IMG/VR virus record: IMGVR_UViG_3300030708_001092
Span: 1-37,941 of that record
DNA: 37,941 bases
Source of the DNA: a virus
Lineage: Duplodnaviria > Caudoviricetes
Reading direction: 5' to 3' (one strand)
Shown here: positions 1 through 37,941 of the stretch, in pieces
Numbering within the stretch: the stretch's first letter is position 1
Layout: every line of letters begins with the position of its first letter
Notes under the pieces: model-generated
Database searches by the model: none
Told to the model about the DNA's origin: nothing
Seen by the model: the letters and a program-made list of their open reading frames with translations, nothing else
Made by a program: the position numbers and the translations under genes

Positions 1-21
1 AATTTTTTTTTTTTTTTTTTT
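1..21. repeat. AA+T19 tract matching the right end (circularisation/assembly break)
   Basis: The window starts AAT19 and ends AAT27. Confidence 0.8.
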
Positions 22-85
22 GAAAAAATTTTTTTTCCAGATTTTTTTTATTCTCAATTATAAAAATTATTGAGAATAGGTAATT

Positions 86-118
86 AAAAAAAAGATGCTA
101 CATTGTAACATCTTTATT
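86..118 (-). terminator. Intrinsic terminator after the leftward early genes (possibly bidirectional)
   Basis: AAGATGcTACA-t-TGTAaCATCTT stem with an A-run on the left and T-rich sequence on the right, just past the stop at 123. Confidence 0.55.
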
Positions 119-122
119 ATTT

Positions 123-398
123 TTAATCAATCTCATATTCTAAATAATCCCTTTTTGATGGATTATAAATATGAACTTCTGAACAACTTTCTCCTAATTC
201 GTAATTAAGAGTATTTGAACAAAACTCAACTTCATCTTTTGAATAGAATCTTTTAAATTCTTCATCATCTAAAAATATTTTTATTTTTAGATCATATCCA
301 TTTTTGGAATAGTCGAGGCCAACGGCCTCAACTAATTCTTGATAATCTGAATCGATTGTAAAAATAACTTTTTTGAATTTGTGTTTAGTAATGGTCAT
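123..398 (-). CDS. Hypothetical acidic early protein
   Basis: 91 aa ORF in a tightly packed leftward operon. Confidence 0.7.
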   Translation of the reverse strand: MTITKHKFKKVIFTIDSDYQELVEAVGLDYSKNGYDLKIKIFLDDEEFKRFYSKDEVEFCSNTLNYELGESCSEVHIYNPSKRDYLEYEID

Positions 399-402
399 AA
401 TT

Positions 403-606
403 TTAAAATGGTTCCTCAGAGTTAATAAAATCAGCTTCTAAGAATCTTAATTCTTGGGTCGCTTTTTCTAATTCGTATTTATCAATTATTTCTTTTTTTA
501 ATTCTCTAAATGTTTCTATGTGCTGCAAGTCCTCGATATTTTCGAGAACTTCAGCAACTTCTGCATCAGATAAATTAAGAAATAATTTAAGTTGTAAACT
601 GTTCAT
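403..606 (-). CDS. Hypothetical acidic early protein
   Basis: 67 aa, ATGA-coupled to the upstream ORF. Confidence 0.7.
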   Translation of the reverse strand: MNSLQLKLFLNLSDAEVAEVLENIEDLQHIETFRELKKEIIDKYELEKATQELRFLEADFINSEEPF

Positions 607-737
607 TTTTCTAAGTCCTGAATTAATAACTCTAGTTGTGTTGCTCTTGCATCTAAACGATTATAAAGAGTTGAAACTATTGTGACTGCTTGCCAACTTA
701 GTAAAAAGAAAGCAACTATTAAAAGTTTAGTTCTCAT
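603..737 (-). CDS. Small membrane protein (44 aa, not in ORF track)
   Basis: Read manually: MRTKLLIVAFFLLSWQAVTIVSTLYNRLDARATQLELLIQDLEK; fills the gap in the operon. Confidence 0.65.
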   Translation of the reverse strand: MRTKLLIVAFFLLSWQAVTIVSTLYNRLDARATQLELLIQDLEK

Positions 738-741
738 TTTT

Positions 742-936
742 TTAATCCTCAAATGTTTGTACAAATTTAAAGCCAGCATCTTGTAATACTTGCTTATCTC
801 TTAACAATAATGTTTTTGTTCCAGTAAGTTGAAGTATCCATTTGTCTACTTCATCAACTAGATAAAAATGTTTATTGCCGTAATGCCATTGGACAAAGAA
901 TTTAATCTCTTTGCTCATTAAAACTGGTTTAATCAT
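742..936 (-). CDS. Hypothetical protein
   Basis: 64 aa ORF in the operon. Confidence 0.65.
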   Translation of the reverse strand: MIKPVLMSKEIKFFVQWHYGNKHFYLVDEVDKWILQLTGTKTLLLRDKQVLQDAGFKFVQTFED

Positions 937-964
937 TTTTTTTGGAAGGTAAAAAGGAAGGTAA

Positions 965-988
965 AAACGTAGTTATAAAACTACGTTT
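965..988 (-). terminator. Perfect 10-bp hairpin overlapping the stop of ORF 973-1395
   Basis: AAACGTAGTT-ATAA-AACTACGTTT. Confidence 0.4.
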
Positions 989-1395
989 ATTGTTTTAATA
1001 AACTTGCAAGGTTTCTTGCCAAGTTTACCTGACTTTAAAATAGGCATAATCTCGCCTACTCTCTCACAGTTCCACCCATGAGCTTTTGAAACATCATAAA
1101 GATTTACTGGACATACATACTCTTTAGGAAATTTAAAAAGATGTTTCCATGATCTCTTTGTATTTTTCGCAGCTCTGGAGGCGATAACCTCGAGAGTAAC
1201 TTTGTCTGTTAATTCAGCAGTAGCCCATGAACTACCACCAGAAATAAAAACAATGCCTAAAATTTGTTTAGTCATATGGAAGGAAGGAAGGATAAATTTT
1301 CTAGTTTCTTTTTTTGTATTTCCTTTTGTGTTTACCAGATAGACAAATTCTAAAATCTGTTTACCTGATAACCATTTTTGGAAATCCTCAAGCAT
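973..1395 (-). CDS. Hypothetical protein, first gene of the leftward early unit
   Basis: 140 aa ORF downstream of a promoter-like region. Confidence 0.7.
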   Translation of the reverse strand: MLEDFQKWLSGKQILEFVYLVNTKGNTKKETRKFILPSFHMTKQILGIVFISGGSSWATAELTDKVTLEVIASRAAKNTKRSWKHLFKFPKEYVCPVNLYDVSKAHGWNCERVGEIMPILKSGKLGKKPCKFIKTINVVL

Positions 1396-1437
1396 AAAAA
1401 CTGGACATAGTACACGCCCATTTTTTATCCTAATAGC

Positions 1438-1479
1438 ATAATAGCATCTAAGTAATATCTAAGTAGTATCAGATTATAC
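1438..1479 (-). promoter_or_regulatory. Leftward promoter with NtcA-type box
   Basis: GTA-N8-TAC at 1466-1479, then 22 nt, then -10 TATTAT (1438-1443) preceded by TGc. Confidence 0.45.
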
Positions 1480-1674
1480 AAAGTTTACAAAAAGTTACAC
1501 CTCTCAAAATCGCTTCAGACAGGCCAAAATTTTAAAGGTACTATCATACCTAAATGCTATTACAACGCTATCACAAAGGCACACAGACTAGGCTGAGAGC
1601 ATGGGGGCAGTATTGCAAATGCTAAATTTTTTTTGTGCCTTACCCATAACTTAAATATATTCCAGAAATCTTCG

Positions 1675-2118
1675 TTACTTCGACTCAACTTTAATAGAAA
1701 GTTCTGGAGCTTGAATATTAACTGTTTCTACGGATTCACCTATAACTTTGCCAAGGGAGTCTAGGATCTGTGCTGCTGTTTGTAATTGACCTTTTGATAT
1801 AGCTTTATTAAATAAACGTACTCTCATCGCTTGTAGGCGAGGTAACATATTTTCTCTATCTTTATCCCAATCTTCAGTATTCCAATGTTTTACGCGACCC
1901 CAATCTTCCCAAGCAGTTGTTATTGATATTTGTTCAATTTTTGAATGTTCAATTACAAGTTGTCTTGTTGTTTTGCCGTCAAGTTGACGAGAGTAAAGAC
2001 GTTGAGCACGTTCTTGAACCTTTTCTGCTGTAGATCGAGCTACAAATCTAGGTCTACGAGTTTTATTCGCTTGAGCGACAGGTGGTGTAATATCGTTTGG
2101 GAAAGTAGAAGAAGCCAC
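1675..2118 (-). CDS. terS: Probable terminase small subunit (HTH + helical oligomerisation region)
   Basis: Adjacent to terL; HTH-like RQLVIEHSKIEQISITTAWEDW; C-terminal beta tail; size fits. Confidence 0.6.
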   Translation of the reverse strand: MASSTFPNDITPPVAQANKTRRPRFVARSTAEKVQERAQRLYSRQLDGKTTRQLVIEHSKIEQISITTAWEDWGRVKHWNTEDWDKDRENMLPRLQAMRVRLFNKAISKGQLQTAAQILDSLGKVIGESVETVNIQAPELSIKVESK

Positions 2119-2221
2119 GGACTTAATCTGAGAGGGGTTAATAATCGAATAATAACCTAAAAAAGCGAAATTAGGCTATAAATAAGGGGTATAGGTTGAA
2201 TTTTCTGTTATTTTTGAGTTT

Positions 2222-3478
2222 ATGGCGGTAAAAAACAGACCAGAAATCAGTTTAAGGTACGCACAAGGGGAGGTATTTAATTGTGATAAAAGATTTCGGG
2301 TGTTGGTTGCAGGAAGAAGGTTTGGGAAGTCATATTTATCCTGTATTGAACTGCTCAGAGGGGCGATCAATCGACCTGGTGAAGTATATTTCTATTGTGC
2401 TCCTACTTATAGGATGGCAAAGGATATTGCGTGGAAAGAATTAAAGAAATTAGTGCCAAAGGTATGGGTTCAGAGTAAAAATGAGACAGATTTAAGGTTG
2501 GAACTGATAAATGGATCAACTATTGAGTTGAAGGGAACTGAAAATGCAATGGCATTGAGAGGAAGAAGTTTAGCGGGGGTTGTATTGGATGAGGCTGCGT
2601 TTATGGATCGAGATGTATGGGCAGAGGTGATTAGACCAGCTTTAGCTGATAAACAGGGTTGGGCTTTGTTTATTAGTACTCCTGATGGTACTGCCAGTTG
2701 GTTTTATGATATGTGGTGTTTTTGTGGTGAGCAGGAGTGGGATGATTGGAAAAGGTGGAGCTTTACTACGATTGAAGGGGGTAATGTTGCACCAGAAGAA
2801 GTTGAAGCAGCTAGGTCGCAATTAGATGCGAGAACATTTAGACAGGAATTTGAAGCAAGTTTTGAAAATTTAACTGGTTTAGTTGCTGTTAGCTTTAGTG
2901 ATGACAATATTGACAAGGAAGTAGAAGATCTACATATGCTTCCTTTGTTATTGGGGCTGGATTTTAACGTTGATCCAATGGCAGGGATCTGTGCGTATAA
3001 GCATGGCAACAATTTGTATGTTTTTGATGAGATCATGCTGACAGGAGGTGCTACCACATGGGACTTTGCTGAAGAAGTAATAAGAAGATACGGGGTAGAT
3101 AGAAGAATTATTGCTTGTCCTGACCCAACGGGTAGTGCAAGAAAAACAAGTGGAGTTGGAGTTACTGATCATAATATCCTTAGACGTAGTGGTTTTACTG
3201 TTATGAGTCCTAAATCTCCCTGGAAAATTAGAGATAAAATTACTGCTGTTAATACTGCCTTGCTTGATGCAAATGGAGATCAGAGAACTTTTATTCATCC
3301 AAGATGTAAAGAATTGATAAAAGCACTAAGAACTCTTACATATGCACCAAATACTGGTCTACCTAATAAAAATCTAGGAGTTGACCATGCTTTTGATGCT
3401 TTTGGCTATCTTTGTTTACAGCAGTTTAATTTGGCAAAACCAGAGACATTAGGTCAAACTGCGTTTAGAATATACTAA
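2222..3478 (+). CDS. terL: Terminase large subunit
   Basis: Walker A GRRFGKS, Walker B VVLDEAA, ISTP motif, RNase H-like GLDFN...DHAFDA. Confidence 0.97.
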   Translation: MAVKNRPEISLRYAQGEVFNCDKRFRVLVAGRRFGKSYLSCIELLRGAINRPGEVYFYCAPTYRMAKDIAWKELKKLVPKVWVQSKNETDLRLELINGSTIELKGTENAMALRGRSLAGVVLDEAAFMDRDVWAEVIRPALADKQGWALFISTPDGTASWFYDMWCFCGEQEWDDWKRWSFTTIEGGNVAPEEVEAARSQLDARTFRQEFEASFENLTGLVAVSFSDDNIDKEVEDLHMLPLLLGLDFNVDPMAGICAYKHGNNLYVFDEIMLTGGATTWDFAEEVIRRYGVDRRIIACPDPTGSARKTSGVGVTDHNILRRSGFTVMSPKSPWKIRDKITAVNTALLDANGDQRTFIHPRCKELIKALRTLTYAPNTGLPNKNLGVDHAFDAFGYLCLQQFNLAKPETLGQTAFRIY

Positions 3479-3497
3479 GAACTACCTAATTTTTACT

Positions 3498-3578
3498 ATG
3501 CCTTACCATACTGGGATGAAAAAAAAGAAAAAGAAAAAGAAGGGAGGTAAAAAACGTAGTGAATGTTCCTGTAAATAA
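3498..3578 (+). CDS. Tiny poly-Lys peptide (26 aa)
   Basis: MPYHTGMKKKKKKKKGGKKRSECSCK, read manually. Confidence 0.5.
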   Translation: MPYHTGMKKKKKKKKGGKKRSECSCK

Positions 3579-3720
3579 AGCTCTTTACGCTAGAGTAAAA
3601 GCCGAAGCCAAGCGTAAGTTCAAGGTCTATCCTAGTGCTTATGCTAATGCGTGGCTTGTACGAGAGTACAAAAAACGTGGCGGTACTTACCGAGTGGAGA
3701 AAAAACGTGGCAAAAAGTAG
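3559..3720 (+). CDS. Small basic protein (53 aa, GTG start), DUF5872-like N-part
   Basis: KALYARVKAEAKRKFKVYPSAYANAWLVREYKKRGG; internal paralog in ORF 25812-27269. Confidence 0.75.
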   Translation: MNVPVNKALYARVKAEAKRKFKVYPSAYANAWLVREYKKRGGTYRVEKKRGKK

Positions 3721-3982
3721 CCCAAATCCTAGAGCAAAGGGTGGTTTGACCCGTTGGTTTGCTGAAAATTGGGTTGATGTAAAAACAGGTAAGCCTTGTG
3801 GTCGTTCAAAAGGCGAAAAACGAGGGTATCCTGCCTGTAGACCTAGTAAACGCATCTCAAGTAAGACACCTAAGACTGTTGGAGAGATGTCAGCAGCAGA
3901 AAAAGCTAGATTTAAGCGTGAAAAAACAAGCAGTAAGAAGATAACATATCAACATAGACGTAAAAAACGCAAAAAAAGTTAA
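3707..3982 (+). CDS. Basic protein, DUF5872-like C-part (start revised to GTG 3707)
   Basis: GGLTRWFAENWVDVKTGKPCGRS...YPACRP motif. Confidence 0.75.
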   Translation: MAKSSPNPRAKGGLTRWFAENWVDVKTGKPCGRSKGEKRGYPACRPSKRISSKTPKTVGEMSAAEKARFKREKTSSKKITYQHRRKKRKKS

Positions 3983-3984
3983 AA

Positions 3985-4083
3985 ATGGCTAAATCTCACG
4001 CAATGGCAAGATGTCAAGGTTACATCGCAAGTGTCAAAAAAGGTAAGAAAAAGAAAACTAAGCCAAAAAAGAAAAAGAAATAA
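3985..4083 (+). CDS. Tiny Lys-rich peptide (32 aa)
   Basis: MAKSHAMARCQGYIASVKKGKKKKTKPKKKKK. Confidence 0.55.
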   Translation: MAKSHAMARCQGYIASVKKGKKKKTKPKKKKK

Positions 4084-4132
4084 GTGTAAAATCTTAAGTA
4101 AAGCGGTAACATAGAGTTATCTAGGAAAAATC

Positions 4133-4255
4133 ATGCCAAAAGGTTCTTATTCTTCAAAACAAAGAAAACTGGCTGCTGTTGCACCTCCTAGAGACAAGAT
4201 CACTGCTGCTGATCTCAAAAAATTACGTTCAAAGAAGAAGAGGAAGAAAAAATGA
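4133..4255 (+). CDS. Small basic protein (40 aa)
   Basis: MPKGSYSSKQRKLAAVAPPRDKITAADLKKLRSKKKRKKK; AGGA upstream. Confidence 0.65.
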   Translation: MPKGSYSSKQRKLAAVAPPRDKITAADLKKLRSKKKRKKK

Positions 4256-4419
4256 AAATGAAGAAAGAACTTACAGCTAGGCAAAAAACTGCTTTAGCAA
4301 ATCATAAAAAAAAAGGTACTCATACTGCAAAACATATGACAATAATGAAGGAGGAAATGTTAAAGGGTAAAACATTTATGGAAGCACATAAAATAGCTAT
4401 GAGGAAAAAAGGAAAGTAA
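4252..4419 (+). CDS. Small basic His/Met-rich protein (55 aa)
   Basis: ATGA/TAATG coupled on both sides; LTARQKTALANH...HMTIMKEEMLKGKTFMEAHKIAM. Confidence 0.7.
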   Translation: MKMKKELTARQKTALANHKKKGTHTAKHMTIMKEEMLKGKTFMEAHKIAMRKKGK

Positions 4420-4685
4420 TGCCAAGAAAAAAAGGAGTTAGTTTATCTATAGGAAGAGGCGAAAAGTCGAAAAAGGGAGGACTGACTGCGAAGGGAAGAG
4501 CTAAATATAATCGTGCTACAGGAAGTAATTTACAAGCACCTGTAACTGAAAAAAATCCTACTGGTAAAAGAGCAGCTAGAAGAAAATCTTTTTGTGCAAG
4601 GATGAAAGGTATGCCTGGGCCATTAAAAGATAAGAAAGGCCGACCTACAAGAAAAGCGTTAGCATTAAAACGATGGAGGTGTTGA
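4419..4685 (+). CDS. Basic protein, DUF6321-like
   Basis: GGLTAKGRAKYN...RRKSFCARM...ALKRWRC. Confidence 0.75.
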   Translation: MPRKKGVSLSIGRGEKSKKGGLTAKGRAKYNRATGSNLQAPVTEKNPTGKRAARRKSFCARMKGMPGPLKDKKGRPTRKALALKRWRC

Positions 4686-4686
4686 A

Positions 4687-6129
4687 ATGACGTATGCTGT
4701 TCCTGGCCCAATTAGAACCAACATTGTTTCATCTACTTCTGTAGGTGGTATAGATAGTCCTTTTACTAGAACTAGAGCAGTTTTAGATATGATGAAGGGA
4801 TGGGAAATAATGAAAGCTGTTACTGAAGGTACTGAATATCTTAGAGAAAATAGTGAAGCATTTTTACCTTTAGAACCTAGAGAAGATTATGATGCTTATC
4901 TTGCAAGAGTAAATAGAGCAGTATTTAGTCCTTTTACACAGAGATTGATAAGAGCAGCTACAGGTTTAGTTTTAAGAAAACCTATTTCACTTATTGGAGA
5001 TCCTTATTGGACAGAGATGTTCAAAATGGATGTTGATGGTTGTGGTTCTGATCTAGATGAATATGCAAGAAGGATATTAATGTGTTCTTTAACTTATGGT
5101 CAAAGTCATGTTCTTGTAGATTATCCTGCACCATCAGGAGCAGTAAGTTTAGCTGAAGAACGTCAGCAAAATCGTAGACCTTATTGGATTGAAGTAGATC
5201 CAAATAATCTTTATGGTTGGAGATTAGATAGAGAATCTAATTATGGGAATCTTATACAAGCTCGAATTGCAGAAAAGGCTGTATTGCCTGATGGAGATTT
5301 TGGGGAGAAAGTTTATGACCAGATAAGAGTTATAGAACCTGGTCGGTACAGAGTGTTTCGTAAAAAAGAGCAAATCGAAGAAATGTATGATGTCTCTGAT
5401 AACAGTGTGACAGGAAATTTTGAAATGGGATCAGCAGATAAAGATTATAAACAAGTTGAATCAGGTGAATTTTCTCTTGGTGAAATACCTTTAGTTACTG
5501 TTTATTCTGGGAAAACTGAAAATTTAGTAAGTAAACCACCTTTACTTGATATTGCATATTTAAATATTGCACATTTTCAAAGACAGGCTGATCTTATTCA
5601 TAGTTTGCACGTTGCATCTCAACCAATGCTTGTAATGGAAGGATATGACGATCAGACCAAAGACCTTGCTATCTCTGTAAATTATGCGATGGCAACTCAG
5701 CCAGGAAATAAAGTTTATTATGTCGAACCAGCTAGTAGTGCTTTTGATGCTCAATCTGCTGAGATAAAAGAATTGCAGATGCAAATGGCTACTCTTGGTA
5801 TTAGTACTTTGAGCCAACAGAAGTTTGTAGCTGAATCTGCTGATGCTAGAAGATTAGATCGTGTTGATACTAACTCTATGCTTGCAATGGTTTCTATGGA
5901 ATTAGAGCAAAAACTTCAAAAATGTTTTAATTTATCGGCTGAATATGTAGGTATTGAACCACCAGAAGTAAAAATTAGTAGAGATTTTGATATTGAAAGA
6001 TTAATTGGTCAAGATATTACAGCTTTGACATCATTGTTTGATCAACAAGTCATTGATAGAGAGGAATTTAGAGATATTTTAGTTCAAGGTGAAGTATTAC
6101 CATCAGCGAATGAAGCCAAAACTGAATAG
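4687..6129 (+). CDS. Portal protein (DUF4055-type)
   Basis: 480 aa; YLARVNRAVF, KPPLLDIAYLNIAHFQ; position after terL. Confidence 0.92.
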   Translation: MTYAVPGPIRTNIVSSTSVGGIDSPFTRTRAVLDMMKGWEIMKAVTEGTEYLRENSEAFLPLEPREDYDAYLARVNRAVFSPFTQRLIRAATGLVLRKPISLIGDPYWTEMFKMDVDGCGSDLDEYARRILMCSLTYGQSHVLVDYPAPSGAVSLAEERQQNRRPYWIEVDPNNLYGWRLDRESNYGNLIQARIAEKAVLPDGDFGEKVYDQIRVIEPGRYRVFRKKEQIEEMYDVSDNSVTGNFEMGSADKDYKQVESGEFSLGEIPLVTVYSGKTENLVSKPPLLDIAYLNIAHFQRQADLIHSLHVASQPMLVMEGYDDQTKDLAISVNYAMATQPGNKVYYVEPASSAFDAQSAEIKELQMQMATLGISTLSQQKFVAESADARRLDRVDTNSMLAMVSMELEQKLQKCFNLSAEYVGIEPPEVKISRDFDIERLIGQDITALTSLFDQQVIDREEFRDILVQGEVLPSANEAKTE

Positions 6130-6163
6130 TTTGGTAAGATGATATATAAATACATACATTCTT

Positions 6164-6334
6164 ATGGCTAAATCGTTAGACCATGTTCTGCAACCTGACG
6201 GAACTTATAAATGGGAATTAGTAGAACAAAAAGCTAAAGTACAAGAAAGTACTGAAGTTTCTCCTGCTCCTGCACCAAAAGAGACTAAGAAGAAAGTTTC
6301 AAAAAAGAAAACTACTAACCCACTATCTGAATAA
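6164..6334 (+). CDS. Small protein (56 aa), possibly head-associated
   Basis: MAKSLDHVLQPDGTYKWELVE...; TGgTAAGAT promoter upstream. Confidence 0.6.
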   Translation: MAKSLDHVLQPDGTYKWELVEQKAKVQESTEVSPAPAPKETKKKVSKKKTTNPLSE

Positions 6335-6337
6335 TTA

Positions 6338-7069
6338 ATGGCTATCGAAGAAAAAGTAATTCAGCCTGAGTCTGTGACCAACGCTGAACAGCCTGTGGCT
6401 GAAACTGCTTCACAACCAACTCAACCACAAGCACCTGATCTTACTGCTATCAAAGCAGAATATGAATCACAACTTAATGCTTTAAAAAAGCAAGTTGCAG
6501 AGGAACAAGAAAAATTCAAAGGTGCAAAAAATAAACTTGATGAAGTTTATAAGAAAAAAGAAGAACAAAGAAAACAAGAATTAGAAGATCAAGGTCAATG
6601 GAAAACTCTTTGGGAAGAGGCCAATAAAACGGCACAAGAAAAAGATCAACAGATTTCAAGTTTGACGCAACAATTAGAAGATATGAAAACTTCTAATGAA
6701 GTGGCTTCGACCAAAACAAAAGCATTAGCTGCTATTAGTAATCTTGGTGCTATAAATGCTGAACAAACTTTGGCTTTATTACAAAACAAGTTACAAAAAA
6801 ATGCTGAAGGTAAAGTTGTTGTTCTTAATGGTGGTGTTGAACAAGATTTAAATGCTTATCTTTCTACTTTGAAAAATCCTGGTAGTGGTTGGGAACATCA
6901 TTTCAAGCCTAGCAGTGCTGCTGGAATGGGTGCAAAGCCTAGTCCTATAGCAAATGCTTCTGGAGGTCAAGTAAATCCTTGGAAAACGGGCAACCTCACT
7001 CAACAAATGCTAATATCAGATCAAGACCCACAGCTTGCAGCAGTGCTCAAGCAAGAGGCACAAAAATAG
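6338..7069 (+). CDS. Capsid scaffolding protein
   Basis: Coiled-coil, C-terminal NPW motif, directly precedes the major capsid gene. Confidence 0.88.
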   Translation: MAIEEKVIQPESVTNAEQPVAETASQPTQPQAPDLTAIKAEYESQLNALKKQVAEEQEKFKGAKNKLDEVYKKKEEQRKQELEDQGQWKTLWEEANKTAQEKDQQISSLTQQLEDMKTSNEVASTKTKALAAISNLGAINAEQTLALLQNKLQKNAEGKVVVLNGGVEQDLNAYLSTLKNPGSGWEHHFKPSSAAGMGAKPSPIANASGGQVNPWKTGNLTQQMLISDQDPQLAAVLKQEAQK

Positions 7070-7109
7070 TTAGTTTCTGTGAAACTAATCCCCTTATCTG
7101 TGATTAGGG
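7070..7109 (+). promoter_or_regulatory. Tandem C(UGU)G triloop hairpins in the capsid leader
   Basis: TTAGTTTC-TGT-GAAACTAA and CCCTtATC-TGT-GATtAGGG. Confidence 0.6.
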
Positions 7110-7138
7110 TATCGCAAAACTTAAAAAGGTAAATCTGA

Positions 7139-8227
7139 ATGGCTGCTCCGTTTCAGAATTACTCTGGCGGTGTCCTATTAGCGGATATCGTTAAGAGAAA
7201 TAATCTCAGCACATATGTTTCCGAAGCTATCAAGGAACGTAGTGCATTTATCAAATCTGGTGCTGTTGTAAGAAACTCACTTCTTGACGCAACAGAAGGT
7301 GGAACAAGAATACAAGTTCCAGAATTTAACCCAATCACACCAACTGAAGAAATTCTAGATGGTACATCAACTTGGGGTACAAGTAACAATGGTTATTTGA
7401 CACCACAGAAGATTGGTACTGATACACAAATCGCAACCATCTGTCATAGAGGTTTTGCGTATGCTGTTGATGACGTAGCTGTATTGGCTGCTGGTGAAGA
7501 TCCAATGGGTCACATTAGAAACCAAATTGCAGATGCTATCAACAAGCTAAATTCTGCAAGACTATTCAGCTTATTAGATGGCTTATTTGCTTCTGGTACT
7601 GGGCCTTTAGGTGCAAACTCTCTTGATGTAGCAAAAGCTGGAACAAGTGCTGTTGAAGCAAACTTCTTAACAGCTTCTACTGTTGCAAGAGGAAGATCAC
7701 TTCTTGGATCAAGAGGAGATGAATTAGACACTTTAGTTGTTCACCCATCTGTTGCTTACTACTTATATCAAGTTGGTATGCTTACATTCTCAACATCTGC
7801 TCTATCAACTGGTGGTGCAGTAACTTGGGGTGGCGGCGGTGTCGGTGTTAGTGAAACAAGCATCGGACAATTCGCTGGTATGAATGTAGTTATTGACTCT
7901 CAGGTTAATACAGTTGCTCCTGGTTCTTCTGGTCATCAGACTGAGTTCCGTTGCTTCTTAATTAAGTCAGGAACAATCCTTGAAGGAGAGCAATCACCAT
8001 TGGGCATTGAATCAGATAGAAACATTCTTTCTAAGCAAGATGTTATGTCTGTTGATTACCACAGTGCTTATCACGTTATGGGAACTAAGTGGACATCTGC
8101 TACTGACAACCCAACTAACGCTCAATTAGGTAACTCAAATAACTGGGCTATCACATACGATGCTGATTTAATTCCTATCGTTGAGATAATTGTTAACTCA
8201 CCTCTTGATACAACTAATATTTCTTAA
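7139..8227 (+). CDS. Major capsid protein (SPP1 gp13-like, HK97 fold)
   Basis: SAFIKSG, LTPQKI, RGFAY, GEDPMGHI match the gp13 family pattern. Confidence 0.93.
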   Translation: MAAPFQNYSGGVLLADIVKRNNLSTYVSEAIKERSAFIKSGAVVRNSLLDATEGGTRIQVPEFNPITPTEEILDGTSTWGTSNNGYLTPQKIGTDTQIATICHRGFAYAVDDVAVLAAGEDPMGHIRNQIADAINKLNSARLFSLLDGLFASGTGPLGANSLDVAKAGTSAVEANFLTASTVARGRSLLGSRGDELDTLVVHPSVAYYLYQVGMLTFSTSALSTGGAVTWGGGGVGVSETSIGQFAGMNVVIDSQVNTVAPGSSGHQTEFRCFLIKSGTILEGEQSPLGIESDRNILSKQDVMSVDYHSAYHVMGTKWTSATDNPTNAQLGNSNNWAITYDADLIPIVEIIVNSPLDTTNIS

Positions 8228-8249
8228 TAGTATTAAACTGGTGGTCATT

Positions 8250-8283
8250 AAACCTCATCAAATATTGGTGGGGTTTTTTCTTT
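8250..8283 (+). terminator. Intrinsic terminator after the capsid gene
   Basis: AAACCTCATCA...TGGTGGGGTTT followed by a T-run. Confidence 0.8.
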
Positions 8284-8316
8284 ACGCTACAATAAAACTA
8301 AAATTACTTAAAAATC

Positions 8317-8847
8317 GTGGCAGCTACAATAAATGCAACTGTTAAAGGAGAAAATGCTAATAGCTATGTCACATTGACAGAAGCTAATAGTTATTTTGAA
8401 ACAGTTCCAGATTCAACAACTTGGGATAATAAAACTGATGATCAAAAGAATAGATCATTAATAGCAGCTACTAGATGGATTGATAGTTTTGTTTATTATG
8501 GCGATAGATGTGATGATGGACAGGCATTAAAGTTTCCAAGAAATAATTATCAGGTAGATGGTGTCGAATTAGCTTGTTCTAAAATTCCAAATAATATTAA
8601 ATATGCACAGTATGAATTAGCTAGAGCTTTGGCAAATGATACTGATGCTATTACAGGTACTACTGGAAAAGAGGGAAATATTTCTGAAGCAAAATTAGGA
8701 GATCTAGAAGTTAAATTTAATACTGCTTCTCAAGGTACTGGTTCTGTTAATAACATTATGGATGTTTATCCTTGGTTACAAAGTTATCTTGGAGCGTATA
8801 TGCTTGGTGGAGCAGGATCTTTTCAAATGAGAGTAGTAAGAGGATAG
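8317..8847 (+). CDS. Head-tail adaptor (DnaT-like family)
   Basis: ANSYVTLTEANSYF, QALKFPR, AQYELA. Confidence 0.8.
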   Translation: MAATINATVKGENANSYVTLTEANSYFETVPDSTTWDNKTDDQKNRSLIAATRWIDSFVYYGDRCDDGQALKFPRNNYQVDGVELACSKIPNNIKYAQYELARALANDTDAITGTTGKEGNISEAKLGDLEVKFNTASQGTGSVNNIMDVYPWLQSYLGAYMLGGAGSFQMRVVRG

Positions 8848-8848
8848 T

Positions 8849-9226
8849 ATGTCTTTAATTGATAGTACATTTAAAGGATTACCAGAACAGTTATTAAATA
8901 GTTTTGGTATTGATGTTACTTATATTAAAACTGCTACATCGCAAACTTATAATACTTCTACAGGAGAGGTAAGTGGTTCAGATACTAATGTTTCTGTTAA
9001 AGCAATAATAAGCTCTGTAGATGCAACTGTATATGAAGGGAAAGATCAGACTTCCAGTTTAAAATTTATTTTTGGTAATAAAGAATTAGGAACTTATTTC
9101 CCAAATATTAGAGATCGTATTCAATATACTGAAAATGGTGAAACTAAAGTTGCAAGAATTATTAGTATTAATACATCGAGAGGTAATAATCCTATACTAC
9201 ATACAGTTATTGCCAAACCTCAATAA
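8849..9226 (+). CDS. Head closure/stopper protein
   Basis: Position, 125 aa beta-rich. Confidence 0.65.
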   Translation: MSLIDSTFKGLPEQLLNSFGIDVTYIKTATSQTYNTSTGEVSGSDTNVSVKAIISSVDATVYEGKDQTSSLKFIFGNKELGTYFPNIRDRIQYTENGETKVARIISINTSRGNNPILHTVIAKPQ

Positions 9227-9786
9227 TGGGAAGAAGAAAACAACCATCAATCGTAAATGATTTAACAGATTTTTCTGATATTGTAAGAACTTCTATTAAT
9301 GAACTTGCAAGAAATTGTGCTGTAGAAATAATGAATGATTTAGCAAAGAAAGGGCCAGCATATACAGGAACATTTAAAAATAGTTGGGTTGCAGTTGCAA
9401 AAGCTCCTGGGGCTAGAGGAGGTGGTGAAGGTAGCTATCCTTATAGTTTATCTAATATTGCAGAGTTACCTGTAACAAAAAGAGAGATAAGACGTAAAAC
9501 TAAATTTATTATTGAAAATACTCAACCTTATGCACAGTACGCATTGGATTTAGAAGTTGGTACGTTTAGACCAGATGTAGATGCTGAAGGTAATCCAATT
9601 CCTCCTGTTAAATCACCTGTAAAAGAAGGAAAGAGAGGTGGTGGGTTAACATTTAGAGGACAAATTAGTTCTGGTGATGGACAGGCAAAAAGTACTGCTG
9701 AATTAGATTGGTACAGTAATTATGTACAAACTGGTGGTATTGAACGTGCTTTATTTAGAGGAGTAAAATTAGGATTTAAAATATGA
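9226..9786 (+). CDS. Neck/tail completion protein (HK97 gp10-like)
   Basis: PAYTGTFKNSW, IENTQPYAQY. Confidence 0.7.
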   Translation: MGRRKQPSIVNDLTDFSDIVRTSINELARNCAVEIMNDLAKKGPAYTGTFKNSWVAVAKAPGARGGGEGSYPYSLSNIAELPVTKREIRRKTKFIIENTQPYAQYALDLEVGTFRPDVDAEGNPIPPVKSPVKEGKRGGGLTFRGQISSGDGQAKSTAELDWYSNYVQTGGIERALFRGVKLGFKI

Positions 9787-10208
9787 ATTATCAATCTATT
9801 AGAACCATTTTTGAATCACAGTTAGCGACTGCGTATGGTGCATTATCACCAGCAATTCCAATATTTTTTGATAATTACAGTAATGCTATGGCTGATTCTG
9901 TAGATGAATTTGTTAATGTTAATGTTCAATTTGGAGATACTACACAGAGTTCTTTAACAAAAAGTTTTGATCAGGTTAGAGGAATCGTTGTTGTTCGAGC
10001 ATTTTCTGAGAAGGGAAAAGGGCCAGCAAGAAATCAAACTTTAATTGATACTGCTTTTAGTACTATTGAAACTATAAATAATACTGGGCAACCTACAAGT
10101 GGAGTTTATGTCAGAACAGGAGTTGTTGTTGGCCCTACTTTTCAAGAAGATAGACCATATTTTATTTCAAGATTAGAAACAAATTTTCAAGCTACAGTAA
10201 TTTCTTGA
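9783..10208 (+). CDS. Tail terminator protein
   Basis: Position before the tube gene; IFFDN, GIVVVRAFSEKGKG. Confidence 0.7.
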   Translation: MNYQSIRTIFESQLATAYGALSPAIPIFFDNYSNAMADSVDEFVNVNVQFGDTTQSSLTKSFDQVRGIVVVRAFSEKGKGPARNQTLIDTAFSTIETINNTGQPTSGVYVRTGVVVGPTFQEDRPYFISRLETNFQATVIS

Positions 10209-10284
10209 ATCTTTTAACAAATCTACGCTATCCTAGAGACATATCGGGTAGTACCCGTATGTTCAAACCTTAGAATTATTAATC

Positions 10285-11034
10285 ATGGCTACAGTTCTAT
10301 CGGGTACTTCGGGAGCGTTATATTATTCTCCTGCTGGTACAAGCGTAACAACTCTTACAGCAGCAGCTTTTCCTTCATCAGGAGGAAACATTACTGTTGG
10401 ATCTCAGTTGGGTTATAGAGTAAATGACACAGTAACACTTGCATATCCAAATGGATCTACAATAACTAACTGTATTCCACCAGCAGATTATTTTGTAAAA
10501 ACTTATGATGCTTCAACTGGTGTTATGACAGTTTCTTCGACAGCAGGAGGAGCAGCAGTAACAGCTTCAGCATCTCCTACTTTTGTTGCTGGTACATTTG
10601 CAAGCATTACATTTACAGCACCTTTAGTTGTTGGATCTGTAAGAGAGTGGAGTTTTGAAATAACCAGAGCAGAAATTGATGTAACAAGTATTGGTCAAAC
10701 TGTTACTCAAACCGCACCATTTAGAACCTTTATCTCAGGTTTTGCTGATGGTAGTGGTTCTGCCAGTGTTTATTCAACAGATGATGACACACTTCTTTCT
10801 AGTAGAATGGTTGAAGACGTTATCCAACGTCAGCAAGCTGGTGCAAAAGTAAGATTGTATATTGATCGTCAGATGAGTGGTGCTAACGTAGATCAAAACG
10901 CAAGTAGATCAATTTTGGCAGATATTATTCTTACATCTGCAAGTTTCAACGTAAACCCAGATGACGGACAGGTTGTTGAGATAGCCTTCAGACCTAGTGC
11001 TGCTCCTACATTCGATTTATCTAAGACTGCTTAG
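10285..11034 (+). CDS. Major tail tube protein with an inserted beta domain
   Basis: LSGTSGALYY...VREWSFEITRAEIDVT...FISGFADGSGS. Confidence 0.88.
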   Translation: MATVLSGTSGALYYSPAGTSVTTLTAAAFPSSGGNITVGSQLGYRVNDTVTLAYPNGSTITNCIPPADYFVKTYDASTGVMTVSSTAGGAAVTASASPTFVAGTFASITFTAPLVVGSVREWSFEITRAEIDVTSIGQTVTQTAPFRTFISGFADGSGSASVYSTDDDTLLSSRMVEDVIQRQQAGAKVRLYIDRQMSGANVDQNASRSILADIILTSASFNVNPDDGQVVEIAFRPSAAPTFDLSKTA

Positions 11035-11055
11035 TTTAATTAGCATAACTTAACG

Positions 11056-11081
11056 AACCTCAGAAAATCTGGGGTTTTTTT
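11056..11081 (+). terminator. Intrinsic terminator after the tail tube gene
   Basis: AACCTCAGA-aaa-TCTGGGGTT plus T-run. Confidence 0.8.
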
Positions 11082-11125
11082 CTGTTTTATATTAGAATAA
11101 TATAAATATTATATTGTTTTTATTC

Positions 11126-11467
11126 ATGGCAAGTAATTTATCTGCATTGGACAGACTAAAAAAAGCTGCAAATCTTGAACCTGTAAAAAAAGAAGTTACA
11201 TTATCCGATGGTTCTGTTTTTGAAATGTATGTAACACCATTAACAATGGCAGAAAGAGAAAGGGCACAAAGACAAGCTAAAAGTGATGATGCTAATGCTT
11301 TTGCTTTACAATTACTGCTTACTAAAGCACAAGATGAAAATGGAATGAGATTATTTAAATCTGGTGAGATAGATATTTTAAAAAATGAAGTAAAAGATAA
11401 AGACTTACAAGCTCTAATGCTTTCAGTTATTAGTGAAGAAGAGGATTTACCTGACCCAAAGAATTAG
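11126..11467 (+). CDS. Tail assembly chaperone (gpG-like; ATG 11126 likely start)
   Basis: Lies between tube and tape measure; ends at a slippery site. Confidence 0.85.
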   Translation: MASNLSALDRLKKAANLEPVKKEVTLSDGSVFEMYVTPLTMAERERAQRQAKSDDANAFALQLLLTKAQDENGMRLFKSGEIDILKNEVKDKDLQALMLSVISEEEDLPDPKN

Positions 11468-11649
11468 CTGCCCAACTGAAAAAAGATAATCTTATGATGT
11501 TGCAGTTTGGTGTTGCAAAAGAATTAGGTAAAAGTTTATATGAAATTAAGACTATGACAATGGAAGAAATAATAGGTTGGAGTGCATATTTTTTGATAAT
11601 TAATGAAGAACAAGAAAAATCATTTGAAAAGGCAAAAAGAAGGAGATAA
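11455..11649 (+). CDS. gpT-like -1 frameshift extension of the tail chaperone
   Basis: Heptamer C CCA AAG at 11455-11461; -1 frame open to TAA 11649 (ELAAQLKKDNLMMLQFGVAKELGKS...GWSAYF). Confidence 0.85.
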   Translation, partial: PKELAAQLKKDNLMMLQFGVAKELGKSLYEIKTMTMEEIIGWSAYFLIINEEQEKSFEKAKRRR

Positions 11650-11678
11650 GTTAGAATAAAGTAAGTTTATAAATTTTA

Positions 11679-14105
11679 ATGGCCAGTTACTCTGCTGTTA
11701 TTGATCTGCGTGTAAATGGCGAGAAGAAGATAGATAGCGTTGTAGCTAAAGTTAATAGAATTAACGGCTTAATAAGAGGTTTAAAACCAGTACCAGATAT
11801 CTTTCAAAAACAGAGAGGAGGCACTGAAGCATTTAGAAATCAAATCAATGCTTTAAAACAAACTTTAAGTGAAACATTAGCAACATTCGGACAAACTGGT
11901 AAGGTTACAGGTTTTTCAAAAACTATTGGAGGTTTAAACTCTCAATTAGCAACATTTCGGAGTGTAGCTAATAGTGCAAAAGCTGGTAGTCAGCAATTTA
12001 CACAGGCATTAACCGCAGGAGAAAATGCTTCTCGTCAATTATTAAAAGCAGAATTAGAACGTCTTAAGTCATTACAAAATTTATATCAAACAAACGCAAA
12101 ATTAGTTAAAGGATCTAGTGCAGGAATTGGTAAACAATTAACAGAGGTATTGAAAATTGGAAATACAATTCCAAAAACTACTGCTGCTCTTAATAATTAT
12201 AAAATGGAACTCGAAAGAATAATAAGTCTTGTCGAGATAGGTAGTAAAGAATATAAAGAATTAGAAGTAGCAATAGCCAATGTTAATAAGCAATTAGATA
12301 GAACAAAACCAGTAAAAACTCAAACTGATAAAAAATTACAAGTTGAAAAAAAAGTTACACAAGAGATGTCAAAACAAAAACAGCTTGAAATGGATTTATT
12401 TAAACAGCGTAGAAAAAATATAAGAGATAGAGAAAGAACTGCTAAACAACAAAGACAAGGTAGATTATTAGGTGCTGGTTTTCCTCTGTTATTTGGTGGT
12501 GGAATAGGTTCTATTGGTGGATCGTTAGCTGGTAGTTTTCTTGCCAAGCCTGGTGAAGAATTTGGAGCACAAATTTTTGGAAGTGCGATTGGACAACAAA
12601 TTGAAACTTTAATAAAAAGAGCAAACGCATTAGGAGATGCAGTAGATCAAATAAGTTTTGAAAAACTTGAAGAACAAAGCATTATTATTAGTGGAGAACT
12701 AAGAGCACAAGTTGAACTGCTTAAAGAATTAGGACAAGCAGATAGAGCAAGAGCAGTTTTAGCTGATCAGGTATTTAAAAGAACTGGTGCTAATGCTGAT
12801 GTTCAGAGAGATATAAATAGACAAGTGCAACTTCTTAATGCAGGATTTAGTGAGCTTGTTAATAGTGCTGGTACAACTTTAGCAATTATTGGTGGCCCAT
12901 TATTAACAGCAGTAGGGGCTTTATCTGCTGGAGTTTCTTTATTCTTTAGAGGTTTTAATACTCTGGCTACTGGAATAAGAAATTTAATTCCAGATTTACC
13001 TGTTGTTGATGAGTTTTTTGAAAGATTTAATAAAAGAATACAAGAAGCAATAGGTAATACTCAAAAATTAAGAAGAGAAATTGATTTAGCAGCAGATGTA
13101 CTTAATACAGAATTAAGTATTAAACAACAACAAACTGTTGGAGATGATGCTAGAACTTTTGATGCTCAAAGAAAAAATCTAGAATTAGAAAAAAGAATCA
13201 TTGATCTTAGAAATAATGTTGCCAGAAAAGAAGCATTGGAAGGAGTACAAGATTCTGGTGTAAGAGAAAAGATAAATCAGAAATTTGATATTCAGAAAGA
13301 TTTAGAGCTAGATTCTATAGATAAACAGCTTACAATAATTGATCAAAAAGAGGCATCAATAAATAGTAAGTTAGAAAGACGATTGAACTTTACAACTTCT
13401 ATAAATGGAATAAATAAAAAAATTGTTGGTGCGAATAGAGCAGAAGATGAACAACTTGCAGCTAGGTTAGAATTTGAGAAAACAAAACTTGGTATTCAAT
13501 TCCAGCTAGGTGAAGATTTAAGAGCAGCACAATCTGTAGAACAAGAGATGTTGTTAACCAAACAAGCAATACAAGATATAGATAGTGCAAGAATAATTCT
13601 TGGAGAAAAATTATTTAATATTTCAGAAAAAATGAAAACTAATTTTGAATTAGTAGGAGAAACTATTGCTTCTGGTGTTACTGATAATATAAGTGCTGCA
13701 ATATTACAAACAAAAACTTTAGGTGAAGCTGCTAAAAACATATTAAATGATTTGGCTAATACATTAGTAAAACTTGGTGTAAACACTATTTTAGGAAGTT
13801 TTGCCCCTGGAATTTTTGGTGGTCTACCAATGTTGAAGTTTGCTAGAGGTGGCCGACCTCCAACAGGTAAAGCATCTCTTGTAGGGGAAAAAGGCCCAGA
13901 ATTGTTTGTACCAAGAAGAACTGGTACTGTTGTTCCTAATGATAAATTAGGTGGAGGCAGCACAAATATAAATGTAAATATTGACGCTTCTGGATCGTCT
14001 GTCCAAGGTGATGCACAACAAAGTAAAGAACTTGGCAGAGCTATTTCAGCAGCGATACAATCAGAATTATTAAAACAAAAACGACCAGGAGGTTTATTAA
14101 CATAA
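11679..14105 (+). CDS. Tape measure protein
   Basis: 808 aa helical; C-terminal FARGG...LVGEKGPELF...RPGGLL. Confidence 0.95.
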   Translation: MASYSAVIDLRVNGEKKIDSVVAKVNRINGLIRGLKPVPDIFQKQRGGTEAFRNQINALKQTLSETLATFGQTGKVTGFSKTIGGLNSQLATFRSVANSAKAGSQQFTQALTAGENASRQLLKAELERLKSLQNLYQTNAKLVKGSSAGIGKQLTEVLKIGNTIPKTTAALNNYKMELERIISLVEIGSKEYKELEVAIANVNKQLDRTKPVKTQTDKKLQVEKKVTQEMSKQKQLEMDLFKQRRKNIRDRERTAKQQRQGRLLGAGFPLLFGGGIGSIGGSLAGSFLAKPGEEFGAQIFGSAIGQQIETLIKRANALGDAVDQISFEKLEEQSIIISGELRAQVELLKELGQADRARAVLADQVFKRTGANADVQRDINRQVQLLNAGFSELVNSAGTTLAIIGGPLLTAVGALSAGVSLFFRGFNTLATGIRNLIPDLPVVDEFFERFNKRIQEAIGNTQKLRREIDLAADVLNTELSIKQQQTVGDDARTFDAQRKNLELEKRIIDLRNNVARKEALEGVQDSGVREKINQKFDIQKDLELDSIDKQLTIIDQKEASINSKLERRLNFTTSINGINKKIVGANRAEDEQLAARLEFEKTKLGIQFQLGEDLRAAQSVEQEMLLTKQAIQDIDSARIILGEKLFNISEKMKTNFELVGETIASGVTDNISAAILQTKTLGEAAKNILNDLANTLVKLGVNTILGSFAPGIFGGLPMLKFARGGRPPTGKASLVGEKGPELFVPRRTGTVVPNDKLGGGSTNINVNIDASGSSVQGDAQQSKELGRAISAAIQSELLKQKRPGGLLT

Positions 14106-14446
14106 TGGCTACTTTCCCTAGTTATAATCCTGTTTTTTCTGCAAGTAAAACTGATATTACAAATACTAGAACAGTTCAGTTTGGTGATGGCTACCAACAA
14201 AGATTTACTTTTGGTATAAATCAAAAAGCAAAACAATGGAGTTTAACATTTAATGAGAATGATGAAGATACTGCTGAGATAGAAACATTTTTAGAAGCAA
14301 GAAAAGTTGATGGAGCATCTTTTGATTGGTCGCCTCCAGATTCATCTACTACATTTAAATGGGTATGCCCTTCGTTTACTAAGGAAATATTTGAATTTGA
14401 TAGAAATAGAATAAATGCAACATTTACACAAGTATTTGAACCCTAA
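14105..14446 (+). CDS. Distal tail protein (lambda gpM-like)
   Basis: VQFGDGYQQR, FDWSPP, ATFTQVFEP. Confidence 0.92.
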   Translation: MATFPSYNPVFSASKTDITNTRTVQFGDGYQQRFTFGINQKAKQWSLTFNENDEDTAEIETFLEARKVDGASFDWSPPDSSTTFKWVCPSFTKEIFEFDRNRINATFTQVFEP

Positions 14447-15429
14447 TGGCAAATCCTGTATCTGAAACCCAAGCAATAAATCCTGGATCACTTATAGAGT
14501 TATTTGAGTTAACAACAGATGCAGCTTTACATGGATCTGCTACTACATATAGGTTTCATGCTGGTACAAATGAAATAAATAATGGAAATATTATTTGGGA
14601 TGGCAATACTTATATTGCAATACCAATGGAAGCCGAAGGTTTTAAATATGCAAATGGTCAGCTACCTCGACCTACACTGACAATTAGTAATGTTACTAAT
14701 GTGATTACTGCAATTTTACTAAACGTAAATCAGGTAACTCCAGGAAATGATCTTACTGGAGCGATAGTAAAAAGAAGAACAACTTTAGCTAGATTTTTAG
14801 ATTCTGCTAATTTTGATCCTGTTGCTACAACAACTACAACAACCTCAACTATTGCAGATCCTTCTGACGCAGAAACTGTCACATATACTGTCACAGTAGT
14901 AAATGTTGGTGGTTCTAATTACTTTGCTATCAATGGTGTTACTAATCCTGTTCTTACCATGAAACGTGGTTCAACTTATATCTTCAATCAATCTCATAGT
15001 TCTAATGTTGGACATCCTTTAAGAATAAAATCTGATGCTGGAGGACAACAGACAACAACTAATGATGGAACGCTTGGAACAGATGCAACAGTAACTTATC
15101 AACCAGCATATCCAACTGCTCCAAATGATCTGAGATATTACTGTACAGTTCATGGTAATGGAATGGGTAATACAATAACAATGAATAATCCAAATACGAT
15201 CCAACAAACGACATCTTCAACTACCACAAGTCAATCAAATCCCTATGGAACACCAGATCCTACAGCAGAATATCCTCAAGAAATTTATAAAATTGATAGA
15301 AAATCAGCAGAAACTAGGGCTGCTGTACAATTTGAATTAGCTGCTTCTTTTGATCTAGCAAATATAAGAATCCCTTTAAGAGTTTGTACTAAACAATTAT
15401 TTCCTTCTATCGGTACATTCATGCCATGA
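14446..15429 (+). CDS. Tail tip protein (lambda gpL-like) with cupredoxin-like insert and no Fe-S domain
   Basis: IELFEL, YRFHAG, LPRPTLTISN, RFLDSANF; insert with GHPL...YYCTVHGNGM. Confidence 0.9.
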   Translation: MANPVSETQAINPGSLIELFELTTDAALHGSATTYRFHAGTNEINNGNIIWDGNTYIAIPMEAEGFKYANGQLPRPTLTISNVTNVITAILLNVNQVTPGNDLTGAIVKRRTTLARFLDSANFDPVATTTTTTSTIADPSDAETVTYTVTVVNVGGSNYFAINGVTNPVLTMKRGSTYIFNQSHSSNVGHPLRIKSDAGGQQTTTNDGTLGTDATVTYQPAYPTAPNDLRYYCTVHGNGMGNTITMNNPNTIQQTTSSTTTSQSNPYGTPDPTAEYPQEIYKIDRKSAETRAAVQFELAASFDLANIRIPLRVCTKQLFPSIGTFMP

Positions 15430-16130
15430 GTGATTGGAAAGAAGCTGCTCTTAGTCATGCAAAAGTGGAAGATCCCAAAGAATCTGTTGGTCTTTTGCTA
15501 AATGTAAAAGGAAAAGAAAGATATTATCCCTGCAATAATCTTTCTATGACTTCATATCAATGTTTCATTCTCGATCCAATTGATTATGTAAAAGCTGATT
15601 CTGTCGGTGAGATTACTGGAATTGTTCATAGTCATCCAGTTACTCCCCCAACTCCTAGCCAAGCAGATTTAATAAGCTGTGAAAACTCTAATTTACCTTG
15701 GCATATTGTTAATCCAAAAACAGAACAATGGGGTTATTGCGAGCCAAGTGGTTATAAAGCTCCATTGTTAGGAAGAGAATGGGTATGGGGGATAACAGAT
15801 TGTTGGTCATTAGTTGTTGATTGGTATAAAGAAGAAAAAAATATTGAATTATTAGATTATCAAAGACCAGCAAAAGTAGAAGATTTTTTAGCAGATCCAG
15901 TGTTTGAAAGGTATTTACCAAGTAGAGGTTTTAGATTATTAACTCCAGATGAAGAATTAATAAATGGTGATGTTTTAGCAATGAGTATCTTTGGACAAGG
16001 ATTAAATCATGTGGCTATTTTTTTAGATGGGGATGTTTTACATCATTTAGCAGATAGACTATCTTGTAGAGAGCCATACTCACCTTGGTTGTTAAAATGT
16101 ACAGGAGGGCGGTATCGTTATGTTGCGTAA
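15426..16130 (+). CDS. Tail tip assembly protein (gpK-like; JAB + NlpC/P60)
   Basis: PKES, HSHP..PSQAD; DCWSLV, NHVAIF, LHH. Confidence 0.93.
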   Translation: MSDWKEAALSHAKVEDPKESVGLLLNVKGKERYYPCNNLSMTSYQCFILDPIDYVKADSVGEITGIVHSHPVTPPTPSQADLISCENSNLPWHIVNPKTEQWGYCEPSGYKAPLLGREWVWGITDCWSLVVDWYKEEKNIELLDYQRPAKVEDFLADPVFERYLPSRGFRLLTPDEELINGDVLAMSIFGQGLNHVAIFLDGDVLHHLADRLSCREPYSPWLLKCTGGRYRYVA

Positions 16131-16755
16131 ATTAAAGCTATATGGAGAATTGGCTAAATTTGTAGGCCATAAAGAGTTTGAAGTAAAAGTGCACAATTTA
16201 CCTCAAGCTATTAGTTTTTTAGTAAATAATTTTCCAGAAGTTGAAGCATATATGAACCCCAAACTTTATCAAGTAAAAATTGGTAATTATGAAATAAATA
16301 AAGATGAAATAAATTATCCAATAGGACAGCAGGATATTCATATTGTTCCAGTAATCCAAGGAGCAGGAGGCGGCTTTGGTCGTTTTCTTACGGGAGCATT
16401 TCTAATTGGTGCGTCATTCTTTTTCCCAGGAGCAGGATTGTTTGGAACTACTGGATTATTTGGTGCTGGTGCTGCTGGCGTTGTTGGTGTTTCGTCAACA
16501 GGTGTATTACTTGGAACAGCTATAGGTACAGGACTAAGTGCTATTGGTGCTGGTATGGTTCTTTCAGGTGTTGGCGAAATGTTATTTCCAACTCAACAGC
16601 CTACATTTGAAGATAATCCACAAATTTCGTTTAACTTTGCTGGTACGCAAAACACAGCAAGGGCTGGTACTCCAATTCCTATTGTTTATGGTGAAATATT
16701 TACAGGATCAGTTGTTATTAGTGGTGATGTAGATACAGAAGCGGTACAAGTATGA
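16120..16755 (+). CDS. Tail tip assembly protein (gpI-like, ubiquitin-like N-domain)
   Basis: KLYGEL, IHIVPVIQGAGG, GTPIPIVYGE. Confidence 0.92.
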   Translation: MLRKLKLYGELAKFVGHKEFEVKVHNLPQAISFLVNNFPEVEAYMNPKLYQVKIGNYEINKDEINYPIGQQDIHIVPVIQGAGGGFGRFLTGAFLIGASFFFPGAGLFGTTGLFGAGAAGVVGVSSTGVLLGTAIGTGLSAIGAGMVLSGVGEMLFPTQQPTFEDNPQISFNFAGTQNTARAGTPIPIVYGEIFTGSVVISGDVDTEAVQV

Positions 16756-19700
16756 CTAACAGCAAGTATATACAAGGATCAGGCGGTGGCGGTTGTTTTA
16801 CTGGTGATACTCCTGTATCTATTCCAAGTGGTTCAAAACCAATAAAAGAAATAAATGTTGGTGATATTGTTTGCAGTTTCGATGATAAAGGTACTATTTA
16901 TCATGCCAAAGTTTTAAAGGTACATGAGCATGAAAACGAACCAGTTGTTAAGTACACAATCTGGGGTGGTAAAACTTTAGATGCAACACCGAATCATTGG
17001 GTATTAAATCAATTTAATGCGTTTGTTGGTATAGATACTTTAGGAACTGATGATTGTTTAGTTGATGAATTTGGTCATTTAAGACCAATTATTGAACGTA
17101 AAGCTATTGGAACACATACTGTTTACAACTTAACTGTTGAAGGACATCATACTTTTATTGCTAATACAATTCGTGTTCATAATGCAGGATTAGGGCCAAA
17201 TATCGCTGGTGCTGGTGGTGGAGGTAAAAAAGGAGGTGGAGGTAGTCCTCCGACTATTACTCCAGATAATTTACATAGTAAGCAGTTTGCTACTTTACTT
17301 GATCTTATTTCTGAAGGTGAGATTGAAGGTTTTTCAAGTCCATCAAAAGAAGGTAGAACTAAAGGAACGACTGCATATTTTAATGCTGCAAAGAAAGATA
17401 TTTTTTTAGATGATACCCCTATATTGGCTGCTACTGCTGATTCGACTAATCCACAAAATACTGAATTTAATCATCAAAATGTAGATTTTGACGTACGTTT
17501 TGGAACCACTTCTCAAACTAAAATGTCAAAAGTTTCGGGAAGTTCTTCTGTTTTCAATGTTGGATTAGAAGTCTCAAATGGTGTACCTGTAACTAGACAG
17601 CTTACTAATAATACGGATCTTGATGCAGTAAAAGTTACTCTTACTGCACCTCTTTTACAACAAATGGAAGATGATGGAGATATTGTAGGTTCTTCGATAA
17701 GTTTTGATATTCAACTTCAGTACAATGGCGGTGGTTTCACAACATTAGTTTCTGATACGATCAGAGGACGAACAGCAGATGCTTATAACAGAGAATATAG
17801 AATTGATCTTACAGGTGCTCATCCTGTTGATGTTCGTGTCGTAAAAACATCTGCAAATAGTACAGACAAAATATCACGAGATTTAATTTGGCAATCTTTT
17901 TCAGAATTAGAAGATGATTCAAGCACATATCCTGATTGTGCATATACAAGATTACGTTTAGATTCAGAATTTTTTAGTAGGATTCCTGATAGAAAATTTA
18001 AAATTAGAGGAGTAAAAGTAAGGATTCCAGGTGCAGGAGCTAACTCATCTGGTACTCCAACTGTAGATTTACAAACTGGAAGAGTTGTTTATCCTGCTGG
18101 TTATATTTTTAATGGTGTAATGGGTGCTGCTCAATGGACAACGTGCCCTGCTCTAATATTGCTGGATCTTTTAACTAACACTAGATATGGGTTAGGTAAT
18201 CATATTGTTGACAGTAATTTAGATTTATTTTCTTTTGTAACTGCAAGTAAGTTTTCAAATGAGCTTGTTGATGATGGATTTGGTGGACAGGAAGCTAGAT
18301 TTGCTTGCAACATAAATATCCAGACAAGTGTTGAGGCATTTGATGTTATAAGAACTTTGTCAGGAATAATGAGATGTATGCCAATTTGGTCTGAAGGAGC
18401 ATTACTTCTTACTCAAGATAGTCCAAAAGATCCAAGTTATTTATTTACTTTGGCTAATGTCGGACAAGAAGGGTTTAGTTATACAGGTAGCAGTTTGAAA
18501 ACTAGAGCTACAGTTGTTGCAGTCTCTTTTTTCAATATGGAGACTAGAGATTTAGATTTTGAGGAAGTTGAGGCAGAAACAGCTTATAAAAATAAATATG
18601 GACATAATTTGAAAAGAGTTAAAGCATTAGGTTGTACAAGTAGAGGTCAAGCAAGAAGATTTGCAAAAGCAATATTATTTACAGAACAAAGAGAAACAGA
18701 AGTAGTTAATTTCTCTGCTTCAATGGAATCAGGAGTAGTTGTTAGACCTGGAACGATTATTAGTGTTGCCGATCCAGCAAGATCAGGTGTAAGAAGAGGG
18801 GGAAGGATTGCTAGTGCTACAACAACTCAAATAACTGTAGATAATTCGGATGCAACTGATTTAACTGCTGACAATAATCCTAAATTAAGTGTAATACTAC
18901 CAAATGGGACAGTTGAGACTAAAAATATAACTGCAATATCAGGTAAAGTAATTACTTTGGCTAGTGCTTTAAGTCAAACACCAAATTCTAATAGTGTCTG
19001 GTTACTTGAAAATGATACTGTTTCTGCTCAGTCTTTCAGAGTTATGTCTGTTGAAGAATTTGATGGAATTAATTACAAAATAACAGCATTAGCTTATGTA
19101 AATGAAAAATATGCGTTTATCGAAGATAACCAACCAATTCCAGTACAACAGATAACAACTTTAAATCTTCTCAAACCACCTCCTAGTGGTTTATCAGCTA
19201 ATGAAACTATAGTCCTTATAAATAATCAACCTGTATCTAAATTAATTATTAGATGGCAGCCTGTAACTGGTGTTTCAAATTATTTAGTTAATTATAGATT
19301 TAAAGATAATAATGTTGTCTCTGCTACAACCAGTAGTCCTGATTTTGAAATTATTAATTCACAAGTAGGATCTTATGAAGTATCTGTTCGCAGTTTAAAT
19401 GCTGCATTAGAAGCTAGTGCTACAGATGCTAGTGAAACTTTTACAACTATCGGAAAAACTGCTGTTCCTACTGATGTATCAGGTCTTACTGCTGAACCAA
19501 TAAGTGAAAAATTAGTAAGATTACGTTGGAATTTAGCAACAGATTTAGATGTTACTCATGGTGGTCGTGTATATGTTAGACATTCTTCAAAAACTGATGG
19601 AACGGGATCTTTTTCTAACGCTACTGATTTAATTCAGGCACTTTCAGGTAATACCACAACTGCGGAAGTTCCGTATCTTGAGGGTGAATATATTTTAAAA

Positions 19701-20600
19701 TTTCAAGATGATGGAGGTAGATTTAGTGCTGGTGAAGCAAGTGTAATTTTAGATTTACCAGATAATTTAGATGCAAAATTAATTCAGACAAGAAGAGAAG
19801 ATCAAGATGTACCTAAGTTTCAAGGAACAAAAACTAATGTTGCCTTTGATGCTACAACAAACTCTTTAAATTTAACTGGTGTTGGGCAGTTTGATAGTAT
19901 TACCGATTTAGATTTAGTTTCTTCTATAGATGATATTGGAGGCATTGCTCCGCTAGGTACTTATGAGTTTGGTGGATCGGCTGGAAGTACAACTTTAGAT
20001 TTAGGAGATGTATATAGCTTAGATTTAAAACGTCATTTTTTAACAGAAGCATTTTATCCATCTGATTTATTTGATTCAATACCAGACTTAGATGCAAGAG
20101 GTGATTTTGAAGGATTAACTGCAACAAAAGTAAATGCAACTATGCAAGTTCGAGTTACTCAGGATGATCCGAATAGTGGATCTCCTACATACACCGCTTT
20201 TCAAACTTTTGCAAATGGAGTTTATAAAGGAAGAGGTTTTCAATTTAAAGTCAATTTAACAAGTAATGATCCAGCACAAGATATTAGAGTATTTCAGTTA
20301 GGATATACAGCTACTCTTCACAGAAGAACTGAACAAAGTGCTGAAACTATAGCAAGTGGAGCAGGAGCAAAGGCAGTTACGTTCCAACATCCTTTCTTTA
20401 CAGGGACTTCTGGGCTTGGGGGTGTAAATAGTAGTTTGCCTTCTGTTGGTATTACAGCTTATAATATGGCATCAGGAGATTTCTTCGAGGTTACTAATGT
20501 TACTGGAACAGGATTTAGTGTTCACTTCAAAAATTCATCAAATAATTCAGTTGATAGAAATTTTACATATCAAGCTGTCGGATTTGGTAAAGCAAGTTAG
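16752..20600 (+). CDS. Central tail fibre/host specificity protein (gpJ-like) with N-terminal Hint domain
   Basis: DNLHS, LDLISEGEIEG, RYGLG, GCTSRGQARR, FN3-like repeats. Confidence 0.95.
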   Translation: MTNSKYIQGSGGGGCFTGDTPVSIPSGSKPIKEINVGDIVCSFDDKGTIYHAKVLKVHEHENEPVVKYTIWGGKTLDATPNHWVLNQFNAFVGIDTLGTDDCLVDEFGHLRPIIERKAIGTHTVYNLTVEGHHTFIANTIRVHNAGLGPNIAGAGGGGKKGGGGSPPTITPDNLHSKQFATLLDLISEGEIEGFSSPSKEGRTKGTTAYFNAAKKDIFLDDTPILAATADSTNPQNTEFNHQNVDFDVRFGTTSQTKMSKVSGSSSVFNVGLEVSNGVPVTRQLTNNTDLDAVKVTLTAPLLQQMEDDGDIVGSSISFDIQLQYNGGGFTTLVSDTIRGRTADAYNREYRIDLTGAHPVDVRVVKTSANSTDKISRDLIWQSFSELEDDSSTYPDCAYTRLRLDSEFFSRIPDRKFKIRGVKVRIPGAGANSSGTPTVDLQTGRVVYPAGYIFNGVMGAAQWTTCPALILLDLLTNTRYGLGNHIVDSNLDLFSFVTASKFSNELVDDGFGGQEARFACNINIQTSVEAFDVIRTLSGIMRCMPIWSEGALLLTQDSPKDPSYLFTLANVGQEGFSYTGSSLKTRATVVAVSFFNMETRDLDFEEVEAETAYKNKYGHNLKRVKALGCTSRGQARRFAKAILFTEQRETEVVNFSASMESGVVVRPGTIISVADPARSGVRRGGRIASATTTQITVDNSDATDLTADNNPKLSVILPNGTVETKNITAISGKVITLASALSQTPNSNSVWLLENDTVSAQSFRVMSVEEFDGINYKITALAYVNEKYAFIEDNQPIPVQQITTLNLLKPPPSGLSANETIVLINNQPVSKLIIRWQPVTGVSNYLVNYRFKDNNVVSATTSSPDFEIINSQVGSYEVSVRSLNAALEASATDASETFTTIGKTAVPTDVSGLTAEPISEKLVRLRWNLATDLDVTHGGRVYVRHSSKTDGTGSFSNATDLIQALSGNTTTAEVPYLEGEYILKFQDDGGRFSAGEASVILDLPDNLDAKLIQTRREDQDVPKFQGTKTNVAFDATTNSLNLTGVGQFDSITDLDLVSSIDDIGGIAPLGTYEFGGSAGSTTLDLGDVYSLDLKRHFLTEAFYPSDLFDSIPDLDARGDFEGLTATKVNATMQVRVTQDDPNSGSPTYTAFQTFANGVYKGRGFQFKVNLTSNDPAQDIRVFQLGYTATLHRRTEQSAETIASGAGAKAVTFQHPFFTGTSGLGGVNSSLPSVGITAYNMASGDFFEVTNVTGTGFSVHFKNSSNNSVDRNFTYQAVGFGKAS
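16794..17183 (+). other. Hint (intein-like/BIL) domain, 130 aa, no homing endonuclease
   Basis: CFTGDTPV (block A), TPNH (block B), VYNLTVEGHHTFIAN-RVHN (blocks F/G); +1 residue is Ala. Confidence 0.92.
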
Positions 20601-20625
20601 AATGAGATCAATATTTGTTTTATAA

Positions 20626-21267
20626 ATGGCTAGACCAGGATCTACTACCAGCGAAACAGGTAATAATTATCAAACCGCCAATGGAACGGGTGCTGCGGTT
20701 CGTGCAAAGATCAATGAAATATTTCAAGCATTAAGAACATTTAGTTCTGGAAGTAGCGATCCATCAGGAGCAGCGAATATAGCTCAGTATCAGGCTCACA
20801 TAAACACCTCTACAAATTTACTAAAAATAGCAACAGCAGTTTCGGGAGATAGTGCAACTTATAACACGTTAGGAAATATTACGCTTGATAATTTAGGTCA
20901 TGTTGTAGCAGCAAGCCCTACGATGACAGGTGATGTTACGATGTCATCTACTGGATTTTTAAAAGTTCCTGTTGGTAATAATGCACAGCAACCTGGGCAA
21001 TCTGGAGCACCAGCAGCCGCAGCAGGACAATTTAGATATAACTCTGATACAGGACAATTTGAAGGCTATACAAATGCTTGGGGATCTATTGGTGGAGGTG
21101 CTGGAGCTACTGGAGGAGGTAATGATGAAGTATTTTTTGAATCGGACACTAACGTAACTCAGGATTATACGATAACATCAGGAAAAAATGCACATACAGT
21201 AAGCCCTGTTATAAATAGTGGAGTCACTGTAACAGTGCCCTCTGGCAGTTTATTAGTTATTATTTAA
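20626..21267 (+). CDS. Tail fibre anchor/adaptor protein
   Basis: ANGTGAAVRAKIN; GQFRYNSDTGQFEGY; C-terminal GVTVTVPSGS. Confidence 0.75.
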   Translation: MARPGSTTSETGNNYQTANGTGAAVRAKINEIFQALRTFSSGSSDPSGAANIAQYQAHINTSTNLLKIATAVSGDSATYNTLGNITLDNLGHVVAASPTMTGDVTMSSTGFLKVPVGNNAQQPGQSGAPAAAAGQFRYNSDTGQFEGYTNAWGSIGGGAGATGGGNDEVFFESDTNVTQDYTITSGKNAHTVSPVINSGVTVTVPSGSLLVII

Positions 21268-21269
21268 TT

Positions 21270-21950
21270 ATGAGCTTAGAACTTTCTGGAACAACTGGTC
21301 TTAAAGGTGTAGCTGGTTCAGTTTCCGCACCAAGTATCGTTGGAGATGACACAAATACAGGAATAAGTTTCCCTGCTGCGGATACCATAAAATTTTCAAC
21401 AAATGGTGTTGAAAGATTATCAATAACTAATAGTGGATTAAGTGGCGATGGATCAGGTTTGACAGGAGTAGGTGGTGGAATAACAGTTGCACAAACATTT
21501 AGGCGAACGACAACCACTGCTACAAACAACGGCACAACCTATTTTGGAGATAGTAATTGGGAAAAGTCAGACAACACTTTGCAAGGTGGTTTTGGTTCAT
21601 TTGCTGATCCTTCAAATGGGGTATTTTCATTCCCAACACCAGGTTATTATTATGTAGAGTTTCAAAGTTATTACGAAGATAGTGGATATAGTCGCAGTAA
21701 CCAAATACAAATTCTTGCTACAAATGATAATAATAATTACAGCATTATAAGTGCTGTTAACTTTGGTAATGATTATGATGTCTCTAGTTATGCTTACCAA
21801 TCTGGTTCTATCAGAACAATAATTGACGTAACAGACTTAACCAATCAAAAAATTATATTCGGAGCTTTTAGTATAAGTACAGTTAGTTGGGATGGTAGTA
21901 GTTCTCAAGATAGAACTGCTGCTACATTTATACGTTTAGGGGATACTTAA
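21270..21950 (+). CDS. Tail fibre/receptor-binding protein 1
   Basis: APSIVGDDTNTGISFPAADTIKFSTNGVERL; C1q-like GVFSFPTPGYY. Confidence 0.75.
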   Translation: MSLELSGTTGLKGVAGSVSAPSIVGDDTNTGISFPAADTIKFSTNGVERLSITNSGLSGDGSGLTGVGGGITVAQTFRRTTTTATNNGTTYFGDSNWEKSDNTLQGGFGSFADPSNGVFSFPTPGYYYVEFQSYYEDSGYSRSNQIQILATNDNNNYSIISAVNFGNDYDVSSYAYQSGSIRTIIDVTDLTNQKIIFGAFSISTVSWDGSSSQDRTAATFIRLGDT

Positions 21951-22309
21951 TGATTTATAACGTATATACAGCACTTTCATCACTTAAACCAACAGAAAAA
22001 TGGACTTGGAATGGTACAGATTATTCTGGGTTAAAATGGAATGACAGTGGAACAGCACCAACTGAATCTGAAATAAATGCAGAACTAACAAGGCTTACAA
22101 ATGCAGAACCAATGAGACTGTTAAGAAAAGAAAGAGATAAATTATTAGCAGCTTGTGATTGGAGAGCTAGTTCTGATTTAACACTTGCAGACGCTTGGAA
22201 AACATATCGTCAAAGTTTGCGTGACTTACCAGCTAGTGCATCGCCTAAACTCGATTCTGATGGTAATTTAGATATGAGTTCTGTCACTTTTCCTACTGAA
22301 CCTAGTTAA
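21950..22309 (+). CDS. Tail fibre assembly chaperone 1
   Basis: LRKERDKLLAACDW...WKTYRQSLRDLP. Confidence 0.85.
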   Translation: MIYNVYTALSSLKPTEKWTWNGTDYSGLKWNDSGTAPTESEINAELTRLTNAEPMRLLRKERDKLLAACDWRASSDLTLADAWKTYRQSLRDLPASASPKLDSDGNLDMSSVTFPTEPS

Positions 22310-22311
22310 CT

Positions 22312-22875
22312 ATGACAGCAAAGATTAAACTAAACGCAGCATCAGGTGGTGGGTCTTTTAGCTTACAAGCACCCTCATCATCTAGTAATAACAGAGTCAT
22401 AACTTTACCTGATATTGCAGATGGAACGCTTTTAACAAGTCAAAGCACTGGATTAGGAAAAATTTTACAAGTTAAAGGTTCTGCTCAAGCTGGTACTACG
22501 ACTTCTGGATTTATAACTTATGCAGACAATAATATAAATAATACTGCTGCCTTAATAGGCTCTCAGATAACAATTAACAGATTGTCTGCTAGTTCTTATT
22601 TTCTTATTACTGTGTGTGCACTTGTTGGAAGAGCATCCACAAGTGGTTGGGGTTATTTAGGCTATACAGCTTCCTTTGCTGGTGGCAGTAGTTTTAACGT
22701 AGAAGTAAACACCACAGATAATGAAAATAACGTTAGACATAAAGTCGAATTTATTAATGCTACTTCGGGAAGTGTAGGTGATGCTGTAGTTTTACAAGCA
22801 CGATATAATAACTCAGCACCACACAATGATAATGTGCGACAACCAACAATAACTGTTATGGAGTATCAACCATGA
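22312..22875 (+). CDS. Tail fibre/receptor-binding protein 2
   Basis: ITLPDIADGT, GKILQV...TITVMEY. Confidence 0.7.
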   Translation: MTAKIKLNAASGGGSFSLQAPSSSSNNRVITLPDIADGTLLTSQSTGLGKILQVKGSAQAGTTTSGFITYADNNINNTAALIGSQITINRLSASSYFLITVCALVGRASTSGWGYLGYTASFAGGSSFNVEVNTTDNENNVRHKVEFINATSGSVGDAVVLQARYNNSAPHNDNVRQPTITVMEYQP

Positions 22876-23150
22876 GTACAATAGCAGACGCATTAGTATC
22901 TTTAGGAGTTTCTGGTTACTCATTAATCGGAGAACCTACAACAGAAGAAGAATTTAAAGCAGCTTTTACAGGAACTACAGATAAAACTTGGGCAGAGATA
23001 AAAGCTGAAAAAGAAAGAATTGCTTATGTTGCTAAAAGAAAAGCAGAATATCCAAGTATTGAAGATCAGCTAGATCACATTTATCATAATGGTGTAGCTT
23101 CTTGGAAAACTACTATCAAAGCTATTAAGGACAAATATCCAAAACCATGA
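22872..23150 (+). CDS. Tail fibre chaperone 2
   Basis: RKAEYPSIEDQLD...IKDKYPKP. Confidence 0.75.
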   Translation: MSTIADALVSLGVSGYSLIGEPTTEEEFKAAFTGTTDKTWAEIKAEKERIAYVAKRKAEYPSIEDQLDHIYHNGVASWKTTIKAIKDKYPKP

Positions 23151-24283
23151 GTGAAATCAAAGTAAATTCGATAAAAGGGGTAGCAGCTAGTGCTGCTGCC
23201 ATTACTGTTAACAATACTGATGGAACGTGTAGTGCAAAACTTACTGATAATGGGGGGAATCAATTTGCCAATAGAAACAAAATAATTAATGGAGAATTTA
23301 GGGTTAATCAAAGAAATCATAGTGGTAGTGCATCACATAATAGTTACACGTTGGATAGATGGAAATATGCGAGATCTGCAAATACTGAATTTTCAACTAC
23401 TCAAAGCACAGATACCCCTGATGGTTTTGCAAATTCTGTAAAATTAGATTGTATAAGTGCTAATGGATCAACTGGTTCGACTGATTATGCTTATTTTAGA
23501 TACCATATTGAAGGTCAAGATTTACAGGATTTAAACAAAGGTACTTCAGCAGCAAAAGTCGCTACTTTATCCTTTTATGTTAAATGTGATATTACTGGAA
23601 CTTTTGCAATCAATGTGGTAGATGCAAATAACAGAATGTGTAATCTTACTTACACAGTATCCGACACAAACTGGAATCGTTATATCTTGACAATACCAGC
23701 AGATACTAGCGGTGCGATAGCCAACTCTAACCTTACTGGTTTAAGTATTCATTTTTATATTATTGCTGGTTCAAGTATTACTAGTGGTGGCTCTTTAAAT
23801 TCATGGGGTGCTTACAATACTGGTTATTTAGCACAAGGACATACCGCAAACATAGTCAGCACAGATCACAACTGGTATATGACAGGAGTTCAATTAGAAA
23901 TTTCGGATTATGCAACTCCATTTGAGCATAGGTCATACGCACAGGAGCTCAAACTCTGTGAACGTTATTTTGAAATTGTTAGTAAAGATAATGCTTATAT
24001 AGCTATTGCTATGTGTTATAGCTCAACAGTTGGTACAGGTGTAGTGCAATGTAGGACAACTAAACGAACAAGCCCGTCAATATATCAAGTAACTGGCAAT
24101 AATTATTATATATTTTATAGAAATAATGGAAATCAAACTTTTGATAATTTTAGTGGGTTAGCTGGGATTCATAGAAATGGATGTGCATTTTATCATAACA
24201 GTTTAAGTCATACTCAGGGTCATGCAGGTGGTTTTCATGGAAATCATGCCAACGCCCTCGTGGCACTACAAGCGGAGCTTTAA
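23147..24283 (+). CDS. Tail fibre/carbohydrate-binding protein 3
   Basis: NRNKIINGEFRVNQR, DRW, TGVQLE, TPFEHRSYAQELKLCERYF. Confidence 0.8.
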   Translation: MSEIKVNSIKGVAASAAAITVNNTDGTCSAKLTDNGGNQFANRNKIINGEFRVNQRNHSGSASHNSYTLDRWKYARSANTEFSTTQSTDTPDGFANSVKLDCISANGSTGSTDYAYFRYHIEGQDLQDLNKGTSAAKVATLSFYVKCDITGTFAINVVDANNRMCNLTYTVSDTNWNRYILTIPADTSGAIANSNLTGLSIHFYIIAGSSITSGGSLNSWGAYNTGYLAQGHTANIVSTDHNWYMTGVQLEISDYATPFEHRSYAQELKLCERYFEIVSKDNAYIAIAMCYSSTVGTGVVQCRTTKRTSPSIYQVTGNNYYIFYRNNGNQTFDNFSGLAGIHRNGCAFYHNSLSHTQGHAGGFHGNHANALVALQAEL

Positions 24284-24285
24284 TT

Positions 24286-24456
24286 ATGAGTTATAAACTT
24301 GTCAAAAACCCTTTTACAAATCAAATTGATTGTGTTCAACTTACAGATTCAACGACAAATGTAGTTTTAATAATCCCATTTGACGAAGAAAACACCGACT
24401 ACCAAGAATATCTTGCTTGGGTAGCAGAGGGAAATACAGCCGAAGCTGCTGATTAA
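24286..24456 (+). CDS. Tail fibre chaperone 3 (56 aa, not in ORF track)
   Basis: IPFDEENTDYQEYLAWVAEGNTAEAAD. Confidence 0.8.
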   Translation: MSYKLVKNPFTNQIDCVQLTDSTTNVVLIIPFDEENTDYQEYLAWVAEGNTAEAAD

Positions 24457-24584
24457 TTAACCTTTTCTTGCATCTGCCTTGTCATTAATCCCATAGTGAC
24501 GTAGAGAGGGGATAGGGCTACAATAAGCAGTAATACAAGCACACTTGTAAGAGATAGTGCTTTTAGTATCGCAAATTTAATCAT
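24453..24584 (-). CDS. Small membrane protein (43 aa)
   Basis: MIKFAILKALSLTSVLVLLLIVALSPLYVTMGLMTRQMQEKVN; exactly fills the gap. Confidence 0.55.
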   Translation of the reverse strand: MIKFAILKALSLTSVLVLLLIVALSPLYVTMGLMTRQMQEKVN

Positions 24585-24804
24585 GTTTCAAAAAATTGCT
24601 AATATTCTTAGCATCGTTTCTTTTCTTATGGTAGCTTCCATGAGTGGTGGAACGTACTTTGCATACAAATATGTAACATCAGATCAATTCAAAACAAGAG
24701 TTATGAATGAGATCATGGGAAATGTTCAAACATTAATGCCCAAAGTGTTAGACAATGCAATGCCCGAAATATCTGGCCCATCTATTCCTATTCTTAAAAA
24801 ATGA
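24583..24804 (+). CDS. Membrane-anchored hypothetical protein
   Basis: N-terminal TM helix, Pro-rich C-terminus. Confidence 0.75.
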   Translation: MFQKIANILSIVSFLMVASMSGGTYFAYKYVTSDQFKTRVMNEIMGNVQTLMPKVLDNAMPEISGPSIPILKK

Positions 24805-24968
24805 AATGTTGGCACTGTAAGACTGAACTGATCTGGGGTGGAGATCATGATATGGATGGCGAAGATTATCCATTAAGATCTGGAGAATATAGTATGGTTA
24901 CTAATCTTTCCTGTCCTAAATGTAATTCTTTTGTAGAAGTATTTTTACCAAGAGATGCTTACGACTAA
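24801..24968 (+). CDS. Small Zn-ribbon protein (55 aa)
   Basis: CWHC..ELIWGGDHD...NLSCPKC; coupled to both neighbours. Confidence 0.8.
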   Translation: MKCWHCKTELIWGGDHDMDGEDYPLRSGEYSMVTNLSCPKCNSFVEVFLPRDAYD

Positions 24969-25189
24969 TGATCTTTGGATTTATAAAAAAGCTAGTCAAA
25001 TATTATATAGATAAGTTAATACATTGGATGCGTATGACTAAATTTAATTTAGAGCTAGATAATGACATAAAAAAATATCACGAAGAATTAGATAAAAAAG
25101 TAAAAAAACCAAAAATTATAGAAAAAGGTACTTTTGGAGAAGATGGTTGGTCTATTTCTATTGGAGATGTAGAAGATGGAGATTCGTGA
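24968..25189 (+). CDS. Hypothetical protein
   Basis: 73 aa, translationally coupled. Confidence 0.65.
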   Translation: MIFGFIKKLVKYYIDKLIHWMRMTKFNLELDNDIKKYHEELDKKVKKPKIIEKGTFGEDGWSISIGDVEDGDS

Positions 25190-25811
25190 GATAAAGATAC
25201 CAAAGATCCCACAGATCAATGTTAATACTTATATTTCTACTCCATTACCAAATCTGAATGTACCTTTACCAAATATAGATTTACCTGGGTGCGTCAAAAC
25301 TCATAGAGATGCGAGTGTAAAAAATACACAAATAATTGAAGATGATGTTAATGGAGCGTTTTATAGCTGTCCAGAAGGCAAGATACCTTCTTTCGTTCCA
25401 ATAAATTATGATAGAAAAAAAATTGAAATTGTAGAGCAGAAACAAGAAAAGCCTGTTAACAACGCTAATATTCCAGAACCTAAGACACCTGAGATTCCCG
25501 ATATTCCAAAAGAAAAGGAAGCTATAAAAATAGAACCCTGCCCAGGTAAGAAAGATCAGCGAGTTGGAGACTTTCGTAACGAAAAAAGATTAGAACGTGT
25601 CATTGGGCATGAAAGAGGTGATGATGGGATTGAGTGCATTACTCTATATGAAAACGTTCCTTTTGTGGATCAATACATCCCAGAACCGAGCACTATTGTT
25701 TCTACTGCTGTTATCGGTCTTGTGGCTGCGAGTAGCCCTCTTATTCTCAATATAATCAAACCAGCTATAAAAAATATCGTAAAGAAACTTACAAAGAAGA
25801 AAGATAAATAA
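25176..25811 (+). CDS. Cys-containing protein with C-terminal membrane anchor
   Basis: LPGCV, ECITLYE, TM STAVIGLVAASSPLIL plus basic tail. Confidence 0.75.
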   Translation: MEIREIKIPKIPQINVNTYISTPLPNLNVPLPNIDLPGCVKTHRDASVKNTQIIEDDVNGAFYSCPEGKIPSFVPINYDRKKIEIVEQKQEKPVNNANIPEPKTPEIPDIPKEKEAIKIEPCPGKKDQRVGDFRNEKRLERVIGHERGDDGIECITLYENVPFVDQYIPEPSTIVSTAVIGLVAASSPLILNIIKPAIKNIVKKLTKKKDK

Positions 25812-27269
25812 TTAAGCTGCTTGACTACCAACAACAAATACAGGTTGATACCATCTCATTTTTCGTTCCTTTCGGTTTTTGCCTTTAAGAACTGTATGCC
25901 AATGACCTCTTCTCCAATGAGGTCGTATCTTTCTAGTATTTCCTGATATAACAAAATCTTCTTCATTTATTTTTGGTTTTAATTTTATTACTCTGCGTGT
26001 AAAATCTTTTCCGACCCAACATATTGCACTTGGTTTGATTGGAGATTGAACTTTATATTTTTTCTGTATATCAATAACTTTTGAAGGTATATATTCTTCT
26101 GTAATTATGTCTGGTTGTTGATTCATTAACAGAAGTAAATTAACAACTGTATGAAATTGATCTTCAAAACATCTTATCTCTTCTTCAGAATATGGATCTT
26201 TACGAAGTTTATTCATTTCAGAAAATTTTGGCATTTTTAAATCTTTCCAACTAAATGCAAAATAAAGAATTTTATCAGGATCTATCACAAAGTTCACATA
26301 TACATCATGTATTTGTGAAAAACTTTCTGGTTCTTCATCTAACTTACTACCTTTTAACGACCATTTATGACACTCAATAAAAGAATATTTTATACGATTT
26401 ATATTATTTGAATTTAATAAAAAGAAACTAGGATTAACTATATTAGGTCTTTCAGATAATTTTAGATTGTCAATATTAGTATTTATCAGAGAATTACATA
26501 GATCATCTTTTAAATAGTAAGCTGGTGAATTGTATATGTACTGTTGATTTCTATATGAACAATTAATGTGTTCTCTTGCTAGGTCTTGCCAAGAATAAAA
26601 GTTTTGTGGAGATTTATATTTGTATAAAAATTGTCCTCTCGTAATTTTAGCTTTCTCAACTTTTTTTATAACTTTTTCTTCTATTTGTTCTTTTTTACGT
26701 CTTTCAGCAAAAGCAGCACTTAGATCTTTTCTTCTTTTCTGATTATTAATTTTAGGTAATTCATTTGGATTATTGACAGTTACCCATTTTCTGCCGACTT
26801 TCATATGTAGATTACCTGTATTTGGATTAATCCATAAATCCCCTTCTTTAGCATCACCTCTACGTTCAACTATTTTTCTCTCATTAGTTTCTTCTTTGAC
26901 AGTATAAAGATTTGAATCTTGTGTATTAAAGAATAATTGTCCTGCTAATTTTCCTTCTTCAAATGATATATTTTCTTCCATAGAAATATTTTGACCAGAA
27001 GGAGTAGTAATAGTAGGTTTATTTTTATAACTTCTTATTTTTGGATTCTCCCCCTTAAACATCCCACCTCTTTTTTTGTATTCTTTTTTTATCCAAGCAT
27101 TTGCATAGGCTGACGGATATACATTAAATTTCTTCTTTGCCTCTCTTTTTAATCTTTTTAATAACGATTCGTTTTGACATCTACCTTTAAATACTGCAAA
27201 TTTTAGAGCAGCTTCATATTCTACTTTTGATAATTTTCTGCCCTTATCAAATTTGGCTGGTTTTACCAT
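25812..27269 (-). CDS. Chimeric 485 aa moron-like protein
   Basis: N-terminal YPSAYANAW domain; C-terminal RPHWRRGHW motif; own promoter. Confidence 0.8.
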   Translation of the reverse strand: MVKPAKFDKGRKLSKVEYEAALKFAVFKGRCQNESLLKRLKREAKKKFNVYPSAYANAWIKKEYKKRGGMFKGENPKIRSYKNKPTITTPSGQNISMEENISFEEGKLAGQLFFNTQDSNLYTVKEETNERKIVERRGDAKEGDLWINPNTGNLHMKVGRKWVTVNNPNELPKINNQKRRKDLSAAFAERRKKEQIEEKVIKKVEKAKITRGQFLYKYKSPQNFYSWQDLAREHINCSYRNQQYIYNSPAYYLKDDLCNSLINTNIDNLKLSERPNIVNPSFFLLNSNNINRIKYSFIECHKWSLKGSKLDEEPESFSQIHDVYVNFVIDPDKILYFAFSWKDLKMPKFSEMNKLRKDPYSEEEIRCFEDQFHTVVNLLLLMNQQPDIITEEYIPSKVIDIQKKYKVQSPIKPSAICWVGKDFTRRVIKLKPKINEEDFVISGNTRKIRPHWRRGHWHTVLKGKNRKERKMRWYQPVFVVGSQAA

Positions 27270-27294
27270 TGGAAGGTTTAGTTATATAATTGTT

Positions 27295-27323
27295 ATATTA
27301 GAAGTATATAATATTTATGTCAA
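27295..27323 (-). promoter_or_regulatory. Sigma70 promoter of the 485 aa gene
   Basis: TTGACA-17 nt-TAATAT. Confidence 0.75.
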
Positions 27324-27371
27324 TTAGACATCATAATTAGTGCATAATTAAAACATTTGATATAATAAATA

Positions 27372-27431
27372 CAAGCCGTGAGACTTGGCTTAAGTAGATA
27401 AGTTACTTGGAAGGGGCTTATCTACTTTTTA
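27372..27431 (+). ncRNA. Candidate small RNA 1 (two hairpins)
   Basis: Extended -10 TGaTATAAT (27358-27366); AAGCC/GGCTT hairpin; 11-bp AAGTAGATAAG/CTTATCTACTT stem plus T-run. Confidence 0.5.
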
Positions 27432-27447
27432 TTATGTATAATAAAAA

Positions 27448-27516
27448 AACCCTATTCGACAAGGCAATGGATGGGGTGTCTAGGTAGACAAGTTTTCAGC
27501 CCGTGCTTGTCTACTG
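27448..27516 (+). ncRNA. Candidate small RNA 2 (two hairpins)
   Basis: TATAAT 27437-27442; ACCCTATTC/GGATGGGGT and GTAGACAAG/CTTGTCTAC stems. Confidence 0.4.
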
Positions 27517-28296
27517 CCTTAATTTATGAGTATGTGGAATAACTTGATTTGCTTTTGGTACTAAGTAAACATCCTTGCAAATATTAAAAAATGGACTATC
27601 CGTAGTCAACATTATGCCTTCTTGTTTTAATTTTCCACATTCACGGATTCGTGCAATCTGCCAATCAAGTCTTTTATTCTCAAGAACTTGTTTTTGTATA
27701 GAAATCTGTGTATCGGCAGCAGATTTACATTGATTCTGAAATCCTCTATCTAAAGGAATACTAAACGTAGCCGATATTCCAAAATTCAAAGCATAGCTAT
27801 CTTTATTCGTTCCAGAATAATTTTTTTGATTAAAAAGGACATTACCTGGGTTATCTGGCACACCATCGTCATTAGCATCTGTTGGATCGTAGAAAGGTGT
27901 TTCATAATAATCCCGATAAGGTTTTAAATAGTTTGCTCCAAAAGTGGTGAATGGGCTAATGGATAGGGTCGGCCCTTGACATACAATATTTCCTCCATAC
28001 TGATTAGTCGTCATATTCCCCGTCAAGGTTTGTACAGCCATATTCGTTACCGAGCCATTATTTGATTGCGAAACAGCATTGGCTAAAACCTGTGCAGGAG
28101 ATAACAGAATTACTGAGAGAACACTGAGGTACTTGTGACTACGCTTGTTGACTCTATATTTCTTTGAATTACTGTTACGTTTGAAACTCCACCTGGGCCA
28201 CGATAACTTTCTGTAAATTGAAATGCGTTCCCAGAAGTTTGATCGGCTAGAGTAAATACTGGCTTGTTGTTTGATGATAAATCTAGCCCTGTCCAT
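27511..28296 (-). CDS. Conserved cyanophage-type secreted/outer-membrane protein (start uncertain)
   Basis: GSVTNMAVQ, CQGPTL, GISATFSIPLD, RLDWQIARIRECG. Confidence 0.75.
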   Translation of the reverse strand: MDRARFIIKQQASIYSSRSNFWERISIYRKLSWPRWSFKRNSNSKKYRVNKRSHKYLSVLSVILLSPAQVLANAVSQSNNGSVTNMAVQTLTGNMTTNQYGGNIVCQGPTLSISPFTTFGANYLKPYRDYYETPFYDPTDANDDGVPDNPGNVLFNQKNYSGTNKDSYALNFGISATFSIPLDRGFQNQCKSAADTQISIQKQVLENKRLDWQIARIRECGKLKQEGIMLTTDSPFFNICKDVYLVPKANQVIPHTHKLRQ

Positions 28297-28550
28297 GTCT
28301 GACTCTCCCCATTTATTGTCCCTGTAACATCCGTTGTATTTGGAGCGACTGATCCATCGGTTGTGACTCCCAATCCAGTAACAGTGTACTCATAAGAATT
28401 ACCAAAATAATCTGTAGAAGTAATAGTCTCACTGATTGAGGTTGTTGTATTCGTGGTGCTTGAAAGAGTTCCCGTTGTAAAATTCGGAACCACGGGTTGA
28501 GATTTAACAGGTATGGCATACAGCAAAAGCAACAATAAGAGCTTTTTCAT
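28110..28550 (-). CDS. Secreted Thr/Ser-rich protein
   Basis: Signal peptide MKKLLLLLLL; PVVPNFTTG, AFQFTESYRGPG. Confidence 0.8.
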   Translation of the reverse strand: MKKLLLLLLLYAIPVKSQPVVPNFTTGTLSSTTNTTTSISETITSTDYFGNSYEYTVTGLGVTTDGSVAPNTTDVTGTINGESQTWTGLDLSSNNKPVFTLADQTSGNAFQFTESYRGPGGVSNVTVIQRNIESTSVVTSTSVFSQ

Positions 28551-28553
28551 AAA

Positions 28554-29072
28554 TCATCTTATAGTTAGCTCCGTTACAAACTGTCCTGTAACAGTAGATC
28601 CTGCCCCACCTTCTTCTAAGTTTTCAATTCCATGAGCAGATGTAATATCTCCATCAAAACCTGCTCCACTTCCAGCGACAGTTGAAATTACACTACCAAA
28701 GTTAGGTACAGTACCAGCAGTAATTGTAGTATTTTCTGTTCCATTATTTGAAGGAATCGTATCTGCTGCTGTATATGATTCAGATAATGACCATGTACTT
28801 GCACAGTTAGATGGTGTATCTCCGCAACCATTAATAGAATAATCTCCAGCATTAAGAGTAACTTCACCACCGCTTACAGTTAAACCTCCAATTACATCGT
28901 CTGTATTATTTGTTCCGATATTGCTACCAGAGGCACTATAAGACGCACCAATTCGTGTGGCTTGTGACATGGCAGCGTCTACTTTTACACTTATACTCGT
29001 TGTAAATTTTGAAGTTATATCAGCATAAGCTGGTGCTGATAACATAAATAAAAAAATAAGTAGTTTTTTCAT
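28554..29072 (-). CDS. Secreted Gly/Ser/Thr-rich protein
   Basis: Signal peptide ending APAYA; GGAGSTVTGQFVTELT. Confidence 0.8.
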   Translation of the reverse strand: MKKLLIFLFMLSAPAYADITSKFTTSISVKVDAAMSQATRIGASYSASGSNIGTNNTDDVIGGLTVSGGEVTLNAGDYSINGCGDTPSNCASTWSLSESYTAADTIPSNNGTENTTITAGTVPNFGSVISTVAGSGAGFDGDITSAHGIENLEEGGAGSTVTGQFVTELTIR

Positions 29073-29308
29073 TTGATTCCTACTTTGTTGTTTTTATTAT
29101 CTACTATAGTATCTTTTTTCTTTTTTATCTGAAAACCTAGTGAAGCCGTGGAGGCTGAAAAAATTGAAGCAATAAATGTCGGGTCAAAATCTACTATTTT
29201 CTTACCAGATGGTGGTTCGTAGTATGAGAGAGATAATAGCGTTGCTGACCAAAGAAGTACACAAACTTTGACAATGGTTTCAACTTTGCTTGGTTCTTGA
29301 TCTTCCAT
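29069..29308 (-). CDS. Two-TM small protein (holin candidate)
   Basis: Two hydrophobic segments, DPTFIASIFS, basic C-tail. Confidence 0.65.
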   Translation of the reverse strand: MEDQEPSKVETIVKVCVLLWSATLLSLSYYEPPSGKKIVDFDPTFIASIFSASTASLGFQIKKKKDTIVDNKNNKVGIK

Positions 29309-29375
29309 GAAAGTTAAGATTCTTGTCCAATACTAGCATTTTAGCTATGTTTGGGAAGTAACACATATTTTTTTC

Positions 29376-29531
29376 ATGTATAAGATTCTAAAACCAATCT
29401 TAATGACCTTTTTAACGACAACTGCTGTTAAAAGGTTAGTGGTGGATTTACTAAAATCAATTGCAAAACAAACCACAAATACTTTAGATGATAAAGCTGT
29501 TGAAATTTTAGAAAAACAACTTTTTCCCTAA
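29376..29531 (+). CDS. Small amphipathic protein (51 aa)
   Basis: MYKILKPILMTFL...VDLLKSIAKQTTNTLDDKAV. Confidence 0.75.
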   Translation: MYKILKPILMTFLTTTAVKRLVVDLLKSIAKQTTNTLDDKAVEILEKQLFP

Positions 29532-29532
29532 A

Positions 29533-29829
29533 ATGAAAATTACTAAATTTCTCAACATAGATATTGAGCCAGCACCTCCAGAAATGGAACTTGAAATCGA
29601 AATGCAATGTAGAGAAATTATGAAGTCTGATGATTTAGATAACATAAAAAGGTATTGCACACATATGGTAAGAAAGAAGTTTGATCAAGATATTTTTATG
29701 GCCTCTCTATTGAACAGACTTATAGAATTAGAAGCTAATCGTGTTGTCGTAGAAATGAGAAAACAAAAAAGAAAACCGATGAATCCTATCGCAAAGTTTT
29801 TTCGTACTCGTCAAGCTCCTCGTCAGTAA
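29533..29829 (+). CDS. Helical protein, possibly NblA-like
   Basis: PEMELEIEMQCREIMKSDDLDNIKRYCTHMVR..FDQ fits the two-helix NblA pattern by eye. Confidence 0.45.
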   Translation: MKITKFLNIDIEPAPPEMELEIEMQCREIMKSDDLDNIKRYCTHMVRKKFDQDIFMASLLNRLIELEANRVVVEMRKQKRKPMNPIAKFFRTRQAPRQ

Positions 29830-30073
29830 AGTCTCTAATAAATAATTTATCAATCTTGTCAATTTCATAATTGAATTTAAGGATTGCAGTTCTTATATGT
29901 TCTGTAACCCAACGACCTTCATCATAAACTACTTGAGCTTTACCATTTTCTTTGATGAAAACATAATGATCCTGCCCTTTCATTTGAATTTCCAGGAAAT
30001 TTTTCTCTAAGTTTTTACGTCTTATTTGTTTAAGTTTGCGTAACTTTTCTACTGATTTTCTTACTGGTGTCAT
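29786..30073 (-). CDS. Hypothetical protein
   Basis: 95 aa, end of the leftward operon. Confidence 0.7.
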   Translation of the reverse strand: MTPVRKSVEKLRKLKQIRRKNLEKNFLEIQMKGQDHYVFIKENGKAQVVYDEGRWVTEHIRTAILKFNYEIDKIDKLFIRDFTDEELDEYEKTLR

Positions 30074-30198
30074 TTTTTATAGTCTGAAGGAGGAGGTGTA
30101 AGCCAGTAGCGTACACCATTTATTATTTTAAAGTGAATATTGAGGTTAGGATCTTTAACTAAATATTCATCTTTGGGCTTAGAAAGGTAACTCTTCAT
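30070..30198 (-). CDS. Small hypothetical protein (42 aa)
   Basis: MKSYLSKPKDEYLVKDPNLNIHFKIINGVRYWLTPPPSDYKK; ATGA-coupled. Confidence 0.5.
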   Translation of the reverse strand: MKSYLSKPKDEYLVKDPNLNIHFKIINGVRYWLTPPPSDYKK

Positions 30199-30487
30199 TT
30201 ACTCCTGTGTTAATCTTCTGTGGATTAATGTTGCCAAATACTCCGTATGGGCCATCCATCGCTTTAGAGAAGATTTGTACACATTGAGTTTTAACTTTTT
30301 CTTTTTTGGCAAAGTCATATACTTCTCCTTCTTTTGCTTTTGTGTTTACTAGGTTTTGTAAATGATCTATTAAATGAGTTACAGAGTCAACAGGAATTGT
30401 GAGACTCAAGACTTGTTGGCCTTCGTTAAAACGATCATCGCCAATGTTCCATTTTATAGGAAGAGGTAGTGCTGGATTAAATTCCAT
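30179..30487 (-). CDS. Possible ssDNA-binding protein
   Basis: Beta-rich with C-terminal EELPF; near erf. Confidence 0.55.
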   Translation of the reverse strand: MEFNPALPLPIKWNIGDDRFNEGQQVLSLTIPVDSVTHLIDHLQNLVNTKAKEGEVYDFAKKEKVKTQCVQIFSKAMDGPYGVFGNINPQKINTGVNEELPF

Positions 30488-30489
30488 AA

Positions 30490-30702
30490 TTAATTAAAAA
30501 ATTGAGCTAATAAAGTGTTGAAGAATGAATTAAAAGAAACTTTGTTTTGTTTACAATGATCTTTTATTTTTGCAGCAAGGGTGTCGTTTGTTCTGACACT
30601 AAAGATGTTTTTGTTCCAATCTTTTTTACGTTGCTGTTTACGGAGAAGAAGTTCATTCAATACTTGTTCTCTCGCAGTGTTGGCAGTTTCATCTGGTGTC
30701 AT
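30490..30702 (-). CDS. Arc-like ribbon-helix-helix protein
   Basis: IFSVRTNDTLAAKIKDHCKQNKVSFNSFFNTLL. Confidence 0.65.
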   Translation of the reverse strand: MTPDETANTAREQVLNELLLRKQQRKKDWNKNIFSVRTNDTLAAKIKDHCKQNKVSFNSFFNTLLAQFFN

Positions 30703-31403
30703 AAGCTTTCATCTATCTTAGAGATTTCAAGAGCTAAAAACTCACCATGTTCAGCAGTAGTAATATGTCTGGTAATCTTTGTGTCTTTGATGCTGAACTT
30801 CTTTCTGAAAGATTCGACTACGTCTTTCATTTGGAGTGGTTTGCTTTCATGAAGTGCCTGTAGCTTTTCGAGGATAGTTTCCTTTGCTTCTTTGGTAATA
30901 GGATCAGGAAGTTTCTCTAAAACAGATGTAGATTCAAGTTTCTGATTAGGTTTTGTAGGAGTTTTCGCTACACCTGTTTTTGGTGGTGGTGTCTTTGTTA
31001 AAGAGTTACCATCATCATCATCGTTAGCTAGTCCATAGACAGAAAGTATTCCATATCTACGAGCATAGGTTTGAGCAGCACCAGCTTCCTGATGTGCATT
31101 TTTTACGTTACTGGGAATCTTTGGAACAGGAAACTTACTGACTAAAGGTTCATCTCCAGAAACGTGCATCAATTTTGTAATGACTATTGTGATAACTTCT
31201 CCCTCTGGAGTAATTACATAGTCATTCAATTGTGTATGACAAAGACCAAACTCTGTAGCTGGTTGAACAGCTAACAATGCTTGAGCCAATGTTGTGTATT
31301 TGCTTTTATAAAATGGATTGCTTCCATCTAAACCAGCAGCATGATGCTTTTGCTGGAAAGCGTTTAGTGCTTCGATTAATGTCGAAGGCTGTTTAGTGGT
31401 CAT
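30699..31403 (-). CDS. erf: ERF-family ssDNA annealing protein
   Basis: NPFYKSKY, GAAQTYARRY, DDDDGN. Confidence 0.92.
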   Translation of the reverse strand: MTTKQPSTLIEALNAFQQKHHAAGLDGSNPFYKSKYTTLAQALLAVQPATEFGLCHTQLNDYVITPEGEVITIVITKLMHVSGDEPLVSKFPVPKIPSNVKNAHQEAGAAQTYARRYGILSVYGLANDDDDGNSLTKTPPPKTGVAKTPTKPNQKLESTSVLEKLPDPITKEAKETILEKLQALHESKPLQMKDVVESFRKKFSIKDTKITRHITTAEHGEFLALEISKIDESL

Positions 31404-31446
31404 GAGTAATTGTTTACTTGATAATTATATTACACATATATCATGT

Positions 31447-31782
31447 TTACTGCAAGGCAGCTTGTAACAATGTATTAAATTGTTCTGGAGTCAAGACCAT
31501 TCTCCATTGACCTCCTCTGAACCTAACCATGCTTGCAACAAAGTCTACACCAGCATTTTTTCTCTGTGTTTCCACTTCCCTGGGTTTTACCAAACAAGCT
31601 CTGGACTTATCTTTGTAATCTGCCACCTGTATCACGCAGTTTGGTATGCCATAAATATCCCCAACATCATCTGGTATTCCTGCTGCAAGATTTCTTTTAC
31701 ATTCAAAACCAGTAACTTCTGTTAAAAGTTCTGCTGCTTCTCTTTCAGCTTTGTCTCCTTTTCTTTTTTGTGGATTAGTCAT
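31447..31782 (-). CDS. Holliday junction resolvase-like PD-(D/E)XK protein
   Basis: KRKGDKAEREAAELL, DVGDI; the usual ExK is replaced by IQVA. Confidence 0.7.
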   Translation of the reverse strand: MTNPQKRKGDKAEREAAELLTEVTGFECKRNLAAGIPDDVGDIYGIPNCVIQVADYKDKSRACLVKPREVETQRKNAGVDFVASMVRFRGGQWRMVLTPEQFNTLLQAALQ

Positions 31783-31964
31783 CCTTCAAGTGATCTAATA
31801 CGTTTTTGAATATCATCAAATGCTACAACATAATCTTTATCTGAGATTTCATTTTGAAACCATTGCCATTCAAGTGTTGCAATTTCATTGTTCAATTTTG
31901 TGATCAAATACTTTTTTCTTCGATCAAGTTCTCTGTAAAAACATTTCATCTCATTACTTTCCAT
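31779..31964 (-). CDS. Hypothetical helical protein
   Basis: Coupled ORF. Confidence 0.6.
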   Translation of the reverse strand: MESNEMKCFYRELDRRKKYLITKLNNEIATLEWQWFQNEISDKDYVVAFDDIQKRIRSLEG

Positions 31965-32152
31965 TTCCTTCTTAATTTTGAATTTAATTGTTTTGTTTTT
32001 TGTCTTTTAAGACTTAGATAAGTGTCATTCAATTCATCAATCAAATGCGTAAAGTCTCCTTGAGATGACATTTCCAATGACCTTTCAAAGTTAACGATAG
32101 ATGCTTTGATTAGTTCTAAGTCTCTACCTGAGACATCTAATATATATCTCAT
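31946..32152 (-). CDS. Hypothetical protein
   Basis: Coupled ORF. Confidence 0.6.
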   Translation of the reverse strand: MRYILDVSGRDLELIKASIVNFERSLEMSSQGDFTHLIDELNDTYLSLKRQKTKQLNSKLRRKWKVMR

Positions 32153-32232
32153 CTTTTAGTCCACTCTGAGATAAGTTTTCTTAGCTCCTCAATACGTTTT
32201 TGAGCAGCTTGTATTCTTTCTTGTTTTGTCAT
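32149..32232 (-). CDS. Tiny helical peptide (27 aa)
   Basis: MTKQERIQAAQKRIEELRKLISEWTKR, overlapping both neighbours' start/stop. Confidence 0.6.
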   Translation of the reverse strand: MTKQERIQAAQKRIEELRKLISEWTKR

Positions 32233-32924
32233 TAAAACAATTCCTGTTCTGATTCAAACTTATCCCATGCTTTTTGCCATGCAGCTTCGCATCTCTCTGT
32301 GGGTTGATCAATGTTCATAATACATCTACCTTCAAACGCCCAGATTGTATTACATACATCTGGTCTTAAATCGTAGTTTAGTTTCAACATTTCAACGTAG
32401 CAACCAAGTTGTTTATCAGTTGAGTATGGTTCTTTCCAATACATATCAAGATCCTCGATATATAACAAACCATCTTTCTTTCTCTTTCGCATGAAATAAT
32501 CACAGCTACTTTTTGTTTTCAAGTCAATCAATCTAATCTGTTTGGTCTTAGTGTCATAGCCAAGTAGATCAAGTTGACCGCCAACTGATTTATCAGGGAT
32601 CGACATCATATGTTCAACTGCCATCGGTTCAAAATGTGTGAACAATTCATGTTGAAGTAAAGGTTCAACCCATGCACCATATTCATCAGGATCAATTTTG
32701 CCATTACCTAACATATGTTCAGCTAGACATTCATGGCACTTTTCTCCTCTGGGTTGCCATTGTGACCTCCATTTCTCGATATTTTCTTTATCTTCTTCAG
32801 ATAATTCACTACAGACTTGAGTAGTTGAATAAGACATCCATTGTTTAGTCTCTGTATTTACATATCTGTGTGTATTTTCATCTCTTTTGATTGGAAGAGG
32901 TTTTAAAAGTTGGAAGGTTTTCAT
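32232..32924 (-). CDS. PD-(D/E)XK exonuclease
   Basis: HRY..STT, RGEKCH, AVE, GGQLDLL, LIDLKT, QLGCY. Confidence 0.85.
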   Translation of the reverse strand: MKTFQLLKPLPIKRDENTHRYVNTETKQWMSYSTTQVCSELSEEDKENIEKWRSQWQPRGEKCHECLAEHMLGNGKIDPDEYGAWVEPLLQHELFTHFEPMAVEHMMSIPDKSVGGQLDLLGYDTKTKQIRLIDLKTKSSCDYFMRKRKKDGLLYIEDLDMYWKEPYSTDKQLGCYVEMLKLNYDLRPDVCNTIWAFEGRCIMNIDQPTERCEAAWQKAWDKFESEQELF

Positions 32925-32926
32925 TT

Positions 32927-33187
32927 TTAAAAGTCGTAAGTTGGAAGGTCTTTAGGATCAATAATTTCTATTGTTTCCTTTTTTGGTTTGGGTGCTTTTA
33001 CCCTAGCAAGATTTTGGTATTTGACACCTTGATAACCTTGCGGAAATAAAGGATTGCCTTTGCAATCATTCACTACTTCTGTCCATCCTGGGGGAGGTTT
33101 ATCAATATCTTCCAAACTCCAATAGCCTTTTTTAATACCATCCTTAATAGTTTTTATTAAAGATGCCTGATCAAACATTCTTTCCAT
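32927..33187 (-). CDS. Conserved hypothetical protein
   Basis: GIKKGYWSLEDIDKPPPG. Confidence 0.7.
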   Translation of the reverse strand: MERMFDQASLIKTIKDGIKKGYWSLEDIDKPPPGWTEVVNDCKGNPLFPQGYQGVKYQNLARVKAPKPKKETIEIIDPKDLPTYDF

Positions 33188-33702
33188 TATTTTTTCTCCA
33201 TATAATCTTTAGCGGTCTTACCAAGTTCAGCAAGTGTTGGAACTATTTCCTGATCACTGGCTTTGAAATACTTAGGTTTAAATTGTGGTTCTTCTGGTTT
33301 GTAACCCTTCTTAACTGGATATATATCCTTCCAGCCATTACTGATTGCCTTCTCAAGAGCTTCTTTTCTATCTTGTGATGGAAATGACCTGAGAGTTTGA
33401 AAGATACGTCTAGCGACCCTTGTAGAGTTGATTGCACCTTTTTTCTTTCTAATAGGCCACCATTCTTCAATTAATTCAGCACAATCTTTTAAATCATCTG
33501 GTACTAAATCTGTTGTAATTGTGCTAAATCCATAAAGATCCATAGGTATGGCCTCTCTTGGTTTTCTTTTCGCAGCAGATTTCATCTTCTGTTTAAGAAT
33601 TAGACGAATGTACTGTGGAATTGTTAATTCTTCTCCTCTAGCTCCATTCAAATAAGTATGAAGATCGGAATCTAACCAAACACAAACTTTAGTTTTTTCC
33701 AT
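33187..33702 (-). CDS. Putative replication initiator: RHH N-domain + helical C-domain
   Basis: KTKVCVWLDSDL...IPQYIRLIL; EEWW...ALEKAISNGWKDI. Confidence 0.55.
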   Translation of the reverse strand: MEKTKVCVWLDSDLHTYLNGARGEELTIPQYIRLILKQKMKSAAKRKPREAIPMDLYGFSTITTDLVPDDLKDCAELIEEWWPIRKKKGAINSTRVARRIFQTLRSFPSQDRKEALEKAISNGWKDIYPVKKGYKPEEPQFKPKYFKASDQEIVPTLAELGKTAKDYMEKK

Positions 33703-33725
33703 TCATAATAAACTGTTCATTACTG

Positions 33726-33754
33726 ACAGTAGGTGATATTTATTTAGATGTCAA
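33726..33754 (-). promoter_or_regulatory. Sigma70 promoter of the replication/recombination operon
   Basis: TTGACA-17 nt-TACTGT. Confidence 0.75.
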
Positions 33755-33769
33755 GTAGATATCTGAAAA

Positions 33770-33885
33770 ATTCTTTTCCTTATTCTTATATGTATATATA
33801 TTTATAATATATATATATATATATAATTTATTTATTTATTTATATATATTCTTTTTCTTTTTGGTTCTTTTTCTTTTTCTTTTTG
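33770..33885. repeat. (AT)n and T-tract low-complexity region, candidate replication origin
   Basis: About 60 bp almost purely A/T, flanked by pyrimidine tracts, between divergent promoters. Confidence 0.5.
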
Positions 33886-33916
33886 CAGTTATTTATCGTA
33901 ATTTTTCCATTCATAG

Positions 33917-33945
33917 TTGATTTAATACCATAGTGATAGTATATT
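33917..33945 (+). promoter_or_regulatory. Promoter of the RHH repressor
   Basis: TTGATT-17 nt-TATATT. Confidence 0.65.
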
Positions 33946-33966
33946 AATATATATTTGCCATTCATT

Positions 33967-34134
33967 ATGACTGAAAACGCTACTGAAGATAAAAGAGAAA
34001 CTCTCAAAAGAATTAGTGTATCTGTAAATCCTGATGATTATCAGCATTTAAAAGACCTATCAAGAGCAGGACTCTCAATAGGTTTTTTAATTCGTGAAGC
34101 TATACACGATTTTGTTATAAAAACTAAAAAATAA
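33967..34134 (+). CDS. CopG/Arc-like ribbon-helix-helix repressor (55 aa, not in ORF track)
   Basis: LKRISVSVNPDDYQHLKDLSRAGLSIGFLIREAIHDFV. Confidence 0.85.
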   Translation: MTENATEDKRETLKRISVSVNPDDYQHLKDLSRAGLSIGFLIREAIHDFVIKTKK

Positions 34135-34329
34135 TTAAAGTTTAGAATGTCTACCTTTTTCTATTAACCAATCAAATTTATCAATCATATTTTTACAATT
34201 TTGACATTGTAAAGCTGACCAAGATAGATGGTATATCTGACCTAATTCATTACATTTAGGGCATTTAATTGTAGCTCCAGAGTATCTTTTACATCTGGAG
34301 TAACGTGTTACTGGTACAAATTCAGTCAT
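34135..34329 (-). CDS. Zn-ribbon protein
   Basis: CPKC...YHLSWSALQCQNC. Confidence 0.75.
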   Translation of the reverse strand: MTEFVPVTRYSRCKRYSGATIKCPKCNELGQIYHLSWSALQCQNCKNMIDKFDWLIEKGRHSKL

Positions 34330-34601
34330 GTTAAATAAGGTGTTTTAGTGTCATAAAGATCCTTATTGTGATCCCACCAACAATCAATAATATATTTATC
34401 ATCAGAGAAAAAATATCCTCTATCTGATTCTCTACATTCTTCAATATAAAACTCTATAAAAGGTTCATAATAATCTGGTAATAAATTATTAATTTCAGCT
34501 AACTCTTTAGCTCTATCAGCACAATGCTCTTCAAATTTTTCATTTATGTAAGAGCTATCGTAATCTTCCATAACTTGTTTTGGTAATGGGTTATCAATCA
34601 T
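34326..34601 (-). CDS. Acidic hypothetical protein
   Basis: Coupled ORF. Confidence 0.7.
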   Translation of the reverse strand: MIDNPLPKQVMEDYDSSYINEKFEEHCADRAKELAEINNLLPDYYEPFIEFYIEECRESDRGYFFSDDKYIIDCWWDHNKDLYDTKTPYLT

Positions 34602-34603
34602 TT

Positions 34604-34873
34604 TTAAATCCTCTGTAAGTTGTAGTTCATAATTTCTTCATTATCATAATTTCCATCACTTGATCTATATTTCTCAGGATTTTTAAGAATATAATCCCAT
34701 GCAATTTGCATTAAATCCTCATTATCCCACGTTGAAAGATCGGACTCTTCTTCATCAAAATCATTTTCCTTACAATAATCCTCCCAAAATTCATCAAATG
34801 ATATTTCAAAATTTTGGTAATAATCAGTTCTTGTTGTGAACTGCATAACATACTGTTGTTTAATCATCTTCAT
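34604..34873 (-). CDS. Acidic hypothetical protein
   Basis: D/E-rich ORF. Confidence 0.7.
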   Translation of the reverse strand: MKMIKQQYVMQFTTRTDYYQNFEISFDEFWEDYCKENDFDEEESDLSTWDNEDLMQIAWDYILKNPEKYRSSDGNYDNEEIMNYNLQRI

Positions 34874-35042
34874 ACTCCTCTATATCGCAGACAACTTGGC
34901 TGCCCATCTCACAACCTTGATCATCTTCATCTATACAATCTCCATATAGTGCTTTATCTCCAGCTTCATCTGCATTTTTAGCTTCAACTGTATACCAAAC
35001 TGAATGAATCTCAGACATAAGCACTCTATATTTTTTAGTCAT
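34860..35042 (-). CDS. Acidic protein with VEAxxxDEA motif
   Basis: YTVEAKNADEA. Confidence 0.7.
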   Translation of the reverse strand: MTKKYRVLMSEIHSVWYTVEAKNADEAGDKALYGDCIDEDDQGCEMGSQVVCDIEEYEDD

Positions 35043-35272
35043 TGGTATCTATCCTCCCAATTACATTTATTCAAAGTTTCATCTTCAAATTCTTCTTCAT
35101 CTATTTCTTCTGTTTCTGAATACTCCCAATCTCCATCATCAGATGAAAAAGATCCACCATCAAATTTTCTGAAGTTACGATGAATATCATCTTCATTGAT
35201 ATCATCTGGTGTTTTGATTAATAAACTGTGCATCGACATTGACGATACAGTTAATTTAAAATACTTAGACAT
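35039..35272 (-). CDS. Acidic hypothetical protein
   Basis: D/E-rich C-terminus. Confidence 0.7.
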   Translation of the reverse strand: MSKYFKLTVSSMSMHSLLIKTPDDINEDDIHRNFRKFDGGSFSSDDGDWEYSETEEIDEEEFEDETLNKCNWEDRYQ

Positions 35273-35339
35273 AATTTTCGTTACCGAATTTTCGTATTTG
35301 GAAAGTACTGGGCTTACTTAATTAATTAATGCCAGTAAA

Positions 35340-35687
35340 TTATTCCACCCTTTTAAGAAAGTGAGATAATAATATATTCATAGCTTTTTCTTTTTCTTCA
35401 ATAATTTTTGAAGTCTTATATATCTTTTTTTGGTCTAGATATATTTGGTATTTTAAATCTATTTTATCTTGCCTTTTATCATGTATTTCCATCTTATTTT
35501 GCTTTTCCCATTCTTCTATATCTGATTCAACTATCACAATGTCATACCACTCATAAAAAGTACTGGGATGTACATTATCAAAACCTTTTTTACATTCTTC
35601 TATTACTTCAGTTTTAGATAATTTCTTTCTAATTAATTCTTTCATATATTCCATACATGATTCTCTATTAGGATTTATATTAACCAT
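35340..35687 (-). CDS. Hypothetical protein with HTH-like segment
   Basis: SKTEVIEEC...VHPSTFYEWY. Confidence 0.65.
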   Translation of the reverse strand: MVNINPNRESCMEYMKELIRKKLSKTEVIEECKKGFDNVHPSTFYEWYDIVIVESDIEEWEKQNKMEIHDKRQDKIDLKYQIYLDQKKIYKTSKIIEEKEKAMNILLSHFLKRVE

Positions 35688-35860
35688 TAATCAATTCTCC
35701 TACTTGTAATTTGTATCTCTCGAACTAAATATCTCACTGATTCTTCATAATCTATTTCATTACCTTTTTGTGGTAAAAAGAAAGTCGCATCTCTTTCAGC
35801 TAATTCGCATAAAACTGATAAAACATTCAGTAAAATTCTAACTTTTTTTTCAATATCCAT
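35687..35860 (-). CDS. Hypothetical protein (57 aa)
   Basis: Read manually; TAATG-coupled. Confidence 0.55.
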   Translation of the reverse strand: MDIEKKVRILLNVLSVLCELAERDATFFLPQKGNEIDYEESVRYLVREIQITSRRID

Positions 35861-35864
35861 CTAT

Positions 35865-36038
35865 TTATTCTCCCTCCCTTATTTCATCAAATTCATAGTT
35901 ATAAAACATATCATCTTGATTTACGTCACTATATTTATAGTGACCTCTATTGTACTTAGCTATCGCTTCATCTTTTGATTCAGCTTCGATATATATATCG
36001 TTATAGCCAGTAAATTTTTCTTGTATTATATATTTCAT
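35865..36038 (-). CDS. Acidic protein with IEAxxxDEA motif (57 aa)
   Basis: YIEAESKDEA; resembles ORF 34860-35042. Confidence 0.65.
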   Translation of the reverse strand: MKYIIQEKFTGYNDIYIEAESKDEAIAKYNRGHYKYSDVNQDDMFYNYEFDEIREGE

Positions 36039-36253
36039 TAATTTATTTCCTCTAAATCCATTGTAAATTTTTCAAAACCCTCTATATCATCACAATATGG
36101 ATTTTCTTTTTGTATTTTTTCAATACGATTCATAGCATGAACTTGATATTCATATCTATGTGAAGCTAAATGATTTATTAATCGAATAATAGTTACTTGA
36201 TGTTCTTCAGTTAACTGGTTTATTCTGCAATTCATGGTGATAACGTGTTTCAT
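36038..36253 (-). CDS. Hypothetical protein
   Basis: Coupled ORF. Confidence 0.65.
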   Translation of the reverse strand: MKHVITMNCRINQLTEEHQVTIIRLINHLASHRYEYQVHAMNRIEKIQKENPYCDDIEGFEKFTMDLEEIN

Positions 36254-36255
36254 AA

Positions 36256-36948
36256 TTAATTAAAATTTAGTTTTAGTTGTTGTTTTTCCATTAATTCTTT
36301 TTTATCTTTTTCTTTTTGTTTCTTATCTAATAAATCAATACCTTCTTGACCTAATGTATTTCCTAAATTATCCATTATTGTTTCACTTAAATATTCTCTA
36401 AGTGAATAATTTATATCTTCTTCTTCTAAATCAAATAATTCAAAACAAGTTCCAATTTGGTTATGATCCCATTCTGAATAATCTTGAGTCCATAAATCTA
36501 ATCCATTTTTATAGTGTGACCAAAAACCTGATCTACTTGTAAATCTCTCTTTTATCTTATTTTCTAATTCTTTTTTATAGTTTTTAATTATATATTTAAT
36601 AAAATCAATAGCATGATTTTTTTCAATATCTATAAAAATTCTATCTGTTTCAAAGTTATATTCTCTCGGACTTGTTAAAAGATTAAATTTGGCATTTAAT
36701 GTAAATTCCTCTAATCTTTCATTTAGTGCATCAATATAAAAATTTGTATAATCTTTAGCTATTTGATTATAAAAATATGATCTATTAACACTTAAATAAT
36801 TATCCCATAAAATTTGTTGCTCATCTTCATTTAAGTCATATATATCGGTATCCCATTCTATTTGTTGCCCTATTTGATGATCTATATCATCACTAATAAA
36901 TGATTCATAAAAACCATCAAAAGGTATTGTTGATTCTAATTTATTCAT
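36256..36948 (-). CDS. Conserved acidic phage protein
   Basis: IPFDGFYES, SPREYNFETDRIF, FTSRSGFWSHY. Confidence 0.8.
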   Translation of the reverse strand: MNKLESTIPFDGFYESFISDDIDHQIGQQIEWDTDIYDLNEDEQQILWDNYLSVNRSYFYNQIAKDYTNFYIDALNERLEEFTLNAKFNLLTSPREYNFETDRIFIDIEKNHAIDFIKYIIKNYKKELENKIKERFTSRSGFWSHYKNGLDLWTQDYSEWDHNQIGTCFELFDLEEEDINYSLREYLSETIMDNLGNTLGQEGIDLLDKKQKEKDKKELMEKQQLKLNFN

Positions 36949-37160
36949 AATTTTTCTATCCTTACTAATGAATATTCATTTTCTTCTATCTCTCTATATT
37001 CTTCTTCAGAAATAGCATATGGACTATGTTGAACTACATAATCCATTCTTCTTTGAACTTCATCAAAAATCCATTCTTCCATTTCATAGTGTTCATCAAA
37101 AGTTTTGATAACTGGTTTTTCATCTAATGGAAAACTTGCATAGGTAACTTTGTAATTCAT
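36945..37160 (-). CDS. Acidic hypothetical protein
   Basis: Coupled ORF. Confidence 0.7.
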   Translation of the reverse strand: MNYKVTYASFPLDEKPVIKTFDEHYEMEEWIFDEVQRRMDYVVQHSPYAISEEEYREIEENEYSLVRIEKL

Positions 37161-37162
37161 AA

Positions 37163-37324
37163 TTAATACTCACATTCAAGAATTTTTCTAAGCATGACTT
37201 CATCATTCATAGCTACTGCTTTTTGAATGTTTAAATTTTCTATCCATTCAGTACATGGAATTAAATATTCTCCCATGATTTGTTGAAATTTAAATTCATT
37301 CATCGGTTCATTCAGTTTAGGCAT
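37163..37324 (-). CDS. Hypothetical protein (53 aa)
   Basis: MPKLNEPMNEFKFQQIMGEYLIP...LRKILECEY; TATAAT upstream at 37361-37366. Confidence 0.6.
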   Translation of the reverse strand: MPKLNEPMNEFKFQQIMGEYLIPCTEWIENLNIQKAVAMNDEVMLRKILECEY

Positions 37325-37387
37325 TTTTTTAAAGTGTATAAACTAATAATATGATATCACATTATAGTATATATACAATATATATAT

Positions 37388-37417
37388 AAAAAAAAAAGAG
37401 TCTTTATTAAGACTCTT
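37388..37417 (-). terminator. Intrinsic terminator
   Basis: AAGAGTCTT-tatt-AAGACTCTT with an A10 run on the left. Confidence 0.75.
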
Positions 37418-37793
37418 CTAAACTATGTATTAATAAATCTCTTTTATCTTCGTCTAGATATTCATTATAGAATCTAGTAAATAAATTATATGTATCATTA
37501 TTAAATAAAATTTCTTCACCCAAAATATAAGCCAACATATTAGCTACATTTTCAGAGCTGGTTAAATCTGTTGAGACTTGGCCAAAATTACTTTGTTCAT
37601 ATTCTTTTATTTTTTCAATAGCATTAAAAATACTATCTTTTTTTAACCATTGTTCCGCCTTATAATATCCGATTATAAAATAATCTTGATTTAATAAATA
37701 ATGATGTAAATCACTAATATGTTCATTAAGTCCGACATCTTCATTAAGTTGTTGAATGATGTAATTTTTTACATCTTCTTTTAAAGTTTCCAT
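37407..37793 (-). CDS. Monocistronic acidic helical early protein
   Basis: DLHHYLLNQDYFIIGYYKAEQWL...NMLAYILGEEIL. Confidence 0.8.
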   Translation of the reverse strand: METLKEDVKNYIIQQLNEDVGLNEHISDLHHYLLNQDYFIIGYYKAEQWLKKDSIFNAIEKIKEYEQSNFGQVSTDLTSSENVANMLAYILGEEILFNNDTYNLFTRFYNEYLDEDKRDLLIHSLEES

Positions 37794-37820
37794 AATAAAT
37801 TTTTTTGAGACTTCAATTTA

Positions 37821-37840
37821 ATTATATCATAGTGATATAA
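37821..37840 (-). promoter_or_regulatory. Extended -10 promoter overlapped by a palindromic operator
   Basis: TGaTATAAT on the - strand; TTATATC-atagt-GATATAA. Confidence 0.65.
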
Positions 37841-37912
37841 AAAAAACATTTATTATTTCCATTCAAAAAACCCATTCATTAGGCCATTCATAATAACCAC
37901 CACAGCCAAAAC

Positions 37913-37941
37913 AATTTTTTTTTTTTTTTTTTTTTTTTTTT
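37913..37941. repeat. AA+T27 tract matching the left end
   Basis: Direct observation. Confidence 0.8.

What the first reader, a model, noticed from the sequence alone, without database searches (positions are those of the whole stretch)
16752..17240. Self-cleaving Hint/BIL domain at the N-terminus of central tail fibre gpJ, bracketed by duplicated IxG[AS]GGG sites
Seen: gpJ reads MTNSKY-IQGSGGGG-[C15...H143N144]-AGLGPN-IAGAGGGG-KKGGGG before the normal J start (PDNLHS). Hint blocks A, B (TPNH), F and G are intact, there is no endonuclease, and the +1 residue is Ala. Known: canonical splicing needs Cys/Ser/Thr at +1; A-type BIL domains instead cleave, and can transfer their N-flank to a nucleophile via the Cys1 thioester. 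Inference: this is a domesticated auto-processing module rather than a selfish intein. It could release mature J, or ligate a Gly-terminated 14-mer with a ubiquitin-like end onto a virion or host protein. It may matter for defences that conjugate Ubls to the central tail fibre.
Basis: partly seen in the sequence, partly recalled or inferred. Interest (0 to 1): 0.88.

Follow-up and report, generated by a model that had tools for sequence, protein, structure and literature searches.

The report
Self-cutting domain in phage tail-tip leader
This uncultured phage's tail-tip protein J carries an intein-like domain between two copies of a short motif that also ends the neighbouring ubiquitin-like tail protein; close relatives lack the domain, which likely cuts itself off and leaves a leader that the phage's own protease would then trim.

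Summary
Real. J residues 15-144 are a Hint domain closest to A-type BILs: Cys1, block-B Thr/His, His-Asn, +1 Ala, no endonuclease. It is optional: 56 of 80 J-core relatives lack it, 36 of them at 80-89% identity, yet it is under purifying selection. The IxG[AS]G motif is not a target-site duplication. It is the native J leader (56 of 56 Hint-less relatives; 17 of 22 cultured lambda-like J) and matches the C-terminal tail of gpI's ubiquitin-like domain, which lambda gpK is reported to cleave. Best reading: the Hint releases J at Asn144-Ala145, and the second motif restores a normal pro-J that gpK likely trims (co-folding only weak support). Related Hints sit in glycine runs of gpI, a P22-gp7-like protein and gp38-like adhesins, so glycine-to-glycine splicing stays open. 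Nothing supports peptide transfer to host proteins or an anti-defence role. No paper found in 10 searches.

The parts
14105..14446 (+). gpM-like minor tail protein (context)
   Evidence: Pfam PF05939
14446..15429 (+). gpL-like hub protein (context)
   Evidence: PF05100, TIGR01600
15426..16130 (+). gpK: JAB protease (E19, H68, H70, D81) plus NlpC/P60; candidate enzyme for the motif
   Evidence: PF14464 and PF00877; E19, H68, S69, H70, D81 invariant in 49 rows chosen by the HSH..D pattern
16120..16755 (+). gpI: beta-grasp (Ubl) domain aa 1-81, then hydrophobic/plug part
   Evidence: phrog_32; model pLDDT 89; Foldseek SAMP1/MoaD
16354..16368 (+). gpI Ubl C-terminal tail IQGAG (aa 79-83), same motif as in J
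16752..16793 (+). J N-leader aa 1-14, with motif copy 1 IQGSG (16770-16784) and Gly run ending at Gly14 (-1)
   Evidence: resembles the leader of Hint-less relatives
16794..17183 (+). Hint domain aa 15-144: C15, T79, H82, N126, H133, H143, N144
17184..17201 (+). spacer AGLGPN (aa 145-150); +1 Ala, +2 Gly
   Evidence: +1 Ala 151/153, +2 Gly 153/153
17202..17243 (+). motif copy 2 IAGAG plus Gly/Lys run (aa 151-164); predicted gpK site and start of mature J
   Evidence: motif in 152/153; co-folding 0.42 vs control 0.02, weak
17262..20600 (+). J core from PDNLHS (aa 171)
   Evidence: phrog_31, PF24801, PF13550

Best explanation
J begins with an optional A-type-BIL-like Hint domain set in the glycine run of its natural leader; the domain likely cuts itself off at Asn144-Ala145, freeing a J chain with the same short leader as Hint-less relatives, which the phage's gpK protease would then trim at the second IxG[AS] motif. 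Steps: (1, shown) Hint-less J starts M-x(2-8)-[IV]xG[AS]-Gly run, the same motif that ends gpI's Ubl domain. (2, inferred) gpK, reported to cut lambda gpI's Ubl off, also cuts J there, giving a Gly-Lys-rich start like lambda J, which has no leader. (3, shown) The Hint sits in the Gly run after the motif; in 49 of 68 distant J clusters, this one's lineage included, a spacer and second motif follow it. (4, inferred) Cys15 forms a thioester with Gly14 and Asn144 cyclises; the thioester is hydrolysed or, in part, attacked by the freed Ala145 amine. Either product keeps motif 2 and matures to the same J. (5, inferred) The domain persists like a mini-intein: it must stay active to clear itself, is lost by deletion between glycine runs and moves by recombination, with no shown benefit.
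For: Hint fold and catalytic set. 197 of 200 homologue rows fit Gly-Cys...His-Asn, all 130 aa; 68 distant J clusters: -1 Gly 66, His-Asn 67, +1 Gly 62/Ala 4/Gln 1/Lys 1, never Cys/Ser/Thr. C-terminal release gives 6-7 residues before motif 2 (152 of 153), like the 5-8 residue leaders of the closest Hint-less alleles. Motif 2 is kept more strictly than motif 1 (152 vs 143 of 153; six of the ten exceptions are one lineage). Motif in 56 of 56 Hint-less relatives, 97 of 109 Hint-blind J (loose pattern), 17 of 22 cultured lambda-like J; lambda, P400 and Swain lack it and start M-G-K-G. gpI aa 1-81 is a SAMP/MoaD-type fold ending in the motif. gpK cleaves lambda gpI's Ubl (conference report PMC12908700); lambda gpI is resolved from residue 101, its G-A is at 96-97. 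gpK JAB + J145-178 co-fold: 0.42, best control 0.02, 'weak support' (mark reached by 116 of 157 solved complexes and 2 of 215 mismatches; at 0.60 or under by only 18 of 157 and by both mismatches; runs share at least 70% of contacts; partner pLDDT 51-52). Purifying selection; gain, loss and swaps.
Against: No biochemistry; no published evidence that gpK cuts any J. The residue after G-[AS] does not co-vary between gpI and J within either sample (Fisher p 0.31, 57 pairs; p 0.12, 17 pairs; the pooled p 4e-7 is confounded by lineage). Several phages with an intact JAB have J without the motif (L324, L341, L370, L375). If gpK removes everything before motif 2, the strict conservation of Cys15 and of motif 1 needs an extra assumption (coupled chemistry, or gpK acting only late in assembly). 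J-type Hints keep H60, W71, W83, P112, R141 far more than other Hints (89-100% of 71 vs 12-55% of 137), which may point to a function beyond removal, though J-type rows are also closer to the query. T1 J is modelled from residue 13, which fits trimming but equally a flexible end.
Confidence: 0.5

Rival explanations
1. Poly-glycine intein: the family mainly splices, joining a Gly thioester to the freed Gly/Ala amine (aminolysis), so it can sit in any glycine run of a virion protein and restore it.
For: Cys1 and -1 Gly nearly invariant. In 19 of 68 J clusters the Hint is a clean insertion with no second motif, so splicing would rebuild the empty allele. Same Gly|Hint|Gly-run-Lys layout in 26 gpI proteins, in four P22-gp7-like proteins, and inside gp38-like adhesins where chain continuity should matter. 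Title of Dassa 2004 reports BIL splicing without a +1 nucleophile (reference list).
Against: A second motif would be unnecessary if splicing were efficient, yet it is present behind many unrelated spacers in 49 of 68 clusters. In J, gpI and gp7-like proteins plain C-terminal cleavage already yields a plausible mature start. The review read says A-type BILs cleave but do not ligate.
Confidence: 0.25
2. Peptide or Ubl transfer: the Gly14 thioester hands the Ubl-tail-like peptide, or in gpI the whole Ubl, to a lysine or other nucleophile on a virion or host protein, perhaps against Bil-type defence.
For: Best fold match is BIL2 of the Tetrahymena BUBL1 locus, which conjugates its upstream Ubl by isopeptide bond; 26 gpI proteins have a true Ubl-Gly-run-Hint layout; motif 1 is kept in 143 of 153; Bil targets the central tail fibre; J-specific conserved residues.
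Against: No acceptor identified. The N-flank is 9-30 residues of variable sequence, down to MGGG in gp7-like proteins. Motif 1 is the relaxed copy. In gpI the Ubl motif is 8-18 residues before the Hint and the JAB is intact in 3 of 3 loci, so the Ubl would likely be cut off first. Of BIL2's two zinc histidines only one has a His counterpart (my count). No defence-system co-occurrence was tested.
Confidence: 0.1
3. The Hint stays on J, or works after release, as a folded binding or chaperone module during tail-tip assembly; cleavage is slow or triggered.
For: Hint more conserved than the J core, gpI and gpK in the same loci (65-78% vs 32-60%); subfamily-specific residues.
Against: Loci were found with a Hint query, which inflates Hint identity; close relatives assemble without it; the invariant residues are mostly the catalytic ones.
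Confidence: 0.12
4. Decaying remnant, or an assembly or annotation artefact.
For: No cultured phage carries it; a few homologues are frameshifted.
Against: 515 IMG/VR stretches and 624 proteins match the query, which includes the J leader; all 80 and 120 listed carry the Hint; pN far below pS.
Confidence: 0.02

Closest known systems
A-type bacterial intein-like (BIL) domain, Clostridium thermocellum BIL (PDB 2LWY); Pfam PT-HINT PF07591
   Same: Best profile match (E 1e-18); about 130 aa, no endonuclease, Cys1, block-B His, His-Asn end, non-nucleophilic +1, variable flanks.
   Different: Sits in phage virion proteins, at a fixed glycine-run site next to a Ubl-tail-like motif; the window's sequence scores below the PT-HINT cut-off (26.7 vs 27.7).
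BUBL / BIL2 of Tetrahymena thermophila (PDB 6Y75, 6TMM)
   Same: Top fold match; Gly-Gly before residue 1; Ubl-related N-flank; gpI variants have Ubl then Hint.
   Different: In J the N-flank is a 14-residue peptide, not a folded Ubl; no downstream Ubl acceptor; second zinc His is Asn126 here.
Lambda gpK (JAB) / gpI (Ubl) processing pair
   Same: Gene order L-K-I-J, intact JAB, Ubl tail motif; cleavage of gpI reported, predicted by Iyer 2006.
   Different: Here J itself carries the motif (twice) and a Hint; lambda J has neither. Cleavage of J by gpK is my inference.
Class 1 mini-inteins (gp41-1, DnaB, RecA)
   Same: Hint fold, Cys1, His-Asn, allelic presence/absence, purifying selection.
   Different: No Cys/Ser/Thr at +1 (2 Ser in 153; 0 in 68 distant clusters); site is a glycine run in a leader, not a conserved enzyme motif.

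Membership tests
A-type BIL | Hint fold without endonuclease | tested here: met
   130 aa in 153 of 153
A-type BIL | Cys1, block-B Thr-x-x-His, terminal His-Asn | tested here: met
   C15, T79, H82, H143, N144
A-type BIL | +1 residue usually not Cys/Ser/Thr | tested here: met
   Ala here
A-type BIL | Closer in sequence to A-type BILs than to inteins | tested here: inconclusive
   profile best hit 2LWY (1e-18) ahead of gp41-1 intein (2e-15); single sequence ranks DnaE and gp41-1 inteins first; PT-HINT below cut-off
A-type BIL | Located in variable regions of non-conserved bacterial proteins | tested here: not met
   host is a conserved phage structural protein, though the site is its variable leader; feature as stated in PMC7765530
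A-type BIL | Auto-cleavage activity | not testable with these tools
   needs expression and MS
Class 1 intein | +1 Cys/Ser/Thr | tested here: not met
Class 1 intein | Precise empty alleles | tested here: inconclusive
   empty alleles exist but this cassette includes a spacer and second motif; 19 of 68 distant clusters are clean insertions
BUBL | Folded Ubl domain directly before the Hint | tested here: not met
   J N-flank is 14 aa, low pLDDT; met only loosely by gpI variants
gpK (JAB) substrate | Sequence like the gpI Ubl C-terminal tail | tested here: met
gpK (JAB) substrate | Binds and is cut by gpK | tested here: inconclusive
   co-folding weak support 0.42 vs 0.02; co-variation not significant within samples; cleavage untested

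The most novel reading that the evidence does not exclude
A family of endonuclease-free 'poly-glycine inteins' colonises the glycine-rich processing sites of phage virion proteins (J, gpI, gp7-like ejection proteins, gp38-like adhesins) and ligates Gly to Gly/Ala by aminolysis, or in gpI hands on an activated Ubl; and most lambda-like J proteins are made with a Ubl-tail-mimic leader that gpK removes, a second, unrecognised substrate of the phage ubiquitin-like system at the very protein that Bil defence attacks.
Probability: 0.25. Interest if true: 0.85.

Novelty: new variant of a known kind. Interest (0 to 1): 0.58.

Why it matters
The placement of a BIL-type Hint in virion proteins was not found in print (10 searches). 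More useful than the insert itself is what it exposes: a conserved J leader that copies gpI's ubiquitin-like tail, present in cultured T1-like and HK97-group phages, which makes 'gpK also matures J' directly testable in E. coli. If the family splices Gly to Gly without a side-chain nucleophile, it would be a natural ligation tool with simple junctions.

Tried and rejected
Target-site duplication: rejected; only 99 of 201 same-residue codons are identical between the two motif copies in 44 distinct pairs (0.49 vs 0.44 in cross-locus shuffles, 17 of 500 as high). Co-variation of gpI and J motifs as independent proof of a shared protease: not significant within either sample; the matching of the two J copies to each other (Lys at motif position 5 in both in 7 clusters) could also come from duplication. 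Hint replacing gpK: not supported; JAB motif intact in 3 of 3 gpI-Hint loci and in Hint-bearing J loci. BIL2-type zinc site: only one of two histidines. Cultured carrier: none; the only INPHARED match is an unrelated Vibrio phage Hint. Host: not established; capsid is 75% to marine virus AG-345-A17 and 29-35% to cyanophages; ten GTDB contigs with the Hint pattern are mostly MAG contigs of mixed taxa. A 301-genome search for more gpI loci gave little. The careful tree did not finish; the quick tree is used. Aranko 2013 was not held. Three papers with 'Hint domain' and 'phage tail' concern terminase, reductase or helicase inteins. No supplements were read; a mention there could be missed.

Full report
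Observation. The window is a near-complete uncultured siphovirus record (98% complete) with a lambda-like tail-tip operon M-L-K-I-J. J (16752-20600) starts with 14 residues ending in a glycine run, then a 130-residue Hint domain (16794-17183), then AGLGPN, a second IxG[AS]G motif, a Gly/Lys run and the J core at residue 171. The Hint passes the intein N- and C-terminal TIGRFAM cut-offs, folds as a Hint, and its best structural matches are Tetrahymena BIL2 and the C. thermocellum BIL; a 30-row profile ranks the latter first (E 1e-18).

How common, how conserved. The first 183 residues find 515 IMG/VR stretches (80 kept) and residues 1-160 find 624 proteins (120 listed). Of these 200 rows, 197 fit a pattern that demands Gly-Cys...His-Asn; two of the other three show it by eye and one is frameshifted. 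The 153 distinct cassettes are all 130 residues, with +1 Ala in 151 and Ser in 2, +2 Gly in 153. A full HMMER search of 50%-identity representatives (best 150) gave 71 J proteins, 68 complete at the N-end: -1 Gly 66, His-Asn 67, +1 Gly 62, Ala 4, Gln 1, Lys 1 (domain starts were snapped to the nearest Cys, so the Cys count is not independent). Against the window, near relatives have Hint pN 0.007-0.085 at pS 0.09-0.39; distant ones have pN 0.13-0.26 at saturated pS, while the J core has pN 0.36-0.50 (loci were found with a Hint query, which inflates Hint identity). It is a maintained, catalytically complete domain.

It is optional and mobile. Searching with the J core alone, 19 of the best 80 loci carry the Hint, 56 lack it (36 at 80-89% and 20 at 63-66% core identity) and 5 are cut off. 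In a sample drawn by a J-core DNA pattern, 8 of 117 distinct rows carry it (2 of 64 parts of the collection were scanned). A quick tree of 70 J cores needs 4 gains or losses, 2 forced by well-supported branches. Among 173 Hint-bearing J, some pairs share 94% of the Hint but 37% of the J core and others 65% and 91%; 15 of 26 strong Hint splits conflict with strong J splits, so Hint and core are reshuffled by recombination. Tandem Hints occur (P0001, P0190, P0197, P0327). No cultured phage has it.

What the motif is. The two copies are not DNA repeats. One copy is the normal start of J in this group: 56 of 56 Hint-less relatives, 97 of 109 rows with a closed 5' end in the Hint-blind sample (loose pattern), and 17 of 22 cultured lambda-like J that I read (two more have variants, and lambda, P400 and Swain start directly M-G-K-G). 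The same motif closes the first domain of gpI (IVPVIQGAG here). That domain models as a beta-grasp fold matching SAMP1 and MoaD, with the motif as its C-terminal tail. A 2025 conference report says lambda gpK cleaves the Ubl from gpI only after gpI joins the tail tip (PMC12908700, passages); Iyer 2006 predicted this (PMC1779556, passages). Lambda gpI has G-A at 96-97 and is resolved from 101 (PMC11101478, passages); gpK is not in the virion (PMC10721106, passages). I infer that J's leader is a second gpK site. Support is modest. Co-folding gpK's JAB domain with J145-178 and zinc gave 0.42 against a best control of 0.02, rated weak: that mark was reached by 116 of 157 solved complexes and 2 of 215 mismatches, but at 0.60 or under by only 18 of the 157 and by both mismatches; runs agreed in at least 70% of contacts, partner pLDDT 51-52. 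The residue after G-[AS] often matches between gpI and J in cultured phages (14 of 17), but not significantly within either sample (p 0.12 and 0.31). Some phages with an intact JAB have no J motif. T1 J is modelled from residue 13 (PMC11945409, passages), which is compatible but not proof.

Two layouts. In 19 of 68 distant clusters the Hint is a clean insertion in the glycine run (motif-Gly|Hint|Gly-run-Lys). In 49, including this lineage, a spacer and a second motif follow, and the spacers are of many unrelated sequences. In the window's family the second motif lies 6-7 residues after Asn144 and is present in 152 of 153, the first in 143 of 153. Release at Asn144 therefore yields a chain shaped like the Hint-less pro-J. 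A second motif would not be needed if splicing were efficient, so I take C-terminal cleavage as the working route here. Whether the Gly14 thioester is hydrolysed or captured by the Ala145 amine, motif 2 survives and the mature J would be the same. Keeping the Hint active is then needed if the 15-kDa domain must leave before gpK can act. These steps are inferred; none was tested at the bench.

The wider family. The same Gly|Hint|Gly-run-Lys layout occurs in gpI between the Ubl motif and the hydrophobic helices (28 of 86 proteins examined match a gpI profile, 26 shown with a full Hint, all with Gly at -1 and +1), at the start of four P22-gp7-like ejection proteins (MGGG|Hint|GGGGK) and inside gp38-like adhesins. 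That P22 gp7 loses an N-terminal leader is recalled, not from a call. The family seems to select glycine runs of virion proteins, which keeps amine-based splicing open; the adhesin cases are hard to explain by cleavage alone. On A-type BILs, a review says they cleave but do not ligate (PMC7765530, passages), while the title of Dassa 2004 in its reference list reports splicing without a +1 nucleophile; I did not see that paper or Aranko 2013 (recalled only).

Unexplained. Motif 1 and Cys15 are better kept than simple self-removal needs. J-type Hints also keep H60, W71, W83, P112 and R141 (89-100% of 71 domains vs 12-55% of 137 others).

Novelty. Ten full-text searches found no description of a Hint or intein in J, gpI or other tail-tip proteins, nor of gpK acting on J; the library lacks most subscription papers and no supplements were read. 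This scan has noted the J cassette repeatedly in other genomes, one note already mentioning the gpI copy; a word search found no note on the gpK-site reading. Verdict: a new variant of a known kind (A-type-BIL-like domain in a new setting), interest 0.58, mostly for the J leader hypothesis and the glycine-run family, both directly testable.

Noticed in passing
proteins P0281, P0328-P0354; loci L444-L446:5001-6314: A family of gpI proteins with the Hint between the Ubl motif and the hydrophobic helices, a BUBL-like layout in a phage; gpK JAB intact and J without motif or Hint in the three loci read.
   Followed up: partly
proteins P0364, P0365, P0367, P0368: P22-gp7-like DNA ejection proteins beginning MGGG|Hint|GGGGK.
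   Followed up: partly
proteins P0186-P0188, P0376-P0393: gp38-like polyglycine adhesins with an internal Hint (+1 Lys or Gly); would need splicing or retention.
   Followed up: no
proteins P0195, P0198, P0242, P0246, P0256 and others: Likely bacterial proteins with 2-5 tandem Hints joined only by K-G(1-4) linkers, followed in two scanned cases by a Tim44-like domain.
   Followed up: no
cultured phages, loci L289-L296 and L432-L443: Most lambda-like J proteins (T1-like JMPW1, HK446, Dhillonvirus, Burkholderia, Rhizobium, Vibrio phages) start with a leader resembling their gpI Ubl tail.
   Followed up: partly
window:14830-15240 (gpL aa ~130-265): gpL carries a Thr-rich insertion with a domain that matches cyanophage baseplate/fibre families (phrog_30742, phrog_677, phrog_708) and has His/Cys residues suggestive of a plastocyanin-like site (recalled).
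   Followed up: no
window:16927-16935 and 17127-17129 (J H60, N126): H60 aligns with zinc ligand H48 of Tetrahymena BIL2; the other ligand (H125) aligns with N126 (counted by hand; ligands).
   Followed up: partly
protein P0121: A near-identical cassette followed by a frameshift in the Gly/Lys run, giving a 218-aa product; sequencing error or slippage not decided.
   Followed up: no

What the first reader, a model, noticed from the sequence alone, without database searches (positions are those of the whole stretch)
27358..27516. Two tandem, structurally homologous candidate sRNAs with a compensatory base change
Seen: two units, each TATAAT, a 5' hairpin and a long hairpin. The long stems are homologous (GTAGATAAG/CTTATCTAC versus GTAGACAAG/CTTGTCTAC, a T-A to C-G covariation) while the loops differ. 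Inference: a mini-array of sRNAs with a constant scaffold and variable loops, transcribed divergently from the 485 aa gene. They could be antisense regulators, antitoxins or guides.
Basis: partly seen in the sequence, partly recalled or inferred. Interest (0 to 1): 0.72.

Follow-up and report, generated by a model that had tools for sequence, protein, structure and literature searches.

The report
Anti-leader small RNAs of Prochlorococcus phages
An ocean virus that likely infects Prochlorococcus carries two likely small-RNA genes in a swappable row of such units; the tip of the first matches an 8-letter tag at the starts of several of the virus's own early genes, and tip and tags occur together across relatives, so it would likely silence those genes by base pairing, though no transcript has been observed.

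Summary
In detail: two TATAAT boxes, each followed by a 5' hairpin and a long hairpin with homologous stems. Relatives show compensatory changes and only plus-strand G-U wobbles, so the fold belongs to plus-strand RNA, not to terminators of the leftward operon.

The reading needs correcting. Loops differ between units but are the conserved part within each family (unit 1 UUGGAAGGG, unit 2 CCCGU). The units sit in a variable cassette between two convergent genes, which can hold a dozen other RNA modules, and they are not tied to the 485-aa gene.

Unit 1's loop complements CCUUCCAA, found at start codons of the phage's own leftward genes: the 485-aa AcrVA2-like gene, exonuclease, helicase and others, about ten families. 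Among exonuclease starts, CCUUCC is present in 18 of 21 from unit-1 phages and 0 of 8 from phages lacking the seed. No host starts with the tag were found in the part examined.

Best reading: a trans-acting antisense RNA, working like P1 c4, that dampens translation of an early-gene set. Unit 2's target is unknown. There is no Rfam match and no usable RNA data, and the independent lineage contrasts number only about three.

The parts
27358..27366 (+). extended -10 box (TG-n-TATAAT) of unit 1, predicted promoter
   Evidence: box conserved in 33 aligned copies
27372..27430 (+). unit 1, predicted ~59-nt small RNA: 5' hairpin, 11-bp terminal stem, U tail (start site inferred from spacing)
27407..27414 (+). 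unit-1 loop seed UUGGAAGG, complement of the CCUUCCAA start-region tag
27437..27442 (+). -10 box of unit 2, predicted promoter
   Evidence: TAnnnT box before the 33 long-form copies listed
27448..27523 (+). unit 2, predicted ~70-75-nt small RNA: 5' hairpin, linker, terminal stem with CCCGUG loop, weak U tail; 3' end antisense to the stop codon of the 261-aa gene
27500..27505 (+). conserved unit-2 loop motif CCCGUG, partner unknown
27269..27276 (-). predicted target site CCUUCCAA at -7, overlapping the AUG of the 485-aa gene
25812..27269 (-). 485-aa gene with AcrVA2-like C-terminal HxRxxH motif; an insert at this junction and one predicted target
27295..27323 (-). TTGACA-17-TAATAT promoter-like site of the inserted leftward gene, divergent from unit 1
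   Evidence: -35 box conserved in relatives
32941..32948 (-). predicted target site at -24 of the exonuclease gene (32232-32924)
32910..32917 (-). second predicted target site at +7 of the exonuclease gene
942..949 (-). predicted target site at -13 of the 64-aa gene (742-936)
1277..1291 (-). repeated CCUU/CCUUCCA (7-mer site at -8) before the likely start (1275) of a 100-aa gene
27511..28296 (-). 261-aa cyanophage gene (phrog_848) that bounds the cassette on the right
25176..25811 (+). 211-aa gene (phrog_570) that bounds the cassette on the left in relatives without an insert

Best explanation
The region holds two hairpin units that are likely small RNA genes read on the plus strand, and the loop of unit 1 is complementary to an 8-base tag at the start codons of several of the phage's own leftward genes, so it would likely pair with those start regions and block their translation. 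Shown by sequence and comparison: the folds, their strand, the loop conservation, the complementarity, and the co-occurrence of loop and tag. Inferred: transcription from host sigma-70-type -10 boxes, loop-to-single-strand pairing without Hfq (MED4 lacks Hfq, PMC2518516 passage), repression rather than activation, and a role in pacing or restraining early genes (exonuclease, helicase, AcrVA2-like protein) or in silencing an incoming relative. Unit 2 is likely a second small RNA of the same build with another, unidentified partner; it may double as terminator of the rightward late transcript.
For: Strand: unit-1 stems gave 217 Watson-Crick, 14 G-U and 0 A-C cells of 231; unit-2-pattern stems gave 522, 36 and 0 of 558 (the patterns allowed G-U and A-C equally). 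The plus strand folds better in 33 of 33 and 23 of 23 copies. Unit 1 has 7 of 17 pairs with two-sided changes and 98% of cells paired. Target: the four tag-bearing genes rank 1-4 of 67 window start regions for pairing with the loop; 8-bp duplex -10.5 kcal/mol, seed opening cost 2.3, mRNA sites nearly open. In 17 unit-1 records 18 of 612 start regions carry CCTTCCAA against 1 site in 274 kb of coding sequence; in 26 records without unit 1, 0 of 960 against 7 in 517 kb; CCTTCCA ranks 3 of 6462 7-mers for start-region enrichment. Metagenome loci: 10 of 474 starts against 1 in 200 kb (partly the same phages). Twelve protein clusters carry CCTTCCA near the start, ten on the strand opposite the unit. 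Exonuclease starts: CCTTCC in 18 of 21 (CCTTCCA in 14) with unit 1, 0 of 6 without, 0 of 2 with a changed seed. L654 has an exonuclease 82% identical to the window's and the same upstream D-L-P peptide, lacks unit 1, and uses a synonymous codon that breaks the tag. 485-aa homologues beside unit 1 have the tag in 4 of 4 leaders, those elsewhere in 0 of 16.
Against: No transcript, start site or strand was observed (searches gave contigs only). The phages are related: the exonuclease tree shows one split between unit-1 and no-unit-1 clades plus one seed-variant pair, and L654 adds a third contrast, so the counts are not independent. A family-level test was weak: CCTTCC in 8 of 103 families against 18 of 773 control windows, p=0.007 uncorrected, rank 179 of 3639; CCTTCCA 4 of 103, p=0.056. 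The 'no unit 1' group includes records that cover few early genes and three whose junction was not in the fetched part. The seed variant UUGAGAAGG has no compensating CCUUCUCA at starts (0 in 82 start regions), so there is no two-sided seed-target change. 485-aa homologues at other places in unit-1 phages (G005, G199, G209, G212) lack the tag. An 8-bp seed is short. No phage target emerged for unit 2.
Confidence: 0.62

Rival explanations
1. CCUUCCAA is the binding site of a phage or host protein (a translational regulator or a DNA operator), and the hairpin carries the same motif as a decoy or operator on the minus strand rather than as an antisense seed.
For: Explains the co-occurrence of motif and hairpin equally well. 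The minus strand of unit 1 also folds with CCCUUCCAA in the loop (-17.5 kcal/mol). Several sites are repeated in tandem.
Against: All wobble pairs fit the plus strand (14 against 0), and the -10 box and U tail are on the plus strand. The sites are non-palindromic, always on the sense strand, and placed relative to start codons (-27 to +15), including genes inside operons.
Confidence: 0.13
2. The hairpins are only intrinsic terminators, mainly of the rightward late transcript, duplicated by recombination; loop and tag match through shared descent.
For: The minimal state is one unit-2 hairpin in a 49-nt gap between convergent genes. Plus-strand polarity fits ending the 211-aa gene's transcript. 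The scan found a minus-strand terminator-like site at 27387-27372. Few independent contrasts.
Against: Each unit has its own conserved -10 box, even inside the end of the 211-aa gene. Loops are kept while stems change. Unit 2's U tail is poor. Shared descent does not explain the tag at about ten unrelated gene starts and its near absence from coding sequence.
Confidence: 0.1
3. The RNAs act mainly on host mRNAs or host small RNAs, as a Yfr1/Yfr10-like unit in the same cassette of relatives would. This is the most likely reading for unit 2.
For: L170 and L177 carry the Yfr1 motif in a cassette unit with a related terminal stem (motif and its targets in PMC2518516 and PMC6778093, passages). No phage target was found for unit 2.
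Against: For unit 1, none of the 10 host matches to CCTTCCA-N0-6-ATG in G001 is a plausible gene start, and there was no enrichment in 414 called starts from 400 kb of that 1.7-Mb genome. No unit-2 seed enrichment there either.
Confidence: 0.08
4. Unit 1 is a dedicated antitoxin of the 485-aa gene, or the units are guides for a phage protein such as Vipr.
For: The best predicted duplex is with the 485-aa leader. The gene has the AcrVA2 motif tied to mRNA destruction. A Vipr homologue occupies the same insertion site in relatives.
Against: Unit 1 occurs mostly without the 485-aa gene and the gene mostly without unit 1 beside it. The units lack GGY/NN repeats and occur without Vipr. Loops are conserved, not spacer-like.
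Confidence: 0.04
5. Unit 1 pairs with the tag but activates translation, for example by standing in for a missing Shine-Dalgarno contact.
For: The tag often sits at -7 to -13, where a Shine-Dalgarno sequence would be, and the seed GGAAGG resembles one. One seed-variant phage has GGAAGG in its exonuclease leader instead.
Against: Sites overlapping the AUG and at +7 to +15 would block, not help, ribosome loading (established knowledge of bacterial sRNAs). The mRNA sites are unstructured, so there is nothing to open.
Confidence: 0.03

Closest known systems
c4 antisense RNA of phages P1 and P7 (PMC12197685, passage read)
   Same: Phage-encoded, trans-acting small RNA whose short complementary sequences lie in loops and pair near the ribosome-binding site of phage mRNA to block translation.
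   Different: No sequence or Rfam similarity. c4 acts on the ant mRNA; unit 1's tag stands at about ten unrelated early-gene starts. Here each unit has its own -10 box in a swappable array; no antirepressor target and no integrase-sized unassigned gene were seen in the window.
Yfr1/Yfr10/Yfr18 small RNAs of Prochlorococcus (PMC2518516, PMC6778093, passages read)
   Same: Short Hfq-independent RNAs with a conserved single-stranded motif between or on hairpins, pairing with many mRNAs. A unit with the Yfr1 motif occurs in the same cassette of two relatives.
   Different: Units 1 and 2 lack the Yfr1 motif, gave no Rfam hit, and were not found on host contigs among 150 Prochlorococcus genomes searched.
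P22 sar, lambda OOP and S-PM2 CfrI antisense RNAs (PMC12197685, passages)
   Same: Phage RNAs that control phage gene expression by pairing.
   Different: As that review describes them, each acts on one gene (ant, cII, psbA), and OOP and CfrI are classed as cis-encoded. Unit 1 does not overlap its predicted targets and pairs through an 8-nt seed; only unit 2's 3' end overlaps a gene.
VIPR vrRNA (bioRxiv 10.64898/2026.04.26.720920, passages read)
   Same: Non-coding RNA next to a phage conflict locus; a Vipr homologue is inserted beside unit 1 in relatives (E 3.8e-17 to SUSP1 Vipr).
   Different: Units have no GGY/NN tandem repeats and occur without Vipr; the window has no Vipr at this site.
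Candidate structured RNAs from IMG/VR (PMC10690425; passages and table rows read)
   Same: Thirteen catalogue entries list Prochlorococcus as host, for example DNAVirus_447 (72 nt, 220 sequences, terminator call), which could be one of these units.
   Different: The alignments could not be read, so identity was not tested. The table columns seen give no target or function.

Membership tests
Any Rfam family (includes C4, Yfr and cyanophage motifs, as recalled) | Covariance-model score at the gathering threshold | tested here: not met
   0 hits in the window; best E 0.27, far below threshold; 0 in 20 relatives' loci; 0 at E<=0.5 in 11 loci
Trans-acting antisense sRNA of the c4 type (works-like) | Short seed displayed in a conserved loop | tested here: met
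   TGGAAGG inside a hairpin of at least 8 bp in 99 of 111 junction occurrences
Trans-acting antisense sRNA of the c4 type (works-like) | Complementary sites at translation starts of non-overlapping phage genes | tested here: met
Trans-acting antisense sRNA of the c4 type (works-like) | Compensatory change of seed and target together | tested here: inconclusive
   Seed-variant phages lack the tag but show no compensating tag in 82 start regions of 3 records
Trans-acting antisense sRNA of the c4 type (works-like) | Discrete transcript that represses translation | not testable with these tools
   Only assembled contigs were available
Yfr1/Yfr10 family | Undecanucleotide motif | tested here: not met
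   Absent from units 1 and 2; present in another unit in 2 of 229 junctions
Type I or III toxin-antitoxin antitoxin | Stable genetic pairing with one toxin gene | tested here: not met
   Neighbours vary and each part occurs without the other
VIPR guide RNA | Alternating GGY/NN tandem repeats with a vipr gene | tested here: not met
   No such repeats in units 1 and 2; definition
Intrinsic terminator of the leftward operon | Hairpin that folds on the minus strand, followed by a U run | tested here: not met
   0 of 50 wobble cells fit the minus strand; the long stems have no minus-strand U run; only the reversed 5' hairpin of unit 1 passes the scan
AcrVA2/FinQ protein family (485-aa gene) | C-terminal HxRxxH residues | tested here: met
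   36-residue match to 7CI1, E 0.0016; residues described; invariant in 25 aligned homologues
AcrVA2/FinQ protein family (485-aa gene) | Fold of the C-terminal domain and translation-coupled mRNA decay | not tested
   No structure prediction was run

The most novel reading that the evidence does not exclude
An abundant lineage of Prochlorococcus siphophages runs its early programme, and possibly its immunity against relatives, through a swappable array of a dozen or more promoter-bearing small RNAs. Unit 1 silences a regulon of the phage's own replication and conflict genes that acquired one 8-base tag independently, and gain, loss or change of the seed sets which phages can silence which.
Probability: 0.27. 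Interest if true: 0.82.

Novelty: new variant of a known kind. Interest (0 to 1): 0.66.

Why it matters
The phage antisense RNAs in the review read here act on single phage genes or on host RNAs. A phage RNA whose seed matches a tag shared by about ten of its own early genes would be regulon-level RNA control in a virus of the most abundant photosynthetic cell. It would give a concrete handle on how these phages, which show no integrase-sized gene in this window, time or restrain replication. The prediction is sharp and cheap to test with reporters. The surrounding cassette also offers about a dozen further structured-RNA families without an Rfam match, including a phage copy of the Yfr1 motif.

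Tried and rejected
Rfam: no family matched.

Expression: nine runs were listed, all held as contigs. RNA-library contigs touch the units, but contigs show neither strand, ends nor level, and may be DNA. A 66-nt contig in run X2 spans a unit-2 variant exactly, but that run's RNA status is a guess and module edges are natural assembly breaks, so it was not counted.

Unit-2 target: no enrichment of its complement at phage starts, no conserved site in gene families of 5 or more members, none in 414 host starts. The 5'-loop of unit 1 matches the start of gene 37407-37793 in the window, but the motif is not enriched in relatives (12 starts against 102 coding sites, ratio 1.0), so it was rejected.

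Host homologues: five weak BLAST hits (one is the phage contig, two shown are AT-rich matches, two were not displayed) and one model hit inside a glycogen-synthase-like gene (name from my reading of the protein) were treated as chance.

Annotated phage genomes: no match for the 485-aa protein and only a 29-nt match for the region.

Literature: searches listed no paper on these units; Lott et al. (PMC7368042, part of the text read) covers host RNAs only. The IMG/VR catalogue's alignments could not be read, so a prior listing without function is not excluded.

Earlier notes of this scan: nothing for this genome or sequence. The cassettes listed are a different, cis-antisense system.

Full report
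Setting. The window is a 37.9-kb virus record, 98% complete, with terminase, portal, major capsid and tail-tip genes running rightwards and exonuclease, Erf and initiator-like genes running leftwards. A relative with both units lies as a 41-kb contig in the single-cell genome of Prochlorococcus sp. AG-418-M08, and the flanking 261-aa gene matches 426 annotated phage records, almost all cyanophages. The host is therefore inferred to be Prochlorococcus.

Observation. Both units are present as described. The pair folds at -49 kcal/mol on the plus strand, z -4.4. Two such hairpins arose in 1 of 2000 shuffles of the region. No Rfam family matches.

Relatives. Pattern and protein searches gave 229 distinct junctions downstream of the 261-aa homologue. 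Of the 163 closed by the 211-aa gene, 147 have unit 2, 62 have unit 1 and 14 have neither. These are not population frequencies, because many loci were fetched by these patterns. The simplest state is one short unit 2 in a 49-nt gap, with a TAnnnT box inside the end of the 211-aa gene. Larger states add unit 1 in three 5' forms, about a dozen other modules, and inserted genes: the 485-aa gene, a VIPR-type operon, a three-gene rightward operon or a 300-aa gene.

Structure and strand. In 33 of the 38 distinct window-type unit-1 copies, 98.3% of cells pair and 7 of 17 pairs change on both sides; slid controls pair 28-57%. In 23 long-form unit-2 copies there is no two-sided change, only G-U tolerance, and the shuffle control is not exceeded; two-sided changes appear when the short form is included. 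Across 21 unit-1 and 62 unit-2-pattern stems (4 of the latter look like unrelated chance matches and were left in), 50 cells are G-U on the plus strand and none is A-C. Several stem positions were fixed by the search patterns, so their invariance means little, but the G-U/A-C contrast was free. The plus strand folds better in 56 of 56 aligned copies. This excludes the reading 'terminators of the leftward operon only', but not a second role in ending rightward transcripts. The stem is shared by at least three unit families, and short unit 2 often has unit 1's exact arms, so 'constant scaffold' is fair. The loops, however, are fixed within families: TGGAAGG sits in a hairpin loop in 99 of 111 junction occurrences, and CCGT is in 52 of 62 unit-2-pattern loops.

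Target of unit 1. The complement CCTTCCA(A) lies at the starts of four leftward window genes: overlapping the AUG of the 485-aa gene, at -24 and +7 of the exonuclease, at -13 of a 64-aa gene and at -8 of a 100-aa gene. These four rank first among 67 starts for pairing with the loop. The 8-bp duplex is -10.5 kcal/mol, the seed costs 2.3 to open and the mRNA sites 0.1-1.1. In 17 records with unit 1, 18 of 612 start regions carry the 8-mer against one site in 274 kb of coding sequence; in 26 records without it, 0 of 960 against 7 in 517 kb. The second group includes records with few early genes and three whose junction was not fetched. The metagenome loci gave 10 of 474 against one in 200 kb (54 of 118 loci had the full stem), partly the same phages. 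Twelve protein clusters carry the 7-mer near the start, among them an exonuclease, a helicase and a GP88 protein; two of the twelve lie on the unit's own strand, and one of those, a probable tail gene, may be chance. For exonuclease genes, 18 of 21 distinct starts from unit-1 phages have CCTTCC, and 0 of 8 from phages without the seed; the three exceptions have the tag on another gene. The -24 site lies in the last codons of the upstream gene. L654 keeps the same D-L-P peptide, has an exonuclease 82% identical to the window's, lacks unit 1 and uses a leucine codon that breaks the tag. 485-aa homologues have the tag in 4 of 4 leaders beside unit 1 and in 0 of 16 elsewhere. In the host genome G001 none of 10 chromosomal matches to the tag followed by ATG is a plausible start, and 414 called starts from 400 kb of 1.7 Mb show no enrichment, so it does not look like a general host leader.

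Results against. The contrasts are few once kinship is counted: one deep split, one seed-variant pair and L654. A family-level test was only modest (CCTTCC 8 of 103 families, p=0.007 uncorrected; CCTTCCA p=0.056), partly because it drops genes seen in few loci. Seed-variant phages lack the tag but show no compensating one. 485-aa homologues placed elsewhere in unit-1 phages lack the tag. No transcript was seen.

Unit 2. It has the same build and is the more widespread unit, but no partner was found among phage starts, phage coding regions or the sampled host starts. Its 3' end overlaps the stop codon of the 261-aa gene, so cis-antisense action, a host target, a protein partner or a terminator role remain open.

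Mechanism. Inferred: host RNA polymerase makes a ~59-nt RNA from the extended -10 box. Its terminal hairpin ends transcription and displays UUGGAAGG, which pairs with single-stranded CCUUCCAA between about -27 and +15 of target start codons and blocks ribosome loading, as is established for bacterial sRNAs that bind this window. The effect would be to limit replication, recombination and conflict proteins, including the AcrVA2-like protein (motif match), or to silence an incoming relative. Which of these applies depends on timing, which is unknown. Confidence 0.62.

Comparison. It would work like P1/P7 c4 RNA (PMC12197685, passages) but is not a member of any Rfam family. It is not a Yfr1-type RNA, though such a unit occurs in the cassette of two relatives, not a VIPR guide, and not a dedicated antitoxin. 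Models of both units found only the phage contig, plus one chance hit, in 150 Prochlorococcus genomes searched. Searches listed no description. The IMG/VR catalogue PMC10690425 has 13 Prochlorococcus-linked entries whose alignments I could not read, so a prior listing as an unassigned candidate is possible. Two unchecked notes of this scan describe similar anti-leader hairpins in a T7-like cyanophage and an actinophage; they were seen after the analysis, are not evidence, and suggest the pattern recurs.

Verdict. A real, conserved pair of likely small-RNA genes with a specific, testable target set for unit 1: a new variant of a known kind, interest 0.66.

Noticed in passing
p211/p261 junction of relatives, e.g. 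L250, L257, L164, L192, L249, L615, L014, L094, L012: About a dozen further structured modules occur at this junction, many behind their own -10 box or in tandem with a shared closing stem; several share an inner hairpin followed by CUCUG. Fourteen patterns were tried and 13 found copies. No Rfam hit.
   Followed up: partly
L170 and L177, last unit before the 261-aa homologue: A phage-borne unit with the Yfr1/Yfr10 undecanucleotide motif and a terminal stem related to units 1 and 2 (motif).
   Followed up: partly
L025:970-2849 (also L033, L057, L070, L071, L155, L273 and others): A VIPR-type locus replaces the 485-aa gene: Vipr homologue (E 3.8e-17 to SUSP1 Vipr), a 162-aa second gene, and about 750 nt of strand-biased non-coding DNA that by eye has a five-base rhythm without plain GGY repeats. 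Not analysed.
   Followed up: partly
window 25812-27269: AcrVA2-like C-terminal motif in a 485-aa protein from a phage of a host genus where a Cas12a target is not expected (my recollection); 250 homologues found, often placed among early genes. Target unknown.
   Followed up: partly
window 16752-20600: The tail-tip protein begins with a Hint/intein-like domain (Pfam hits at residues about 10-146).
   Followed up: no
window 33790-33850: Long TA-repeat tract just upstream of the gene with a replication-initiator-like match (33187-33702), a candidate origin.
   Followed up: no
L016, L026, L074, L386-L393: Seed-variant unit 1 with loop UUGAGAAGG; in most copies GGAAGGG or GGGAGGG sits paired in the 5' hairpin instead.
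   Followed up: partly
L121-L142, G169, G172: The clade without unit 1 uses a uniform TTAATTAAA leader before the exonuclease, Erf and 485-aa homologues, a possible alternative start-region tag.
   Followed up: no
window 965-988: A 10-bp hairpin directly upstream of the CCUUCC-rich leader of the 64-aa gene.
   Followed up: no
window 1-22 and 37915-37941: Both ends are long T runs, probably assembly edges.
   Followed up: no
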